This document shows positions 1-64,000 of a DNA stretch of 64,000 bases, in pieces (position 1 is the first letter of the stretch; the number at the start of each line of letters is the position of its first letter). This DNA comes from an uncultured Rivularia sp. Its GTDB lineage: Bacteria > Cyanobacteriota > Cyanobacteriia > Cyanobacteriales > Nostocaceae. The DNA lies in contig OY762007.1 of the NCBI GenBank assembly GCA_963665115.1, positions 3,136,001 through 3,200,000 on the forward strand, in the 5' to 3' direction. The translations under genes were made by a program, and so were the position numbers. The notes below the pieces were generated by a model, which had not been told where the DNA came from, searched no databases, and saw nothing but the letters and a program-made list of their open reading frames with translations.

Positions 1-1346
1 AAACCCTGTCCCTTGTAAAATCCAGCTAAACTAGTAAAAGCCAAAAGTAAATTTTTATTGCTGAGTGCATCGGTTAAGTTTTCGGTGACTTCTGTTAAGT
101 GGGGAATAGCTGTTTTTACTGAGTTGATAAAATCTATGGTTGGTGTATCGGGAATTGTTTGAGCAATTTCGATAAAAGTAGTGATAAATGCTTGTTTGAT
201 TTTGTCAATATCAGAATCTACTGTTAATTTTACTTTTAAAAATTCTCGAATTAAGGGATGTATTTTGTAATAATATTCTTCATCTTCTTCCAAACACTGT
301 ACTAAGTGACGTTGGTAAATTTGCTCGATTCCTAACTCAACCACAGATTCATTCCAATTGAGGTGTTGAGTCATGGAATCTGCCCATTCCCAAGCAAAAA
401 TATCGGCTGCAAATAAACTTAATAAACTTGCAATTTGCTGTGTTTGCGGATTCAATTCCACCCAACTAATTTCAAATGCTGCTAAAACCCCACGCTGTGC
501 TGTACTTAGAGTTTTGTACTGAGGATTTAATGCTTCTTGATGCAGTCGCTGCTGTTTCAACTGCTCTAACATTTTCGCTAAGGTGAAATGGGGAGGTTTT
601 TTAACTATATATCGTCCAACTAATTCTATTCCTAATGGTAAATATCCCAACCATTGACATAATTCTTGGGCTGTTGCGAACTCCTTATTTACTTTCTTTT
701 CACCAATAATATTAATTAATAACTGTAATGCTTCTTCTAGTGACAGCACATCGAGGGAAATTTCCTCAATATTAGTGTCAATATTTCGCAATCGAGTTGT
801 CAGCAAAATTCGGAAGCGATTATTTGCGGGAATTATTTCAGAAAACTCTTCTAAATTCGTCACATCATCCAAAACCACCAATACTAAACCCTCGGATGGT
901 TGCCAATTTTGCCAGCACCAAGCTACTTGTTGATGCAGTGTCAACACATTCCCATGAAAATCCTGCTGGGGAACTTCTAAACCCATTTGTAGCTGCACAA
1001 ATTGAATAATCCCCGCTGCTATATTCCCATTTCTGGCATTTAACCAACAAACTCCACCAGGATAATCATTTGTATGTTCCCTAGCATATTTTACCGCTAA
1101 TTCGGTTTTTCCCACACCACCCATTCCCGCAACAGCAGAAATTACTACGGTGTTATTTTTTCGGTGCAATTTTTCATTAATTGTTGCTAATTCTTCACTG
1201 CGTCCGACAAAATGAGGAATACAGGGATAGGGAATATGTTTAATAACAGATACAGTTTTTTGTGGTGGGTATGAAATAAAAGTATTACCTTCAATCTTAT
1301 TATTTCCACTTTGTACATTTATGCCTTGGAAATTTTTTTCTGTCAT
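1..1346 (-). CDS. NB-ARC (STAND) NTPase with TPR repeats (NLR-like receptor) and N-terminal putative amyloid motif; 3' end runs off the window
   Basis: Hand translation of segments in the frame of ATG 1346: MTEKNFQGINVQSGNNKIEGNTF...FVGRSEEL; Walker A GMGGVGKT; Walker B LVLVVLDDV; ILLTTR; GYLPLGIEL (GLPL-like); YKIHPLIREF (MHD-like); TPR-like LAGFYKGQG at the window edge. Absent from the ORF track, apparently because its stop codon lies outside the window. Confidence 0.9.
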   Translation of the reverse strand, partial: MTEKNFQGINVQSGNNKIEGNTFISYPPQKTVSVIKHIPYPCIPHFVGRSEELATINEKLHRKNNTVVISAVAGMGGVGKTELAVKYAREHTNDYPGGVCWLNARNGNIAAGIIQFVQLQMGLEVPQQDFHGNVLTLHQQVAWCWQNWQPSEGLVLVVLDDVTNLEEFSEIIPANNRFRILLTTRLRNIDTNIEEISLDVLSLEEALQLLINIIGEKKVNKEFATAQELCQWLGYLPLGIELVGRYIVKKPPHFTLAKMLEQLKQQRLHQEALNPQYKTLSTAQRGVLAAFEISWVELNPQTQQIASLLSLFAADIFAWEWADSMTQHLNWNESVVELGIEQIYQRHLVQCLEEDEEYYYKIHPLIREFLKVKLTVDSDIDKIKQAFITTFIEIAQTIPDTPTIDFINSVKTAIPHLTEVTENLTDALSNKNLLLAFTSLAGFYKGQG

Positions 1347-1423
1347 TTTAAATAAATTTTAATGATAATTTTAGGACTCATGCACATCGTAATCAATGGT
1401 TTGTTTTTCCTCTAACTGTCGGA

Positions 1424-1447
1424 AGACGTAGCACTGCTACGTCTCTA
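1424..1447. repeat. REP-like palindrome (GACGTAGCACTGCTACGTCTCTAC family)
   Basis: Inverted repeat; near-identical copy at ~2082-2108 and a related copy at ~44091-44117. Confidence 0.7.
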
Positions 1448-1493
1448 CAAACCGTCAGATTTTGTGAGAAAGAGGTTAGGGATAGGTTATGTT

Positions 1494-1916
1494 TTATTTT
1501 CCGAAGCTAAAAGTGTTATTACTAATAGTATTATTTCCACCTTTAATATTTATTCCTTGCCAATTTTCATTAACAATCGTGGGATTTTGCGTTTTTAATT
1601 TCTGAGCTAATTGATTGAAAGCCGTTGCTAATTCTGTATTGTTATTAGCTTTTGCTTCTACTTCTTTACCTAATACTTCCAATGCTTTTTGTAATTTCGG
1701 TTGATTTTTAGCAGTATCCTCCACCATTTCTACTAATACTGCTTCGCCGATATTTTCTCGTTCTTTCGGAGGTAGCGCCAATTTTTCGGCTGTTTCTGGT
1801 GATATTGTCTTAAGTTCCTCAAAAGCGGTATCGTAAGCTTTGCTGATACCCCAATCAATCAACTTTTCACCTAAAAAAAGAAGTAAGGCGATCGCACCAG
1901 TTGTCAAAGGTTCCAT
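1494..1916 (-). CDS. Small helical protein (Bell/HeLo-like effector candidate) with C-terminal N/G-rich putative amyloid motif
   Basis: 140 aa ORF; hydrophobic N-terminal helix MEPLTTGAIALLLFLG; C-terminus NWQGINIKGGNNTISNNTFSFGK matches the N-terminus of the downstream NLR. Confidence 0.75.
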   Translation of the reverse strand: MEPLTTGAIALLLFLGEKLIDWGISKAYDTAFEELKTISPETAEKLALPPKERENIGEAVLVEMVEDTAKNQPKLQKALEVLGKEVEAKANNNTELATAFNQLAQKLKTQNPTIVNENWQGINIKGGNNTISNNTFSFGK

Positions 1917-2223
1917 AAGTAGTTTTAAAAGAAGGTAATTTCACTACATGATACATAGATGAGTATAAATATTCCGTAATATATCAGTAATTATTGAGTA
2001 TTTACCCTGATATGGTAAAAATTTATGTATTCTATTTATGACCAATTACAAAAGTAATTATCGGTGTGAATTGAAATATAGGGAGACGTAGCACTGCTAC
2101 GTCTCTACATAAATGCCGGTTATCTAACAAAATTTTTTCCCTTCCCCATGATGTTGTACGATAAAAAAATATAAAACCCGGTATCTTGACCGAGTTACCG
2201 TAGATTAAAGAGGAAAACAACAG

Positions 2224-3294
2224 ATGGGGCTTTGGCGCTTCGTTGCCCGTTTGACGAAAAGGGGTGGAATCAAAAATTTTGTTTTATTATTTTTGTTGGG
2301 TTTAAGTTTAAGCGTTTCGCTGATATCTTGTAGTGCGTCGAATGCTCAAGATTCTAAACGAGTAGATTTAACGCTGGTTTCCTATGCTGTCACCAAACCA
2401 GCCTATAGAAAAATTATTCCGCAATTTGTGCAGGAGTGGAAGCAAACACACAATCAAACGGTGCGTTTTTACGAAAGTTATGGGGCTTCCGGCGCTCAAA
2501 CCCGTGCTGTAGTTGATGGTTTGGATGCTGATGTGGTGGAGTTGGCTTTGGCTTTGGATATGAAGAGAATTGAAAAAGCTGGGTTGATTCAACCGGGATG
2601 GGAAAATGAAGCGCTTAATAATAGTATTGTGACTCAATCTGTTGCGGCTTTGGTAACTCGTAAAGGTAATCCCAAACAAATAAATAATTGGCAAGATTTA
2701 ACAAAAGACGACGTTAGCGTCATTACCGCAAACCCCAAAACTTCCGGTGTAGCGCGGTGGAATTTCTTGGCTTTATATGGTTCCAAAATAGAAACTGGCG
2801 CAAAAGATGCTCAGGCTTTAGATTTTACTAGCAAAGTTTATCAAAATGTACCAATATTACCCAGAGATGCACGCGAAGCCAGCGATGCATTTTTTAATCA
2901 AGGGCAAGGTGACGTTTTAATTAATTATGAAAACGAATTGATTTTAGCTGGTTTGAAAGGTAAACCGAGTAATTATATTGTCCCCGAAACAAATATTTTG
3001 ATTGAAAATCCCGTTGCGGTAATTGATAAAAATGTAGATAAACATGGCAACCGAGAAGTAGCAGAAGCTTTTGTAGAATATCTATTTACTCCCGCAGCCC
3101 AAAGAGAATTTGCAAAAATTGGATTTCGTCCAGTAAATCAAGTTGTTAAACAAGAATTTGCTGCTAAATATCCTCCTGTAAAAACCTTATTTACCGTCAA
3201 AGAATTAGGTGGTTGGGATAAAGTTCAAAACCAATTTTTTGCTGATAATGCAGCATTTGATGAAATTCAGAAGAAAATTGGAAATGGGGGGTAG
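2224..3294 (+). CDS. sbpA: Sulfate ABC transporter substrate-binding protein
   Basis: Lipoprotein-like signal; SYGASGAQTRAVVDGL and NPKTSGVARWNFLA motifs; followed by cysT and cysW. Confidence 0.93.
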   Translation: MGLWRFVARLTKRGGIKNFVLLFLLGLSLSVSLISCSASNAQDSKRVDLTLVSYAVTKPAYRKIIPQFVQEWKQTHNQTVRFYESYGASGAQTRAVVDGLDADVVELALALDMKRIEKAGLIQPGWENEALNNSIVTQSVAALVTRKGNPKQINNWQDLTKDDVSVITANPKTSGVARWNFLALYGSKIETGAKDAQALDFTSKVYQNVPILPRDAREASDAFFNQGQGDVLINYENELILAGLKGKPSNYIVPETNILIENPVAVIDKNVDKHGNREVAEAFVEYLFTPAAQREFAKIGFRPVNQVVKQEFAAKYPPVKTLFTVKELGGWDKVQNQFFADNAAFDEIQKKIGNGG

Positions 3295-3572
3295 AGGGGG
3301 AGAGGGGATAGAGGGGGGAGAGGGGGAAGAGGGGGGAGAGGGGGTAGAGGGGGAACATCCCAAATGTTTGAATTTGTAGTGCGAGCATCTTGCTCGCTAT
3401 ATATCCAAGGAACAAGATGCCCCCACTACAGTTGTTTTTATAACCCCTAACCCTTAAATCCTAACTCCTAACTCTTAACTCCCTACTCCCTACTCTTAAC
3501 TCCCTACTCTCTACTCCCTACTCCCTACTCCTAAGTGATAATTGATAATTGATAATTGATAATTGATAACTG
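3286..3572. repeat. Low-complexity STRR tracts (GGGGAGAGG 9-mers; CTAACTC/CTACTCC and GATAATT heptamers)
   Basis: Tandem short repeats directly visible. Confidence 0.85.
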
Positions 3573-4434
3573 ATGAGCGTTGCACAATCTAATTTTCAAA
3601 ATCCGAAATCTAAAATCCAAAATCCAAAATCCAAAATTCCTCAATTCTCTTTGCCTTGGGGAATTACTATTGGTTATCTAACTATTATGCTGTTGCTTCC
3701 GGTGACAGCTTTAGTTTTACAAGCTTCTCAGGTGGGGTTAAGCGAGTTTTGGCGGATTGCTACTAGCGCGATCGCACTTTCTGCTTACAATGTCACTTTT
3801 GTGACTGCGTTGGTGGCAACTGCTGTTAATGGTGCTTTTGGTTTATTAATTGCTTGGGTACTTGTGAGATATGACTTTCCGCTGAAGCGTTTTGTTGATG
3901 CGGCGATCGATCTACCTTTTGCTTTGCCCACGGCGGTAGCAGGTTTAACTTTAGCTAATGTCTATTCTGAGAATGGCTGGATTGGCTCTTTGCTTGCACC
4001 GTTGGGTATTAAAGTTGCTTTCAGTCGCTTTGGTGTGTTTGTGGCAATGCTGTTTATTTCGCTACCATTTATCGTGCGAGCGTTGCAGCCTGTGTTGCAA
4101 GAAATGGAACACGATACAGAAGAAGCGGCTTGGAGTCTGGGAGCGTCGAAGTTTCAAACTTTTTGGCAAGTAATTTTTCCACCTTTATTTCCAGCTTTGT
4201 TAACAGGTATTGCTTTAGGCTTTTCTCGTGCTGTCGGAGAGTACGGTTTCGATTGTAATTATCTCTTCAAATATTGCGTTCAAAGATTTAATTGCATCGG
4301 TGTTAATTTTTCAACGTTTGGAACAATATGATTACGCTGGTGCAACTGTAATTGGAACTGTACTTTTAGGAATTTCGCTGTTAATTTTATTAGCAATTAA
4401 CTTATTACAAGCTTGGGGAAAGAGGTATCAATAA
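3573..4434 (+). CDS. cysT: Sulfate ABC transporter permease CysT (apparent +1 frameshift at ~4247-4249)
   Basis: [13 protein letters not shown] and EEAAWSLGA motifs; ORFs 3573-4331 and 4228-4434 join as [12 protein letters not shown] if one T is removed. Confidence 0.9.
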
Positions 4435-4552
4435 TTAATGGGGGATTGGGCATTGGTAATGGGTAATAGGTAATTGGTAATTATTAACTATTAATTTCTA
4501 ACTTTTCTTACTATTAACTAACAACTAACAACTATTATTTAATAAATATTGT

Positions 4553-5353
4553 ATGACTAAAAGACTTTTAATTGTCAGTGCTATTACTTACTTAGGATTG
4601 GTATTAATTATTCCGGCTGTAAATGTTTTTTATCAAGCTTTTAAAGGTGGTATTGGAGAGTTTTTAGGTTATCTGACGACTGATGATTTTCTGAGCGCGG
4701 TAGGGCTTACTTTACTTATTGCTTTGATTGTGGTGCCAGTAAATGCTGTATTCGGACTTTGTGCTGCTTGGGTTTTGGCTCGCAATCGCTTCCCCGGAAG
4801 GGCTTTTGTAATGAGTATTTTGGATGTCCCTTTTTCTGTCTCCCCGGTGGTTGCTGGTTTAATGATGATTTTGCTTTACGGGCAGAATGGTTGGTTTGGA
4901 GGAATATTGTCAGCGATTAATTTTAAGGTTATTTTCGCTTTTCCGGGAATGGTTTTAGCAACTGCTTTCGTAACGATGCCTTTTGTGGCAAGGGAAGTAA
5001 TTCCGGTTTTGGAGGAAATCGGTTCTTCTCAAGAGGAAGCTGCAAGTACTTTGGGTGCGAGTCAATGGCAAACTTTTTGGCGGGTAACTCTACCAAATAT
5101 CCGCTGGGGTTTGCTTTATGGTTTAATTTTGACTAATGCTAGAGCAATGGGTGAATTTGGAGCGATATCTGTGGTATCTGGCAATATTATTCGTAAAACT
5201 CAAACTTTACCGCTGTTTGTAGAGCAAGCTTATAAGCAATATGAAACGGAAACGGCTTTTGCTGCTGCGGTGCTACTTGCTTGTTTGGGGTTCGTCACCC
5301 TGGTTTTAAAAGAAATTTTGGAACGGAAGACGGCAGCGAGCAGCGAGCAGTGA
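4553..5353 (+). CDS. cysW: Sulfate ABC transporter permease CysW
   Basis: PFSVSPVVAGL, EEAASTLGA and ARAMGEFGA motifs. Confidence 0.93.
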   Translation: MTKRLLIVSAITYLGLVLIIPAVNVFYQAFKGGIGEFLGYLTTDDFLSAVGLTLLIALIVVPVNAVFGLCAAWVLARNRFPGRAFVMSILDVPFSVSPVVAGLMMILLYGQNGWFGGILSAINFKVIFAFPGMVLATAFVTMPFVAREVIPVLEEIGSSQEEAASTLGASQWQTFWRVTLPNIRWGLLYGLILTNARAMGEFGAISVVSGNIIRKTQTLPLFVEQAYKQYETETAFAAAVLLACLGFVTLVLKEILERKTAASSEQ

Positions 5354-5664
5354 ACAGTTAATAGTTAACAGCCAACAATTATCAATTATCAATGCAAAGT
5401 AAACGGTGAATGGCGATCGCGCTAATTATAGGAGATCCAAACCCAATCATTCTCGATCGATCGTGCCCGTGAGGTGCTGATAATTGACAATTGTTAATTG
5501 ATAACTGCTTATTTGTGCAAGGAATATTAGTTAACTTTTGATTAAGTTATTCTGGACTTTAGATTAGTAATTTTAATCTAAAATCTGTCTTGCAAAGTTG
5601 GGGGTGTCGGTTTCCGTCCCCCAAACTTTCCGCAAAAATCCAAAATCCAAAATCTAAAATGGAT

Positions 5665-6345
5665 TTATGCCATTTGATTTTCAATCGCCCAACGGGCTAA
5701 TTCGGTGCGATTGTGGAGGTTGGTTTTACCCAACATATTGGAAACGTGGCTTTCAACGGTACGCTGGGAGACGTTTAATTCTTCAGCGATTTCTCTGTTA
5801 GCCATACCTCTAGCCACAAACTGCACTACTTTTAGTTCTGTTGGAGTTAGTTGAACATCAAAGGGTACTTGGATGCGAGAACCGTTTTCGCCTCCCTTGG
5901 CTTGATGTTCTTTCCAACGAATGGTTTGTTTGAGCGAGGATTCAACTTGGGCTACGAGTTCTTCTGGTTCAAAGGGCTTGACCATATATACATCAGCACC
6001 TTTATTTAAACCTTTCACTCTATCTGAGCTTTGTCCCTTTGCAGAAAGGAAGAGAACAGGTATCCAACTGGTGCGTTCTGTTTGTCGGACTTGTTCTACA
6101 AAGGTGTAACCGTCCATTTCCGGCATCATCACGTCGCAAATAATCATGTCTGGAATGTCTAGCTCTAATATTTCCAGAGCTTCCCGACCATTTTCGGCAG
6201 TGACGACTTCATATCCTCGGAATTCTAAGTAGTCTTTTACCAGCAAGATGAGATTAGGGTCATCATCTATGAGCAGTAAGCGTTTATGATCTTTCATGCT
6301 GGGTTCTTTCATAGCAGTGGCACTTGTTGCGCGTAGATCCATCAA
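5665..6345 (-). CDS. ycf29: NarL/LuxR-family response regulator, probably Rre1/Ycf29
   Basis: REC domain (LLLIDDD, CDVMMP, KPF) plus LuxR HTH (LTPTE...NREIAEEL); divergent from groES. Orthology assigned from recalled similarity only. Confidence 0.7.
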   Translation of the reverse strand: MMDLRATSATAMKEPSMKDHKRLLLIDDDPNLILLVKDYLEFRGYEVVTAENGREALEILELDIPDMIICDVMMPEMDGYTFVEQVRQTERTSWIPVLFLSAKGQSSDRVKGLNKGADVYMVKPFEPEELVAQVESSLKQTIRWKEHQAKGGENGSRIQVPFDVQLTPTELKVVQFVARGMANREIAEELNVSQRTVESHVSNMLGKTNLHNRTELARWAIENQMA

Positions 6346-7312
6346 GGTCTTGAATAGTTATCCTAATTGGTGGATGATTGAGATGTTGTCCTTTTTTTTT
6401 CACTTACCTTGCCTTTCTATTGGTGGAACTCTCAAAGGAGATTATCCCCTCCATCGAGATTTCAGCATCAACTTGGCCGAGCCACAGTAAGGATACGTAG
6501 AGCAATAGTATCTATAATGCGCTATTATATATCGCTTTGAAAGGTGCGGGTTAAAAACATTCCATAAAATAATAATCCTTTCATGTTCATTCCTGTCAGT
6601 ATTGGGCGAACATACCGATGAATGAAAATAACCCGCGCCTCATCTATTTTTCTGCTTTTACGTATCCAACTTAATGCTCCCCTCTCGTTTAAGATTTTAT
6701 TTCTTATTCAGAGAAGCCTTTATGGTAAGGAAAGAATAAAAAGTATCGGTTAGCAAACAATTTGTAAACTTCCAGGGCGTTCTGTTAAGACGCGTTCAAT
6801 TACTCAGGGGATAAAGGAGTAGTTACCACCTTCCAAAGGCGGGGTAAGCTACTATTATTGTTCTAGAACAACCGCTCCCGCAAGTAGTTGGTTTTTGTTT
6901 ATCAGAAACCGTCGCCGGTTCTTCCACTTGTACAGAGTCCATTTTGAGCTTAAATAGTCACTTTTTCAAGTATTTCTAAAACTAAAACTAGCAAGACGAG
7001 AAGCAGAAATTAGAAATTAAAGCTTAATTTCATAGAAATACACGTAGTTGAATTTTTGACAACCCCAAAGTTTCTGTATAGTTTCTAAGCTGTTTGTAGG
7101 GTTCTTTGCTAGTTGTTTTTGGTACTTGAACGCTCGAATGAAACACTGCATCATCACGCATTTAACGGCTTCCTTTTTTCTGTTCTATAACAATTTCTTG
7201 GCTTTGCAAATAATGGCGAGCCATATCAAACTCTTCTTCGGAAGTTACATAAAACCCGAACACAAGAGTGAAATTGAGCATTTATACTTAAGTAGACCCA
7301 TATGAAAGCTTA

Positions 7313-7328
7313 GTTCGGGAACCCGTAC
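7313..7328 (+). promoter_or_regulatory. K-box upstream of groESL
   Basis: GTTCGG-GAAC-CCGTAC fits the cyanobacterial consensus GTTCGG-NNAN-CCNNAC. Confidence 0.8.
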
Positions 7329-7367
7329 TCTATGAAACGTTGCCATTACACGTCTGGCTTCGCTAAA

Positions 7368-7394
7368 TTAGCACTCAGGAGTCGAGAGTGCTAA
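7368..7394 (+). promoter_or_regulatory. CIRCE element (HrcA operator)
   Basis: Perfect TTAGCACTC-N9-GAGTGCTAA, 16 nt before the groES ATG. Confidence 0.97.
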
Positions 7395-7410
7395 GAAGGC
7401 AAAAAAAGTT

Positions 7411-7722
7411 ATGGCAGCTGTATCTTTAAGCGTTTCTACAGTAAAACCTTTGGGCGATCGCGTTTTCGTGAAAGTCAACGCATCGGAAGAAAAGACCGCT
7501 GGTGGTCTATACTTGCCCGATACTGCAAAGGAAAAGCCTCAAGTAGGTGAAGTAGTAGCAGTCGGCGACGGTAAGATGAAGGATGACGGTGGTCGTCAGT
7601 CGGTGGATGTAAAGGTTGGGGACAAAGTTCTTTACTCCAAGTATGCTGGCACCGATATCAAGTTGGGTACCGACGAGTATGTACTGCTTTCTGAGAAGGA
7701 TATTCTAGCGATTGTTAGTTAG
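7411..7722 (+). CDS. groES: Co-chaperonin GroES
   Basis: [31 protein letters not shown]. Confidence 0.98.
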
Positions 7723-8010
7723 TAGCTAGTCGTTAGTTGGACGGTTGGACGGTTGAGAACAACTAGTAAGAAAGAACTAACCGAAAAAATTTTAGATTTT
7801 AGATTTTGGATTGAATTAGGAATGGTTTCAAGCAAGAGCATTTCAAGTATGAAATCATTGCTCCGTCGCTATTCTCACATCATCAAGCCCCTGAATTTAT
7901 TCACGGTTTGATAAAGATAATCCAAAATCGTAAATCCAAAATCCAAAATTGATTAACGGGCAATAAATAACAACATTTTTTTACAGAAAGTAAGCGAAAG
8001 GTACAAGTAG

Positions 8011-9652
<1,642 letters not shown>

Positions 9653-9712
9653 GTCGAAGAAAGCTTACTGAAACGTTAATTTACGTTAACTGAATAAAAC
9701 CCCTATTCTTGT

Positions 9713-9744
9713 AAACAGTCGTCTCTTAGAGATGGCTGTTTTTT
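9713..9744 (+). terminator. Rho-independent terminator after groEL
   Basis: AAACAGTCGTCTC-TTA-GAGATGGCTGTTT followed by a T-run. Confidence 0.75.
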
Positions 9745-9777
9745 CAGTGAACAGTGAGCAGTGAACAGTTAAGAACC

Positions 9778-9800
9778 TCACTCTCCTTATCAAAGAGGGA
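9778..9800. repeat. Dispersed palindrome family CTCTCCTT-N3-AAGGAGAG
   Basis: Related copies at ~17054, ~29216, ~30094 and ~30135. Confidence 0.65.
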
Positions 9801-10107
9801 ACGATGATAGAGTTAAAACCTATTCTCCTCAACGCAAAACTGGTATATTCGGTAATTTTCATTAAATAATTTATTGTTTTGTGAAGATGGAGGTTTATAT
9901 AGGAATGCATATTGCTGGGTGGAATAAATTATGGTTTCTGTTTTTGCAACCATGAAAGAAAAATATATGAATTCTGATAGCGATATGCGAAAAGTAACGC
10001 ATATAAAATGCAATTTGCTTCCTTTTTGCATTAAAAGAACTATTGTACTAGCTATTGAGTTAAGCTTATTTTACGGATGCTTTTGATGTAAAAAATAATT
10101 TGTAGCG

Positions 10108-11370
10108 ATGTCAGAATTAATAGATGCTTTAGATAGAATTGTAAATTGGTTGGAAAAACATCCTTCTGAAAAATACGCTTCTGTAGATGTTTTGCAACCG
10201 GGATTAAGCTATGAGGAAATTGAGAGAAGAGTTGGTGATTTACCTTTTAAGTTACCGGAGGAAGTGTATGAGCTTTATCAATGGAGAAATGGGACTTTTG
10301 AGGGTGAGGAAGAAAGAGCGCAATTTTTTAATGGTTTGACTTTTCTATCTTTGGAAGCAGCTTTGGATAAATATAGTGAACTACTTGAAGAAGCTGAAGA
10401 GTTTATAGAAACCGATGATTGCTTTATAGAAGACAAAGATTACAGTGATAAATCCGATTTTTGGGATGTTATGTGGTTCCCTTTATTTTGCTCGATATTT
10501 ATTGATGAACCCAGTTTTTACTTAGTCAAAGGTGATAGTGAAGGAAATATATATCCCAATATATTTTATGCCAATTCATATGATTATCATTGTAGGGAGT
10601 TTAATAATCTTACAGAGATGATGCTGTTGATAGCAAAAAGTTATGAATCAAAAAATGATTTAAAAATAAATAAACCAGCAGCAAGCTATTTTTATCAAAT
10701 GTCATCATCTCAACCTATGGCAGAATTAAATAATGCTTTAGATAGAATTTTAATTTATTTGGAAGAACATGAAAATTTAAATAGTGCTCGTTTTGAATCT
10801 TTACAACTTGGACTTAGCTATGAAGAAATTATAGAAAAAACTCAAGATTTACCTTTTTGTTTACCTAGAGAAGCTATCGAACTTTATCAATGGGATAATG
10901 GTACTTGGAAGGAAGAAGAAGCTCATGGGTGTTTCTTTTCTAAGAATCATATATTTATTTCATTAGAATCAGCTTTAGCAATATATAATTTGTATGCGAA
11001 ATCATGGTTAGAATCTGGGTATAGAATCAATTTTTCATATTTGAATGATGATACTTTAAGATGGCGAAATTATATTTGGAATCAAAGATGGTTTCCTATT
11101 ATGCAGGATATGGATGAGCAAGGTTTAATTGTAGTAGTACTGGATAAGGAACAGAAAGAAAAAACACCAGTATTAGATATTTTTTGGGAAGACTTTGATG
11201 GTGAACCCGATGTTATTTATCCAAGTCTTACTAAAATGATTCAAGCAGAAGCAGAAATATATGAGGCTGGATATTATTTAGCAGATAAAAATAGAGCAAT
11301 TGATTGCGAAGCAGTAAAATGTATTCGCCAAAAATATCAAGATATACCGATGAGAATTTGGCGGGAGTAG
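10108..11370 (+). CDS. Tandem two-domain SMI1/KNR4 (SUKH) family protein
   Basis: Two repeats of L-x-x-ALDRI...LQ-x-GLSYEEI...LPF-x-LP-x-E-x-x-ELYQW-x-NG...WFP. Confidence 0.8.
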   Translation: MSELIDALDRIVNWLEKHPSEKYASVDVLQPGLSYEEIERRVGDLPFKLPEEVYELYQWRNGTFEGEEERAQFFNGLTFLSLEAALDKYSELLEEAEEFIETDDCFIEDKDYSDKSDFWDVMWFPLFCSIFIDEPSFYLVKGDSEGNIYPNIFYANSYDYHCREFNNLTEMMLLIAKSYESKNDLKINKPAASYFYQMSSSQPMAELNNALDRILIYLEEHENLNSARFESLQLGLSYEEIIEKTQDLPFCLPREAIELYQWDNGTWKEEEAHGCFFSKNHIFISLESALAIYNLYAKSWLESGYRINFSYLNDDTLRWRNYIWNQRWFPIMQDMDEQGLIVVVLDKEQKEKTPVLDIFWEDFDGEPDVIYPSLTKMIQAEAEIYEAGYYLADKNRAIDCEAVKCIRQKYQDIPMRIWRE

Positions 11371-11404
11371 AATTGAGCTTTGCATAAATTATATAAATAA
11401 TAAA

Positions 11405-11857
11405 ATGCCATCTATAGAAATTATCTGCGTTGCTCAAATTGAACCAATATATTTTACTGATTTACCTTTCCAGATAGAGGTCAATAAAAATTTGATTTCT
11501 CATCGAAGCCCTGCTCCTCTTTTTCAGTCTGACTTTGATAAACTCAAGGGTTACATATACCATTTATTAGAAAATGAAGGAATAACAGCATATGAACTAC
11601 TTGAACAAGGTTGGTATGATGCTTGTGGAAATAGTAATATATTGAAATTCATTGACAAGGTATCACCTGATGTACAGTCTGTACTTAAAACGCTACTGAA
11701 TTGTTCACCAGTTAAGCAGCTTTTGTTTACTTCAGATTATCAATTTGGACCGGAGATAGTTAAGAGATTTGACCCAATCCCAATTGCTAAATTTTGGAAA
11801 TTACACGATACTAACAAGATTATATTGAACTCTGCTTACTGGATAACAGAAAGCTAA
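11405..11857 (+). CDS. Hypothetical protein
   Basis: 150 aa ORF co-oriented with neighbours; no recognised motif. Confidence 0.6.
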   Translation: MPSIEIICVAQIEPIYFTDLPFQIEVNKNLISHRSPAPLFQSDFDKLKGYIYHLLENEGITAYELLEQGWYDACGNSNILKFIDKVSPDVQSVLKTLLNCSPVKQLLFTSDYQFGPEIVKRFDPIPIAKFWKLHDTNKIILNSAYWITES

Positions 11858-11927
11858 GAAGTTAGTATGGCAGAAGATAGAATTAAATATACATAATTTG
11901 TTTATAATTTATCAGTTAATAAAAATA

Positions 11928-12218
11928 ATGAAACGCGATGAGGTTTTAGCAATTATTGAAAAGCATCGAGAACAATTGCAAACAATGGGAGTAAAATCTC
12001 TAGATTTATTTGGTTCAGTTGCACGGAATGAAGCGCGAGAAGATAGCGATGTAGATTTTTTTGTAGAATTTAATCGAGAGGTTGGATTATTTGAGTTGAT
12101 AAAAGTAAAGCTTTATTTACAAGATATAATAGGTCGTTCTGTAGATATTGGAACCTTAGACACTTTGCGAGACAATTTAAGAGAACCTGTTACTAAGGAT
12201 GTGATTCGTGCCCTCTAG
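11928..12218 (+). CDS. Minimal nucleotidyltransferase (MNT/MntA-type antitoxin)
   Basis: FGSVARNEAREDSDVD (GS-x10-DxD); overlaps the HEPN gene; start taken at ATG 11928. Confidence 0.88.
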   Translation: MKRDEVLAIIEKHREQLQTMGVKSLDLFGSVARNEAREDSDVDFFVEFNREVGLFELIKVKLYLQDIIGRSVDIGTLDTLRDNLREPVTKDVIRAL

Positions 12219-12555
12219 AGATTGGCGTTTTCGTGTACGGGATATGATGCAAGCTATTAATTCTATTCAGAATCGTGTAGCTAATCTAACATTTGCGGAT
12301 TTTCAAGCTAACGAGACAATAGCAAAAGCTGTTTTCTACGACTTTCTGATTATTGGGGAAGCAGCAATAAATATTCCTCCTGAGATTCAATTGCGTTACC
12401 CTAACATTCCTTGGCGCGTTGTTGCTGATATGAGAAATGTGATGGCTCACGAATATTTTCAAGTTAATCAAAAAATAGTTTGGAATACCATTAAAAATAA
12501 TCTTTCTGAATTAATGCGGCAATTGGAAGAATCAATTGAAGGGGAAGATTGTTGA
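12208..12555 (+). CDS. HEPN/DUF86 ribonuclease toxin (HepT-like)
   Basis: IIGEAA, IPWR, RNVMAHEY (R-x4-H-x-Y). Confidence 0.88.
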   Translation: MPSRDWRFRVRDMMQAINSIQNRVANLTFADFQANETIAKAVFYDFLIIGEAAINIPPEIQLRYPNIPWRVVADMRNVMAHEYFQVNQKIVWNTIKNNLSELMRQLEESIEGEDC

Positions 12556-12579
12556 ACTTTTAATAAAAAACTATCACAA

Positions 12580-12666
12580 ATGTCAGAGTTAACAGTTGCT
12601 TTAAATCGAATTTTAAATTGGCTGGAAAAACATCCTTCGGAAAAATACGGTTATAAAGTTTTATAA
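12580..12666 (+). pseudogene. Truncated 5' fragment of a SMI1/KNR4 gene
   Basis: MSELTVALNRILNWLEKHPSEKY versus MSELIDALDRIVNWLEKHPSEKY at 10108; similarity stops at ~12649. Confidence 0.8.
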
Positions 12667-12744
12667 ATAATTATACTTTATACTTAGCATAGTATAAAAA
12701 AAGACTTTCATAGTTTATGTCAAGTTTACTTAAAATTACATAAT

Positions 12745-13301
12745 ATGCCTTTAACTAACGATTCAATTCTTTGGGCTATCAATTTTTTACATAGTCATTC
12801 TGATGGAGATTTATTCCCAAAAATATTAGAAATTGATGCTATCTATGAAATGGCTGATGAGTTTGTTAAGCAAATTGAGAATAAAGATTTATGCTCATTT
12901 CCTCCTGGTTCTTGCCGTCGATTTATTGTTCCAAAAGATGAAATTGCCTATCGTCAAGCGACATGATGAAGTAAGAGGTAACGAATACTTTCGGTTTTCT
13001 ATTTTAAGTCTTTTTACCAAAAATCAGCACATTAATCATCTTTCAAAGCTAGCTAGATGCTATACATCCAGTGAACCATTTGTAAGGAGAGAAATACTTC
13101 TTTCGGCAAAACAAAATTTAGCTTTCGATTGGCTTCGAGAGCATAAAGAGAGCTATCCGACAATGGACCCCTTGGCAAAAAATTGCGTATATATTTGGAA
13201 TTTCAGGATTTCCCAAGGATGAAAAAAAATATTTTTTAAATAGGCATCATTATAACAGACCATTTGAAAATGTTTTAGCTAAATGGGCAAAGAATGCCTA
13301 A
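12745..13301 (+). pseudogene. Internally deleted relic of a probable bacterial reverse transcriptase (N- and C-termini only)
   Basis: N-terminus ...DGDLFPK...RRFIVPKDEIAYRQAT resembles the region leading into an RT fingers domain; joined out of frame to a helical C-terminus ending ...LAKWAKNA; no YxDD. Family assignment from recalled similarity. Confidence 0.55.
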
Positions 13302-13364
13302 TAATATGAAAGCAGTGGCAAACAACTTAACTCATGCATTTTTCATCAATATAAAGGGCTATAC

Positions 13365-13685
13365 TCATTTTATTAGCCCTTGCGTTCTTAACCTCTTAGC
13401 AATTGCCGATTCACCGTGGCTTTGACGTAAATTATCTACATTTTCCAAACGTCTTTGCACATCAGCATCAATATCTTCTTTGTTATCCCAGTAATAAGCT
13501 AATGCTGAATGAATTTGACTCATTGTTAAATGGGGATATTGAAAATGCAGTTCTTCAGCACTCCAACCATAAGCATAAACGGATGTAATTATTTCAACTA
13601 CTTTCATCCTAGTTCCAATAATGAAAGGTACATTATTTTCGTCAAATTCAATATATTTATACCCAGTATTTGTTGCTTGAGTCAT
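13365..13685 (-). CDS. DUF433 domain protein (antitoxin-like)
   Basis: PFIIGTRMKV...SAEELHFQYPHLTMSQIHSALAYY. Confidence 0.85.
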   Translation of the reverse strand: MTQATNTGYKYIEFDENNVPFIIGTRMKVVEIITSVYAYGWSAEELHFQYPHLTMSQIHSALAYYWDNKEDIDADVQRRLENVDNLRQSHGESAIAKRLRTQGLIK

Positions 13686-13697
13686 TATTAGTATCCA

Positions 13698-14291
13698 TTA
13701 CTCACAATTTACAGAAGCCTTTGTCAAACTCGCATCAATCAATACCGAAAGCGCATTTTGAGCAAATGTTGCTCCATCGGGTGACTGTTCAATAGTAGCC
13801 ATCAAACTAGCCCCTCCAATTAGCAGAAGATACTGTTTAGAAAAAGCATCAGGATTCTCTACACCTGCTTCTGCTGCTAATCTCATGACAATTTTACGAA
13901 TTGATTCACGCAAATCAATTGAAACATGATGGGCTTTATGAGATGCGTCTGCAATTTCCAGCACTGCATTAATAAACGGACACCCCCGAAATCCAGGAGA
14001 TGCATACCACTCTCGCATAACATCAAATGTTGCTAACAGTTGCTCTTTTGGGGTGTTCCCACGCTCTGTAACCGCTTTCTCAAACCATCCAATCCACTGT
14101 TGAGCGCGATACTTTGTCACTTCCTCAATCAATATGTCCTTCGAGGAAAACCAACGGTACAGCGTTCGTTTAGCAATACCTGATTCGGAAATTACTTCGT
14201 TAATACCAACATACGGAATTCCTTTTTCATAAAAAAGTTTCGATGCTGTTTCCAGAATTCTCTGCCGAGCAGTACTTGATTCCCCAGTCAT
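13698..14291 (-). CDS. TetR/AcrR-family transcriptional regulator
   Basis: RQRILETASKLFYEKG...IAKRTLYRWFSSKD; FRGCPFIN; start taken at ATG 14291. Confidence 0.92.
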   Translation of the reverse strand: MTGESSTARQRILETASKLFYEKGIPYVGINEVISESGIAKRTLYRWFSSKDILIEEVTKYRAQQWIGWFEKAVTERGNTPKEQLLATFDVMREWYASPGFRGCPFINAVLEIADASHKAHHVSIDLRESIRKIVMRLAAEAGVENPDAFSKQYLLLIGGASLMATIEQSPDGATFAQNALSVLIDASLTKASVNCE

Positions 14292-14314
14292 AGCTTTTGT
14301 TTTAGCGACATAGT

Positions 14315-14373
14315 AGACAGACTTGTCTGCGTGCATCTATAATACCAGCAAGTTCGGGGAGACAGACTTGTCT
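14315..14373. promoter_or_regulatory. Two identical palindromic operators AGACAGACTTGTCT (probable TetR sites)
   Basis: Copies at 14315-14328 and 14360-14373 between the divergent tetR and membrane-protein genes. Confidence 0.7.
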
Positions 14374-14429
14374 CCATTGAAGACAAACTTAAAAATTACT
14401 TTCAAGTAAATCTTTCTGGGAATTTAATT

Positions 14430-15089
14430 ATGAATGAAAATTCAAATACAGCTATTGGTTTTCAACTGAATTTTAATAAGTGGAATATTGTATACGTTGC
14501 TGTTGTAGTTAGTGCAGTACTAACAGTTGTCAATCTTGCAATTTATGGAGTTGAAAAGCAAGGGATTATTAATTGGCTAGATGCAACGGGAAGAGCCGGG
14601 ATGATTACTTTTACTGCTGCGTTTGTTGCATCACCATTACACAAGCTTTTTCCCAGTCCTTTTAGTCGATGGCTGCTAAAAAATCGCCGGTTTTTAGGAA
14701 TTGCTTTTGGATTTCAGCATCTTGTATTTCATCTACCAGCAGTTATCTGGTTTCTGATAATTGCCAAAGCTCCTATTGATGCAATTATCACTGGAGGAAT
14801 TGGTTTTGTGTTTGTAATTCCGATGCTAGTTACGTCTTTTAATACACCTGCAAAATGGATAGGAGCGAGGAATTGGAAAATTCTGCATACAACAGGAATG
14901 TTTTACTTGATGTACGTTTTTATCATCAGTTTCTTTCCTGGAATATCGGGTAATCCGTCGCTTAATCAAGACTATTTAATTAATTACGCTTTGTTGGAAT
15001 TAGCGTTGTTTATTGCGGTTTTCTTAAGAATCGTTGTATTTATTCGTAAACTAATCAACTTTTATAAAAACAAAAAAACTACTGTTTAA
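14430..15089 (+). CDS. Ferric reductase-like transmembrane (MsrQ-like) protein
   Basis: Several TM helices; ATGR, NRRFLGIAF..QH and WKILH motifs. Confidence 0.75.
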   Translation: MNENSNTAIGFQLNFNKWNIVYVAVVVSAVLTVVNLAIYGVEKQGIINWLDATGRAGMITFTAAFVASPLHKLFPSPFSRWLLKNRRFLGIAFGFQHLVFHLPAVIWFLIIAKAPIDAIITGGIGFVFVIPMLVTSFNTPAKWIGARNWKILHTTGMFYLMYVFIISFFPGISGNPSLNQDYLINYALLELALFIAVFLRIVVFIRKLINFYKNKKTTV

Positions 15090-15200
15090 CAAACGATATT
15101 AGATTGCTGCTACTAAAAAACTTTTGTAAAATATGGAATAGTGCAGTAAATAAAAATTTGGCGAAAATAAAATTTAGATTAATTTCGATAAAAATTTTTC

Positions 15201-15837
15201 TCAAACAAGTAAATATTTCTGTGCCAACAAAGCAGCAGCAACTCTATCCCGTAGTGACAATTTGCTCAATATTTGAGTAATGTAATTTTTCACAGTACCT
15301 ATGCTCAAATGCAAGGTTTGAGCGATTTCTTGATTATTTTTTCCTTGTCCCCACAAGTTTTAAAACTTCTAATTCTCTTTCGCTAAGTTGGTTGAGATTT
15401 GCGGTTGAAGCTGCATCGGTTGGTTTCAGATTCGCAAATATTTTTGGTGCGATCGCCGGACTTAGTTGAGAATAACCTTGGTAAGCTGCACGGATTGCGG
15501 TTGCTATTTGTTCGGAAGGTTTGCGCTTGAGAATATAACCCATTGCTCCAGCTTCTAAGGATTTCCATACGTACTCGTCGTCATCAAAGGTTGTCAAAAC
15601 TAAGATTCGCATCCAGGGGTAGCGTTGATGAATTTCTTTTGTAGCTGCTACACCGTCACAAATTGGCATTCTTACATCCATTAAAATTACATCTGGTTGC
15701 AATTGTTTGGTTAAGGAAATCGCTTCTAAACCGTTGCTTGCTTGTCCAATTATTTCTAAATCTTCTTCTGTGGATAATAAAGTAGCTAAACCCTGACGAA
15801 AAATATTTTGGTCATCTACGAGTAATAAACTAATCAT
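15201..15837 (-). CDS. NarL-family response regulator (apparent +1 frameshift at ~15349-15352)
   Basis: REC domain; LuxR HTH continues in the shifted frame GQGKNNQEIAQTLHLSIGTVKNYITQIL...RDRVAAAL to TGA at 15201. Confidence 0.88.
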
Positions 15838-17000
15838 CGCGGAATTTCTACTAAAATTTGCGTTCCTTGATTTGGCGAACTTTTAATGTTGAATTTACCG
15901 CTTAAACTTTGTACTCGCTCTTTCATTCCCTGTAAACCCGAACCAGAATTTGATGCACTCAAATCGAAACCTATTCCGTAATCTTCTAATTGTAAAATAA
16001 TCTCTTTAGAATTGTATTTTCCCTGAAAGTTAACATTTGAAGCACGAGCATGTTTTTGGATATTAATTAATCCTTCTTTGACAATGCAATAAATTTGATG
16101 GCTGGTAGTAATCGGTAAGTCGGGTAAGTTTATTTCCCATTGAATTTTTAATGTTTGATTGCTTCTCATTTGTTCCATGAGATTAGTTAAAGCGTTATTA
16201 AGATTAAATTCGGAATGTCGCATGGTTTTTACAGCATGACTGACATCCTCAATACATTGACCTGAAAGTATTATGGCAGTATCTAAAGCCAAAAAAGCTT
16301 TTTCTAAATCGCGATTGCGTAATTTATGAGCTACTTTTAATTGAATATCTAAATTAGTTAAAGTATGTCCCAAAGAATCGTGAATATCGCGAGCAATACG
16401 AGTACGTTCTAAATCTGCTGCTAAAATTTCGACTTGTTCTGCTAATTCTTCCGCTCTTTTACGACTTTTGTATTCCGCTAAAACTACGGAGCTAAAGAAA
16501 ATTACAAGAGCGCTGGCTGCTATGTAAATTCCCAATGAATAAATAGCGATTTTTTCTAAGCTGTAGGAACCATAACCAAATGGTGGTTCAAAACGGAAAC
16601 CTTGTTCTACTTCTTTGATTTCTGAACTTATTTCGCTGCTAATCCAAGCTATACCCATAGCAATTGTTAAAAACAGCGTTTTTTTATAACCAAGTAAGAA
16701 AAAACTTTTAGCAATATAGAGGTATATTAATAAGTCCAAGCTAACATCTATAAAATTAGCCAAGACTATTAATAGCACTGATAAAAATATATAAATTTGT
16801 TTTTGCCATCGAGAAAAGTTAGAAGGAGACAAAAAACTTAAAATAATAAAAATGCTGTAAAAAATAAAATTTATAGATAGATTGCTATCTCCAGCGGTGG
16901 TTATGACCAGCAAAATATGGATTGCAATAAAAATCCATTCTAAATAACGTAATGTTTGCAAGATAGAAAGAGAAGATTTTGCAACGAGATTCTTATACAT
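15834..17000 (-). CDS. Membrane sensor histidine kinase (HisKA_3 type)
   Basis: ERTRIARDIHDSLGH, EGLINIQKHA, DYGIGFD, GSGLQGMKER. Confidence 0.92.
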   Translation of the reverse strand: MYKNLVAKSSLSILQTLRYLEWIFIAIHILLVITTAGDSNLSINFIFYSIFIILSFLSPSNFSRWQKQIYIFLSVLLIVLANFIDVSLDLLIYLYIAKSFFLLGYKKTLFLTIAMGIAWISSEISSEIKEVEQGFRFEPPFGYGSYSLEKIAIYSLGIYIAASALVIFFSSVVLAEYKSRKRAEELAEQVEILAADLERTRIARDIHDSLGHTLTNLDIQLKVAHKLRNRDLEKAFLALDTAIILSGQCIEDVSHAVKTMRHSEFNLNNALTNLMEQMRSNQTLKIQWEINLPDLPITTSHQIYCIVKEGLINIQKHARASNVNFQGKYNSKEIILQLEDYGIGFDLSASNSGSGLQGMKERVQSLSGKFNIKSSPNQGTQILVEIPR

Positions 17001-17277
17001 ATTTATATTTATATTTATTTGATTTTTTGATATTCAAAACCTCACCCTCAATACCTCTCCATATTAAGGAGAGGGAAGCAGGAAGTAGCGTGACATTTTA
17101 ATAAGGTTTTAATTAGTATTACACTGATTTGAAATCTATTGATATGACCACGGTCATCTTTTTTAATGACTGTGGATTATTTTTAATGCATCATCTCTTG
17201 GTTAACATCATGATGAATTGAGAAAAGCATTTTTTTCTTGAGTAGCGATGATGTAATTTAAGGGTAATCAAAATCTC

Positions 17278-18432
17278 ATGTTCGATTCAATATTTTCGCA
17301 AAAATCAAATAGCATTGTTAATAATTTTATTAGTTTAGCTTTCAATATCAAAATACCAAAAGTCACACAACCAAAGTTTGACAGCCTTTATGTTTTTGGT
17401 GATAGTTTATCGGATAATGGTAATGAATTTACAGGACTTAATTACATTCAGTCAAACCTAAATCCCGACATTGAAATAGATACTCCTTCTCCTCCATATT
17501 TTCCAGGTCGTGAATCGAATGGGTTTGTTTGGACAGATTATTTAGCTCAAGAATTGGGCTTTAATTTAACACCAGTTCTTGAATTTGCTGAAGAAAATCC
17601 CGTTTCAGAAAATTCTGATGGTGGATATGAAATTATTCCTTCATTTGGAGGGAATACTGCGACTCAAAGCACAAATTTTGCTGTCAGTGGTGCGAGACTT
17701 GTAAATGATGATTCAGACCCAGGGGATTTGGTTACTCCTTCGGTATCTACTCAGGTTGATTGGTTTCTCGAAGATTTGGAAGTTAAGCAAACGAAAGCTT
17801 CTGAGGATGGACTTTACGTAATTCAAGGTGGTGCTAATGACTATCTATCTGGTGAGTTGTCCGAACCCACGGAAGCTGTTGCTGTTGTAGAGTATGCAAT
17901 TAAAGATTTGTACGATGCTGGAGCGCGTTATTTTCTAGTTCCTAATGTCCCCGATTTGGGTAATACTCCTCTCGGTAGTATTTTTTCTGATGAAGAAACG
18001 ACTTTTCTGACAGATGTATCGAATCGACATAACGATTTGCTTGAAACAACTTTAAGGAAGTTAGAGCGAGATTTACCCAATGTTGAGATTGAATCTGTTG
18101 ATTTTAGAGGGTTAGCTCTTGATGTTACTAACGACCCAACAGCATTTGGTTTAACTAATGGAACTGATTCTTATCTAGTCGGGGAAGCTCCTGATTTTTC
18201 TACAACGGGTGAAAATCCTGATGATTATTTCTTTTTTGATTACATTCATCCTACAACTAAAGGACACCAACTTTTAGCTGATGTCGCTGTTGAAGCAACC
18301 TATGATTTAGGGACGGGTACAAATCAATCCGATTCGATTGGGGATATTTTTAATAATATTTTGGGGAGCTTTGATTTTGGTAATTACGGACAATTTTGTT
18401 TTCCAGGAATAACTGAAGAATTCAGCATATAG
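17278..18432 (+). CDS. SGNH/GDSL hydrolase
   Basis: FGDSLSDNGN, GGANDY, FDYIHPT. Confidence 0.9.
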   Translation: MFDSIFSQKSNSIVNNFISLAFNIKIPKVTQPKFDSLYVFGDSLSDNGNEFTGLNYIQSNLNPDIEIDTPSPPYFPGRESNGFVWTDYLAQELGFNLTPVLEFAEENPVSENSDGGYEIIPSFGGNTATQSTNFAVSGARLVNDDSDPGDLVTPSVSTQVDWFLEDLEVKQTKASEDGLYVIQGGANDYLSGELSEPTEAVAVVEYAIKDLYDAGARYFLVPNVPDLGNTPLGSIFSDEETTFLTDVSNRHNDLLETTLRKLERDLPNVEIESVDFRGLALDVTNDPTAFGLTNGTDSYLVGEAPDFSTTGENPDDYFFFDYIHPTTKGHQLLADVAVEATYDLGTGTNQSDSIGDIFNNILGSFDFGNYGQFCFPGITEEFSI

Positions 18433-18449
18433 TACTCGACTAATTCAAG

Positions 18450-19082
18450 TTAAATATTATCTGGCTTTTTGATGAGATAAGAAATCAAAAGGTCAGATAC
18501 TTCTTCTTCAAATTGACTATCTTTAAGAAAACCTGGATGTTCAATGACTGCGGAATGACATAAAGATTCTACAGTATTACTAATCATAAAAACTGTCATT
18601 TCTATGTTTTTAGGTCTAATTTTATCACTCCATCTTTGGAGATAAGCTTTTAATAGTTCTGCAATCCGTTCGTCTGTCTTCTGCATTTTCTGCAATTTTT
18701 CCGAACGGGGAATTTCTTCATTTAAAACTTGGTGAAGTCTTGGGTTGATTGCATGAGTTGCAATTACTGCTTTTATAAGTACGGGAATTGCTATTTCTAA
18801 AGGAGCATCGAACAAATTATTCAAGTGTGATTCTAATAAAGAGGCAACTTCATTACAGTGCTGCTCCATTAATGCCATTATTAGCGATTCTTTATTAGGA
18901 AAGTATTGATACAGCGAACCAACACTTACACCCGCTCGCTCTGCAATATGATTGGTGTTGGTTTTTTCGTAGCCTCTCTCAGCCAAAATGCGAGCAGTCG
19001 CTTCTAATATGGCTTCAACCGTGATTTGCGAACGTTCCTGTTTTGGCTTTTTACGGGGCTTTTTGGAAGGTTTGGATACCAT
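18450..19082 (-). CDS. TetR/AcrR-family regulator
   Basis: PKQERS...IAERAGVSVGSLYQYFPNKE. Confidence 0.92.
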   Translation of the reverse strand: MVSKPSKKPRKKPKQERSQITVEAILEATARILAERGYEKTNTNHIAERAGVSVGSLYQYFPNKESLIMALMEQHCNEVASLLESHLNNLFDAPLEIAIPVLIKAVIATHAINPRLHQVLNEEIPRSEKLQKMQKTDERIAELLKAYLQRWSDKIRPKNIEMTVFMISNTVESLCHSAVIEHPGFLKDSQFEEEVSDLLISYLIKKPDNI

Positions 19083-19112
19083 TAAAATACCTGATTAAAA
19101 TACGAGTTGTAA

Positions 19113-19160
19113 ATACGAGTGATTGCTCATATTATGAATTATACGAGTAATCGCTCATAT
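19113..19160. promoter_or_regulatory. Two imperfect palindromes ATACGAGT-RATY-GCTCATAT (probable TetR operators)
   Basis: Copies at 19113-19132 and 19141-19160 in the divergent intergenic region. Confidence 0.65.
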
Positions 19161-19206
19161 TTTTTGATTTCTAATATTTCAACTCAAAAATTAAACTAAA
19201 ACAATT

Positions 19207-19590
19207 ATGAATTCACATAAATATCGTGTTTTTGTCTGTACAAAGCAACGTGAAACTACAAATACTGAAGGTTGTTGCTGTAATTTTGGTGCGTTGAATA
19301 TTTATCAAGCATTTAAAGATGAAGTGCTTCGCTTGCAATTAAGCGATAATGTCGAAATTCGTAAATCGGGATGTTTGGATTGTTGTGAATCTGGATCTGT
19401 CGCATTGATTTGTCAGTCGAATCGTAGGGATTTATCTTGGCTACCTACTAAATTACGGGTGAAACTAAGAAAACTACTATTTCCCAATCGTTATTTATAT
19501 GGAAAACTTAATTGTGATGACGTTTCAGCAATTGTAGAAAGTCATCTTGTTAAGGGGAAACCATTGAAACGATGCCAGATTTCGACTTAG
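19207..19590 (+). CDS. Thioredoxin-like (2Fe-2S) ferredoxin domain protein
   Basis: VFVCT...CC...SGCLDCCESG...YG...IVESHL. Confidence 0.8.
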   Translation: MNSHKYRVFVCTKQRETTNTEGCCCNFGALNIYQAFKDEVLRLQLSDNVEIRKSGCLDCCESGSVALICQSNRRDLSWLPTKLRVKLRKLLFPNRYLYGKLNCDDVSAIVESHLVKGKPLKRCQIST

Positions 19591-19606
19591 CTTGTAAGTT
19601 TATTGT

Positions 19607-20143
19607 TCAATATTCACTCAACAATCCAATAGCCTCTTCACACCAATCAATCCAGTTAGTTTCGTAACGAATACCGCGACGTAGGATTAAATAAATACAT
19701 TTTTGTTTGTAAGACAGTTGGGAAATGTCAGGAAATTTTTGCTGCTGGATTTGTTTATAAACTGACAACTGCTGCGAATGAATTTGATGATGTCGTTCAA
19801 TCTCTTGCAGAATAACTGAGTTAGGAACTAATTTCGCTGCAATCACTTTAACTAGCAACTCTTCACGAATTGCCATTGGTTCTGCTGGTTCTAGTAGCCA
19901 GCTTTTAAGTTTTTCTATCCCTTTTTCTGTAACTTGATAAAGCTTTTTATTGGGACGACCTTCTTGGGTAATTACTTCTGAAGTAATTGCACCATCTTTT
20001 TCTAGTTTTCCTAACTCTCTATATATCTGTTGTTGGGTTGCTTGCCAATAGTAATTACTCGTTTGAGAGAATTTTTTCCATAAATCATAACCACTGTAGG
20101 GTTCAGAACCCAATGTTGCCAAAATTGTATGCGCTAGTGACAT
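19607..20143 (-). CDS. PadR-family regulator
   Basis: SGYDL...QIYRELGKLE...KKLYQVTEKG. Confidence 0.92.
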   Translation of the reverse strand: MSLAHTILATLGSEPYSGYDLWKKFSQTSNYYWQATQQQIYRELGKLEKDGAITSEVITQEGRPNKKLYQVTEKGIEKLKSWLLEPAEPMAIREELLVKVIAAKLVPNSVILQEIERHHQIHSQQLSVYKQIQQQKFPDISQLSYKQKCIYLILRRGIRYETNWIDWCEEAIGLLSEY

Positions 20144-20249
20144 TTTTTAATTTAGAGTACCTTACTGCTTGACATACTAAATTTGTTGTATATAGTGTAA
20201 ATAGGATATACAACTTGTTGTGTAAACTATTTTTCTCTGCGATAAAGCC

Positions 20250-21569
20250 ATGAATCAGCAATCTATCTCAGAAGTTCTCGAACGGGAGAAATCATCCCCC
20301 TCTCATAGATTCCAGTTATTTTTAGCTGGTTCAATTATCTTACTGGCTGGTGTGGGAATTGGTAAATTTGCTGGTATTGAGTCAAGTAATCCTCCGGTTC
20401 AAGCTCAAGCAAAAAAAGCAACACCACTTCCGGTTAAAACAACTAAAATTCAATTAGTTAATAATTATCAAACAACGCAAAGTTATACGGGAGAAGTAGT
20501 AGCGAAACGGACTAGCGAAGTTGGTTTTGAACGTGGTGGAAAGTTAGTAGAAGTCTTGGTGGATGACGGAGATAAGGTTCGTAAAGGAGCGGTATTAGCG
20601 AAATTAGATACAGCGAATTTACAAGCACAACGTCAGTCTTTGGTTGCTCAAAAAGCACAAGCAGAAGCGAAACTGGTAGAACTGAAAAACGGTGCTAGAA
20701 AAGAGCAAATTGCAGCAGCGAGAGCTAGAGTTCGGGATTTAGAAAAACAATTAAAATTAGAACGGTTGAAGAGCAATAGACGAAAATATCTTTACGAGCA
20801 GGGAGCGATTTCTAAGGAACAATTCGATGAAGTTGCTTTTAATTCTCAAGCTTTATCGGAGCGTTTGAATAATGCTAGAAGTGGTTTGGAAGAATTGGTC
20901 AACGGGACTCGTTACGAACAAAAAGCAGCGCAAAAAGCAGCAGTTGACCAATTATCGGCTGAAATTACCAATTTAGATATTACTATTGCCAAAAGCATTT
21001 TGAAAGCTCCTTTTTCTGGGACAATTGGACTTCGTTCTGCTGATGAAGGGATGGTGATTGATGCTGGTAAATCGATAGTACGTTTAGTTGAAGATAGTAA
21101 ACCAGAAGTAAAAATCGGGGTTCCGATTAATATTGCGAGAAAATTAGTATCTGGTACTCAGCAAGAATTAGAAATTGGGGGAAAAAACTATTCTGCTAGA
21201 GTAAAGTCAATTTTACCGGAAGTTGATGCAGCTACTCGAACTCGGACGGTTATTTTACAGTTAGAATCAACTGCAAAAGTTTCTCCAAGAGAAATTGCTC
21301 GTTTCAAAATTGCTCAAAACGTCGCGACTGAAGGTTATTGGCTACCGATTACAGCATTAGTAAAAGGCGATCGCGGTTTGTGGTCATGTTATGCGGTTAT
21401 TGATGAAAATGGTAATTCAAAAGTCGAACGTAGATTAATAGAAGTATTAGAAACTGATGGGAAAAGAGTTTTAGTTAGAGGAACAATTCAAGCGGGAGAC
21501 GCGATTGTTATTGATGGTACTCAAAGACTTGTTCCGGGACAATTGGTGAGTAAAGGAAGTGGGGAGTAG
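20250..21569 (+). CDS. RND efflux periplasmic adaptor (membrane fusion protein)
   Basis: N-terminal TM; lipoyl half-motifs VDDGDKVRKG and LKAPFSG; coiled-coil hairpin. Confidence 0.9.
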   Translation: MNQQSISEVLEREKSSPSHRFQLFLAGSIILLAGVGIGKFAGIESSNPPVQAQAKKATPLPVKTTKIQLVNNYQTTQSYTGEVVAKRTSEVGFERGGKLVEVLVDDGDKVRKGAVLAKLDTANLQAQRQSLVAQKAQAEAKLVELKNGARKEQIAAARARVRDLEKQLKLERLKSNRRKYLYEQGAISKEQFDEVAFNSQALSERLNNARSGLEELVNGTRYEQKAAQKAAVDQLSAEITNLDITIAKSILKAPFSGTIGLRSADEGMVIDAGKSIVRLVEDSKPEVKIGVPINIARKLVSGTQQELEIGGKNYSARVKSILPEVDAATRTRTVILQLESTAKVSPREIARFKIAQNVATEGYWLPITALVKGDRGLWSCYAVIDENGNSKVERRLIEVLETDGKRVLVRGTIQAGDAIVIDGTQRLVPGQLVSKGSGE

Positions 21570-21589
21570 TAAGAAGAACTTTAATAGTA

Positions 21590-21940
21590 TTATGAATTTT
21601 CTCCTAACTGACGTTTGAGTTGAGCAATTTCTTTCTCAACATTAGCTAATCTTTCGACTATATTTAAACGTTCTGAATCAGCAGATTGATGATAACCATA
21701 AAACTGATTAAATTTTTCTCTTTGGTCTACTGTTAATTTAGCTACTTCTACAACTAAATTTCTGATTTCGTCTTTTAAACTACTGATATCTTCTCGGTCG
21801 TTTCTAATTAATTCTGCATTTTCTTGAATATAGGACTCCAACCTAGCTATATTATCTGTATTTCTAATTTGACTTTCCTGTATCTGTCTTTGAACGGCTA
21901 ACATTTGTTGAATAGTGTTTTGAATTTCTTCTGGTGTCAT
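21590..21940 (-). CDS. Small coiled-coil hypothetical protein
   Basis: 116 aa ATG-started ORF with heptad pattern, antisense between the RND genes. Confidence 0.65.
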   Translation of the reverse strand: MTPEEIQNTIQQMLAVQRQIQESQIRNTDNIARLESYIQENAELIRNDREDISSLKDEIRNLVVEVAKLTVDQREKFNQFYGYHQSADSERLNIVERLANVEKEIAQLKRQLGENS

Positions 21941-22073
21941 AGTTAGTTGTAATAATCTTATTAATTAATTCTATCAAATTTTAAAAGATAAATATAGTAA
22001 CGCATTATTTTTAAAACTTTGATTGGTGCGTTACGGCAATGCCCAATTCCCTATCCCCAATGCCCAAAATACG

Positions 22074-25000
22074 ATGTTTACCCTATTCTATCGAAATTCT
22101 CGCTTACTAATTCTAACTATTATCTTAATTGCTGTTTGGGGAATTTCTTCTTATTTCACTTTACCAAGATTAGAAGACCCAGAATTAGTTTCTCGTACTG
22201 CTGTAGTTAGTACTTTTTTTCCTGGTGCTGATGCAGAAAGGGTAGAAGCTTTAATAACTGAAAAAATCGAAGAGAAACTGACAGAAATTGAAGAAATTGA
22301 TAATTATAAATCTACTTCCCGTACTAGTAGCTCTATTATTACTGTTAATTTACAAGATACTGTTAGCAAACAAGAAGTAGATTCGGTTTGGACGCGGATT
22401 AGAAATAAACTTGATGAAGTACAAATAGAGTTACCAGCTAATATTATTGAGCCAGAATTAGAAGCAGCAAAAGTAAAAGCCTATGCTTTAATTGCTGGTT
22501 TGACTTGGGAACAGGATGATAAACCTAATTATGCAATTTTACGTCGGCAAGCAGAAGTTTTTAAAGAACGTTTAGAAGCAATATCGGGAACTGAAGAAGT
22601 AGAAATTTTTGGTGAGCCGAAAGAGGAAATTATTGTCGAAATTAATCCCGAGGCTTTGGCTAGTTACAATTTAACAGCAAGAGAATTGTCACAACAAATT
22701 TCTCAAAGTGATTCTAAGATTTCAGCAGGACAATTACGCGATAAAGATAATAATTTATTAATTCAAGTTGCGGGAGAACTGGATACTTTAGCAAGAATCA
22801 GACAAATTCCGATTAATTTTGGTAGTCAAGGTCAATTTGTGACTTTACAAAATATCGCTACTGTTAGTAAGGGAATTAAGGAACCATTCACCGAAATTGC
22901 ATTATTTAACGGTCATCCTGCTGTTGCTTTAGCGGTTCACGTTCAGTCGGGAAGCAGATTGGATTTATGGTCGAAAGTTGCTGAGAAAAAGATAGCTGAA
23001 TTTCAATCTGAATTACCTAGCAGTATTGGTTTACCGATTATTTTTGCTCAAAGTAGTTATGTTGAGGAAAGATTAAATAGCTTAATTTCTAATCTCTTAT
23101 TAGGTGCGGCTTTAGTATTTGGTGTAACTGTAATGATGATGGGTTGGAAGAGTGCTTTAATCGTTAGTTCTGCTCTACCTTTATCGGTATTTATGGTGTT
23201 TGGTTGGATGAATTGGTTAAATATTTCCCTGCATCAAATGTCGATTACGGGATTGATTGTTGCTTTGGGAATTTTAATTGATAATGCAATCGTGATGGTA
23301 GATGAAGTACAAAATGAATTACGCAAGGGACTGAAAGCTAAGGCAGCGATAAATCATAGCATTCAAAATTTAGCAATTCCCCTATTAAGTTCGACATTAA
23401 CAACTGTTTTAGCATTTTTACCAATTGCATTATTACCTGGGGGTGTAGGGGAATTCGTCAGCACAATTGCGATTACCGTTATTATTGCTGTCTGCTGTTC
23501 TTTGTTTATTTCGTTAACGATTATTCCTACTTTTACTGCTCAATTACATCGGTATCGGGATAGTAAACAAGACAATAGCAAAAATCGGTCTTGGCTAGAA
23601 AATGGTATTTTTATTCCAATTTTAAATCAGTTGTATCGACGTACAGTAAAATTCACAATAGCTAAACCAGTTTTATCAATATTCCTAGCTTTATTAATTC
23701 CAATTATCGGTTTTATTCAAGCTGGTAGTCTCGAACAACAATTTTTTCCCGCAGCAGATAGAGATCAACTGCAAATTCAACTAGAGTTACCTGCTTCAGC
23801 TTCTTTAACAAAAACTCAAAATTTAATTAAACAAGTTCGCCAACAAATTATAGATAATCCAGAAGTTAATGATGTTCATTGGTTATTAGGTCGCAGTATT
23901 CCCCGTTTTTACTACAACTTGACTGGTGGAAAACAGCAACAATCTAATTACGCTCAAGCATTAGTACAATTAAATTCTCTTACTTCCAGCGAGCTAACCA
24001 AAAAATTACAAACCGAACTAAATAAAACATTTCCTTCAGCAAGAATTATTGTTAGACAATTAGAACAGGGACCTCCTTTTGCTGCACCAATTGAAATGCG
24101 GATTTATGGTTCTAATTTGGAAACTTTGCAATCATTAGGAGAAAAAGCTAGACAATCTTTAGTACAAATTGAAGATATTACTCATACCCGTGCGAGCTTG
24201 GATGAAATTCAACCACAAATAGAATTCCAAATAGATGAAGAACAAGCACGTCTAGCAGGATTAAATCGGACAACTATTGCTCAACAATTGGATAATTCCT
24301 TAGAAGGTGTAATTGGTGGTTCAATATTAGAAGGAAACGAAGAATTACCCGTTAGAGTTCGTTTGGGGAATCAAGAAAGAGGAAATTTATCACAAATTAC
24401 TTCCTTAGATTTATTAGCAAATTCGAGTATTAATAGAAAAGGAAATAATCCCCTCGCTGCTGTTCCTCTTTCTTCCTTGGGTAAAGTTGAACTAAAACCA
24501 GAACTTGCTCAAATTACTCACTATAACGGACAAAGAGTTAATACAGTTCAAGGTTTTCTTAATGCTGGAGTTTTACCAGCAGAGATTTTAAATCAATTTC
24601 AAGCCAAATTAGAAAATAACAAATTTACCTTACCTCCCGGTTACAAATTTGAATTTGGTGGAGAGCAAGAAGAAAGAAACGATGCTGTAGGTGGTTTAGT
24701 TTCCACCGTAGGAGTTTTGATTATTCTGATGATAGCGACATTAGTACTTTCCCTGGGTTCGTTTCAACTTGCAGGTGTTATCGGAATAGTTGCGATCGCA
24801 TCATTTGGTTTGGGTTTATTTTCCATCTGGTTATTTGACTATCCCTTCGGTTTCAACCCAATTATCGGTTCGGTGGGTTTAATTGGTGTTGCTGTTAACG
24901 ACTCGATTGTCGTACTCAGCGCGATTTCCAATCATCCCATAGCAAAAACCGGGAATCCCAAAGCAATTCAAAAAGTAGTTTTACACTCGACTCGTCACGT

Positions 25001-25220
25001 ACTAACGACAACACTAACAACCGCTATCGGATTTGTTCCATTATTGTTATCTGGTGGGGAATTTTGGCCACCTTTAGCTGTGGCGATCGCCGGTGGTGTG
25101 GTTGGTGCGACTTTGCTTGCTCTTTATTTCGTTCCTGCTGCTTATTATTTGATTAAAACTCGGTTTGGGAAGAATCGGGTTTCAATGAGTAAGATGGTGA
25201 TTCATAAAGTTAAGCAGTGA
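22074..25220 (+). CDS. RND efflux permease (AcrB/AcrD/AcrF family)
   Basis: ~1050 aa; LGILIDNAIVMVD and VAVNDSIV motifs; start taken at ATG 22074. Confidence 0.93.
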   Translation: MFTLFYRNSRLLILTIILIAVWGISSYFTLPRLEDPELVSRTAVVSTFFPGADAERVEALITEKIEEKLTEIEEIDNYKSTSRTSSSIITVNLQDTVSKQEVDSVWTRIRNKLDEVQIELPANIIEPELEAAKVKAYALIAGLTWEQDDKPNYAILRRQAEVFKERLEAISGTEEVEIFGEPKEEIIVEINPEALASYNLTARELSQQISQSDSKISAGQLRDKDNNLLIQVAGELDTLARIRQIPINFGSQGQFVTLQNIATVSKGIKEPFTEIALFNGHPAVALAVHVQSGSRLDLWSKVAEKKIAEFQSELPSSIGLPIIFAQSSYVEERLNSLISNLLLGAALVFGVTVMMMGWKSALIVSSALPLSVFMVFGWMNWLNISLHQMSITGLIVALGILIDNAIVMVDEVQNELRKGLKAKAAINHSIQNLAIPLLSSTLTTVLAFLPIALLPGGVGEFVSTIAITVIIAVCCSLFISLTIIPTFTAQLHRYRDSKQDNSKNRSWLENGIFIPILNQLYRRTVKFTIAKPVLSIFLALLIPIIGFIQAGSLEQQFFPAADRDQLQIQLELPASASLTKTQNLIKQVRQQIIDNPEVNDVHWLLGRSIPRFYYNLTGGKQQQSNYAQALVQLNSLTSSELTKKLQTELNKTFPSARIIVRQLEQGPPFAAPIEMRIYGSNLETLQSLGEKARQSLVQIEDITHTRASLDEIQPQIEFQIDEEQARLAGLNRTTIAQQLDNSLEGVIGGSILEGNEELPVRVRLGNQERGNLSQITSLDLLANSSINRKGNNPLAAVPLSSLGKVELKPELAQITHYNGQRVNTVQGFLNAGVLPAEILNQFQAKLENNKFTLPPGYKFEFGGEQEERNDAVGGLVSTVGVLIILMIATLVLSLGSFQLAGVIGIVAIASFGLGLFSIWLFDYPFGFNPIIGSVGLIGVAVNDSIVVLSAISNHPIAKTGNPKAIQKVVLHSTRHVLTTTLTTAIGFVPLLLSGGEFWPPLAVAIAGGVVGATLLALYFVPAAYYLIKTRFGKNRVSMSKMVIHKVKQ

Positions 25221-25241
25221 ATATCGCAGGGAACGAGATTT

Positions 25242-25784
25242 ATGAAGAAAGATTTGTCAGTTTCAATTCTAAAGGCAAATATGTATGGTTTTATTGCAAC
25301 ACTTCCATCTATTCTAATTTTAGTTGAACTAAGTATTTATGTATGGGAATGGGGTAATTATCTTGATAATTTATTGAGTTTATCTTTTCAAAATATTCTT
25401 TTATTAACCTTGGTACTTTTTATAGAATATATACTTCATGTATTAATTCAAGGACGAACCTGGAAATTTTTTGGAAACACGACAGCAAATGCTATTAAAT
25501 ATAGTATTAATAGGTCAAATAGAGCAATTTATGTATATTGCAAAGAACCAATAGAGCTTAAAACTTATAGGTTAGGTATAGTCATGCCTGTTATTATAGT
25601 AGGGCTTCTACCAACACTTTTAGGAATTTTGATAGGCAATCCTTTTATTTTTTTATTTGGTTTATTTGGTATAGTATTCGCAAATGAAGACATTGCAGTT
25701 CTGTGGTTATTGAGAAATGTTAAAGCTGGTTTGCTAGTTGAAGACCATCCAAAAAGAGCGGGATGTTACGTTATAGATAGCTGA
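25242..25784 (+). CDS. DUF3267-like membrane protein (zincin-like, degenerate motif)
   Basis: Several TM helices, C-terminal VEDHPKRAGC; HExxH position reads HVLIQ. Confidence 0.65.
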   Translation: MKKDLSVSILKANMYGFIATLPSILILVELSIYVWEWGNYLDNLLSLSFQNILLLTLVLFIEYILHVLIQGRTWKFFGNTTANAIKYSINRSNRAIYVYCKEPIELKTYRLGIVMPVIIVGLLPTLLGILIGNPFIFLFGLFGIVFANEDIAVLWLLRNVKAGLLVEDHPKRAGCYVIDS

Positions 25785-25797
25785 AAAAGTATTCATG

Positions 25798-26289
25798 CTA
25801 TGAATCAACTAACGCTTTCCGAAAAATAATCTTATCATCACCAGCTTTATAATAATCCCGAATTCTCGCTTCTTCTTCATACCCTTGTTTACGATAAAAC
25901 TTCCGTGTCATCTCAAAATTTGGTAAACCAGAAGTTTCCACCAATAACAATCTTTCCCCTTGCTCTGTTAAAGTTTTCTCAACATAATTAACTATTGCAG
26001 AACCATAACCTTTCCCCTGAGACTTGGGATGAACTGCAATAAAATACATATTATAAACACCTGAAGCATATTGTTCCGGAGCAAAATACGCTACTCCCAC
26101 CACTCCACCATCTTCACAAACAACCCAATCATGACCTTCACCAAGACTACCTTCAAAATATCCAGCTAACATACCACCAAGTTCTTCAAGTTCTTCCCCT
26201 TCAAACAAACCAATTGCTTCAGCTAAATTCATTATTGTATCGGTATCATCGGGTTTAGCTTGTCGAATTGTTGCTGTGGTAATAGTCAT
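25798..26289 (-). CDS. GNAT N-acetyltransferase
   Basis: IAVHPKSQGKGYGS acetyl-CoA motif; RKFYRKQGY. Confidence 0.9.
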   Translation of the reverse strand: MTITTATIRQAKPDDTDTIMNLAEAIGLFEGEELEELGGMLAGYFEGSLGEGHDWVVCEDGGVVGVAYFAPEQYASGVYNMYFIAVHPKSQGKGYGSAIVNYVEKTLTEQGERLLLVETSGLPNFEMTRKFYRKQGYEEEARIRDYYKAGDDKIIFRKALVDS

Positions 26290-26333
26290 AGGTTTTAGTT
26301 TTAGTTTGAATTGAACAATACTACACGAAATAT

Positions 26334-26396
26334 TCAATCCTGCTGAAACGTCCGAATTAAAAGTCCCGTTTGTTTTGCTAGTTCACCAATCTTCAT
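26334..26396 (-). pseudogene. Remnant of a MerR-family regulator N-terminus
   Basis: Translates MKIGELAKQTGLLIRTFQQD*, the typical MerR HTH start, then stops. Confidence 0.6.
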
Positions 26397-26571
26397 AGCT
26401 TCACACATCATCGCTTCACCAGAGAAATACGGTTGATGAATTCATCCTAGAAACCTGACATAACGTGATGAGCAAGGGGTGATTCTGTAAAAATTTAGTA
26501 GAACCCATGTACTATTGGCTTGATTAAGCTTATTATGTAAACGGTTGTTATTATCACAAAGCAGTTTAACA

Positions 26572-27576
26572 ATGTCCGATTTAACAAACGCTCTAGACCG
26601 AATTTTAGATTGGTTCCAAAACAATAAACCTTCTACTATTGATTCTCTACAACCTGGATTAACCACCGAAGAAATAGAATCAAAAGTTAAAGATTTACCA
26701 TTTCGATTAACTCAAGAAGTTTACGAACTTTATCAATGGAGAAATGGGATGATTGATGATGGAAGTTGCTTTTTTAGGTATTATCGCTTTCTTCCTTTAG
26801 AAGAAACAAACCTTTGTGAAGAAGCTTGGGGTTTATCGCTCCCTTTTGGTTGGTTTCCCCTGTTTGAATTTGAGGGAGAATTTTTTGCAGCAGTTGGTGC
26901 TGAAGAAAATACAGAAAATTCGCTTATTTTACATACATATGAAGGAATAGATATAATTTACAGAAGCTTGACTAATATGATGCTGTATATTGCAGAATGT
27001 TATGAAACAGGTGTTTATTATATAGGTGAATCAGGAGAACTAGAAGAAAATAGAATCGCAGCAAAAAATATCTTACTAAAATATAATCCAGAATTTCATT
27101 CTATACTTGAAGCTAGAACGGAGACTGTTAATAATCTTGATGGTTCTCAAGTAATAAATAAATATCATCCAGAGAGCAATATTCTTTTAGAAAGTAGAAT
27201 TATAGATAGAAAAGGTCATACTATTGAATCAAGTCAATACTTTAAAGGAAAATTATATGAACGTATCATATATAATCGCAAAATTGAAGGATTTTATGAT
27301 TATATATGTGAAGAACAATGGTTTAATGATTATGAAAAATATGAAAAATTTACGGTCAAATATCAATATAAATGTGTCGCTCCAAAAATAGAAAGAAAAT
27401 ATATCAATGGGGTATTAAAAAAAGAAATTATTCATCCTGACAAAAAACGCGATAATTTATTCTTAGTATTCGCTTTATTTTTAAGTATTTTTCAATTTAT
27501 CTTCAGCATCTTGTTTTTCATATATAATTCACTAAGGTATAAACAACAAAACAAAAATAATGCACCCCTGAATTAG
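26572..27576 (+). CDS. SMI1/KNR4 (SUKH) domain protein with C-terminal extension and TM helix
   Basis: MSDLTNALDRILDW...LQPGLTTEEI...LPFRLTQEVYELYQWRNG...WFPLF; hydrophobic C-terminus. Confidence 0.8.
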   Translation: MSDLTNALDRILDWFQNNKPSTIDSLQPGLTTEEIESKVKDLPFRLTQEVYELYQWRNGMIDDGSCFFRYYRFLPLEETNLCEEAWGLSLPFGWFPLFEFEGEFFAAVGAEENTENSLILHTYEGIDIIYRSLTNMMLYIAECYETGVYYIGESGELEENRIAAKNILLKYNPEFHSILEARTETVNNLDGSQVINKYHPESNILLESRIIDRKGHTIESSQYFKGKLYERIIYNRKIEGFYDYICEEQWFNDYEKYEKFTVKYQYKCVAPKIERKYINGVLKKEIIHPDKKRDNLFLVFALFLSIFQFIFSILFFIYNSLRYKQQNKNNAPLN

Positions 27577-27680
27577 TTCGTTTATAACGAGATGTACTGG
27601 TTTTTAAAAACCGCAGAGACGCAAAGTACGCAGAGGAAGAAAAGAGAGAAAGAGATAGTTAATTATTAACTGATAACTGT

Positions 27681-29141
27681 TTACTGTAATTCCACCATTT
27701 CCCGAATATTCCCTTTGACTCCACCAACACCTTGACGAAAATCTCTATCTTGCTGACTAATTAACATTGGTAATCCACCTTTAGCAGCTAAAACAATTAA
27801 AGCGCTGCGATTAATTTCTTGTCCTGGTAAACATTGAAAACGGAATTTCTGCAATAACATTGCTAATACAATCTTAATTTCCATCATCGCAAATCCCGCT
27901 CCAATACATTTACGAGAACCAGCGCTAAAGGGATTGTATTGAAAGTTATCAACTTCTAAAGTTTCCCAACGTTGGGGATTAAATTTTTGAGGTTCTGGGT
28001 AAATTTCGGGATTTTTATGAGTATGATAAATGCTCACCCAAACTTCGGTTCCTGTTGGTAATTCGTATCCTTCTAAAACGGTTTGTTGGGATGTAACCCG
28101 AGCATTCCAAGGTACTGGTGGTAATACCCGCATACTTTCTTTAATTACTTGCTCTAATAATGTTAATTGCTGTAATTGTTCGATTGTGGGTGCTTTTCCT
28201 TGTAATACTCCATCGAGTTCATCAAGTAAATCAGCAGCAATTTGTGGATGTTGGGAAAGTAAAAATAATGTCCAATTTAAAGCATTAGCGCTGGTTTCGT
28301 GTCCGGCAGCAAATATTACACTGACGTGTCCGAGTAATTCATCTTCGCTCAATGTCATTCCGGTTTCAGCGTCTCGTGCTTTAATTAACATCGAAAGCAC
28401 GTCTCCGGTATCGCTATCTGAAGCTTTTCGAGAGCGAATTATCTCTCTCATATCCTCATCTAACTCAGTCATTAAATTCATCATTCTGTAGAAAGGTAAA
28501 CCAGGTAAATCGAAAGGTAAAACCATTGTTATCGGATTACCTAATAAAATTCCAATTTTTTGTAAAAGTGCAGCGCTTTTACTACCTTTTTCTCCAATAT
28601 CAACACCAAATAATGTCTTGGAAGCTATTCTTAATGTCAATATTCGCATTAATTTGGCGATATTTGTGACTTGATTAACTTCTATTTGTTGACTAATTGA
28701 TTCCGTAATTTCTGTGAAAGTGTTGCAGTAAGACTCGATATGTTTTTGATGAAAAGCTGGCATTAATAGCTGACGATGACGACGGTGTTCGTCACTATTT
28801 ACACCAAATAATCCCACACCAAAATGTTTTAAAGGCTCCGTTCTGGGAGATTCATTTCGTCTGCTATAAAGTCCACCAGTTAAAGGATATTTATGATAAA
28901 TTTCATGTTGGGTTGCCACCTTTTGGACATTTGCAGCCCCATAAGTAAATACAGTACCGGGACAATTCGGTAGGGGAGAGTAAAGATTAGTTCCACCACC
29001 ACGAGCAAGGGAAACTAGATTGCCATATTTTTGAAATAGCTGACTGGTAAAACCCAGAGAATCTCCAACAAATTTTGATACTAATATAGTGCGTCCAAAT
29101 AATGGTAACGTTTTTGGACTGGGAACTGTTAATTTAGTCAT
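27681..29141 (-). CDS. Cytochrome P450
   Basis: AAGHETS (I-helix), KESMR (ExxR), FNPQRW, FSAGSRKCIG heme motif. Confidence 0.96.
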   Translation of the reverse strand: MTKLTVPSPKTLPLFGRTILVSKFVGDSLGFTSQLFQKYGNLVSLARGGGTNLYSPLPNCPGTVFTYGAANVQKVATQHEIYHKYPLTGGLYSRRNESPRTEPLKHFGVGLFGVNSDEHRRHRQLLMPAFHQKHIESYCNTFTEITESISQQIEVNQVTNIAKLMRILTLRIASKTLFGVDIGEKGSKSAALLQKIGILLGNPITMVLPFDLPGLPFYRMMNLMTELDEDMREIIRSRKASDSDTGDVLSMLIKARDAETGMTLSEDELLGHVSVIFAAGHETSANALNWTLFLLSQHPQIAADLLDELDGVLQGKAPTIEQLQQLTLLEQVIKESMRVLPPVPWNARVTSQQTVLEGYELPTGTEVWVSIYHTHKNPEIYPEPQKFNPQRWETLEVDNFQYNPFSAGSRKCIGAGFAMMEIKIVLAMLLQKFRFQCLPGQEINRSALIVLAAKGGLPMLISQQDRDFRQGVGGVKGNIREMVELQ

Positions 29142-29294
29142 TGTAAAAGGATTTACTGTAATTAGATGAATGCTAGTATCACAGTGAGATTTTTAATGTT
29201 TGTATTTGACTTTTACCTCTCCTTAATAAGGAGAGGGATGTCCGCAAGGACAGGGTGAGGTAAAATTTGTATTGCATCTCCATAAATTCTATAA

Positions 29295-30062
29295 ATGAAT
29301 TTCACCACACCCTTATACAACCTCAACCCTTTAACTCGTTTCTCGGATAAAGCCGAAAACTACACAAAATATCGTCCAACTTATCCAGATGCAGTTATTG
29401 ATAAAATCCTAGAAAACTTCACCTCACCAAATCAAATTCTAGCAGCCGATATTGGTGCTGGTACGGGAATTGCTGCGCGTCAATTAGCCGATAAAGGTGT
29501 AAATGTAATTGCTATCGAGCCAAATGCAGCGATGAGAGAAGCGGCTGAAAAACATCAAAATGTTGAATGGAAAAATGGAAGTGCAGAAGAAACTAATTTA
29601 CCAGATGCATCGGTTGATTTAATAACTTGTTTTCAAGCTTTTCACTGGTTTCAACCACAACCAACTTTATTAGAATTTAAACGGGTTTTGAAACCACAGG
29701 GAAGATTAGCAATTATATTTCAAGATTTAAATCGGGATGATAAATTTACCCAAGATTACTGGCAAATAATTAGTAAATCCGCAAATAATCGTCCACCAAC
29801 AGACTTTAGCTCTAAAATTGAACCCGTGAGAAAAAGTTCGGATTTTGAATATATTGATTGCTATAAATTTCCTTATCAACAAGAATTGGATTTACCAAGT
29901 TTAATTGGTCTTGCTAAAAGTGTTTCGTTTATATCTTCCGAAGAAACAGTACAAAAACAACTTGCTGACGATTTAGAAGATTTGTTTCAGCGCTTTTGTA
30001 ATTTAGATGGTTTCGTTTATCTTGTTTATCGTAATAGCGTACATTTGGCGACCATTACATAA
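29295..30062 (+). CDS. Class I SAM-dependent methyltransferase
   Basis: ADIGAGTG, AIEPN, QAFHWF. Confidence 0.92.
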   Translation: MNFTTPLYNLNPLTRFSDKAENYTKYRPTYPDAVIDKILENFTSPNQILAADIGAGTGIAARQLADKGVNVIAIEPNAAMREAAEKHQNVEWKNGSAEETNLPDASVDLITCFQAFHWFQPQPTLLEFKRVLKPQGRLAIIFQDLNRDDKFTQDYWQIISKSANNRPPTDFSSKIEPVRKSSDFEYIDCYKFPYQQELDLPSLIGLAKSVSFISSEETVQKQLADDLEDLFQRFCNLDGFVYLVYRNSVHLATIT

Positions 30063-30197
30063 ATATATTTTACCTCACCCCGCCTTCGGCACCCCTCTCC
30101 TTGATAAGGAGAGGGGAAGGGAGTTCCATACACCCCTCTCCTTGATAAGGAGAGGGGAAGGGGGTGAGGTTTACCGAAGTGTTTATATTATTTGCAA

Positions 30198-30980
30198 ATG
30201 ACCGAAACTAACAAACAATCAACACCATTACATACACTCAATCCCCAAAATCGATTCTCCGATAGAGTCGAAGATTACGTAAAATATCGTCCCAGCTATC
30301 CGAAAGCAGCGATTGATAGAATCCTAGAAGATTTTACTTTACCAATTACAGCAGCCGATATCGGAGCAGGTACGGGAATTTCTTCACGATTGTTAGCTTC
30401 GAGGGATATTAAAGTAATTGCTATCGAACCAAATCCCGAAATGAGAAACGCTGGGATTAGAGATAATACATCTTCGGTGGAATGGAAAGATGGAACCGCA
30501 GAAAATACCAATTTACCCGATAAATCAGTTGATTTAGTAACTTGTTTTCAAGCGTTTCACTGGTTTACTCCCGAACCAACTTTAGCGGAATTCAATCGGA
30601 TTCTTAAACCATCAGGTAAATTAGCGGTAGTGTGGAATTTTCGCGATGAAAACGACGAATTCACAGCAGAATATAGTCGAATTGTTCGCGAAGCATCAAA
30701 TAATCATCCAGCAGAATCGAAGATGAAATCGGTGGAACCTTTAACAGAAACAACTCATTTTCAAAATTTTCAAGAATATACTTTTGTTTATCAACAAGAA
30801 TTAGATTTAACTGGATTAATTGGACGTGCAATGAGTGTTTCTTATCTTCCTAAAACAGGAGAAGGTTACAAACAAGTTGTTGATGAATTAGAGAAATTAT
30901 ATCAGCAATTTAAGAACCAACAAGGATTTGTTTATATGACTTATTTTACTAGCGTCCATCTTGGAACAATTAACAATTAA
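30198..30980 (+). CDS. Class I SAM-dependent methyltransferase (tandem paralog)
   Basis: ADIGAGTG, QAFHWF; clearly paralogous to the 29295 gene. Confidence 0.92.
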   Translation: MTETNKQSTPLHTLNPQNRFSDRVEDYVKYRPSYPKAAIDRILEDFTLPITAADIGAGTGISSRLLASRDIKVIAIEPNPEMRNAGIRDNTSSVEWKDGTAENTNLPDKSVDLVTCFQAFHWFTPEPTLAEFNRILKPSGKLAVVWNFRDENDEFTAEYSRIVREASNNHPAESKMKSVEPLTETTHFQNFQEYTFVYQQELDLTGLIGRAMSVSYLPKTGEGYKQVVDELEKLYQQFKNQQGFVYMTYFTSVHLGTINN

Positions 30981-31583
30981 CAATTAACAATTTATTTTTA
31001 GCAACAGTGTTTACGGAAATAAATTACAATTCTCGTAAAGCCAGAAAAGGGAGAAGAGTAAGGAAAAATCCTTCCCTCCTACCCAAGGAGCATTTGAGGT
31101 TTAATCTTTGCTATCTATTAATAGGTGTAAGTCAAATCAACTTATGCAGTATGGAGTTAGTGGTTAAGAGTTAGGAGTTAGGAGTTTTGAATTATTTATT
31201 CTTCCCCCTCTCCCCCCTCTCCTTTAATAAACTGATGTGCAGCTAAATTGAATAATGCGAAAATTTGAAAAGGTTGTAGTACTGCCTAAGACTATCGTCT
31301 CGCTCCGCTAACGCAGCGTGTCCGCCAGGACAAGCATCTTGCACGAAGGGTACTATACAAATCAAATGCGTAGCAGCTTATATATATAGTCTCTCAATTG
31401 TTCCCTCCGCGCTTACCTTAGCGTCCCTTTGCGTTAAAAAAACAGCAATAACCGAAAATGTACTGAACATTTAGAGTACTTTATTAAGCTATATTTTAAG
31501 TTCATAAATAAATTTTAATACTGAAATCGAAGTTTTTAAAAACCTCGGTTTATTTCGTTATATCTAATTAATTTTATAATTAA

Positions 31584-32450
31584 ATGTTAAAACAAAAGAA
31601 TAATTTCAGTCATCTTACAGCAATAGAAAGGACTAACTTATCATATCCCGCAAAAATATTATTAAATCAAAGCTTGCTTCAAGGCAAAATTTTAGACTTT
31701 GGTTGTGGTTTCGGTAATGATGTCAAAGTATTACAAAAAAAAGGTCTTGATATCACTGGTTACGATCCTCATTATTCCCCACAATATCCGCAAAATAAAT
31801 TCGATACAATAATTTGCTTTTATGTTTTAAACGTATTATTTCCAGAAACACAAGCCGACGTATTAATGGAAATATCGCATTTATTAAAGCCAGGAGGTAA
31901 AGCTTACTTCGCCGTCAGAAGAGATGTTAAAAGAGAGGGATTTCGAGAACATTACGTTCATAAAAAACCTACATATCAGTGTAATGTAAAACTTCCTTTT
32001 GAATCAATTTATCTAAACGAAAATTGCGAAATATACGAATATATTCATTACAATTATCATAAACATTCTTCTGAAAACTGTATATTCTGCAATCCCCGCC
32101 AAAGTCTGACATTACTAACCGAATCGGCAACAGCATATGCAATGCTTGACGGATATCCTTTAAGTAAAGGACATACCTTAATTATTCCCAAGCGTCACGT
32201 CAGTAACTACTTTGAGCTACCATTTAAAGAACAATCCGCTTGCTGGTTAATGGCTAATAAAGTGCAAGAAATCATCGGTAAAGAATTTGCACCAGACGGT
32301 TTTAATGTGGGGATGAATATTAATCGAGATGCAGGACAAAATGTAATGCACGCGGGAATTCATGTTATTCCTAGATATAAAGGAGATGTTGAAGGGAATA
32401 GAGGTGGGATACGAAGAGTGATTCCGAAACCTAGAGGATTATTGCGTTGA
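31584..32450 (+). CDS. Methyltransferase-HIT domain fusion protein
   Basis: N-terminal LDFGCGFG; C-terminal CIFC...GHTLIIPKRH...AGQNVMHAGIHVIPR. Confidence 0.85.
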   Translation: MLKQKNNFSHLTAIERTNLSYPAKILLNQSLLQGKILDFGCGFGNDVKVLQKKGLDITGYDPHYSPQYPQNKFDTIICFYVLNVLFPETQADVLMEISHLLKPGGKAYFAVRRDVKREGFREHYVHKKPTYQCNVKLPFESIYLNENCEIYEYIHYNYHKHSSENCIFCNPRQSLTLLTESATAYAMLDGYPLSKGHTLIIPKRHVSNYFELPFKEQSACWLMANKVQEIIGKEFAPDGFNVGMNINRDAGQNVMHAGIHVIPRYKGDVEGNRGGIRRVIPKPRGLLR

Positions 32451-32476
32451 TTAGTAGGGAGGAGAAAAGATTTTTG

Positions 32477-33040
32477 TCATTCCAATAACCAAGCAAACAA
32501 ATCTCCCACTATAAGCTTTAACTCATCAGCAAAACTGGGTACCGGAAGTACATCATCTAGTTCATCAAACACTTTAGTTTCTTGCTTGGGACGAAAAACA
32601 AACACGGTTTGCTCAAGTGGATCTATTAACCAACCCATTTGAGTTCCATATTTAAGACAGTGAAGATTATTTTTTGTTACTTTTGTCTGGCTTTGGTCTG
32701 GTGATAAAATTTCAATAGTCCAATCTGGTGCAATTAAGAATGCATTTGCAACTTCCCCATTCTCATCGCGGGGAATCCGATTCCAAGTAAAAACGGCAAT
32801 ATCGGGTACAGTTGAGCGATCGCCAAAGGTGCAGCGCAACTCAGGAAAAGCACGAGCAATACGTTTAGGCTTTACTACAATATTAATGCTGGGTACGAGT
32901 TCACCTTGAATCGTGCTGTGTTTCCCTTGAGGCATCGGTTTAGGGATAATTTTACCATCAATATATTCTTGAGAAGGTTTCGTTTCTGGTAGTTGTAGAA
33001 ACTCTTCTAATGTTATGCTTTTCGATGGTGATTGTACCAT
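32477..33040 (-). CDS. Uma2-family (DUF820) endonuclease
   Basis: EYIDG, VPDIAV, APDWTIEILSPDQ, GWLIDP. Confidence 0.92.
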   Translation of the reverse strand: MVQSPSKSITLEEFLQLPETKPSQEYIDGKIIPKPMPQGKHSTIQGELVPSINIVVKPKRIARAFPELRCTFGDRSTVPDIAVFTWNRIPRDENGEVANAFLIAPDWTIEILSPDQSQTKVTKNNLHCLKYGTQMGWLIDPLEQTVFVFRPKQETKVFDELDDVLPVPSFADELKLIVGDLFAWLLE

Positions 33041-33107
33041 TTTGAGGTTGCTTATAAGACTGTCAAACTAATTTTTAGATTTACTCATAGAGCTTTTCTA
33101 TATACCA

Positions 33108-33623
33108 TTATTCATAATATGGTTTACATAGTTCAGCTTCATACTGTTTTCTATCAAATGTAAACGGACCTAAATCCAGTTGCCAATCGCGATGAAACTG
33201 ACCAAATTCCGACCATATAACAGTTGATTTATTAAGTATGATACGAACCTGCATAAACCAACATTCAGTTACACCACAAGTACAGTCTAAAACAGTTGCT
33301 TTACCAATTTGTGGGTCGTCTGGCTCTAATATAAAGCCGTTTTCCCAAGGTTCATCAAGAAAATTGCGTGAAGGTAGTAATACCATTGAAACTGGTAGAT
33401 ACTTATAGTCTCCTGCGGGAAAACTTATTTCATCAATTTCATCTCCCTTAGCTTGACGTTGTTTAATTTCAGCTTTGACAAATGGTTCTTCTGCTTGACG
33501 TACTAATTCTATTAATGATTCGTTGTTAATATAAATTTCAGCAACACAAAGTGCTTTGCCTTTCGTCCAATAGGTCTTAAAGAATGGGTTTATATTTATC
33601 TTAAAGTTATCTAATTTAGGCAT
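33108..33623 (-). CDS. Hypothetical protein
   Basis: 171 aa ORF with CTCG...C motif; no family recognised. Confidence 0.6.
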   Translation of the reverse strand: MPKLDNFKININPFFKTYWTKGKALCVAEIYINNESLIELVRQAEEPFVKAEIKQRQAKGDEIDEISFPAGDYKYLPVSMVLLPSRNFLDEPWENGFILEPDDPQIGKATVLDCTCGVTECWFMQVRIILNKSTVIWSEFGQFHRDWQLDLGPFTFDRKQYEAELCKPYYE

Positions 33624-33688
33624 TTATAAAAAAATAAAAAAATTTATAACGCAGAAGAGCGCAAAGTAAAACACAAAGTTACGCGGAG

Positions 33689-34169
33689 TTAGAGTTTATT
33701 TGCTAATCGTTTAATTCCTTCTTTAAGGTGAAGGACGTTAAAGTTGAGAAGAAGACTTAGTTTACATTATTTTCATTTAAGATAAGTTAAAAGTTGTACC
33801 GAGTGAATTGGTTTGAGAGATTCTACTGATTTAACTTCTATAATTACTTTGTTTTCAACAATTAAATCCAATCGATAAGCACAATCTAATTCTACTTCTT
33901 CATAAACAAGAGGTATGGGAATTTGTTTTTCAACACTAAATCCTCTCTTTTTCAACTCGTAATCCAAACATTGCTTATAAGCAGACTCTAACCAACCGTG
34001 TCCTAAACCAGTATACACTCGCATCGCAACCAATTACAGCATATTTCATCTTTGTAAGGTACATTCGGACGGGCAGGGATGCCCATCCCACAAGAGTTTT
34101 GTAATATGAGGCTGTACCTCACTTATTTGCAAAGTGCTGTATAATTCCACTCAAATCATTCTCATACAT
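33689..34169 (-). pseudogene. GxxExxY protein pseudogene interrupted by a MITE
   Basis: MYENDLSGII | insert | IGC...GHGWLESAYKQCL...RLDLIVE.KVIIEVKS; frameshift near 34028 and premature stop at 33773 before LLNFNV..KEGIKR. Confidence 0.8.
34035..34141. mobile_element. ~103 bp MITE with TA target duplication
   Basis: TA-CAGCA...TGCTG-TA; imperfect ~27 bp TIRs (CAGCA...AGGTACA); internal hairpin GGGCAGGGATGCCC; interrupts a gene. Confidence 0.75.
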
Positions 34170-34371
34170 ACTCTGCGCCCCTCTACGCTTACCCCAGCGT
34201 CCCTTTGCGTTTAAATAACAGAAACTCAATCATAACTTCTGTTTTCTTTCCAACCAAAAAATATAAACGTGTTATTGACACCTAATTATTCATCCAAGTC
34301 AAACAAGATTGATTTGATTACAAATACTAAAATATAAACTAAGCAAGACAATTGATGAGGTAGACTTCAAA

Positions 34372-35079
34372 ATGCTAACCAGTTTAACTACCCATGAAAT
34401 TACCTGGGAAAAACTACCCGATGATTTTGTATTAGATGACGAGCCAGTGGACAATATAAATCAACCTTTGCTTGCTGCGGCTTTAACAGAAAGTTTAGAA
34501 ATAGCCGGGGAATTGTCAGAAAATGCCTTAACTACGACTAATTATGGTATTTGCGCGACGTTAAATAACAAGTTTGTAGTCAAAGCACCAGATTGGGGAT
34601 ACGTACCATCAATAAAAGTTTCGCGAGAGGAAGTAAAGCGGAGTTATACCCCACGACTCCAAGGAGATATTCCAGTAATTGTGATGGAATTCCTATCGGA
34701 TACAGAAGGTGGAGAGTATTCGAGCAAACCAACTTATCCTCCAGGAAAATGGTTTTTTTACGAACAGATTTTACAAGTTCCCAACTACGTAATTTTTGAG
34801 CCTGACAATGGAATTTTAGAAGTCTATCAATTAGATAATTCAGGAAGATATGAACTACAAACAGCGAATGAAAACAATCGTTATTGGATAGCTCAAATGC
34901 AGCTTTCCCTGGGTGTATGGGAAGGTATCCGAGAAAACCGCACGGGTTATTGGTTGCGGTGGTGGAATGAAAATGGCGAATTATTATTGTGGGGTTCGGA
35001 ATTAGCTATTAAGGAGCGTCAGCGTGCCGAAAGATTGGCACAACAGTTAAGGGCTGCGGGAATTGAACCTGAAGAATAA
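34372..35079 (+). CDS. Uma2-family endonuclease
   Basis: KAPDW, VMEFLSDT.GGEY, GKWFFYEQIL, AERLAQQLRAAGIEP tail. Confidence 0.9.
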   Translation: MLTSLTTHEITWEKLPDDFVLDDEPVDNINQPLLAAALTESLEIAGELSENALTTTNYGICATLNNKFVVKAPDWGYVPSIKVSREEVKRSYTPRLQGDIPVIVMEFLSDTEGGEYSSKPTYPPGKWFFYEQILQVPNYVIFEPDNGILEVYQLDNSGRYELQTANENNRYWIAQMQLSLGVWEGIRENRTGYWLRWWNENGELLLWGSELAIKERQRAERLAQQLRAAGIEPEE

Positions 35080-35357
35080 TGAGTTTAAAAGCTGAACTAA
35101 AAGAATCAGGAAATAAAATGAATAACGCAACAAACCTTGAAGAATTATCAAAGCAACAAGAAAACCTAGAAAAAGCACGAGCAAATGTAATTAAAATTGT
35201 CCAAACAAGGTTTAAACAAGTTCCAGAGGAAGTTATACAGGCAATTAACGCAATAAATGACGAATCAGTATTGAAAAAACTTTTTACAAATTCGATTATC
35301 GTTGCCGATTTTGAAGATTTTAAAAAAGTTGTGAAAGGTATTGTATCTAAAAAGTAG
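35079..35357 (+). CDS. Small protein resembling the C-terminal domain of Rpn/DUF4351-type proteins
   Basis: RANVIKIVQTRFKQVPEEVIQAINAIND.SVLKKLF. Confidence 0.55.
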   Translation: MSLKAELKESGNKMNNATNLEELSKQQENLEKARANVIKIVQTRFKQVPEEVIQAINAINDESVLKKLFTNSIIVADFEDFKKVVKGIVSKK

Positions 35358-35986
35358 TTCAGAACGTTATTCAATTTTTTAAAATCCGTTACACCAATTA
35401 GCTCATCTGTTAGAAAAGTATTGCTGCATTTGATGTTGAGCGACACAAATATCAAATGCAGCAAGAAATATATCAAAAGACATATTTTTGCTCAAAACTT
35501 CTCTAAAGTCTTTATCAAATTCATATTTGGTCAATAATTAAAATATCTATGGGTAATGTCGCCCTTCGGGGCGATACTAACGTAACCTAAAGATTAATAG
35601 CAATTAATACTTGTCTGTTTAAAAGAAGAGACAGCGACTTTCTGCTGGATAGTACAAGCTTCCATAACTTAATTTCCAAACTTGTATAGATGCAAATTTT
35701 GTTCGTTATGCTACTATTTTTCAGTTTATTGTTACAAATATACAATTGAAAAATTGAATATTAGAGTGATTTTTCTCACTGCAATATTTTTTATATTACT
35801 TATACTAATTTCACCTCAATCAAGTATTTTTTTATCAATAGGAGTATTTTATAGTCTAAAAGTCACAATCATTTAATTTTTATTCAAGCTGTCGCAAGCA
35901 GATATTGAAAATAGCAAACTTCCGATTAACCAAAATTTAACTGTTTTAATCAAAATAAAATCTTATATTAACCTTTGTACTAAACT

Positions 35987-37088
35987 ATGAATTCTTCCAA
36001 TTCTACATCTGACAAAATTCTGGTTGTTGATGATTCTCCCGATAATGTGTTTTTAATCAAAACTATTTTGGAGGAAGAAGGTTATGAAATTAGTACGGCA
36101 GAAAATGGTTCTTCGGCATTAAAAAGAATTGAAGAATCAACGTTTGATTTAATATTGTTAGATTTAATGATGCCGGGAATGGATGGTTATGAGGTAACTA
36201 AGCATATCCGAGGAAATGCTGAACTATCTTTTATTCCAATTTTGTTAATTACCGCTCACGATTCGCCAAATGTTGCTCACGGATTAGATTTAGGTGCTGA
36301 TGATTTCATCCGTAAACCAGTGACGGTAGATGAATTGCTTGCACGAGTACGTTCGCTTTTAAGGCTTAAACACAGTATTGATGAACGAGATGAAATTGCT
36401 CGTCAGCGGGAAGATTTTGTTTCCCGTTTAACCCATGACTTACGCACTCCTTTGGTAGCAGAGGAGCGAATGATGATACTGTTTCTCGAAGGTGCTTTGG
36501 GGGAAACTCTCTCCATCGATGAATGAAGCACTTACCATCATGGCTCGCTCTAACAGTAATTTGCTAGCAATGGTAAATACTCTATTAGAAGTTTATCGTT
36601 TTGAAGCTGGGCGCAAAACCCTGGCATTTCTACCAGTGGATATAAGCCAGTTAATTAAGGAAGTAGTAAGTGAATTAACTCCCTTAGCAGAACAAAAAAA
36701 CCTGGTAATCAAAGCGGATGTACAACAAGCAGAAAACGCAACTAAAGTAATTGGCGATCGCCTTGAGTTGCATCGCTTATTTACCAATTTAGTGGGAAAT
36801 GCCATCAAATTTACCGATAATGGCTCAATTACTACGTGTTTAGAAGTTAAAACGGGCGATTGCGACGCTATAACTATCAAAATTGTTGATACCGGACAAG
36901 GTATTTCCTCCGAGCAACAAGCCAATTTATTTGAAAGATTTCGTCCCGGAAGTCACAAACGTTCCGGTAGCGGTTTAGGATTGTACCTTTCTCGGCGTAT
37001 TGTGGAAGCTCATCAAGGTACTATTGAAGTTAATTCCGAACTTGGCAAAGGTAGTGTTTTTACCGTTACCCTGCCAATGAAACAATAA
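35987..37088 (+). CDS. Hybrid response regulator / histidine kinase (apparent +1 frameshift at ~36499-36503)
   Basis: REC domain, HDLRTPL H-box, NLVGNAIKFT, DTGQGI, GSGLGL split over two ORFs. Confidence 0.9.
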
Positions 37089-37181
37089 TTCAATTTTGGA
37101 TTTAGCGGAAACTTAGGGGTGTAAATTTTCTTAGCTGTTCCCTGTTCACCGCTCCTTATTCCCTACTCACTAAACTGTAAT

Positions 37182-38555
37182 ATGTTTGCTGAAACAATCC
37201 ACAAGCAACGTGATTTTTTTCAAACAGGTAAAACTAAAGAAATTGATTTTCGTATTCAGCAGTTAAAAACGCTTAAGCAAGCGATTATTGATAATGAAGC
37301 AGCAATTTTTAATGCGTTAAACGCCGATTTACGCAAGCCGTTAGAAGAAAGTTTTACCGGAGAAATAGTCTTAGTTGTTAAAGAAATTGAATATGCTATA
37401 AAAAATATAAAAAACTGGAGTCAGCCCAAAAAAGCACAAATTCCTTGGCAATTTTTTCCTGCTTCAGCAAAAATTTATCCAGAACCTTTAGGTGTAGTTT
37501 TAATTATTGGCGCTTGGAATTATCCGTTTCAATTAGTTATCGCGCCTTTAATCGGTGCTATCGCGGCCGGGAATTGTGCTATTGTCAAAGCTTCAGAAAT
37601 TACTTTTCATACTTCTAATCTTATTGTTAAAATTTTTGAAAAGTATTTTGATAAATCATATTTAACTGCGATAGAGGGAGGAGCAGAAACTTCTGGGCAG
37701 TTATTAGCAGCAAAGTTTGATCGTATCTTTTTTACTGGCAGTAATGCTGTCGGTAAAATTGTGATGGAAGCCGCAGCAAAACATCTCACACCCGTCACAT
37801 TGGAACTTGGTGGTAAATCTCCTTGCATTGTAGATAACGACATTAATATTAAAGTTGCCGCCAGACGCATAACCTGGGGAAAATTCTTCAATGCCGGACA
37901 AACTTGTCTTGCACCAGATTATCTTTTAGTCGATAAAAAAATCAAAGATAATTTATTAGATGAAATCAAAAGATGTATTCAAGAATTTTACGGTGAAAAT
38001 CCCGCTAAAACTCCCGATTATGCCAGAATAATCAATCAAAAGCAATTTGATAGATTGGTGAATTACTTAAAAGATTTAAAAGACGGAAAAATAATTATTG
38101 GTGGCGAAACAGTTTCCGACGAACTTTATATTGCTCCTACTGTCATCGATAGCGTTTCCTGGGAAGATGAAGTAATGCAAGAGGAAATTTTCGGCCCGAT
38201 TCTACCAATAATTGAATTTACCGAATATAAAGAAGCAATTAATATAATTAACTCTCAACCAAAACCCTTAGCCTTATATCTATTTTCTCAAAATAAAAAT
38301 CTGCAAAAACAAATTTTACAGGAAACTTCTTTTGGCGGAGGTTGTATTAACCACACACTAATTCATTACACTACTCCATCTTTACCATTTGGCGGTGTAG
38401 GAAATAGCGGAATCGGTAGTTATCACGGAAAAGCAGGATTTGACACCTTTTCTCACTACAAAAGCGTAGTAACAAAGCCTTTTCTCCTAGACGTAAAATT
38501 ACTTTATCCACCCTACAAGAATAAATTGTCGTTGCTTCGGCGAATTTTTGGATGA
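37182..38555 (+). CDS. Aldehyde dehydrogenase (ALDH3-like)
   Basis: WNYP, FTGS, LELGGKSP, NAGQTC, EEIFGP. Confidence 0.95.
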   Translation: MFAETIHKQRDFFQTGKTKEIDFRIQQLKTLKQAIIDNEAAIFNALNADLRKPLEESFTGEIVLVVKEIEYAIKNIKNWSQPKKAQIPWQFFPASAKIYPEPLGVVLIIGAWNYPFQLVIAPLIGAIAAGNCAIVKASEITFHTSNLIVKIFEKYFDKSYLTAIEGGAETSGQLLAAKFDRIFFTGSNAVGKIVMEAAAKHLTPVTLELGGKSPCIVDNDINIKVAARRITWGKFFNAGQTCLAPDYLLVDKKIKDNLLDEIKRCIQEFYGENPAKTPDYARIINQKQFDRLVNYLKDLKDGKIIIGGETVSDELYIAPTVIDSVSWEDEVMQEEIFGPILPIIEFTEYKEAINIINSQPKPLALYLFSQNKNLQKQILQETSFGGGCINHTLIHYTTPSLPFGGVGNSGIGSYHGKAGFDTFSHYKSVVTKPFLLDVKLLYPPYKNKLSLLRRIFG

Positions 38556-38559
38556 ATAT

Positions 38560-38601
38560 CGGGGATTGGGAATTGGGAATTGGGCATTGGGCATTGGGCA
38601 T
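38560..38601. repeat. STRR heptamer tract (TTGGGAA/TTGGGCA)
   Basis: Tandem heptamers between convergent genes. Confidence 0.8.
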
Positions 38602-38660
38602 CAGGTATAGAAAATTAAAATTAGTAACTCCTACCTTTGACCTTTAACCTTTGACCTGTC

Positions 38661-39257
38661 TCAAAACCCGCTATACCGTTCTTCTTTAAATGGTTCGCCG
38701 CGACGGTGATAACCGTTACGTTCCCAAAAACCTAATTCTTCACGATTTAAAAATTCTAAGCCATTTATCCATTTAGCACTTTTCCAAGCGTAAAGATGAG
38801 GAACCACCGAGCGCATGGGACCACCGTGTTCGGCGCTTAAAGGCTCGTCAAATAGTTTAAAAGCAAAAAAGTTTTCTTCTCGTACAAAGTCTTCTATTGC
38901 AATATTAGTAGTGTAACCGCCGTAGCAATGTTCCATGAGATGAGTTGCTTTTTTGTCTACTTCAATAACTTTCATAAAGTCAGTAACTTTAATTCCAGTC
39001 CATTTGACATCGAGTTTAGACCACCGGGTTACACAATGGAAGTCGGCTGTAAACTCGTTATGGGGTAGTTCCATAAATTCCAACCAACTCCATTTTTTCG
39101 ATTTGACCAAACCCCATACGCTAAATTCCCATTCTTCAGTACTAACTTGGGGAGTCGCACCATAGGTAAGTACCGGAAAACCTTTAGCTAAATGCTGTCC
39201 AGGAGGAACGCGATCGCTATCTTCAGAAGTCGGTTTATGAAAAAACTTTCCCAGCAT
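38661..39257 (-). CDS. Sulfite oxidase-like molybdopterin oxidoreductase
   Basis: RVPPGQ, DFHCVTRWS, EHGGP, YAWKSAKW, GFWERNGYH. Confidence 0.9.
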   Translation of the reverse strand: MLGKFFHKPTSEDSDRVPPGQHLAKGFPVLTYGATPQVSTEEWEFSVWGLVKSKKWSWLEFMELPHNEFTADFHCVTRWSKLDVKWTGIKVTDFMKVIEVDKKATHLMEHCYGGYTTNIAIEDFVREENFFAFKLFDEPLSAEHGGPMRSVVPHLYAWKSAKWINGLEFLNREELGFWERNGYHRRGEPFKEERYSGF

Positions 39258-39553
39258 GGCTTGGTGAAATAATTTTTTAGTAGATAATATATTTTTCCCC
39301 GAAATTATTGCATCATTAGCAATTTATAATTTCTTCTCTTCTTACTGCCTACTCCCTACTCTCTACTCACTCTTTTCAAGTATTTATTTAGCTCGTGGAG
39401 TTATGGAAAAATCATATTTTTTTAACCCAACAGGATTTTAGATTCTGGTTTCAAACAAGACGGTTTCTGTCTTATGGAACTTTTAAATAATCGTTGACCT
39501 AAAATCCTGTGGGAAATTAACAAATAACTAAACAATTAGGAACGATCCGCCAA

Positions 39554-39730
39554 TTACTCTTCGTCTTCTTCTTCCTCTTCTCCAGATGGATAAACAAATG
39601 TAGAGCGTCCAGTCAAAATTGATTTACCAAGCGAAAGAGCTTTCTGTGCTTCAACACTAGCTTTGTGTCTCCAGGTTGCTCGACGCTTATCCCGCTTAGA
39701 TTTCGATGTTTTCTTCTTTGGAACAGCCAT
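39554..39730 (-). CDS. rpmF: 50S ribosomal protein L32
   Basis: [20 protein letters not shown]. Confidence 0.96.
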
Positions 39731-39932
39731 AAAATCAGATACCGTAATTTTTGACAACCTTTTTATTCTAAGGCATGAATTGCTTAATAGCTGCCCTTTT
39801 TCAAGGTGTTCGAGAGATTAAAATAAGAACAAATAATATAGCACTTCTTACCGATTCGTGAAACTCGGAGTGCGAGGATCTTGCTCGCTTACAGGCTTTG
39901 TGAAAGATACTCGCACTAATTGTTCGCTTTAA

Positions 39933-40550
39933 CTACTCTACTTCAACTTCAACCTCTGGTGTCGGTATTGGAACTGCTTCAGGTGGTGGCGGAGAAGTTT
40001 GTTCAATTTCAACTTCAACTTCTGGTGTCGGTATTGGAACTGCTTCAGATGGTGGGGGAGAAGCTTCTTCAACAGCATTGCTTTCTCCACTCGACGCGGA
40101 ATTATTCGCACTTGTCCCAAAAAATAGCAGCGTTCGAGCCATTCTAAAATACTTTGCCCAACGTTGCGTATCTGGACGATTGCGCCATTGAGTACGACTG
40201 ACATTTAATTCCAAAACAGGCGCGATCGCACCATAATTTTGTGCGGAAATAACTACCGATACGTCTGTAACTAAAATATCTTTATCGAAACTACGTTGAG
40301 CGGCTGCTCTTGCTACTGCTTCTGCTCTCCGTAGCAAGCTTTGGTAATTGTCTCCTGGTAAACGAGTAATTTCTAGGTCAGCTCTCGAAGTATAAGCTCG
40401 CACGATTTGAGGCGCGATTGTTTCCGATACTAACCACATTGGTGCTGCCATACTTAGCAAAAGTACGGCCGTCTTTATCCGGATTTTCTTTGTGATTGAT
40501 GGCATAAGTGGAATGAATGTTCTTATTTTTAACAAGTTCTTACCGACCAT
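39933..40550 (-). CDS. Conserved cyanobacterial hypothetical protein with duplicated Pro/Glu-rich tail
   Basis: N-terminal hydrophobic segment; 66-bp tandem duplication (39941-40063) encoding SPPP(S/P)EAVPIPTPEVEVE twice. Confidence 0.7.
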   Translation of the reverse strand: MVGKNLLKIRTFIPLMPSITKKIRIKTAVLLLSMAAPMWLVSETIAPQIVRAYTSRADLEITRLPGDNYQSLLRRAEAVARAAAQRSFDKDILVTDVSVVISAQNYGAIAPVLELNVSRTQWRNRPDTQRWAKYFRMARTLLFFGTSANNSASSGESNAVEEASPPPSEAVPIPTPEVEVEIEQTSPPPPEAVPIPTPEVEVEVE

Positions 40551-40811
40551 TATTTATAAACTCCTCCGAAGGGCGATAAATAAATGCACTATTAATCAAG
40601 AATAAAAGTGCTTTCGTTAGTTTCAGTAATAATAATGACTTACCATCTTCAAGTCTGATGATAATCACTTAGACTTACTAACATAGATTAACTTTGTTTT
40701 TTGGGCAAAGCAAATTACATTAATTACGCTTGCGGTACTTAGATGCTAAGAATTGGCAATCTACGATTACCGTGAGTATATATATCTAGTTTCTTACAAT
40801 TAAAAGGGCGC

Positions 40812-42630
40812 ATGGCAAAACTATGGGCGATCGCTATTGGCATCAATCAGTATCAGTATTTTCAACCTTTGGGTTATGCTCAAACTGATGCTGAGGCTTT
40901 AAGAGATTTTTTAGTTAAGCAAGCAGGTTTTCCGGAGGAGCAGTGTCTGCTGATGACCGATTCTTCGGTACCTATGGGAGATAAATCGACTTTACCCACG
41001 AAGAATAATATTCTTCAGTTACTTGAAGATTTAGCTGCGAATTCCTGGCAACCGCAAGATAAATTATGGTTGTTCTTTAGCGGTTATGGCATCACCTATG
41101 AAGGGCAAGATTACTTGATGCCCGTTGAAGGAGACTCGGAACGGGTTAAAGAAACTGCTATCGAAATACGCCAGCTGATGCAAACTCTACAGGTGGCTGG
41201 GCTGGAAGTTTTGCTATTACTGGATTTTAACCGTGCTTTTGGTACCAAGGCAGATTCTTCTATCGGGCAAGAAACTATTGAATTAGCTCAAGAGTTGCAA
41301 ATCTCTACCATACTTTCCTGTCAACCAGAGCAGTTTTCTCATGAAAGTAGCGAGTTAGGGCACGGTTTTTTTACAGCTACATTACTGGAAGCTTTGCGTT
41401 ATGGTAACACCAATAATTTGGCAGGTTTGGAAAGTTATTTAAGCGTTCGTACTCCCGAACTATGTCAGCATCATTGGCGACCAACTCAAAATCCTATTGC
41501 TTTTATTGCATCGCCGCAACAAAGCTTGTTTGAACAATTTGAAAACTTTGAACAAGAATTTGAATTAGAAAAAGTAAAAAGCGATACTGAAGAACCACTG
41601 AGCATCTTAAGTTCGAGAGAAACTTTCACGGCACGAGAGGCACCAAAGCTTGAAGAGCAACCAGTAGATAATGATGATAATTCTTCACAAATCGCACAAG
41701 TAGTTACAAAAACTCCTATTCCTGTTACTTCCCCACTTGTAGAAAAACCTGCAAAAATTTCTTCTGTTTCTGACACTCCGACTCCTACAGCCAAAACTGA
41801 AAATACCGAAGAGAAAACCGAAAAAAATACTGAAGATACATCTAATAAATTGTTGCTGTTTGGATGTGTGGGAAGTTTAATTGTTGGTGGATTATTCTTA
41901 GTGGCTTTCCTTTACCAGCAATCTCGCTCTCAAATCAAACTAACCGTTGTTAAACCTTTACCTAGTAATTATGAAAGGGTAGAAAAACAGCAACCAACGA
42001 AACCTCAAACTAATAATTCCAATTCGCAACAAACGAATCAAGCAATGGTGGAATTAGAAAAATTATCTCTTAATGCCAATCAAGCTAGCGACTTAAGTAA
42101 GGCGATCGCCACTGCTAAAAATATTCAACGAGATGAAGCGAATTATAAACAAGCTAGACAAAATATTCAGGTGTGGAGCGGTATGATTTTGGATTTAGCA
42201 AAGAATCGTGCTGAAAATAGAGAATATTCTAGCGCAATAACTACGGCTGAATTAATCGGTAAAGAAGAGTCAAATTTCCGAGAAGCCCAAGAAGCTATCA
42301 AACAATGGCAGCTTGAATCGAAACAATATTTAAGCAATAAAACTCTTTTAGAAGCAGCCCAAGCTTTAATTAAACCGAATCAAGCTTCTTCTTATAATCG
42401 TGCGATCGAAGTTGCGAAAAAAGTACCAGCATCTGAACTTGGCTACGATGTGGCCCCAAGAATCTATAGATCAATGGAGTCTAGAAATCTTACAGCTTGC
42501 TAAAAATCGTGCCAATAACAGGCAGTATTCTTCGGCAATTGCAACCGCCACTTTGGCTCCAGAAGATACAGCTGCTTATGCCGAAGCTCAGAAATTAATC
42601 AAACAGTGGCAACAAGTACAGAGCAACTAA
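40812..42630 (+). CDS. Caspase-family (peptidase C14) pseudo-orthocaspase with TM and helical repeats (apparent +1 frameshift at ~42454-42457)
   Basis: WAIAIGINQY, FFSGYG, LLLDFNR, GHGFFT; catalytic His/Cys positions read Tyr/Asn. Confidence 0.85.
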
Positions 42631-42658
42631 TTCTCAACTCCATACTTCACTCTTTGAT

Positions 42659-43039
42659 TTAACAATACTGCGAAATGTCCTCGCCACATTCATCAGCCAA
42701 ATAACACAATCCTCTAAAACGCAATCCAACCACTTCTTCATATAACGGGTTGAGCTTGCACATTGGAGGAATGTGGAACAAAGTTCTACCAAATAAGTTT
42801 ACATCTCGCTCAAACGGACATTGAGCCGGAATTAACTTACAAACACGATGAGCAAATTGGCGATCGCGCACTTGGATATTATCTACCCAAATCCGCAGGG
42901 GTTTTAAAATATCGAACCGAGGTTGTTTGATACTCGGATTCTGCTGCTGGGTTAAATTTGCTTCACTTTCTTGTTCTTGATTGATTGATACCCAGCTTGC
43001 CAGAAATATTTTTCTTGTGGTATTATTGAATACCTTCAT
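42659..43039 (-). CDS. Mo-dependent nitrogenase C-terminal domain-like protein
   Basis: CKLIPAQCPFERD...HIPPMCKLNPLYEEVVGLRFR. Confidence 0.88.
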   Translation of the reverse strand: MKVFNNTTRKIFLASWVSINQEQESEANLTQQQNPSIKQPRFDILKPLRIWVDNIQVRDRQFAHRVCKLIPAQCPFERDVNLFGRTLFHIPPMCKLNPLYEEVVGLRFRGLCYLADECGEDISQYC

Positions 43040-44146
43040 TTTTTTTTCCTCTAATCCTTTGAGGGTGTTTTTGTCAATTCAACTAACATCTACGAAGGGG
43101 TAAATCAACTTTTGCGAGAAGCCTTTTATCCTGACGAAGATTGCATCTATTTTGTTCGGCAGCTTCCTTAATTGAAAGCTGTCCTTTGCTACGTCAAGTT
43201 AAGCGCAATTTTGCTGAAACCGGAAGTGTGATACTTCTATCTTGTTTATAACTTGACGTATTTGAAAGTTTAGTAAAGTCATCTACCTACAGGAATATTG
43301 TAGTGTAACATTTACAATATTTAACACAAAACTTTTTGATCGGTAAAATTGACAATAAGTTTTGTCCCAAATGCTATCCAAGGTTAGCGCAGACTGCTGA
43401 GAAGTGGCTAGTGTTTACATCACATCAAAGAGCCAATCTAAGCAAGTCTTGTGCCGTTAATAAGTCTTTATGGCTTATAAATCTCAATTTTCGTCTTCTT
43501 TCGCTAAATACAGCGTAATATTCTGCGATTGACTATTTAAAGAATAAGAGAATAGTTGTTATCGTTGTAACGTCGAAGTACCTATTGTGAAGCATCTCAA
43601 CTGTATTATTGAAGCGATTTAAATCTTGTATTAATAATCTCAATATTTTTATTAGTTATTGAATATACCTATTGCAGGACGTTTGAACCTAGATAGCTAT
43701 TGATCCTGGATTATTTTGTTTAGATAGAATTTTTACAAATAGATTTGCTTTTACCTATCCACTTGTAAGTATTATTTTTGAGAATATTCTCTCTGAGGAC
43801 TTTTATTATTCATTATTGACGACTGAATTGGGGAGAGCAAAATTTTTGAAAGATTATAGTGGCTTTGGGTTGAATAAAATATATTTATAGTGGTATGGAC
43901 ATATTGCCCTTGCTAATCCATTCATTTATCGTTAAAAATTAAAAATTGTTTGTGGTAATCAAGGTTCTAGTTGGCGGCTTTAACCCCTCATGATTCGGAA
44001 TTCGGAGGCGAGTACAGCGTTTACTACAAACTCTTTAAATTAATGTGGCGGAATACTATTATTACACTTTGCATTAGTTTTGATCGGTTGTAGAGACGTG
44101 ATATGTCGCGTCTCTACTTACAATAGCAATTTAAGGCATCCATAAT

Positions 44147-44181
44147 AAAATCCTCCTTATCAGAAAGAAAAGGAGGATTTT
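44147..44181 (-). terminator. Probable terminator after rnj
   Basis: AAAATCCTCCTT...AAGGAGGATTTT hairpin. Confidence 0.6.
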
Positions 44182-44254
44182 AACTTAAAGGTAAGGTTTC
44201 AAGACTTTATTCTAAATAAATCAAGAATGTCCTTCCCACAAAATTTCTCAAAAC

Positions 44255-46030
44255 TTAAGATGCAACTTGTTGAGCAGCAGTACGAGTACGTCTTCTTCTA
44301 CCATCCGAAGCTGCCGCTGGTGGTTCATCTGGAATCTGCATCAACAAAGTAACGGTAGGCTGACATCGTAATTCTCGTCGTAAATTACGCGCCAAATCTC
44401 GTTCTATCATTTCTTGCAAACCACCCCAATCGATATCTGGCTTTTTACCATTCATAGGTTGACCAAATTCTTCCCAGCGCAACGCCAATATTTCTTCAAA
44501 TCGCTGCTGTACCCATTTATGTACCATAGATTTTTCCATGCTGGTAACTACACCCCGCAAGTGAATCTCCGGTTTCGCCATAATTTTACCGTTCCAATCA
44601 ACTGCTGCTGCAACAGTAACGATACCTTCTTCTGCCATGCGCTGACGTTCTAGCAAGACTTTATCGCTTACCATACCAGAACCAGAAGTATCTACTAATT
44701 CCAAACCGGATGGTACAGAACCCGCAACACTAATAGAATTTTCTCTCAATTCAACAATATTGCCATTCTCAATAATTACCATATTATCGGCAGGAATACC
44801 CATACTTTGGGCTGTTTGAGAATGTTTCACTAACATTCTATGTTCGCCATGAACGGGTAAGAAAAACTTAGGCTTCGTCAAGGCTAGCATCAACTTGTGG
44901 TCTTCCTGACAGCCGTGACCGGAAACATGAATCCCTTTATCGCGACCGTAGATAACATGAGCACCTTGCTGCATTAATTTGTCAATAACTCCAACCACTG
45001 CAATGGTATTTCCAGGAATCGGATTAGCTGAAAATGCAACTGTATCCCCTTCCCTTATCTTAATATGAGGATGGTCTCCCCTAGCAATACGAGTCATCGC
45101 CGCCATTGTCTCGCCTTGAGAACCAGTAGTTAAAATCAATACCTTGTCATCTGGCAAACTACGAGCAACGTGCAAAGGTTGAAATAGCTTATCTTCGCAT
45201 TTTATGTAGCCAAGATTGCGAGCGTGGGCAATCAGGTTCAACATCGAACGTCCAACTACAGATACTGCTCGACCATGTTTTTGCGCCAACTGCAAAATCA
45301 TATTAATTCGATGTACTGAGGAAGCAAAGGTAGTGATGAAAAGTCTACCTTCAGCTAGCATTACAACTTTTTCCAAATTTGGATAAACCGAACGTTCCGA
45401 AGGAGTAAATCCAGGTACTTCTGCGTTCGTAGAATCGCTCATCAAGCAAAGTACGCCTTTCTCACCATGTTCGGCTAACCGTTGCAAATCAAAGTGTTCT
45501 CCATCTACTGGAGTATGGTCAACTTTGAAATCTCCGGAATGAATTACTATCCCTAATGGTGTATGTATTGCAACCGTAAAACTATCGCAAATACTGTGGG
45601 TGTTGCGAATATACTCTACCAAGAAGTTTTTACCAATTCGCACCATATCGCGGGGTTTCACCGTTTTTATTTCGGTACGATCGCGAACTCCAGCTTCTTC
45701 TAGTTTGCGCTCTAGCATTGCCATTGCCAATCTAGGGCCGTGAATCACGGGAATATCAAACTGTTTGAGGTGAAAAGCAATACCGCCAATATGATCTTCG
45801 TGCCCGTGGGTAACAACCATACCCTTAATTTTGTGACGATTTTCTCTCACATAAGTCATGTCTGGTAAGACAATATTGACTCCATGCATTTGTTCGGTAG
45901 GAAAAGCTAAACCAGCATCTAGAAGAATGATTTCGTCTTCATATTCAAAAATACAGGTATTTTTTCCAATTTCATGCAGTCCGCCCAATGGAATAATTTT
46001 AAGAGCAGAAGTTACTTCTTTCTTAGCCAT
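44255..46030 (-). CDS. rnj: Ribonuclease J
   Basis: PLGGLHEIGKN, THGHEDHIGG, GSQGE, HVSGH, PVHGE. Confidence 0.96.
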   Translation of the reverse strand: MAKKEVTSALKIIPLGGLHEIGKNTCIFEYEDEIILLDAGLAFPTEQMHGVNIVLPDMTYVRENRHKIKGMVVTHGHEDHIGGIAFHLKQFDIPVIHGPRLAMAMLERKLEEAGVRDRTEIKTVKPRDMVRIGKNFLVEYIRNTHSICDSFTVAIHTPLGIVIHSGDFKVDHTPVDGEHFDLQRLAEHGEKGVLCLMSDSTNAEVPGFTPSERSVYPNLEKVVMLAEGRLFITTFASSVHRINMILQLAQKHGRAVSVVGRSMLNLIAHARNLGYIKCEDKLFQPLHVARSLPDDKVLILTTGSQGETMAAMTRIARGDHPHIKIREGDTVAFSANPIPGNTIAVVGVIDKLMQQGAHVIYGRDKGIHVSGHGCQEDHKLMLALTKPKFFLPVHGEHRMLVKHSQTAQSMGIPADNMVIIENGNIVELRENSISVAGSVPSGLELVDTSGSGMVSDKVLLERQRMAEEGIVTVAAAVDWNGKIMAKPEIHLRGVVTSMEKSMVHKWVQQRFEEILALRWEEFGQPMNGKKPDIDWGGLQEMIERDLARNLRRELRCQPTVTLLMQIPDEPPAAASDGRRRRTRTAAQQVAS

Positions 46031-46301
46031 GTTTTTCCTTAATTGATAAATTAGTTGGATTTTTCTTTTCAGTTAAAAGCTTGATTAGACTTTTTTATCA
46101 GACAACCTTTATTGGTTTTTTCCTGCATAGTCTTTTTTTTGCAAGATTATATTAATATCGAATTATCATTCATCACGGATTACAAATACCGCTGGCAAAA
46201 ACGTCTTCGCCCGTCAATTGCAAAACAACAATCTTTAAAAACAAGCCTGTTAACAACTATTATATGTATTATATTTTACACTATAATTGTGAATACATCA
46301 T

Positions 46302-47192
46302 CTAAACTTTATTCAAATTCAGTTCTTCTAACACTGTTTCTAATTGTTGAGTTAATTCAGATTCAGCTTCATATAAAGGTAGACGAGTTGAACCAACATC
46401 CCATCCTTGAAGATTTAAAGCTGCTTTAACCGGAATAGGATTTGCAGTCGCAAATAAAACTTTGAACAATGGAAAAAGTTTCAGATGAATATCTGTGGCA
46501 GCTTGAACCTTACCATCTTTAAAAGCTTGAATCATCTGCTGTAATTGCAAACCAACTAGATGAGAAGCCACACTTACTATACCTTTTGCCCCAACAGATA
46601 ACAAAGGCAAAGTCATGTAATCATCACCAGAGTAAATCTGAAATTCTGGTGGTGTCAAGCGTCGCATTTGACTTGCTTGATCTATATTTCCAGTTGATTC
46701 TTTTATACCGACAATATTATCTATTTCGGCTAATCGGGCTACTGTTTGGGGCTGTAGGTTTTGACCAGTACGACCCGGAACATTGTATAACAACAATGGT
46801 AACTCAGGTACGGCTTCTGCTATTGCCTGAAAATGACGATAAAGTCCAGCTTGCGGGGGCTTGTTGTAATAAGGTACAACTTGCAACGAACCATGTACTC
46901 CCATTTTAGCTGCTTCTTGTGTAGCCGCTACTGCTTCTTTTGTAGAATTAGAGCCACACCCTGCAATTACTTTTGCTTTACCGGATACAGCTTGCAATAC
47001 ACATTTAAACAATTGGTATTCTTCATCCCAACTCATGCTGGGAGATTCACCTGTTGTTCCGCAGACTATAAATGTATCGGTACCGTTTTCGGCGAGATGT
47101 ACGGCTAATTTTTCCGCTACATCGTAATTGACGCTACCGTCTTCTTTAAACGGCGTAACCATTGCCGTTATAACGTTTCCAAAATCTACCAC
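46302..47192 (-). CDS. dapA: 4-hydroxy-tetrahydrodipicolinate synthase
   Basis: GTTGES, PYYNKP, LYNVPGRTG, GIKES, SGDD. Confidence 0.97.
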   Translation of the reverse strand: MVDFGNVITAMVTPFKEDGSVNYDVAEKLAVHLAENGTDTFIVCGTTGESPSMSWDEEYQLFKCVLQAVSGKAKVIAGCGSNSTKEAVAATQEAAKMGVHGSLQVVPYYNKPPQAGLYRHFQAIAEAVPELPLLLYNVPGRTGQNLQPQTVARLAEIDNIVGIKESTGNIDQASQMRRLTPPEFQIYSGDDYMTLPLLSVGAKGIVSVASHLVGLQLQQMIQAFKDGKVQAATDIHLKLFPLFKVLFATANPIPVKAALNLQGWDVGSTRLPLYEAESELTQQLETVLEELNLNKV

Positions 47193-47409
47193 TACTAAAT
47201 TTACTCCTAATTACATAAAGGCAGTTAAAACATTCATTAGTGGCTGTCTACCTGTTTGATAACTGAAAGCCATTTCTTCTTCAAGGGCAAATGATACCTT
47301 ATTCATTACTTTTTTATCCTCAAATTAATATTGATTAATTAATAACAATTGTTTGCTTAATTTTTTTTTGATAATTATTCTAATATCTTACATAGAAGAT
47401 TATCTTATT

Positions 47410-48432
47410 TCAGGATGCTAGCATATTATTTTCTACCAGCAATTCGGCAATTTGCACGGCATTCAAAGCCGCTCCTTTCCGGATTTGATCCCCACACAAC
47501 CATAGCTCCAAGCCGGATTCATGAGAGATGTCCTGACGAATTCTTCCTACTAAAACGTCATCTTTTCCTGTTGCTTCCGAAGGCATAGGAAAATAATTAG
47601 CTTGCCAATCTTCTATTAATTTTACACCTTTAGACTTACTTAAAATTTCTCTTGCTTCCTCTATATTAAAAGGTGTTTCAAATTCTAAATTAATTGCTTC
47701 TGAATGAGCCCGTAATACAGGTACTCTAACGCAAGTTGCAGTAATCCTAATATCCTGATTATTAAAAATTTTGCGAGTTTCATTGACCATTTTCATTTCT
47801 TCCTCGCAATAACCTGCCGAATTTAATGGAGAATTATGTGGGAATAAGTTAAATGCCAATGGATAAGGAAATACTTTTGCTACTGGTTCTTTTCCTTCTA
47901 AAATATCTAAACTTTGATTTTTTACTTCTTCCATCGCTTTAGCACCAGCACCGCTAGCAGACTGGTAAGTAGCCACAACTATACGTTTGATCGGCTTTAC
48001 TTTATGCAAAGGAAATATGCCCACCGCCATCAAAATAGTTGTGCAATTGGGGTTAGCAATAATGCCTTTGTGGTTAACTACAGCTTCAGGATTTACTTCC
48101 GGTACTATTAAAGGAACTTCAGGATTCATCCGGAAAGCGCTGGAATTATCAACTACCACCGCACCTTTCTCTACTGCTTTGGGTGCCCAAACTTTAGAAA
48201 TAGAACCACCAGCAGAAGCTAATACCAAATCTACGTTTTCTAAAGTCGCTTCGCTTACGGCTTCTACTAATAAATTTTCTCCTTTGAAAGGTAATTTTTT
48301 CCCCGCACTACGTTCTGAAGCTAATAATTTTAGCTCGGTTAGAGGAAAATCTCTTTCTTCAAGTAATTCTAGCAATTCTGTGCCTACAGCACCAGTCGCT
48401 CCCAAAATAGCTACACGATAGGCTTGAGCCAA
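47410..48432 (-). CDS. asd: Aspartate-semialdehyde dehydrogenase
   Basis: GATGAVG, DNSSAFR, ANPNCTT, RKGAALNAVQIAE. Confidence 0.97.
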   Translation of the reverse strand: MAQAYRVAILGATGAVGTELLELLEERDFPLTELKLLASERSAGKKLPFKGENLLVEAVSEATLENVDLVLASAGGSISKVWAPKAVEKGAVVVDNSSAFRMNPEVPLIVPEVNPEAVVNHKGIIANPNCTTILMAVGIFPLHKVKPIKRIVVATYQSASGAGAKAMEEVKNQSLDILEGKEPVAKVFPYPLAFNLFPHNSPLNSAGYCEEEMKMVNETRKIFNNQDIRITATCVRVPVLRAHSEAINLEFETPFNIEEAREILSKSKGVKLIEDWQANYFPMPSEATGKDDVLVGRIRQDISHESGLELWLCGDQIRKGAALNAVQIAELLVENNMLAS

Positions 48433-49289
48433 ATCCTAAACCTCCTGTCAAAGGTAATATTTACAATGATTCATAAAATTAATAAATATATTATTCTGCA
48501 AAACCTTAATAGCATTTAAACGAATTTCACCGTATTTGTAAATGATTTTTAATATCAGAAATAACTATATTTGTTCTTTACTTAATTTATTCTTTAATAT
48601 TTTCTTATTTAAGACTTCCCTCATTATCGCGTACTTTACAACAATTATTAATTAAGTTACCTACTTATATTTTATAAATAAACATATAAAGTATATATTA
48701 TACACCATTATCGCTCTTGGAAGTCAAAGTATAGCGCAAATTATTTATGCGTTATTGTACGGCACTGCACCTTAATTGGGAGATTATCAAAACGGCATTG
48801 ACTAGAAGGGTTGATGTACTATGATTCAGATGGTCTGCCGTTTTCTATCAAGCAGGCGAACAAGAATAATAATGATATAATTCACCGGATTGTGCTGTCT
48901 TGTGTCGCTCTAACTCTACTAAGCGGATGAAAGCCTTCCTCCAACGGAAAGACAGTTCTTAAGGTGGAATGTGGGTTGAAAGGACTCGACCATATCGCGG
49001 TCCCGGACTCCGGCATTAAGTGCAAATCCCACGAATATAATTTTGGGTCTTGCAATTAATATATAACCGTTCGAGAGCAAATTTCAGCAACTGAACTGCG
49101 TTTAAAGGATTTTTCCCCACAAAGCAGGCATCAAACAAGCGCCTAAATTAGGCTCCAAGTAGGCTCCGAGATTTTTTATCTTGTTGGAATTGTCAACAAT
49201 ATTAATTTCAATTTCCTTCGACAAGCGCGACGGATAAGACGTTCGCCCCCCTTTAAGTAAAAAAAGTAGCAGAAAATAGAAACAAGTCT

Positions 49290-50733
49290 ATGAAAGTCAC
49301 CCAGGAAAAACTGCCAGCCAGTCAAATCGGTTTAGAAATAGAAATTGCGCCGGAAAAAACCAAGCAAACCTATGAAAAGGTAATTCAAAATTACGCTAAG
49401 CAAGCCAACGTTTCAGGGTTTCGCAAAGGTAAGGTACCTCGGCAGATATTGCTACAGCGCTTGGGAAAAACTCGCATTAAAGCAGCCGCAATCGAAGAAC
49501 TGATTCAAGATAGTATTGGTGAAGCGATAAAGCTCGAAAGTATTGAAGCTATCGGCCAGCCGGAGTTGCGCTCTTCTTTTGAAGAATTGATGGATAGTTA
49601 TGAGCCAGGAAAACCTTTGACTTTTTCTGCTGCGGTTGATGTACCACCGCAAATCGATTTGGGCGAGTATTCGGGTTTGCAGTTCAAAGCCGAGGAAGTT
49701 ACGTATGATAACGAACAGGTAGATAAAGTTTTGGAAAGCGAGCGTCAGCAGATGGCGACTTTAATTCCTGTCGAAGGGTCGTCCGGCGCAGTTGGGAGAT
49801 ACTTCGATTCTTGACTTTAAAGGCTTTTTGGCTCCTGAAGAAGGTGCAGATCCTGATGCAGAACTCGAGGTAATTCCCGGTGCGGAAGCTACCGACTTTC
49901 AAGTTGATTTAGAAGAAGATAAATTTATTCCCGGCTTTATCTCGGGAATCATAGGAATGAATTCTGGAGAAACAAAAGAAGTTGACGCTCAGTTCCCAGA
50001 CCCTTATGCCAATGAGGAATTAGCAGGAAAAGCCGCTAAATTCACGGTAACGCTCAAAGAATTAAAGGAAAAGGAACTTCCCGAACTAAATGATGATTTT
50101 GCTCAGGAAGTCAGCGAATTTGAAAATTTAACCGAGTTACGCAATTCTTTAGAGGAGCGGTTTAAGAAAGAAAGCGACGATAATGCGAAAGCGAAAAAGC
50201 AAGAGGGTTTGTTAAGCGAATTAGTTAAGCACGCAACATTTGACTTACCAGAAACAATGGTTCAGCAGGAAGTCGATGCAATGTTGACTCAAACTGCAAT
50301 GCGTCTTTCCCAGCAAGGTTTGGACATTAAAAAGCTTTTTAACCAAGATACTATTCCCCAACTGCGCGAACGTTCCCGTGGGGAAGCAGTTGACAGGCTG
50401 CAAAGAACTCTTGCTCTACGTGAAGTTGGCGAACGCGAATCTATTAAAGCAACTCCTGAAGAAGTAGAAGCTAGGTTCAAAGAAGTCATGGAAGAATATT
50501 CCGGGCAGGATGTCGATCCACAGAGAGTTAAAGAAGCGGTTGAAAACGAATTATTAACTGAAAAAATCATCGACTGGCTCTTGGAACGTTCTGAAATTGA
50601 ACTTGTACCCGAAGGTTCCTTGAATCCTCCAGAAACCGAGACGGAAGAGGAAACTGTAGAATCACAACAAGAAAACGAAAATGATTCTGAGGGTGAAGAA
50701 CAAGAAACTGTCTCGGCTTATTCACAAGAATAA
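49290..50733 (+). CDS. tig: Trigger factor (apparent +1 frameshift at ~49776-49778)
   Basis: GFRKGKVP ribosome-binding motif; FKBP domain FIPGF; two ORFs join as PVEGRPAQLGD. Confidence 0.95.
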
Positions 50734-50904
50734 TGGCAGTTTATAGCACTCAGCAATCGATCTAAAATAAAGATACACGCTTCTAGAATTGTTGCCTACC
50801 TCTGTTAATGGCGATCGCTGAGTGTTGCCGAATTTGAGTTTAAGTTTAAATTGAAAACAGGGGGAGTAACTGTTAGCTAATTTCTACCCAAAACTGGACA
50901 TATC

Positions 50905-51066
50905 TTACCGTTTGTCTAGTTTTTCTCGCGCCATACGTTCAATTACATCGCTCAAACTATTAGCACCTAATCCGACTTGTTTTTCTTCTAACCATTTAAT
51001 GGCGGTTTCCGTCAAAGTCATAGTAAATCTACGCTTTGGCTCACCATAAATCTTTTTACCAGGCAT
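50905..51066 (-). CDS. Small ribbon-helix-helix-like protein inside the TnpB element
   Basis: 53 aa MPGKKIYGEPKRRFTMTLTETAIKWLEEKQVGLGANSLSDVIERMAREKLDKR; below the ORF-track cutoff. Confidence 0.65.
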   Translation of the reverse strand: MPGKKIYGEPKRRFTMTLTETAIKWLEEKQVGLGANSLSDVIERMAREKLDKR

Positions 51067-51128
51067 ATTAACAATCTCAGATTACTCATACATGATATGA
51101 TTATGATAGATTTGAAAGGTCGAGTCAA

Positions 51129-52454
51129 ATGCTTCTAAGTATCAAGATTGAATTAAAGCCTTCGGACAAACAGGTTACGCAATTCCGTAAAGCTTCTGGA
51201 GTAGCGCGTCATGCTTATAACTGGGCTAATGCAACAGTTAACGAAGTCTTAAAGCTGCGTGAAACCGACAAGACAATTAAAATCCCTTCAGCTATTGACT
51301 TGCACAAAAGGTTAGTAACTGAAGTTAAGTCTGTTAATGCTTGGTATTACGAAACTAATAAGAACGTTCCACAACAAGCATTAAAAGAACTTCGTACAGC
51401 GTGGGATAGATGCTTTAAGAAAGTTGCTAAACAGCCTAGATTCAAGAAAAAAGGTCAACGCGATTCGTTTTATTTAGAATCAGGGAGTAAAGCGTCTCCT
51501 AAGATTAAAAATGATGGTAAGCGGGTTAAATTACCTTCTATTGGTTGGGTGCGATTAGCTGAACCTTTACCTGTTAGTGCAACACATAATTGTGTTATTT
51601 CTCGCACTGCTGACAGATGGTTTATTGCTATAAAATATCAGATTAAAAAACCATCTATAGAAGCTAATAGACCAACTGTAGGCGTTGATACAGGTATTAA
51701 AGAATTAGCTGTTTGTTCAAACGGTAAGGTATTTAAAAACCCAAAAGCTTACCGTCAAATGAGTCAGCGGATGAAACGTCTACAACGTTCTGTTAGCAGA
51801 AAACAGAAAGGTTCTAGCAATCGGAAAAAAACAGTTTCTAAACTAGCTAGATTGCACGCACGAATAGCGAATATTCGCAAAGATGCAATTCACAAATTAA
51901 CTACTTATCTTGCTAAAAACCACAGCATTATTAAGATAGAAGAATTATCAATCAAGGCATTCTTAAAAAATCACAAACTAGCAGGTGCAATTGCTGACTG
52001 TGGGATGTACGAGTTCAAGCGTCAATTAGAATATAAAACTGAGAAATTTTCTAGTCAATTAATCTTAGTTGATAGAATGTTTCCTAGTTCTCAGATTTGT
52101 TCTAATTGCGGAAATCATCGCCATAGAATGCCATTAAAACACCGCATTTATGTTTGCCCAGATTGTGGTCATACAGAAGATAGAGACTTAAATGCCAGTA
52201 AAAACATAGAACGATGGTTTGAAGGAATTTATATTCCGGTTCGTATGGCTAACGCCACGCTATCGCTATCGGATCAAACGGTAAGCTCTACCGAGATTGC
52301 CTGTGGAGTGGACAAACCACCGTCACTTCGACACCGGGCGAAGCCCGTGTCGAGTGACTCCTTCAATCGTCAGATTGAAGCCACGACGAAACAGGAAGTT
52401 AACGCCGAAACTACAAATGTCCACTTAAGTCTAGACTTGGGTAGTTTTGGGTAA
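51129..52454 (+). CDS. tnpB: RNA-guided endonuclease TnpB
   Basis: RuvC D (VGVDTG), E (KIEEL) and D (RDLNAS) intact; zinc ribbon CSNC/CPDC. Confidence 0.93.
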   Translation: MLLSIKIELKPSDKQVTQFRKASGVARHAYNWANATVNEVLKLRETDKTIKIPSAIDLHKRLVTEVKSVNAWYYETNKNVPQQALKELRTAWDRCFKKVAKQPRFKKKGQRDSFYLESGSKASPKIKNDGKRVKLPSIGWVRLAEPLPVSATHNCVISRTADRWFIAIKYQIKKPSIEANRPTVGVDTGIKELAVCSNGKVFKNPKAYRQMSQRMKRLQRSVSRKQKGSSNRKKTVSKLARLHARIANIRKDAIHKLTTYLAKNHSIIKIEELSIKAFLKNHKLAGAIADCGMYEFKRQLEYKTEKFSSQLILVDRMFPSSQICSNCGNHRHRMPLKHRIYVCPDCGHTEDRDLNASKNIERWFEGIYIPVRMANATLSLSDQTVSSTEIACGVDKPPSLRHRAKPVSSDSFNRQIEATTKQEVNAETTNVHLSLDLGSFG

Positions 52455-52677
52455 GTTTAATAGAGCGGATGCACGAATTTTAATAAAACTTAAAAGGGAT
52501 AGCAGTACAGTTCTGTCTTAAAACATGGCGGTAAATTGATGAAAATCCACACGATCTTCATTTATATGAGGCATAATGGTTAACACATACTGTCTTATAG
52601 AAATTCGGTTATTGTTATAAACAAGCAGCAATTGCTGTCTTTTAGCTACTGTTGTCTTAAAAGTCAATTATCTCTTT

Positions 52678-53382
52678 ATGCTTGTATCGCAGTCGGGAAA
52701 TTACCCAGTTAGTAGTTTGAATCAATTATCTATCTATTCGCAGAGCGATAGCCCCCAGTGTAATTCAATGCTGCCCACGGTAGTAGAACAGTCAGGCATG
52801 GGTGAAAGGGCTTTTGATATCTATTCGCGCCTTCTAAGAGAGCGAATTATCTTCTTGGGAACTCCCATCGATGATGCAGTTGCGAACTCACTTGTCGCTC
52901 AACTATTGTTTCTGGATGCTGACGACTCAGAAAAAGATATACAAATATACGTAAATTCCCCTGGCGGCTCGGTCACGGCAGGCATGGCAATTTATGATAC
53001 AATTCAACAAATCCGTCCAGACGTAGTAACTATATGTTTTGGATTAGCTGCTAGCATGGGTGCTTTATTACTAACAGCTGGAACCGCCGGTAAGCGGATG
53101 TCTCTTCCGGATTCGCGGATCATGATTCATCAACCTTTAGGCGGCGCTCAGGGACAAGCAGTGGATATAGAAATCCAAGCTAAAGAAATTCTTTATCATA
53201 AGTCTAAGTTGAATGAGATTTTAGCATCTCATACTGGTCAACCATTAGAAAAAATAGAAGCTGATACCGAACGAGATTTCTTCATGTCGGCATCCGAAGC
53301 CAAAAACTACGGGTTAATCGATCAGGTTATCTCTAGGCAAAATCTTCCCCCAGCAGGGGAAAACGTTACTAGTGTGAAATAA
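52678..53382 (+). CDS. clpP: ATP-dependent Clp protease proteolytic subunit
   Basis: [32 protein letters not shown]. Confidence 0.97.
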
Positions 53383-53391
53383 GAGGCTGGT

Positions 53392-54750
53392 ATGACAGGT
53401 AAGTACGACTCCCATTTAAAATGTTCATTTTGTGGAAAATCTCAAGAGCAGGTACGCAAGCTAATCGCCGGACCGGGAGTCTACATCTGCGATGAGTGCG
53501 TTGACTTGTGTAACGAGATATTAGATGAAGAATTGCTCGATACTAATAGTACAGCAACTGCTTCGCAGCCAGCACCGCGTTCGGAGCCACCTCAGAAACG
53601 CCGTACCCGTTCTGCCAGTCTCTCGTTTAACCAAATACCTAAACCGCGAGAGATTAAGAATTACCTAGACGAACACGTTATTGGTCAAGAAGAAGCCAAA
53701 AAAGTGCTTTCAGTCGCGGTATACAATCACTACAAAAGATTGTCACTGATTAATAGTTCTAAAGAAGTCAGCAAAGATGAGGGCGAGGATTCAGAAACAG
53801 TAGAACTTCAAAAATCGAATATTTTGTTGATTGGTCCTACAGGGTGCGGTAAGACTCTGCTGGCGCAAACTTTAGCGAAAATTCTTGACGTACCTTTTGC
53901 TGTTGCTGACGCTACGACCCTCACCGAAGCCGGTTATGTGGGTGAAGATGTAGAAAACATTTTGCTGCGACTTTTACAAGTTGCCGATTTGGATGTTGAA
54001 GAAGCGCAGCGTGGAATTATCTACATCGACGAAATTGATAAAATCGCTCGCAAGAGCGAAAATCCCTCAATTACGCGGGATGTTTCTGGTGAAGGCGTAC
54101 AGCAAGCTTTGCTGAAAATGCTCGAAGGAACCGTTGCCAACGTACCTCCTCAAGGAGGACGCAAGCACCCCTATCAAGACTGCATCCAGATTGATACGAG
54201 CAATATTCTATTCGTCTGTGGTGGTGCTTTCGTAGGTTTGGAAAAGGTAGTAGAGCAGAGAACTGGTAAAAAGGCAATAGGATTTTTACAGCCAGGAGAA
54301 GGGCAATCCAAAGAAAAGCGGGTAGCGGATACCGTGCGTCATTTAGAGCCGGGGGATCTAGTTAAGTTTGGGATGATACCCGAATTTATTGGACGGGTTC
54401 CAATGGTAGCTGTAGTAGATCCACTTGATGAAGAAGCGCTGATGTCGATTTTAACCGAACCGCGTAGCGCTTTAGTCAAGCAGTATCAAAAGCTGTTGAA
54501 TATGGATAGCGTTCAGTTAGAGTTTAATGCAGAAGCTCTCAAAGCAATAGCTCAAGAAGCTTACCGTCGTAAGACTGGCGCTAGAGCATTACGAGGCATT
54601 GTAGAGGAGCTAATGCTGGATGTAATGTATGAGCTACCCTCCCGTCAAGATGTGAATGTTTGTACGGTAACTCGCGAAATGGTAGAGAAACGTTCCACAG
54701 CAGAATTGTTGGTACATCCCTCTTCCCTACCGAAGCCTGAATCAGCTTAA
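53392..54750 (+). CDS. clpX: ATP-dependent Clp protease ATP-binding subunit ClpX
   Basis: CSFCGK zinc finger, [30 protein letters not shown] loop. Confidence 0.98.
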
Positions 54751-54833
54751 ATATAGTTAGGAATTAAAAAGTTAGAAGTTAGGAATTATTCTTAACTTCT
54801 AATTTTTTATTTTTGATATTTAATTTTTGATGC

Positions 54834-55730
54834 ATGACTTATATTAAGGTTCGTGGCGTAGAACATTACTACGAGTGGATTAAACAAACATCTGATGGTT
54901 CGGAAAAACCAGTAATGGTGTTTATCCACGGTTGGGCTGGTAGCGCTCGATATTGGCAGACTACTGCCAAAGTTTTATCAGAACAGTTTGATTGTTTACT
55001 TTACGATATGCGGGGATTTGGACGTTCCCGTGGCAAACCTATTGTTGAATCGGAGTCCCTTCAAGATCGAGAAGGCGAAGAAGCAATAGAAGAATTAACC
55101 TATGAGCTAGAAGAATACGTTGAAGATTTAGCAGTATTACTTGATGAATTGCAGTTGCAGCGCGTTTACATCAATGCTCATTCGATGGGTGCATCAATTG
55201 CGACTTTGTTTCTGAACCAATATCAACAACGTGTAGAAAAAACAATTCTGACTTGTAGCGGTATTTTTGAGTATGACAAAAAATCTTTTGAGGCTTTTCA
55301 TAAATTTGGTGGCTACGTCGTCAAATTCCGTCCTCAGTGGTTAGCAAAAATTCCATTAGTTGACAGAATGTTTATGGCACGGTTTCTGTATCGTTCTATA
55401 AAAGTAACCGAACGTCAGGCTTTTTTACAAGACTTTCTGATAGCAGATTACGAAGCGGCTTTAAATACAATTTATACTTCTGTAAGCAAAGCTCAGGCTG
55501 AATTAATGCCACACGAATTTGCCAAGCTCAAAGTACCAACCTTATTAATATCTGGGGAATACGATCGGATTATTCCTGCCGATATGGGACGAAAAGCAGC
55601 AACATTGAGCGATCGAGTTGAGTATGTGATGATTCCCAATACGGCTCATTTTCCTATGTTAGAAGATCCAAAAACTTATTTGGAAACGGTCAAGAAATTT
55701 TTGCAATTACCTACACTGCTGTCTGCGTGA
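54834..55730 (+). CDS. Alpha/beta hydrolase
   Basis: HGWAGS, DMRGFGRS, AHSMG, AHFPMLE. Confidence 0.9.
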   Translation: MTYIKVRGVEHYYEWIKQTSDGSEKPVMVFIHGWAGSARYWQTTAKVLSEQFDCLLYDMRGFGRSRGKPIVESESLQDREGEEAIEELTYELEEYVEDLAVLLDELQLQRVYINAHSMGASIATLFLNQYQQRVEKTILTCSGIFEYDKKSFEAFHKFGGYVVKFRPQWLAKIPLVDRMFMARFLYRSIKVTERQAFLQDFLIADYEAALNTIYTSVSKAQAELMPHEFAKLKVPTLLISGEYDRIIPADMGRKAATLSDRVEYVMIPNTAHFPMLEDPKTYLETVKKFLQLPTLLSA

Positions 55731-55896
55731 GAGATGAGGGGATGGATGGGGAGACAAGGGGACAAGGAGATGAAGAGGTGAGGGGATGATGGGATAAGAG
55801 GATGAGGAAATAACTTTTATTTCATCACACCATCATCATTCTTTACTCGCTACTCACTACTTACTACTCCCTAACTCTTCCCCATGACCAATTCCC

Positions 55897-56883
55897 TTAT
55901 CCCAAACCCAATTCTCTCTTGAGTAAATTAATTGATTTACTGCCGATATAATTTTCACAATTAACTAGTTTAGGTGGACGAATGATGTCTTCTATCGCCA
56001 TCTGCATGGCACCTTGTACTGCTGAATAACTAGTCTTATCAGTACAAAAAATTAATTGTGCCCGCTTAACTATTGCCCCTAATTTATAGCTATCTTTAGG
56101 TTGGGAAGTCATCACCAATATTTCGTCTCCCCGCAAACCGTGAAGAATTACTTCTGTTGCTCGGAGAATTCCGGAACTAAGGCTGACAATGCCAATACAA
56201 CTATCTTTTGATAGATTTTTAACAATATTGAATTCTTTGGCGTAATCATGGATATCAAGAGGAATTACACGTACTGCTCTAGGTGCTGCAATTGCTTCTA
56301 CTTCTCCGATAAAATATCGACTTGTAACAACCGTTGCCGAAGTAGTTTTATCTAATACAGCGGATAGTTCTTCGGTAGCTACTAACTGTACTGGTATTTG
56401 TAGCGTTTGTTCCAATTCTTGTACTATCAATTCACCAGCACCAATATCCTGACTAGGGACAGCTACAAGCACCCGCGCACTACAACGTAACCGCCAATCA
56501 ATTTCTGCCAGAAATATTTCGCGGGCTTGATTGAGCGAACAACCTTGAGCAAGTAGTTCATCAAGTGCCTTCTGAACAACTTTGTATGCTAAGGGATGTT
56601 GTTTAAGAATCGGTGACTGTAGCTTGCTACCACCCTCATGTCCCTGAGCGCGGACGTAAATTCCCGAACCAGCCAGACTTTCTACCAGCCCGTCTTCCTC
56701 CAATTGGCGGTAAACTTTGCTAATAGTATTGCGATGCAAGCCGGTTTGCATCGCCAACGCTCTGGTTGAAGGCAACTTATAGGCTGGTGGATATTGCCTT
56801 GAGGCGATCGCAAATCTAATTTGGTTGAACAGTTGAGTTGATGCGGGAATTTCACTATCTGGCTGAATGCGGAATTGAATCAT
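55897..56883 (-). CDS. plmA: GntR-family regulator, PlmA subfamily
   Basis: IQPDSEIPASTQLFNQI...LPSTRALAMQTGLHRNTISKVY; cyanobacterial C-terminal domain. Confidence 0.85.
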   Translation of the reverse strand: MIQFRIQPDSEIPASTQLFNQIRFAIASRQYPPAYKLPSTRALAMQTGLHRNTISKVYRQLEEDGLVESLAGSGIYVRAQGHEGGSKLQSPILKQHPLAYKVVQKALDELLAQGCSLNQAREIFLAEIDWRLRCSARVLVAVPSQDIGAGELIVQELEQTLQIPVQLVATEELSAVLDKTTSATVVTSRYFIGEVEAIAAPRAVRVIPLDIHDYAKEFNIVKNLSKDSCIGIVSLSSGILRATEVILHGLRGDEILVMTSQPKDSYKLGAIVKRAQLIFCTDKTSYSAVQGAMQMAIEDIIRPPKLVNCENYIGSKSINLLKRELGLG

Positions 56884-57095
56884 CACCTTCGTTATAGGGG
56901 TGCTAATAGCTTAAAAGGGAACTTGTAAAAATCGGTGTAGTTGCTTTTGGGTCGGATATTTTATTTATACAACGAATTTAATAAGGGAAAGTTTTTATCG
57001 TCGGGGTTATTACTAATTGATAATTTTATGAGAGTTAAACAGTTGTTACTGGCATCACTATATCTAATAATCACACCACACTGGTAAAAACTATT

Positions 57096-57836
57096 ATGAC
57101 AGACCGTGTAATCGACACTAAAACCGTAACAATAGGCTCAGATTCGGTGCAAGTAGATGCTTATTTGGCAAAACCTCAAGCTGAAGGCAATTATCCGGGA
57201 ATTGTAGTTTTGCAGGAGATATTTGGAGTTAACGCGCACATTCAGGAAGTTACCGAACGTATCGCCAAGGAAGGATATATTGCGATTGCCCCCGCATTAT
57301 TTCAACGTCAAGCACCCGGGTTTGCTACCGGCTATACTCCCGAAGATATAGAAGTGGGTAGAAATTACGCTTGGGGACAAACTAAAGCATCGGAGCTACT
57401 AAGCGATATTCAATCGGCTATAGATTATCTAAAAACCTTACCCGAAGTAAAAAAAGATGCATTCGGCTGCATTGGTTTCTGCTTCGGCGGTCATGTAGCA
57501 TATCTTGCTGCCAGTTTAGCCGATATAAAAGCTACCGCTTCATTTTATGGCGCACGTATAACCACTACTACTCCCGGTGGTGACGAACCTACTATAAATG
57601 TTACTTCACAAATCAAAGGTATGCTTTATACCTTTTTTGGTATGGAAGATTCCAGTATCCCTACAGAACAAGTAGACCAAATTGAAGCTGAATTAGAAAA
57701 ATGTCAAGTACCGGGAAGTGTATTTCGTTACAAAGGTGCCAACCACGGCTTTTTTTGCGATCGCCGTGCTAGCTACAATGCTCAAGCTGCTGCGGATGCT
57801 TGGGAACAGGTTAAAGAATTATTTGGGCAGCTTTAG
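57096..57836 (+). CDS. Dienelactone hydrolase family protein
   Basis: QEIFGVN, GFCFGG, HGFFCDRR. Confidence 0.92.
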   Translation: MTDRVIDTKTVTIGSDSVQVDAYLAKPQAEGNYPGIVVLQEIFGVNAHIQEVTERIAKEGYIAIAPALFQRQAPGFATGYTPEDIEVGRNYAWGQTKASELLSDIQSAIDYLKTLPEVKKDAFGCIGFCFGGHVAYLAASLADIKATASFYGARITTTTPGGDEPTINVTSQIKGMLYTFFGMEDSSIPTEQVDQIEAELEKCQVPGSVFRYKGANHGFFCDRRASYNAQAAADAWEQVKELFGQL

Positions 57837-58054
57837 CCATTTTGACTGGATTTGTAGGATATGGTGTAAGAGTTGTCATTTAGTTATCGATCGGATAATT
57901 AACTTTTTACAATCTGCTTTATTTTACGGCTGCAAAACTGTTTAAAAAAGTGTTTGAAAGAATGAATTATTATTCGTTACATAATTAATCATTGATAACT
58001 AATAAATTGCTCTCTCGAAGGGCGCTATAAATCTTAATTCATCTTCAATTTGTT

Positions 58055-58970
58055 ATGGAGAACGAAGCAAACATCTCTCAAAAAGCCGGTACGTCCTTTA
58101 CAATGGACGATTTTGCCGCAGCTTTAGAAAAACATGATTACCAGTTCCAAAAAGGGCAGGTAGTCAAAGGAAAAGTATTCCAAATTGATCCAGATGGAGC
58201 TTATGCCGATATTGGAGGCAAGTCAAGTGCCTTTATTCCTCGTCATGAAGCGGCTTTGAGAGAGGTAATAGATTTATCAGAAGTTCTACCACTTCATGAG
58301 GAACTAGAATTTGTAATTGTCCAAGAGCAAAATGCAGAAGGGCAAGTAACTGTTTCTCGCCGCCAGTTAGAAATGAGACAGATTTGGAAAAAACTGGTAG
58401 AAATGCAAGAAACTACCAAAAGTGTAGACGTGGAGGTAATGAAACGCCAACAAAGGTGGTGTCACTGTCGATCTTCTCGGTTTGCGCGGCTTTATTCCTC
58501 GTTCTCACTTACTTGAGCGCAACAACTTGGAGGCACTCAAAGGGCGAAAACTCACTGTTAGCTTTTTAGAAGTTAATCAGAATACGAATAAACTTGTACT
58601 TTCCCAACGTTTAGCAAAAAGTTCCGCGAGCTTCAGTTTATTAGAAATAGGTCAGTTAATAGAAGGGAAAATAACTGGTATCAAAGCATTTGGCGTATTT
58701 GTTGATATAAACGGCGTTAGCGCTTTACTTCACATCAAACAGATAAGCCAGAAGTTTATTGACAATATCGAAAAGGTATTTCAACCCGATCGAGAAATTA
58801 AAGCTCTTATCATCGATATAGATGAAGGAAAAGGTAGAGTTGCACTTTCTACCAGAGTTTTAGAAAACTTCCCTGGTGAAATGCTTGAAAATATGGAAGA
58901 AGTCATGACTTCCGCCGAAGCACGCGCCGAAAGAGCTAGAAAACAGCTTTTGGAATCAGCTAACGGTTAA
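58055..58970 (+). CDS. S1 RNA-binding domain protein (ribosomal S1 homolog; apparent +1 frameshift at ~58442-58444)
   Basis: Three S1 domains (DIGGKSSAFIP; RGFIPRSH; FGVFVD...LLHI) across two ORFs. Confidence 0.9.
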
Positions 58971-59016
58971 TAAGAGTTAGGAATTGATAGTTGAAGGATT
59001 TCACAACTAACAACTA

Positions 59017-59508
59017 TCAACTAACTACCAACAATTCCCTATTATGCCGATAGCAATTTCGCATTTTCTGTAATATTTCTTCATCAAAGGTAAATTTAAT
59101 TAGTTTAATTAGTTTGCCCCATTCATAGAGAGCTTCTTTACCAATACTTTGATTAAATTGAATGGCATAAAACCGCGCCCACCACTTGGGTGCTTGCTTC
59201 CTATTAACAAAATCATGTTTCTTCAACCAGCGTCTGCACCATTTAGCCATTTCTGAAGCGGAAGGTGGCGCAACTCCTATTACTGGCGGGAAATCGGCGT
59301 AGCTGACAAATTTGCTCAAACCCTTGCCGTGGACATAGACGACATATTGCCAGCATTCGACTACATAAATATCTTCAAATTTGATTTTAAATTTCAAACA
59401 AACTGCTTCTTCTGTAACGAATCGCGCTAATGGGTGAATTTCTGAGGACTTATAAGAAATTTTTGATTCCCTGATGACAAGCTTTCTTGCTTTGAGCGAT
59501 GTTAACAT
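59017..59508 (-). CDS. Hypothetical cyanobacterial protein
   Basis: 163 aa ORF (WQYVVYVHGKG.SKFVSYADFPP) divergent from the XRE pair. Confidence 0.7.
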   Translation of the reverse strand: MLTSLKARKLVIRESKISYKSSEIHPLARFVTEEAVCLKFKIKFEDIYVVECWQYVVYVHGKGLSKFVSYADFPPVIGVAPPSASEMAKWCRRWLKKHDFVNRKQAPKWWARFYAIQFNQSIGKEALYEWGKLIKLIKFTFDEEILQKMRNCYRHNRELLVVS

Positions 59509-59510
59509 GG

Positions 59511-59587
59511 TAGATGAATCCTGTAAGCGATAGTAGATGAATCCTGTAAGCAGTAATAGATGAATCCTGTAAGCAGTAATAGATGAA
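59511..59587. repeat. 23-bp tandem direct repeat (3 full copies plus a partial copy)
   Basis: TAGATGAATCCTGTAAGC-N5 at 59511, 59534 and 59557; partial at 59580. Confidence 0.9.
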
Positions 59588-59797
59588 ATCTTCTAGTAAG
59601 TTGTAAATGATGCATTCATTTAACAGATAAACCCTATTGCTAGTAGGAGGATTCTGTGAATGTACGATTTACATTGTTTTCGGGATTTCGATATTTTGAC
59701 TATGATTGCCCTTCATTTGTTATGCTGAAGGGTAATCATTTATTTTTTCTAGAATAAAAAAATTATCTGACTAAGCGAAGTCATTTGTCAAGAGGCT

Positions 59798-60010
59798 ATG
59801 GGAATAATTAGGTTAAAAGTTCGAGAGCTTGCTGCTGAAAAAGGGTGGACAATAAAGGAGGTTTCTGACCGCTCTGGAGTTGTTTATAGTACTCTTAGAA
59901 CCTATGCCCGTTCGCCTGGAATGACGATGGTTGACTTTACTGCTATTCAAAAGCTAGCTCGTGCGTTCGACGTGATGATAGAAGAATTGGTTGAAGTAGT
60001 AGAAGAGTAA
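59798..60010 (+). CDS. XRE/Cro-type HTH regulator
   Basis: LKVRELAAEKGWTIKEVSDRSGV...KLARAFDVMIEELVE. Confidence 0.9.
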   Translation: MGIIRLKVRELAAEKGWTIKEVSDRSGVVYSTLRTYARSPGMTMVDFTAIQKLARAFDVMIEELVEVVEE

Positions 60011-60195
60011 GCTTTTTAATTAATTTTTTACAATAAAAGACTCAATGGCCTCATGGGGCTTGTAAGATTAAGGATTAGGGAATTTATCAACGAGAAAGGT
60101 TGGACGCTCAAAGAAGTCTCCGAACGTTCTGGAGTTGTTTATAGTACTCTGAGAACCTATGCCCGTTCGCCTGGAATGACGATGGTTGACTTTAC

Positions 60196-61685
60196 CATCA
60201 ACCGCGAGAAGGCTCACACCGAATTCTTTGAATCGGTGTTGAGATGAATCGCGGGCAGAGTTTTAACAGATAACGAGTCAATCCATTCTTCTACAATTGC
60301 CGTCATTGTTTTATCTCTATCTAAAGCATAAGCTCTAAGAATATTTAATCTTTTTTCGCTAATTCTTAAATTTAGTGCTTTGTTTTTCATGATAATCTAC
60401 ACAATAACTACACATATATGTTAATATATCAATAGGTCGATAGCAAGAGGGATTTATTAATGAGAATTTCTTATCAATACCGATTAAAGCCGAATAAAGA
60501 GCAACGAGAAATTATTGATAACACACTCGATATGTTGCGTTGTCAATATAATTATCAGCTTGCACAGCGGTTTGATTGGTACGAACAGAATCGCTGTTCT
60601 ATTGATAGATGCCCTCTTGTTTGTCATCTTCCAGAATTAAAAAATAAACCGAACAAAGTAAGCCAAGAAAAAAGTTTAGTTCAACTAAAAAAAGATAGAC
60701 CTTGGTACAAAAAAATTCATAGCCAGGTACTTCAAGCTGTATCTGACAAAGTAGAAAAAACTTTTGATAGATGGCTCAAAGGTGATAGTAACGGTAAGCG
60801 TTCTGGTCGTCCAAGATTTAAAGGTGTAGGACGTTATAAAACATTTACATATAAACAATTCAAACAGCATCCTAAAGTTGGTAATAAAATTACGCTATCA
60901 AAAATTGGTGAGTTAAAAGTAATTGTACACCGACCTATCCCAGATGGTTTCGTTATCAAAACCCTATCTGTAACGAAAAAAGCTAGCGGTTACTATGTAA
61001 CTTTAAGTCTTGATAACAAAGAAGTCCCAACAATTAAACCAGATTTCAATGCTGATAATATTGTAGGTATTGATGTTGGGCTGATTGATTTTTATGTAGC
61101 TTCTGATAATACCCGAATTGCTGCACCAAAACATTTACGAAAAGCACAACGTAAATTATCCGCAGCACAACGTAAAGTATCGCGGCGGCATATTGGCTCA
61201 AATCGTCGCAAAAAAGCAATTAAAAAGTTAGGTATTAGACATAAAAAGGTAGCTGATACCCGAAAAGATTTTCACTTTAAAACAGCTAAAAAACTACTAG
61301 ACAAATACGATGTCGTAGTAGTTGAAAAGCTGAATATCAAAGGACTTGTTAAAACAAGATTAGCTAAATCAATTAATGATGCTGGTTGGGGTCAATTCAT
61401 TTGTATACTGACAAACAAAGCCGAAAATGCTGGTTTGAAAGTTATTGCTGTGAATCCCAACGGTACAAGTCAATCTTGTTCTAGTTGTGGTCATATTGTC
61501 AAAAAGCCGCTGTCTCAAAGAATGCATAATTGCCCAGTGTGCAAAACCACCATCTGCCGGGACTTGAACGCAGCGCGGAACATCAAGGTGCGTGGGGACG
61601 CACGCCCTAAAAGCTCAGTTTATGTCGTCAAAGACGAGTCGCTGAGAAGCTCACACCTACTCGAAGAGAGGTGTGAGTACGTCAC
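60196..61685 (+). mobile_element. Non-autonomous IS200/IS605-family (IS1341-like) TnpB element
   Basis: Inserted 3' of TTTAC with no TSD; subterminal hairpins CTCACACC...GGTGT(T)GAG at both ends; right end GTCAC; no tnpA. Confidence 0.9.
60214..60390 (-). CDS. Small ribbon-helix-helix-like protein inside the TnpB element
   Basis: MKNKALNLRISEKRLNILRAYALDRDKTMTAIVEEWIDSL...; divergent from tnpB. Confidence 0.7.
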   Translation of the reverse strand: MKNKALNLRISEKRLNILRAYALDRDKTMTAIVEEWIDSLSVKTLPAIHLNTDSKNSV

Positions 61686-61755
61686 GTCCATTCAGAAGCT
61701 AGCTCGTGCGTTCGACGTGATGATTGAAGAGTTAGTCGAAGTTGTTGAAGAGTAA
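60460..61755 (+). CDS. tnpB: RNA-guided endonuclease TnpB (true stop probably ~61645)
   Basis: YQYRLKP N-terminus; RuvC GIDVG / VEKL / RDLNAA intact; CSSC/CPVC zinc ribbon. Confidence 0.93.
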   Translation: MRISYQYRLKPNKEQREIIDNTLDMLRCQYNYQLAQRFDWYEQNRCSIDRCPLVCHLPELKNKPNKVSQEKSLVQLKKDRPWYKKIHSQVLQAVSDKVEKTFDRWLKGDSNGKRSGRPRFKGVGRYKTFTYKQFKQHPKVGNKITLSKIGELKVIVHRPIPDGFVIKTLSVTKKASGYYVTLSLDNKEVPTIKPDFNADNIVGIDVGLIDFYVASDNTRIAAPKHLRKAQRKLSAAQRKVSRRHIGSNRRKKAIKKLGIRHKKVADTRKDFHFKTAKKLLDKYDVVVVEKLNIKGLVKTRLAKSINDAGWGQFICILTNKAENAGLKVIAVNPNGTSQSCSSCGHIVKKPLSQRMHNCPVCKTTICRDLNAARNIKVRGDARPKSSVYVVKDESLRSSHLLEERCEYVTSIQKLARAFDVMIEELVEVVEE

Positions 61756-62269
61756 CTAATTAAAAAGGCGATACTTGGGCATGAGTTTCGCTTAACGCCA
61801 ATGCAGCAGATTATAAACTATAAGAATAATTATGCTAAAAATATAGGACTTCGCAAGTAAAAAAATTGCTCTCCTGATTGGCAATTATTGAGTTTACTGC
61901 CATTAGACATGAAGCTCGTGCATTCAATGTGATGATTGAAAACTAGTTGAAATAATTGAATGCTTAAAAATTATTAACATAAGAACATTCAATTCAGTTT
62001 TTGCTTTAATTACAAAAAATAAAAAAAGAATGCGAGTATAAAAATATAAAATTCTATTTTCAATTCTATCGAGTTAGGGTTGTTAACCGCCCGAAACCTA
62101 TATCTACACTAAATTTAAAGCAATTAACCACTAACCACTAACCACTAACAAATATATCTTCTGACTGTATAACCACGGATGGTTACAAAACTAGCGGTCA
62201 GATATTTCAGGAATAATGCGGACGCACTGTCCCGAAATATCATGGTACTTTACACATTAGCGTTCCTCT

Positions 62270-62309
62270 GCTAAAGAGGGCGGTTTAAGCCCGCCTTCTT
62301 AGCATTTTT
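62270..62309. terminator. GC-rich hairpin terminator (possibly bidirectional)
   Basis: GCTAAAGAGGGCGG-TTTAAG-CCCGCCTTCTTAGC followed by ATTTTT. Confidence 0.65.
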
Positions 62310-62330
62310 CTTAGTTTAACTCAGAAATTT

Positions 62331-64000
62331 CTAAACATCCTCCCCATCTCCAATATCTCGCTTCGGTGGACGTTTGTAGGTAAAGGTAAAAGTATCGCCA
62401 CTAGTAATTACTCGCCGCATTTCATCATACATCGGATAATTCCCTACACCGCTAAGACTTGCCCAACCACGCGCTCTAGTTAAAGCAACAAACAATTGGT
62501 TACGATGATTCATATCATTCTCGTTACGAGCGACTTTATCAAAGCCAACTACATAAACCATATCGGCTTCATGTCCTTTAGCACGGTTGATACGAGACAC
62601 TGTAACGCCATTGTCATGCCAGAATTTATCGGGGTCATTATTGGGATATTCTGGATACAAATCGTTTAATATTTGAGCAGTAGGAATGTAAACGTCAATA
62701 TTTTGGTCAATTAAAAAATCAGCAGCTTCTCGTTCTAGCTCTATCGCTTCAGAGTTAGAGCCTAAAACAACTACTAAAATATCGCGACTGGGATTAAGAC
62801 CATCATTAACAATATTGTGCATGATGTTCTCGGACAAAGCCGTTAATTCTTCCTCACGAGAATTATAGGTTTTAAATTCGAGTACGGGTTCTCCCCAAAG
62901 TTCGGGTATTGGGTTGGGAGAAAATTGTGGCGATCGCACTATAGTAATTGGCTTACCAACTTTGCGAAAATCGCCTTGGACTTCGTATCCAATTCTGTCC
63001 CAATCCTTTTTGTTGGTAATACCGGAAAGCATTCCCTCACCACGTAGCAAACCCATACCAATAGCGTGGGCTGCGGTGAGAATTGGTCCCGGAGTCCGGT
63101 AACAGTGGCGCATCACTTCCGAACGTTTGATACCACCGGGGTATTGTGGCTGTTTGTTGAGAAGATTGCTTAATTTTTCACCAAATACTTCTTTAGCTTT
63201 GGGTACGACTAAACTATCAAGACTTTGTGCTTCATCGTAAGCCCAGATTAAACGCTTTTCTTCAGGTGTTTCTTCGCTTGCAGGTCGTAAAGCTTGATAA
63301 GCTAACCAGTAAATTGCTTGTTTGTCTTGATATTTCAAATTCTCATCAGCAACCAAATCTTGACCTTCATCAATCAAGATAGCGTCAAACATCGGTTCAA
63401 CTGTAATCTCTTCCTGCAACCGCTTGCATAACTCAGCTAAACCTCGATTTGGTTGTCCTTGGTTAGTATCTACAACCGTTCCGCGTCTTTTGCCGTGGTA
63501 TTCGCAAATTGTTCCATATAAGCCGGGTTGCTCTTTCGCACCCCAAGCATGAAGCACGCGCAATTTTAAATTAGTTTTGGGGTCATAATGTAAATCTCCA
63601 CCGCTAAAACGACGCATCCACTGGTCTAATAAACCAATCATTAAGTCATATAAAGAGCGAGTGAAAAACACTAAAGCAATATCCCAATCGGGATGCTTCA
63701 AATGCATATGCGCCGCTTTCTGACACAGCAATACAGTTTTACCAGAACCAGCAATACCGCGAATACGTTGAGGTCCGGGGGGAATTTCTTTACCAATATG
63801 TTCTTGCTGTAAATCGATTTCATATAGCTTTTGACGCAAAGCATCCATGACGCTAGCGCGGGTTTTACCACTAACAGCAATATCGCGCTGAGGTTTGCGA
63901 AGTACGGGAGTTCCACCAATTACCGAGAGTAGTAATTCCCAATCTTTATCCTCTAAATTTTCTCCTGGAACTAGAGGAGACGTTTGTTGAATGCGTTCGA
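62331..64000 (-). CDS. Superfamily I DNA/RNA helicase (UvrD-like C-terminus); 5' end off the window
   Basis: GIAGSGKT, LIDEGQD, YDEAQ, CYRTP, RAKGHEAD, LFVALTRAR; frame stays open from 63848 to the window end. Confidence 0.9.
   Translation of the reverse strand, partial: ERIQQTSPLVPGENLEDKDWELLLSVIGGTPVLRKPQRDIAVSGKTRASVMDALRQKLYEIDLQQEHIGKEIPPGPQRIRGIAGSGKTVLLCQKAAHMHLKHPDWDIALVFFTRSLYDLMIGLLDQWMRRFSGGDLHYDPKTNLKLRVLHAWGAKEQPGLYGTICEYHGKRRGTVVDTNQGQPNRGLAELCKRLQEEITVEPMFDAILIDEGQDLVADENLKYQDKQAIYWLAYQALRPASEETPEEKRLIWAYDEAQSLDSLVVPKAKEVFGEKLSNLLNKQPQYPGGIKRSEVMRHCYRTPGPILTAAHAIGMGLLRGEGMLSGITNKKDWDRIGYEVQGDFRKVGKPITIVRSPQFSPNPIPELWGEPVLEFKTYNSREEELTALSENIMHNIVNDGLNPSRDILVVVLGSNSEAIELEREAADFLIDQNIDVYIPTAQILNDLYPEYPNNDPDKFWHDNGVTVSRINRAKGHEADMVYVVGFDKVARNENDMNHRNQLFVALTRARGWASLSGVGNYPMYDEMRRVITSGDTFTFTYKRPPKRDIGDGEDV

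Follow-up and report, generated by a model that had tools for sequence, protein, structure and literature searches.

The closest described systems are bacterial gene pairs in which a Bell-domain protein and an NLR share an amyloid-signalling motif of one of the BASS families. According to the experiments described in 10.1101/2020.01.06.895854, which concern BASS1 and BASS3 only, both motifs are prion- and fibril-forming, and in the families tested, the Bell-side motifs were seeded by those of the NLR side; in most of the pairs reported there, the two genes overlap or are separated by a gap of at most 10 nt. The supplement of PMC8086366 lists the motif classes, of which C12 is BASS7 (an example of an instance is ...ENWQGINVKGGNNTISGNTFNF). 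According to 10.1101/2024.11.07.622273, Bell folds vary greatly in topology, and a 'MEPIS' region has been conserved across Bell, Hell, Bab, and Avast2. The same source presents Bab/Agp as an abortive-infection system against phage T5.

Here, we describe a locus at the beginning of the window (the whole stretch of DNA that was analysed, 64,000 nucleotides in length) from a filamentous Calothrix/Rivularia-type cyanobacterium. Very probably, it encodes a 140-residue Bell-type helical protein with a BASS7 tail and, adjacent to it, an NB-ARC/TPR NLR with the same motif, and amyloid templating of the one by the other is predicted. The first-pass annotation had proposed such an effector/NLR pair with a shared amyloid-signalling-type motif, and the proposal holds in the light of the BASS7 match, the gene layout, and the recurrence of the pair in relatives (21/29).

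Effector and NLR genes

The features of the locus are the following.

1494..1916, minus strand: Bell-type effector gene, 140 aa (ORF; TAA stop at 1494-1496)
1500..1568, minus strand: BASS7 motif at the effector C-terminus, residues 117-139, ENWQGINIKGGNNTISNNTFSFG (ORF; C12 = BASS7 instances, PMC8086366 supplement)
1347..1493, minus strand: inter-gene spacer, 147 nt, holding a copy of a dispersed repeat at about 1395-1462
1278..1346, minus strand: NLR start codon and N-terminal BASS7 motif, MTEKNFQGINVQSGNNKIEGNTF (ORF, genome-wide motif search, and the starts of 17/17 homologous NLRs)
507..1193, minus strand: NB-ARC NTPase domain, NLR residues 52-280 (Pfam PF00931, E 8.4e-18 and 2.5e-17)
1..506, minus strand: remainder of the NLR within the window, a helical linker (the gene goes on past the window start)

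The effector begins with MEPLTTGAIALLLFLG, which is the hydrophobic helix 1, and ends with the letters ...NENWQGINIKGGNNTISNNTFSFGK. Its AF2 model (pLDDT 77.7) has seven helices across residues 3-110, and the tail, residues 122-140, has a pLDDT below 50, i.e., it is disordered; the layout is that of a helical domain of ~110 residues followed by a disordered tail. All 60 homologues are without a name. In 35 sequences, M1, E2, and P3 are invariant, and this M-E-P start with the hydrophobic helix 1 is the reported 'MEPIS' region. A Bell-type protein is recognized by its helical domain of ~100 aa, by the hydrophobicity of its N-terminal helix, and by an acidic residue at position 2-3, and the effector has all three; the assignment was judged on these features and on homologues. 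The effectors of two homologous loci, L025 and L013, belong to the published Bell-derived BASS7 set. A profile search of the 140-aa protein against Bell- and HeLo-like domains, as the first-pass annotation had suggested, matched a second Bell family with an hhalign probability of 99.4% (E 5e-22); Pfam, including HeLo, gave nothing. Furthermore, neither Pfam nor PADLOC yielded a family for either of the Bell proteins of this genome. With the Bell model of the effector as the query, Foldseek found nothing in pdb at E <= 0.001, the best match of VIA (wide) was an unrelated chain (Z 5.1), and a PDB sequence-profile search returned coiled-coil noise only; in these searches, no significant match linked the model to HeLo, MLKL, Bab, or any other solved chain.

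The NB-ARC/TPR gene lies 147 nt downstream of the effector gene, on the same strand and collinear with it, and this is inside the distance of 5 kb by which a pair is defined. Its ATG is at 1344-1346, and the ORF leaves the window at position 1, the start of the window. The ATG is sound, since the frame is open for only 4 codons on its 5' side, the next in-frame ATG, GTG, or TTG is codon 60, past the conserved FVGR (residues 46-49), and 17/17 homologous NLRs begin with M[TS].., 2-4 residues ahead of the motif. A start further downstream, the objection that the first-pass annotation had raised against its own proposal, is therefore not supported, and the motif stands at the true N-terminus of the NLR. 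The view that the NLR carries no N-terminal enzymatic domain was borne out by Pfam, which gives NB-ARC (P-loop GMGGVGKT) at residues 52-280 and then TPR_10/TPR_12 only. Past the window start come 5 TPR_10/12 units, a +1 frameshift, and, in the frame that follows, a further 9 TPR units, and the NLR in total comprises NB-ARC and 14 TPR_10/12 units over two frames.

The spacer between the genes holds a dispersed repeat of ~60 nt with the hairpin GACGTAGCAGTGCTACGTC. Positions 1-2000 of the window gave 56 matches, and of the 55 non-self ones, 53 fall on this repeat, at about 1389-1473 of the query. Co-translation of the pair is not assured, because a gap of 147 nt with an inserted repeat takes the place of the usual overlap. 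No Rfam family reached the gathering threshold in the window, and a promoter/terminator scan of positions 1-2300 found 7, not above the 8.3 expected from shuffles.

The shared motif and competing readings of the pair

Translation places the 19-aa effector motif, NWQGINIKGGNNTISNNTF, at nt 1509-1565 and its NLR copy at nt 1278-1334 (residues 5-23), with 12/19 positions identical, exactly as the first-pass annotation had it. The suspicion voiced there that the motif may belong to an uncatalogued family was wrong: Dyrka et al. 2020 catalogued it as BASS7, and the C12 instances are nearly identical to it. The effector C-termini of L025 and L013 are identical to the listed C12_s015 and C12_s005, respectively (PMC8086366 supplement), and the focal effector motif differs from C12_s006 of that list at 3 positions over ENWQGIN.KGGNNTIS.NTF.F, as compared by eye. 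A check of the motif against both BASS and RHIM had been recommended; the BASS side came out positive in this comparison by eye with C12, and the RHIM side negative, with neither RHIM nor Ses_B among the Pfam matches at E <= 1. The composition, N/Q/G with alternating I/V/F, is that of the BASS families.

Relatives are encoded at 29 loci; at 21 of these, the Bell gene and the NB-ARC gene downstream of it both carry BASS7, and the effector motif is nearly unchanged even where homologues drop to 31-36% overall identity. Cognate motifs were compared in 18 pairs, i.e., 17 loci and the pair in the window, with L010, L011, L013, and L020 left out. Ancestry ignored, the mean identity was 14.4/21, compared to 12.9 for permuted partners, and 0 of 20,000 permutations reached the observed value; in 13 de-duplicated pairs, again with ancestry ignored, the values were 14.08 for cognate and 12.68 for permuted partners (1/20,000). 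The comparison of homologous pairs that had been called for thus favours the proposed pairing: the motif is kept on both genes, and cognates are more alike than permuted partners. The focal pair itself, with 12/21 identical positions, is near the bottom of the range of 11-18 for the 18 pairs, and no other NLR-side motif among these has diverged as far as its own (W to F, K to Q, G to S).

By analogy with HET-S/NWD2 and E. coli Bab/Agp, binding of a ligand by the TPR array would lead to oligomerization of the NB-ARC domain, and the N-terminal motifs clustered in this way would form a cross-beta nucleus. A free Bell protein would have its tail converted by this nucleus, and the conversion would release the hydrophobic MEP... 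helix 1 for attack on the membrane and killing of the cell, which could serve as an altruistic defence of the filament. On the same analogy, we infer a cell-death or anti-phage role for the pair.

Both motif stretches are short (19-23 residues) and N/G-rich, and a likeness that arose by chance between two low-complexity sequences has to be considered, but it is extremely improbable. In a search space of 42,422 six-frame ORFs of at least 50 aa from the 8.69-Mb genome, the best non-self match of the last 30 effector residues is the adjoining NLR N-terminus (phmmer E 0.0068, blastp-short E 6.2e-4), and a loose motif regex matches in these two ORFs only; this genome-wide result and the recurrence of the motif pair in related loci refute chance. 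A shared motif could also be an ordinary docking peptide that acts by beta-strand addition or heterodimerization, or a leftover of gene fission, in either case with no self-propagating amyloid fold. The published fibril data are for two other families, BASS1 and BASS3, the effector tail is disordered in AF2, and co-inheritance alone could explain part of the cognate similarity. However, the motif has the N/Q/G and I/V/F alternation of families of which two are prion and fibril formers, and it has stayed nearly unchanged while the helical domain drifted, and we therefore consider docking or fission unlikely. Amyloid templating by the NLR is the reading that we prefer.

Compatible with the BASS7 membership of the pair is yet another possibility, namely that the sequenced strain retains the module as a dead relic, with an NLR that is cut after 5 of its 14 TPR units, a ligand that is no longer recognized, and signalling lost. 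In this assembly, an extra A at G000:C1:3135354-3135356 (GAAGCAGCAGAAACCTCT here, GAAGCAGCNGAACCTCT usually) causes the +1 frameshift inside the TPR array and divides the NLR gene in two, leaving an ORF of 687 aa and a TPR frame of 426 aa; with the array frameshifted, the assembled strain may have a disabled module. The extra A is also present in run X3, in a contig with 0 gaps (record 20; depth 210.6), and the NLRs of the relatives L010, L011, and L013 are also disrupted. In contrast, the extra A is missing from the contigs of X1 and X2, at depths of 343.3 of 343.3 and 178.5 of 178.5, respectively, so that there is an intact allele in the same organism; in record 12 of X2, which covers L001 735-872, the extra A is the sole difference. 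Being absent in the contigs of two public runs and present in one, the break is polymorphic. Moreover, any break is recent, since the frame beyond it has stayed fully open and encodes 9 clean TPR_12 units. The assembly is also frameshifted in cysT, 3 kb away, so that the break in the NLR gene may stem from indel error in the source data. A dead relic is thus conceivable, though we lean against it. In any case, the intact and frameshifted NLR alleles are a natural pair for probing NLR function.

The UGA junction of the paralogous locus

The genome has a second Bell/NLR locus 47 kb away, outside the window. This locus carries a frameshift identical to that of the focal NLR. At its junction and at 71 others examined, Bell-motif and sensor are in one frame, separated by a TGA. 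The stop is TGA in 72/72 loci, and a C follows it in 62 of the 64 distinct junctions; UGA-C is described in PMC5289835 as a weak terminator in a leaky context. The frame is open past the stop and has NB-ARC in frame, and no ATG, GTG, or TTG precedes FVGR in 14/16 NB-ARC loci and, in another count, in 17/29. A hairpin of 5 bp begins 8 nt after the UGA and is paired in 90/90 and 145/145 cells, with compensatory changes at 3/5 pairs. Single-sequence folding of this hairpin was no better than that of shuffles (z -0.44 to +0.53), and hence the case for it rests on covariation. A candidate pseudoknot stem, GGGA/UCCC, is paired in 72/72 cells, with no compensatory changes. The junction with UGA and hairpin occurs in 63 of the 151 family genomes searched.

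Selenocysteine at the junction UGA was rejected, as aragorn finds no tRNA-Sec and no selB lies above the cut-off; the Rfam tRNA-Sec matches are below the cut-off and are tRNA-Ser genes. A search for sense-codon fused forms (a 'longer' protein with the paralogue Bell) gave one weak TPR match only.

These observations may describe a Nostocaceae recoding cassette, composed of UGA, CUA/CUG, and a covarying hairpin 8 nt on, in which read-through would fuse a Bell-motif effector to an NLR, CHASE2, or other sensor; we see the chances for and against this proposal as even. The hairpin is predicted to stimulate read-through. It is likewise a balanced question whether, by the same reasoning, the focal pair represents a 'duplicated motif' design and the paralogue a 'read-through' design in one genome. 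If the proposal is true, one gene would give rise to many free effectors and to few effector-tagged sensors with an identical amyloid motif, which would explain the perfectly matched amyloid tag and the skewed sensor/effector stoichiometry, as well as the varied Bell-motif modules upstream of sensors without a motif of their own. It would also be a case of chromosomal, widespread bacterial programmed read-through.

In retroviral gag-pol read-through, the stop is followed by an 8-nt spacer and a pseudoknot, and in coliphage Q-beta, the coat protein is extended by read-through at a UGA. The 72 junctions resemble such viral signals in the UGA-C, the conserved in-frame extension, and the RNA hairpin 8 nt after the stop. 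They differ in that they are located on a bacterial chromosome, join a death effector to its sensor, and have a read-through product that is predicted. We found no published description of programmed read-through at Bell/sensor junctions, and the predicted junction read-through is more novel than the focal pair.

Comparison with known systems

In the fungal HET-S/NWD2 (HRAM) systems, as in the focal pair, an N-terminal motif of the NLR matches the C-terminal motif of a neighbouring helical, membrane-targeting effector, and the same action is predicted. However, the focal effector has one motif copy and not two pseudo-repeats, and the focal NLR is of the NB-ARC/TPR and not the NACHT/WD type. 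Pfam matches to HeLo, HET-s, Ses_B, or NACHT_sigma were absent from the focal pair at E <= 1. With no HeLo/HET-s domain and a single motif copy, membership in HET-S/NWD2 (HRAM) was rejected.

E. coli Bab/Agp (BASS11), as described, likewise has an effector with an N-terminal helix of the 'MEPIS' type in a cup of other helices, and its C-terminal amyloid motif is found in the adjacent gene product as well. The Bab domain is described as shorter (about 80 aa), and the motif families differ, BASS11 there and BASS7 here. Function has been shown for Bab/Agp, whereas that of the focal pair is predicted.

The nearest relatives are the BASS7 Bell/NLR pairs, which, as presented in 10.1101/2020.01.06.895854 and PMC8086366, have the MEP... 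helical domain, the C-terminal ENWQGINIKGG.NTI..NTF.F motif, and the collinear adjacent NB-ARC/TPR gene that opens with the same motif, and whose hosts are filamentous cyanobacteria. Unlike the pairs described there, the focal genes do not overlap, and a spacer of 147 nt that includes a dispersed repeat separates them. Furthermore, the focal NLR motif is unusually diverged, with F for W and VQSG for IKGG, and in this assembly, a frameshift interrupts the TPR array. In sum, the focal pair is a further example of the catalogued BASS7 class and not a new system.

Motif class and conservation of the Bell/NLR pair

The focal pair, at the start of the window (G000:C1:3136001-3200000 of the assembly), consists of two genes:

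1494-1916, minus strand: 140-aa ORF, small Bell-type protein, C-terminal end ...NPTIVNENWQGINIKGGNNTISNNTFSFGK
ATG at 1344-1346, running past the window start, minus strand: NLR ORF, N-terminus MTEKNFQGINVQSGNNKIEGNTF

As described in the first-pass annotation, the genes are co-oriented and carry two 19-residue stretches, at nt 1509-1565 and nt 1278-1334, that are identical at 12 of 19 positions. As a chance control, the small protein's last 30 residues were compared with 42,422 six-frame ORFs of at least 50 aa from the whole 8.69-Mb genome. The top non-self match was the neighboring NLR (phmmer E 0.0068; blastp-short E 6.2e-4), and therefore, low complexity does not explain the similarity; furthermore, the Bell and NLR ORFs alone matched a loose motif regex. 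The spacer between the two genes (window 1395-1462) contains a dispersed repeat of ~60 nt with the hairpin GACGTAGCAGTGCTACGTC, which has a second copy upstream of the Bell gene (window 2081-2109) and 53 non-self matches in the genome.

On the sequence evidence, the start position of the NLR is secure: the frame is open just four codons 5' of the ATG, no further in-frame ATG, GTG or TTG is found until codon 60, past the conserved FVGR, and homologous NLRs have an M[TS].. start 2 to 4 residues ahead of the motif in 17 of 17 cases. Hence, a true start downstream of the motif, which the first-pass annotation had set against its own reading, can be dismissed. NB-ARC spans NLR residues 52 to 280 (E 8.4e-18), an N-terminal enzymatic domain is lacking, as claimed, and upstream of the window the gene runs on into TPR_10/TPR_12 units.

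The small protein belongs to no Pfam or PADLOC family, and its 60 homologues are all unnamed proteins of Calothrix, Rivularia, Nostoc, Tolypothrix and the like. An alignment of 35 homologues revealed invariant M1, E2 and P3, followed by a hydrophobic helix, and the C-terminal motif ENWQGINIKGG.NTI..NTFNFG is retained where the remaining sequence has 31 to 36% identity. AlphaFold2 models a seven-helix bundle for residues 3 to 110 (pLDDT 77.7, pTM 0.74), with a pLDDT of <50 for the tail (residues 122 to 140). The protein fits the published description of Bell domains, in which a helical domain of ~100 aa begins with a hydrophobic helix and has an acidic residue at position 2-3, and the 'MEPIS' region described in the text of the 2024 preprint as common to Bell, Hell, Bab and Avast2 (10.1101/2024.11.07.622273). 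Structure searches with the model found no significant relative (Foldseek; VIA best Z 5.1) and therefore do not tie the fold to HeLo, MLKL or Bab.

The suggestion that the motif family is not yet catalogued proved wrong. It corresponds to BASS7, which is class C12 according to the README of the PMC8086366 supplementary data, where the motif instances stand; Bell-side instances include ...ENWQGINVKGGNNTISGNTFNF, and NLR-side instances include MSNENWQGINFKDSNPIIQGNNFNF... and MSENWHGINIKGGKNEIKGNTFIF.... The C termini of two homologues are identical to listed instances, that of L025 to C12_s015 and that of L013 (Calothrix parasitica NIES-267, 82% identity to the focal small protein) to C12_s005. 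Because of these matches, we assign the focal pair to BASS7 by comparison with listed instances. BASS7 to BASS10 are described in the 2020 preprint text as specific to cyanobacteria (Dyrka et al., 10.1101/2020.01.06.895854).

With each species represented by one genome, a scan gave 29 loci with a relative of the small protein. In 21 of them (17 by script; L020, L010, L011 and L013 by eye), the Bell gene and the NB-ARC gene that follows it each carry BASS7, seven (L031-L037) have a layout with an in-frame TGA, and L026 has neither. L020 has an MDP start, the motif of L010 and L011 (two MAG assemblies) is present and frameshifted relative to NB-ARC, and the truncated NLR of L013 has lost most of NB-ARC; the NLRs of the focal pair's nearest relatives (L010, L011, L013) are thus damaged. 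The cognate test covered the 17 scripted loci and the window, leaving out the four found by eye, with motifs anchored at W/F-x-G-I/V-N over 21 positions. Kinship ignored, mean identity was 14.4 for cognate and 12.9 for permuted partners, with 0 of 20,000 permutations reaching the observed value; after removal of near-duplicates (13 pairs), it was 14.08 versus 12.68 (1 of 20,000, kinship again ignored). Pro at motif position 18 is found on both sides or neither in 12 of the 13 pairs. In relatives, the motif is thus conserved and, kinship ignored, more similar between cognate partners. With 12/21 to its partner (range, 11 to 18), the NLR motif of the focal pair is one of the most diverged.

Intact and frameshifted alleles of the focal NLR

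After five TPR units, the NLR frame is shifted by one extra A (GAAGCAGCAGAAACCTCT versus GAAGCAGCNGAACCTCT in other units). The next frame past the insertion is open for 426 residues, with nine more TPR_12 matches and a natural end, and an intact NLR is expected to have ~1075 residues. In the assembly, the identical one-base insertion (GCAGAAACC for GCAGAACC) disrupts the TPR array of the focal NLR and that of its paralogue, and the 18-nt frameshift string has no genome copy beyond these two.

L001 (focal locus segment) 854-856 = G000:C1:3135354-3135356, 645-647 nt before the window start: extra base, focal NLR
L002 (paralogous Bell/NLR locus), about 3479-3481: extra base, paralogous NLR

Contigs from three public runs of one study, in which 84 to 88% of the sampled words of L001:1-3500 are present, were mapped to the focal locus. 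One contig of X1 is a letter short at L001 place 854, where the TTT/AAA run bearing the extra base begins (depth 343.3 of 343.3). The letter is likewise absent from two contigs of X2 (depth 178.5 of 178.5), one of which covers L001 735-872 with no other difference. A contig of X3, covering L001 735-915 without a gap at a depth of 210.6, retains the extra base; the assembly may have been made from X3, and the two are not independent. Hence, intact and frameshifted alleles both exist, and the focal NLR frameshift is polymorphic.

Another frameshift lies 3 kb away in cysT (sulfate permease; window 3573-4600, plus strand), after ...AVGEYG, with the conserved C-terminal part in the +1 frame. It is either a genuine pseudogene or an assembly indel error, and therefore, the assembly may carry indel errors.

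The UGA-plus-hairpin junction

Window nt 1-1211 are 77% identical to the second NLR 47 kb away, the match ending just ahead of FVGR. Upstream of this paralogous NLR is a second Bell gene (MEPITAATIATLAF...), homologous to the focal Bell family (hhalign probability 99.4%), with a C-terminal motif that differs from the focal one. Immediately past its TGA, the reading frame continues unshifted into LQSSAGEPTKYHPIKYIPKFGSDNFVGRQ... and NB-ARC, and this frame has no ATG, GTG or TTG ahead of the P-loop Met.

Junction loci and samples
G000:C1:3088808 (L002:1426-1470), 47 kb before the window: paralogue junction
L031-L039, L041-L053, L056-L105: other junction loci
Bell-homology set (L031-L037): 7 loci
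Two genomes from a narrow pattern: 2 loci
Metagenome matches, pattern with a free codon ahead of CTACAG: 13/13
Best matches of a covariance model from 18 junctions: 29/29
Weaker covariance-model matches, 39.6-69 bits: 20/20

TGA is present in 72 of 72 junction loci, the genome's own paralogue included, and of the 151 family genomes searched with the covariance model, 63 have a match (E <= 0.001), representing 39 of 68 genera. The de-duplication script recognised 69 of the 72 junctions, which represent 64 distinct 75-nt junctions; among these, 62 have C directly after the TGA, with A and G once each, and the next codon is mostly CTA (47) or CTG (14). Bell stops of the two-gene layout that do not overlap the NLR ATG are, by contrast, TAA or TAG in all 10 cases, or 11 if the focal TAA is counted.

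A hairpin of 5 bp, closing a loop of 8 to 9 nt, starts eight nucleotides past the TGA. All hairpin cells are paired in the alignment of 18 junctions (90/90) and in an independent alignment of 29 (145/145), which was fitted to the covariance model; the metagenome pattern fixed parts of the stem. Compensatory changes occur at three of the five pairs (e.g., 16 sequences with C-G and 11 with U-A), the observed values were matched by none of 500 shuffles, shifted registers pair at most 41% of cells, and RNAalifold, unaided, returned the same helix. Single-sequence folds were no better than shuffles. A pseudoknot stem of GGGA with UCCC is possible and shows no compensatory change.

Three or more Bell subfamilies supply the modules upstream of the junction, and the module tails are of many kinds (BASS7-like and BASS9-like, plus several more). 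The sensors downstream lack a motif themselves, and most are NB-ARC; the junction also precedes non-NB-ARC sensors (L092, L095, L100, L101, L103-L105 and L033, Calothrix brevissima NIES-22 plasmid4, AP018211.1 68791-70581). Several sensors are without a P-loop, and one is annotated CHASE2, with its start called 73 nt past the TGA.

UGA followed by C is a documented weak terminator in bacteria (PMC5289835), and we predict that the junction is a programmed read-through cassette. Selenocysteine at the UGA is unlikely. At one locus (L090:701-775), TGA GTG stands in place of TGA CTN; with a start codon directly after the stop, termination-reinitiation is possible there instead of read-through. Predicted read-through would produce many free Bell-motif effectors and few effector-motif-sensor fusions; a single motif copy could serve both effector and sensor, and a sensor could be equipped with any Bell module in front. 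No prior mention of read-through at Bell/sensor junctions was found in the 2020 and 2024 preprints (bioRxiv supplements outside this scope) or by full-text searches of the literature. Aragorn lists a tRNA with anticodon CUA (labelled Pyl, amber-reading; G000:C1:203200-203273, minus strand) and a divergent, AT-rich second tRNA-Trp(CCA) heading a tRNA run (Trp, Tyr, Ser, Arg; G000:C1:2710194-2710541, plus strand).

Relation to known amyloid signaling systems

Taken together, the focal pair is real and belongs, as an ordinary member, to a known class. Interest lies in the natural pair of intact and frameshifted NLR alleles and, most of all, in the conserved UGA-plus-hairpin junction of the paralogous locus. 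The mechanism of the focal pair would be that of HET-S/NWD2, BASS1 and BASS3, and Bab/Agp, with which we draw the analogy.
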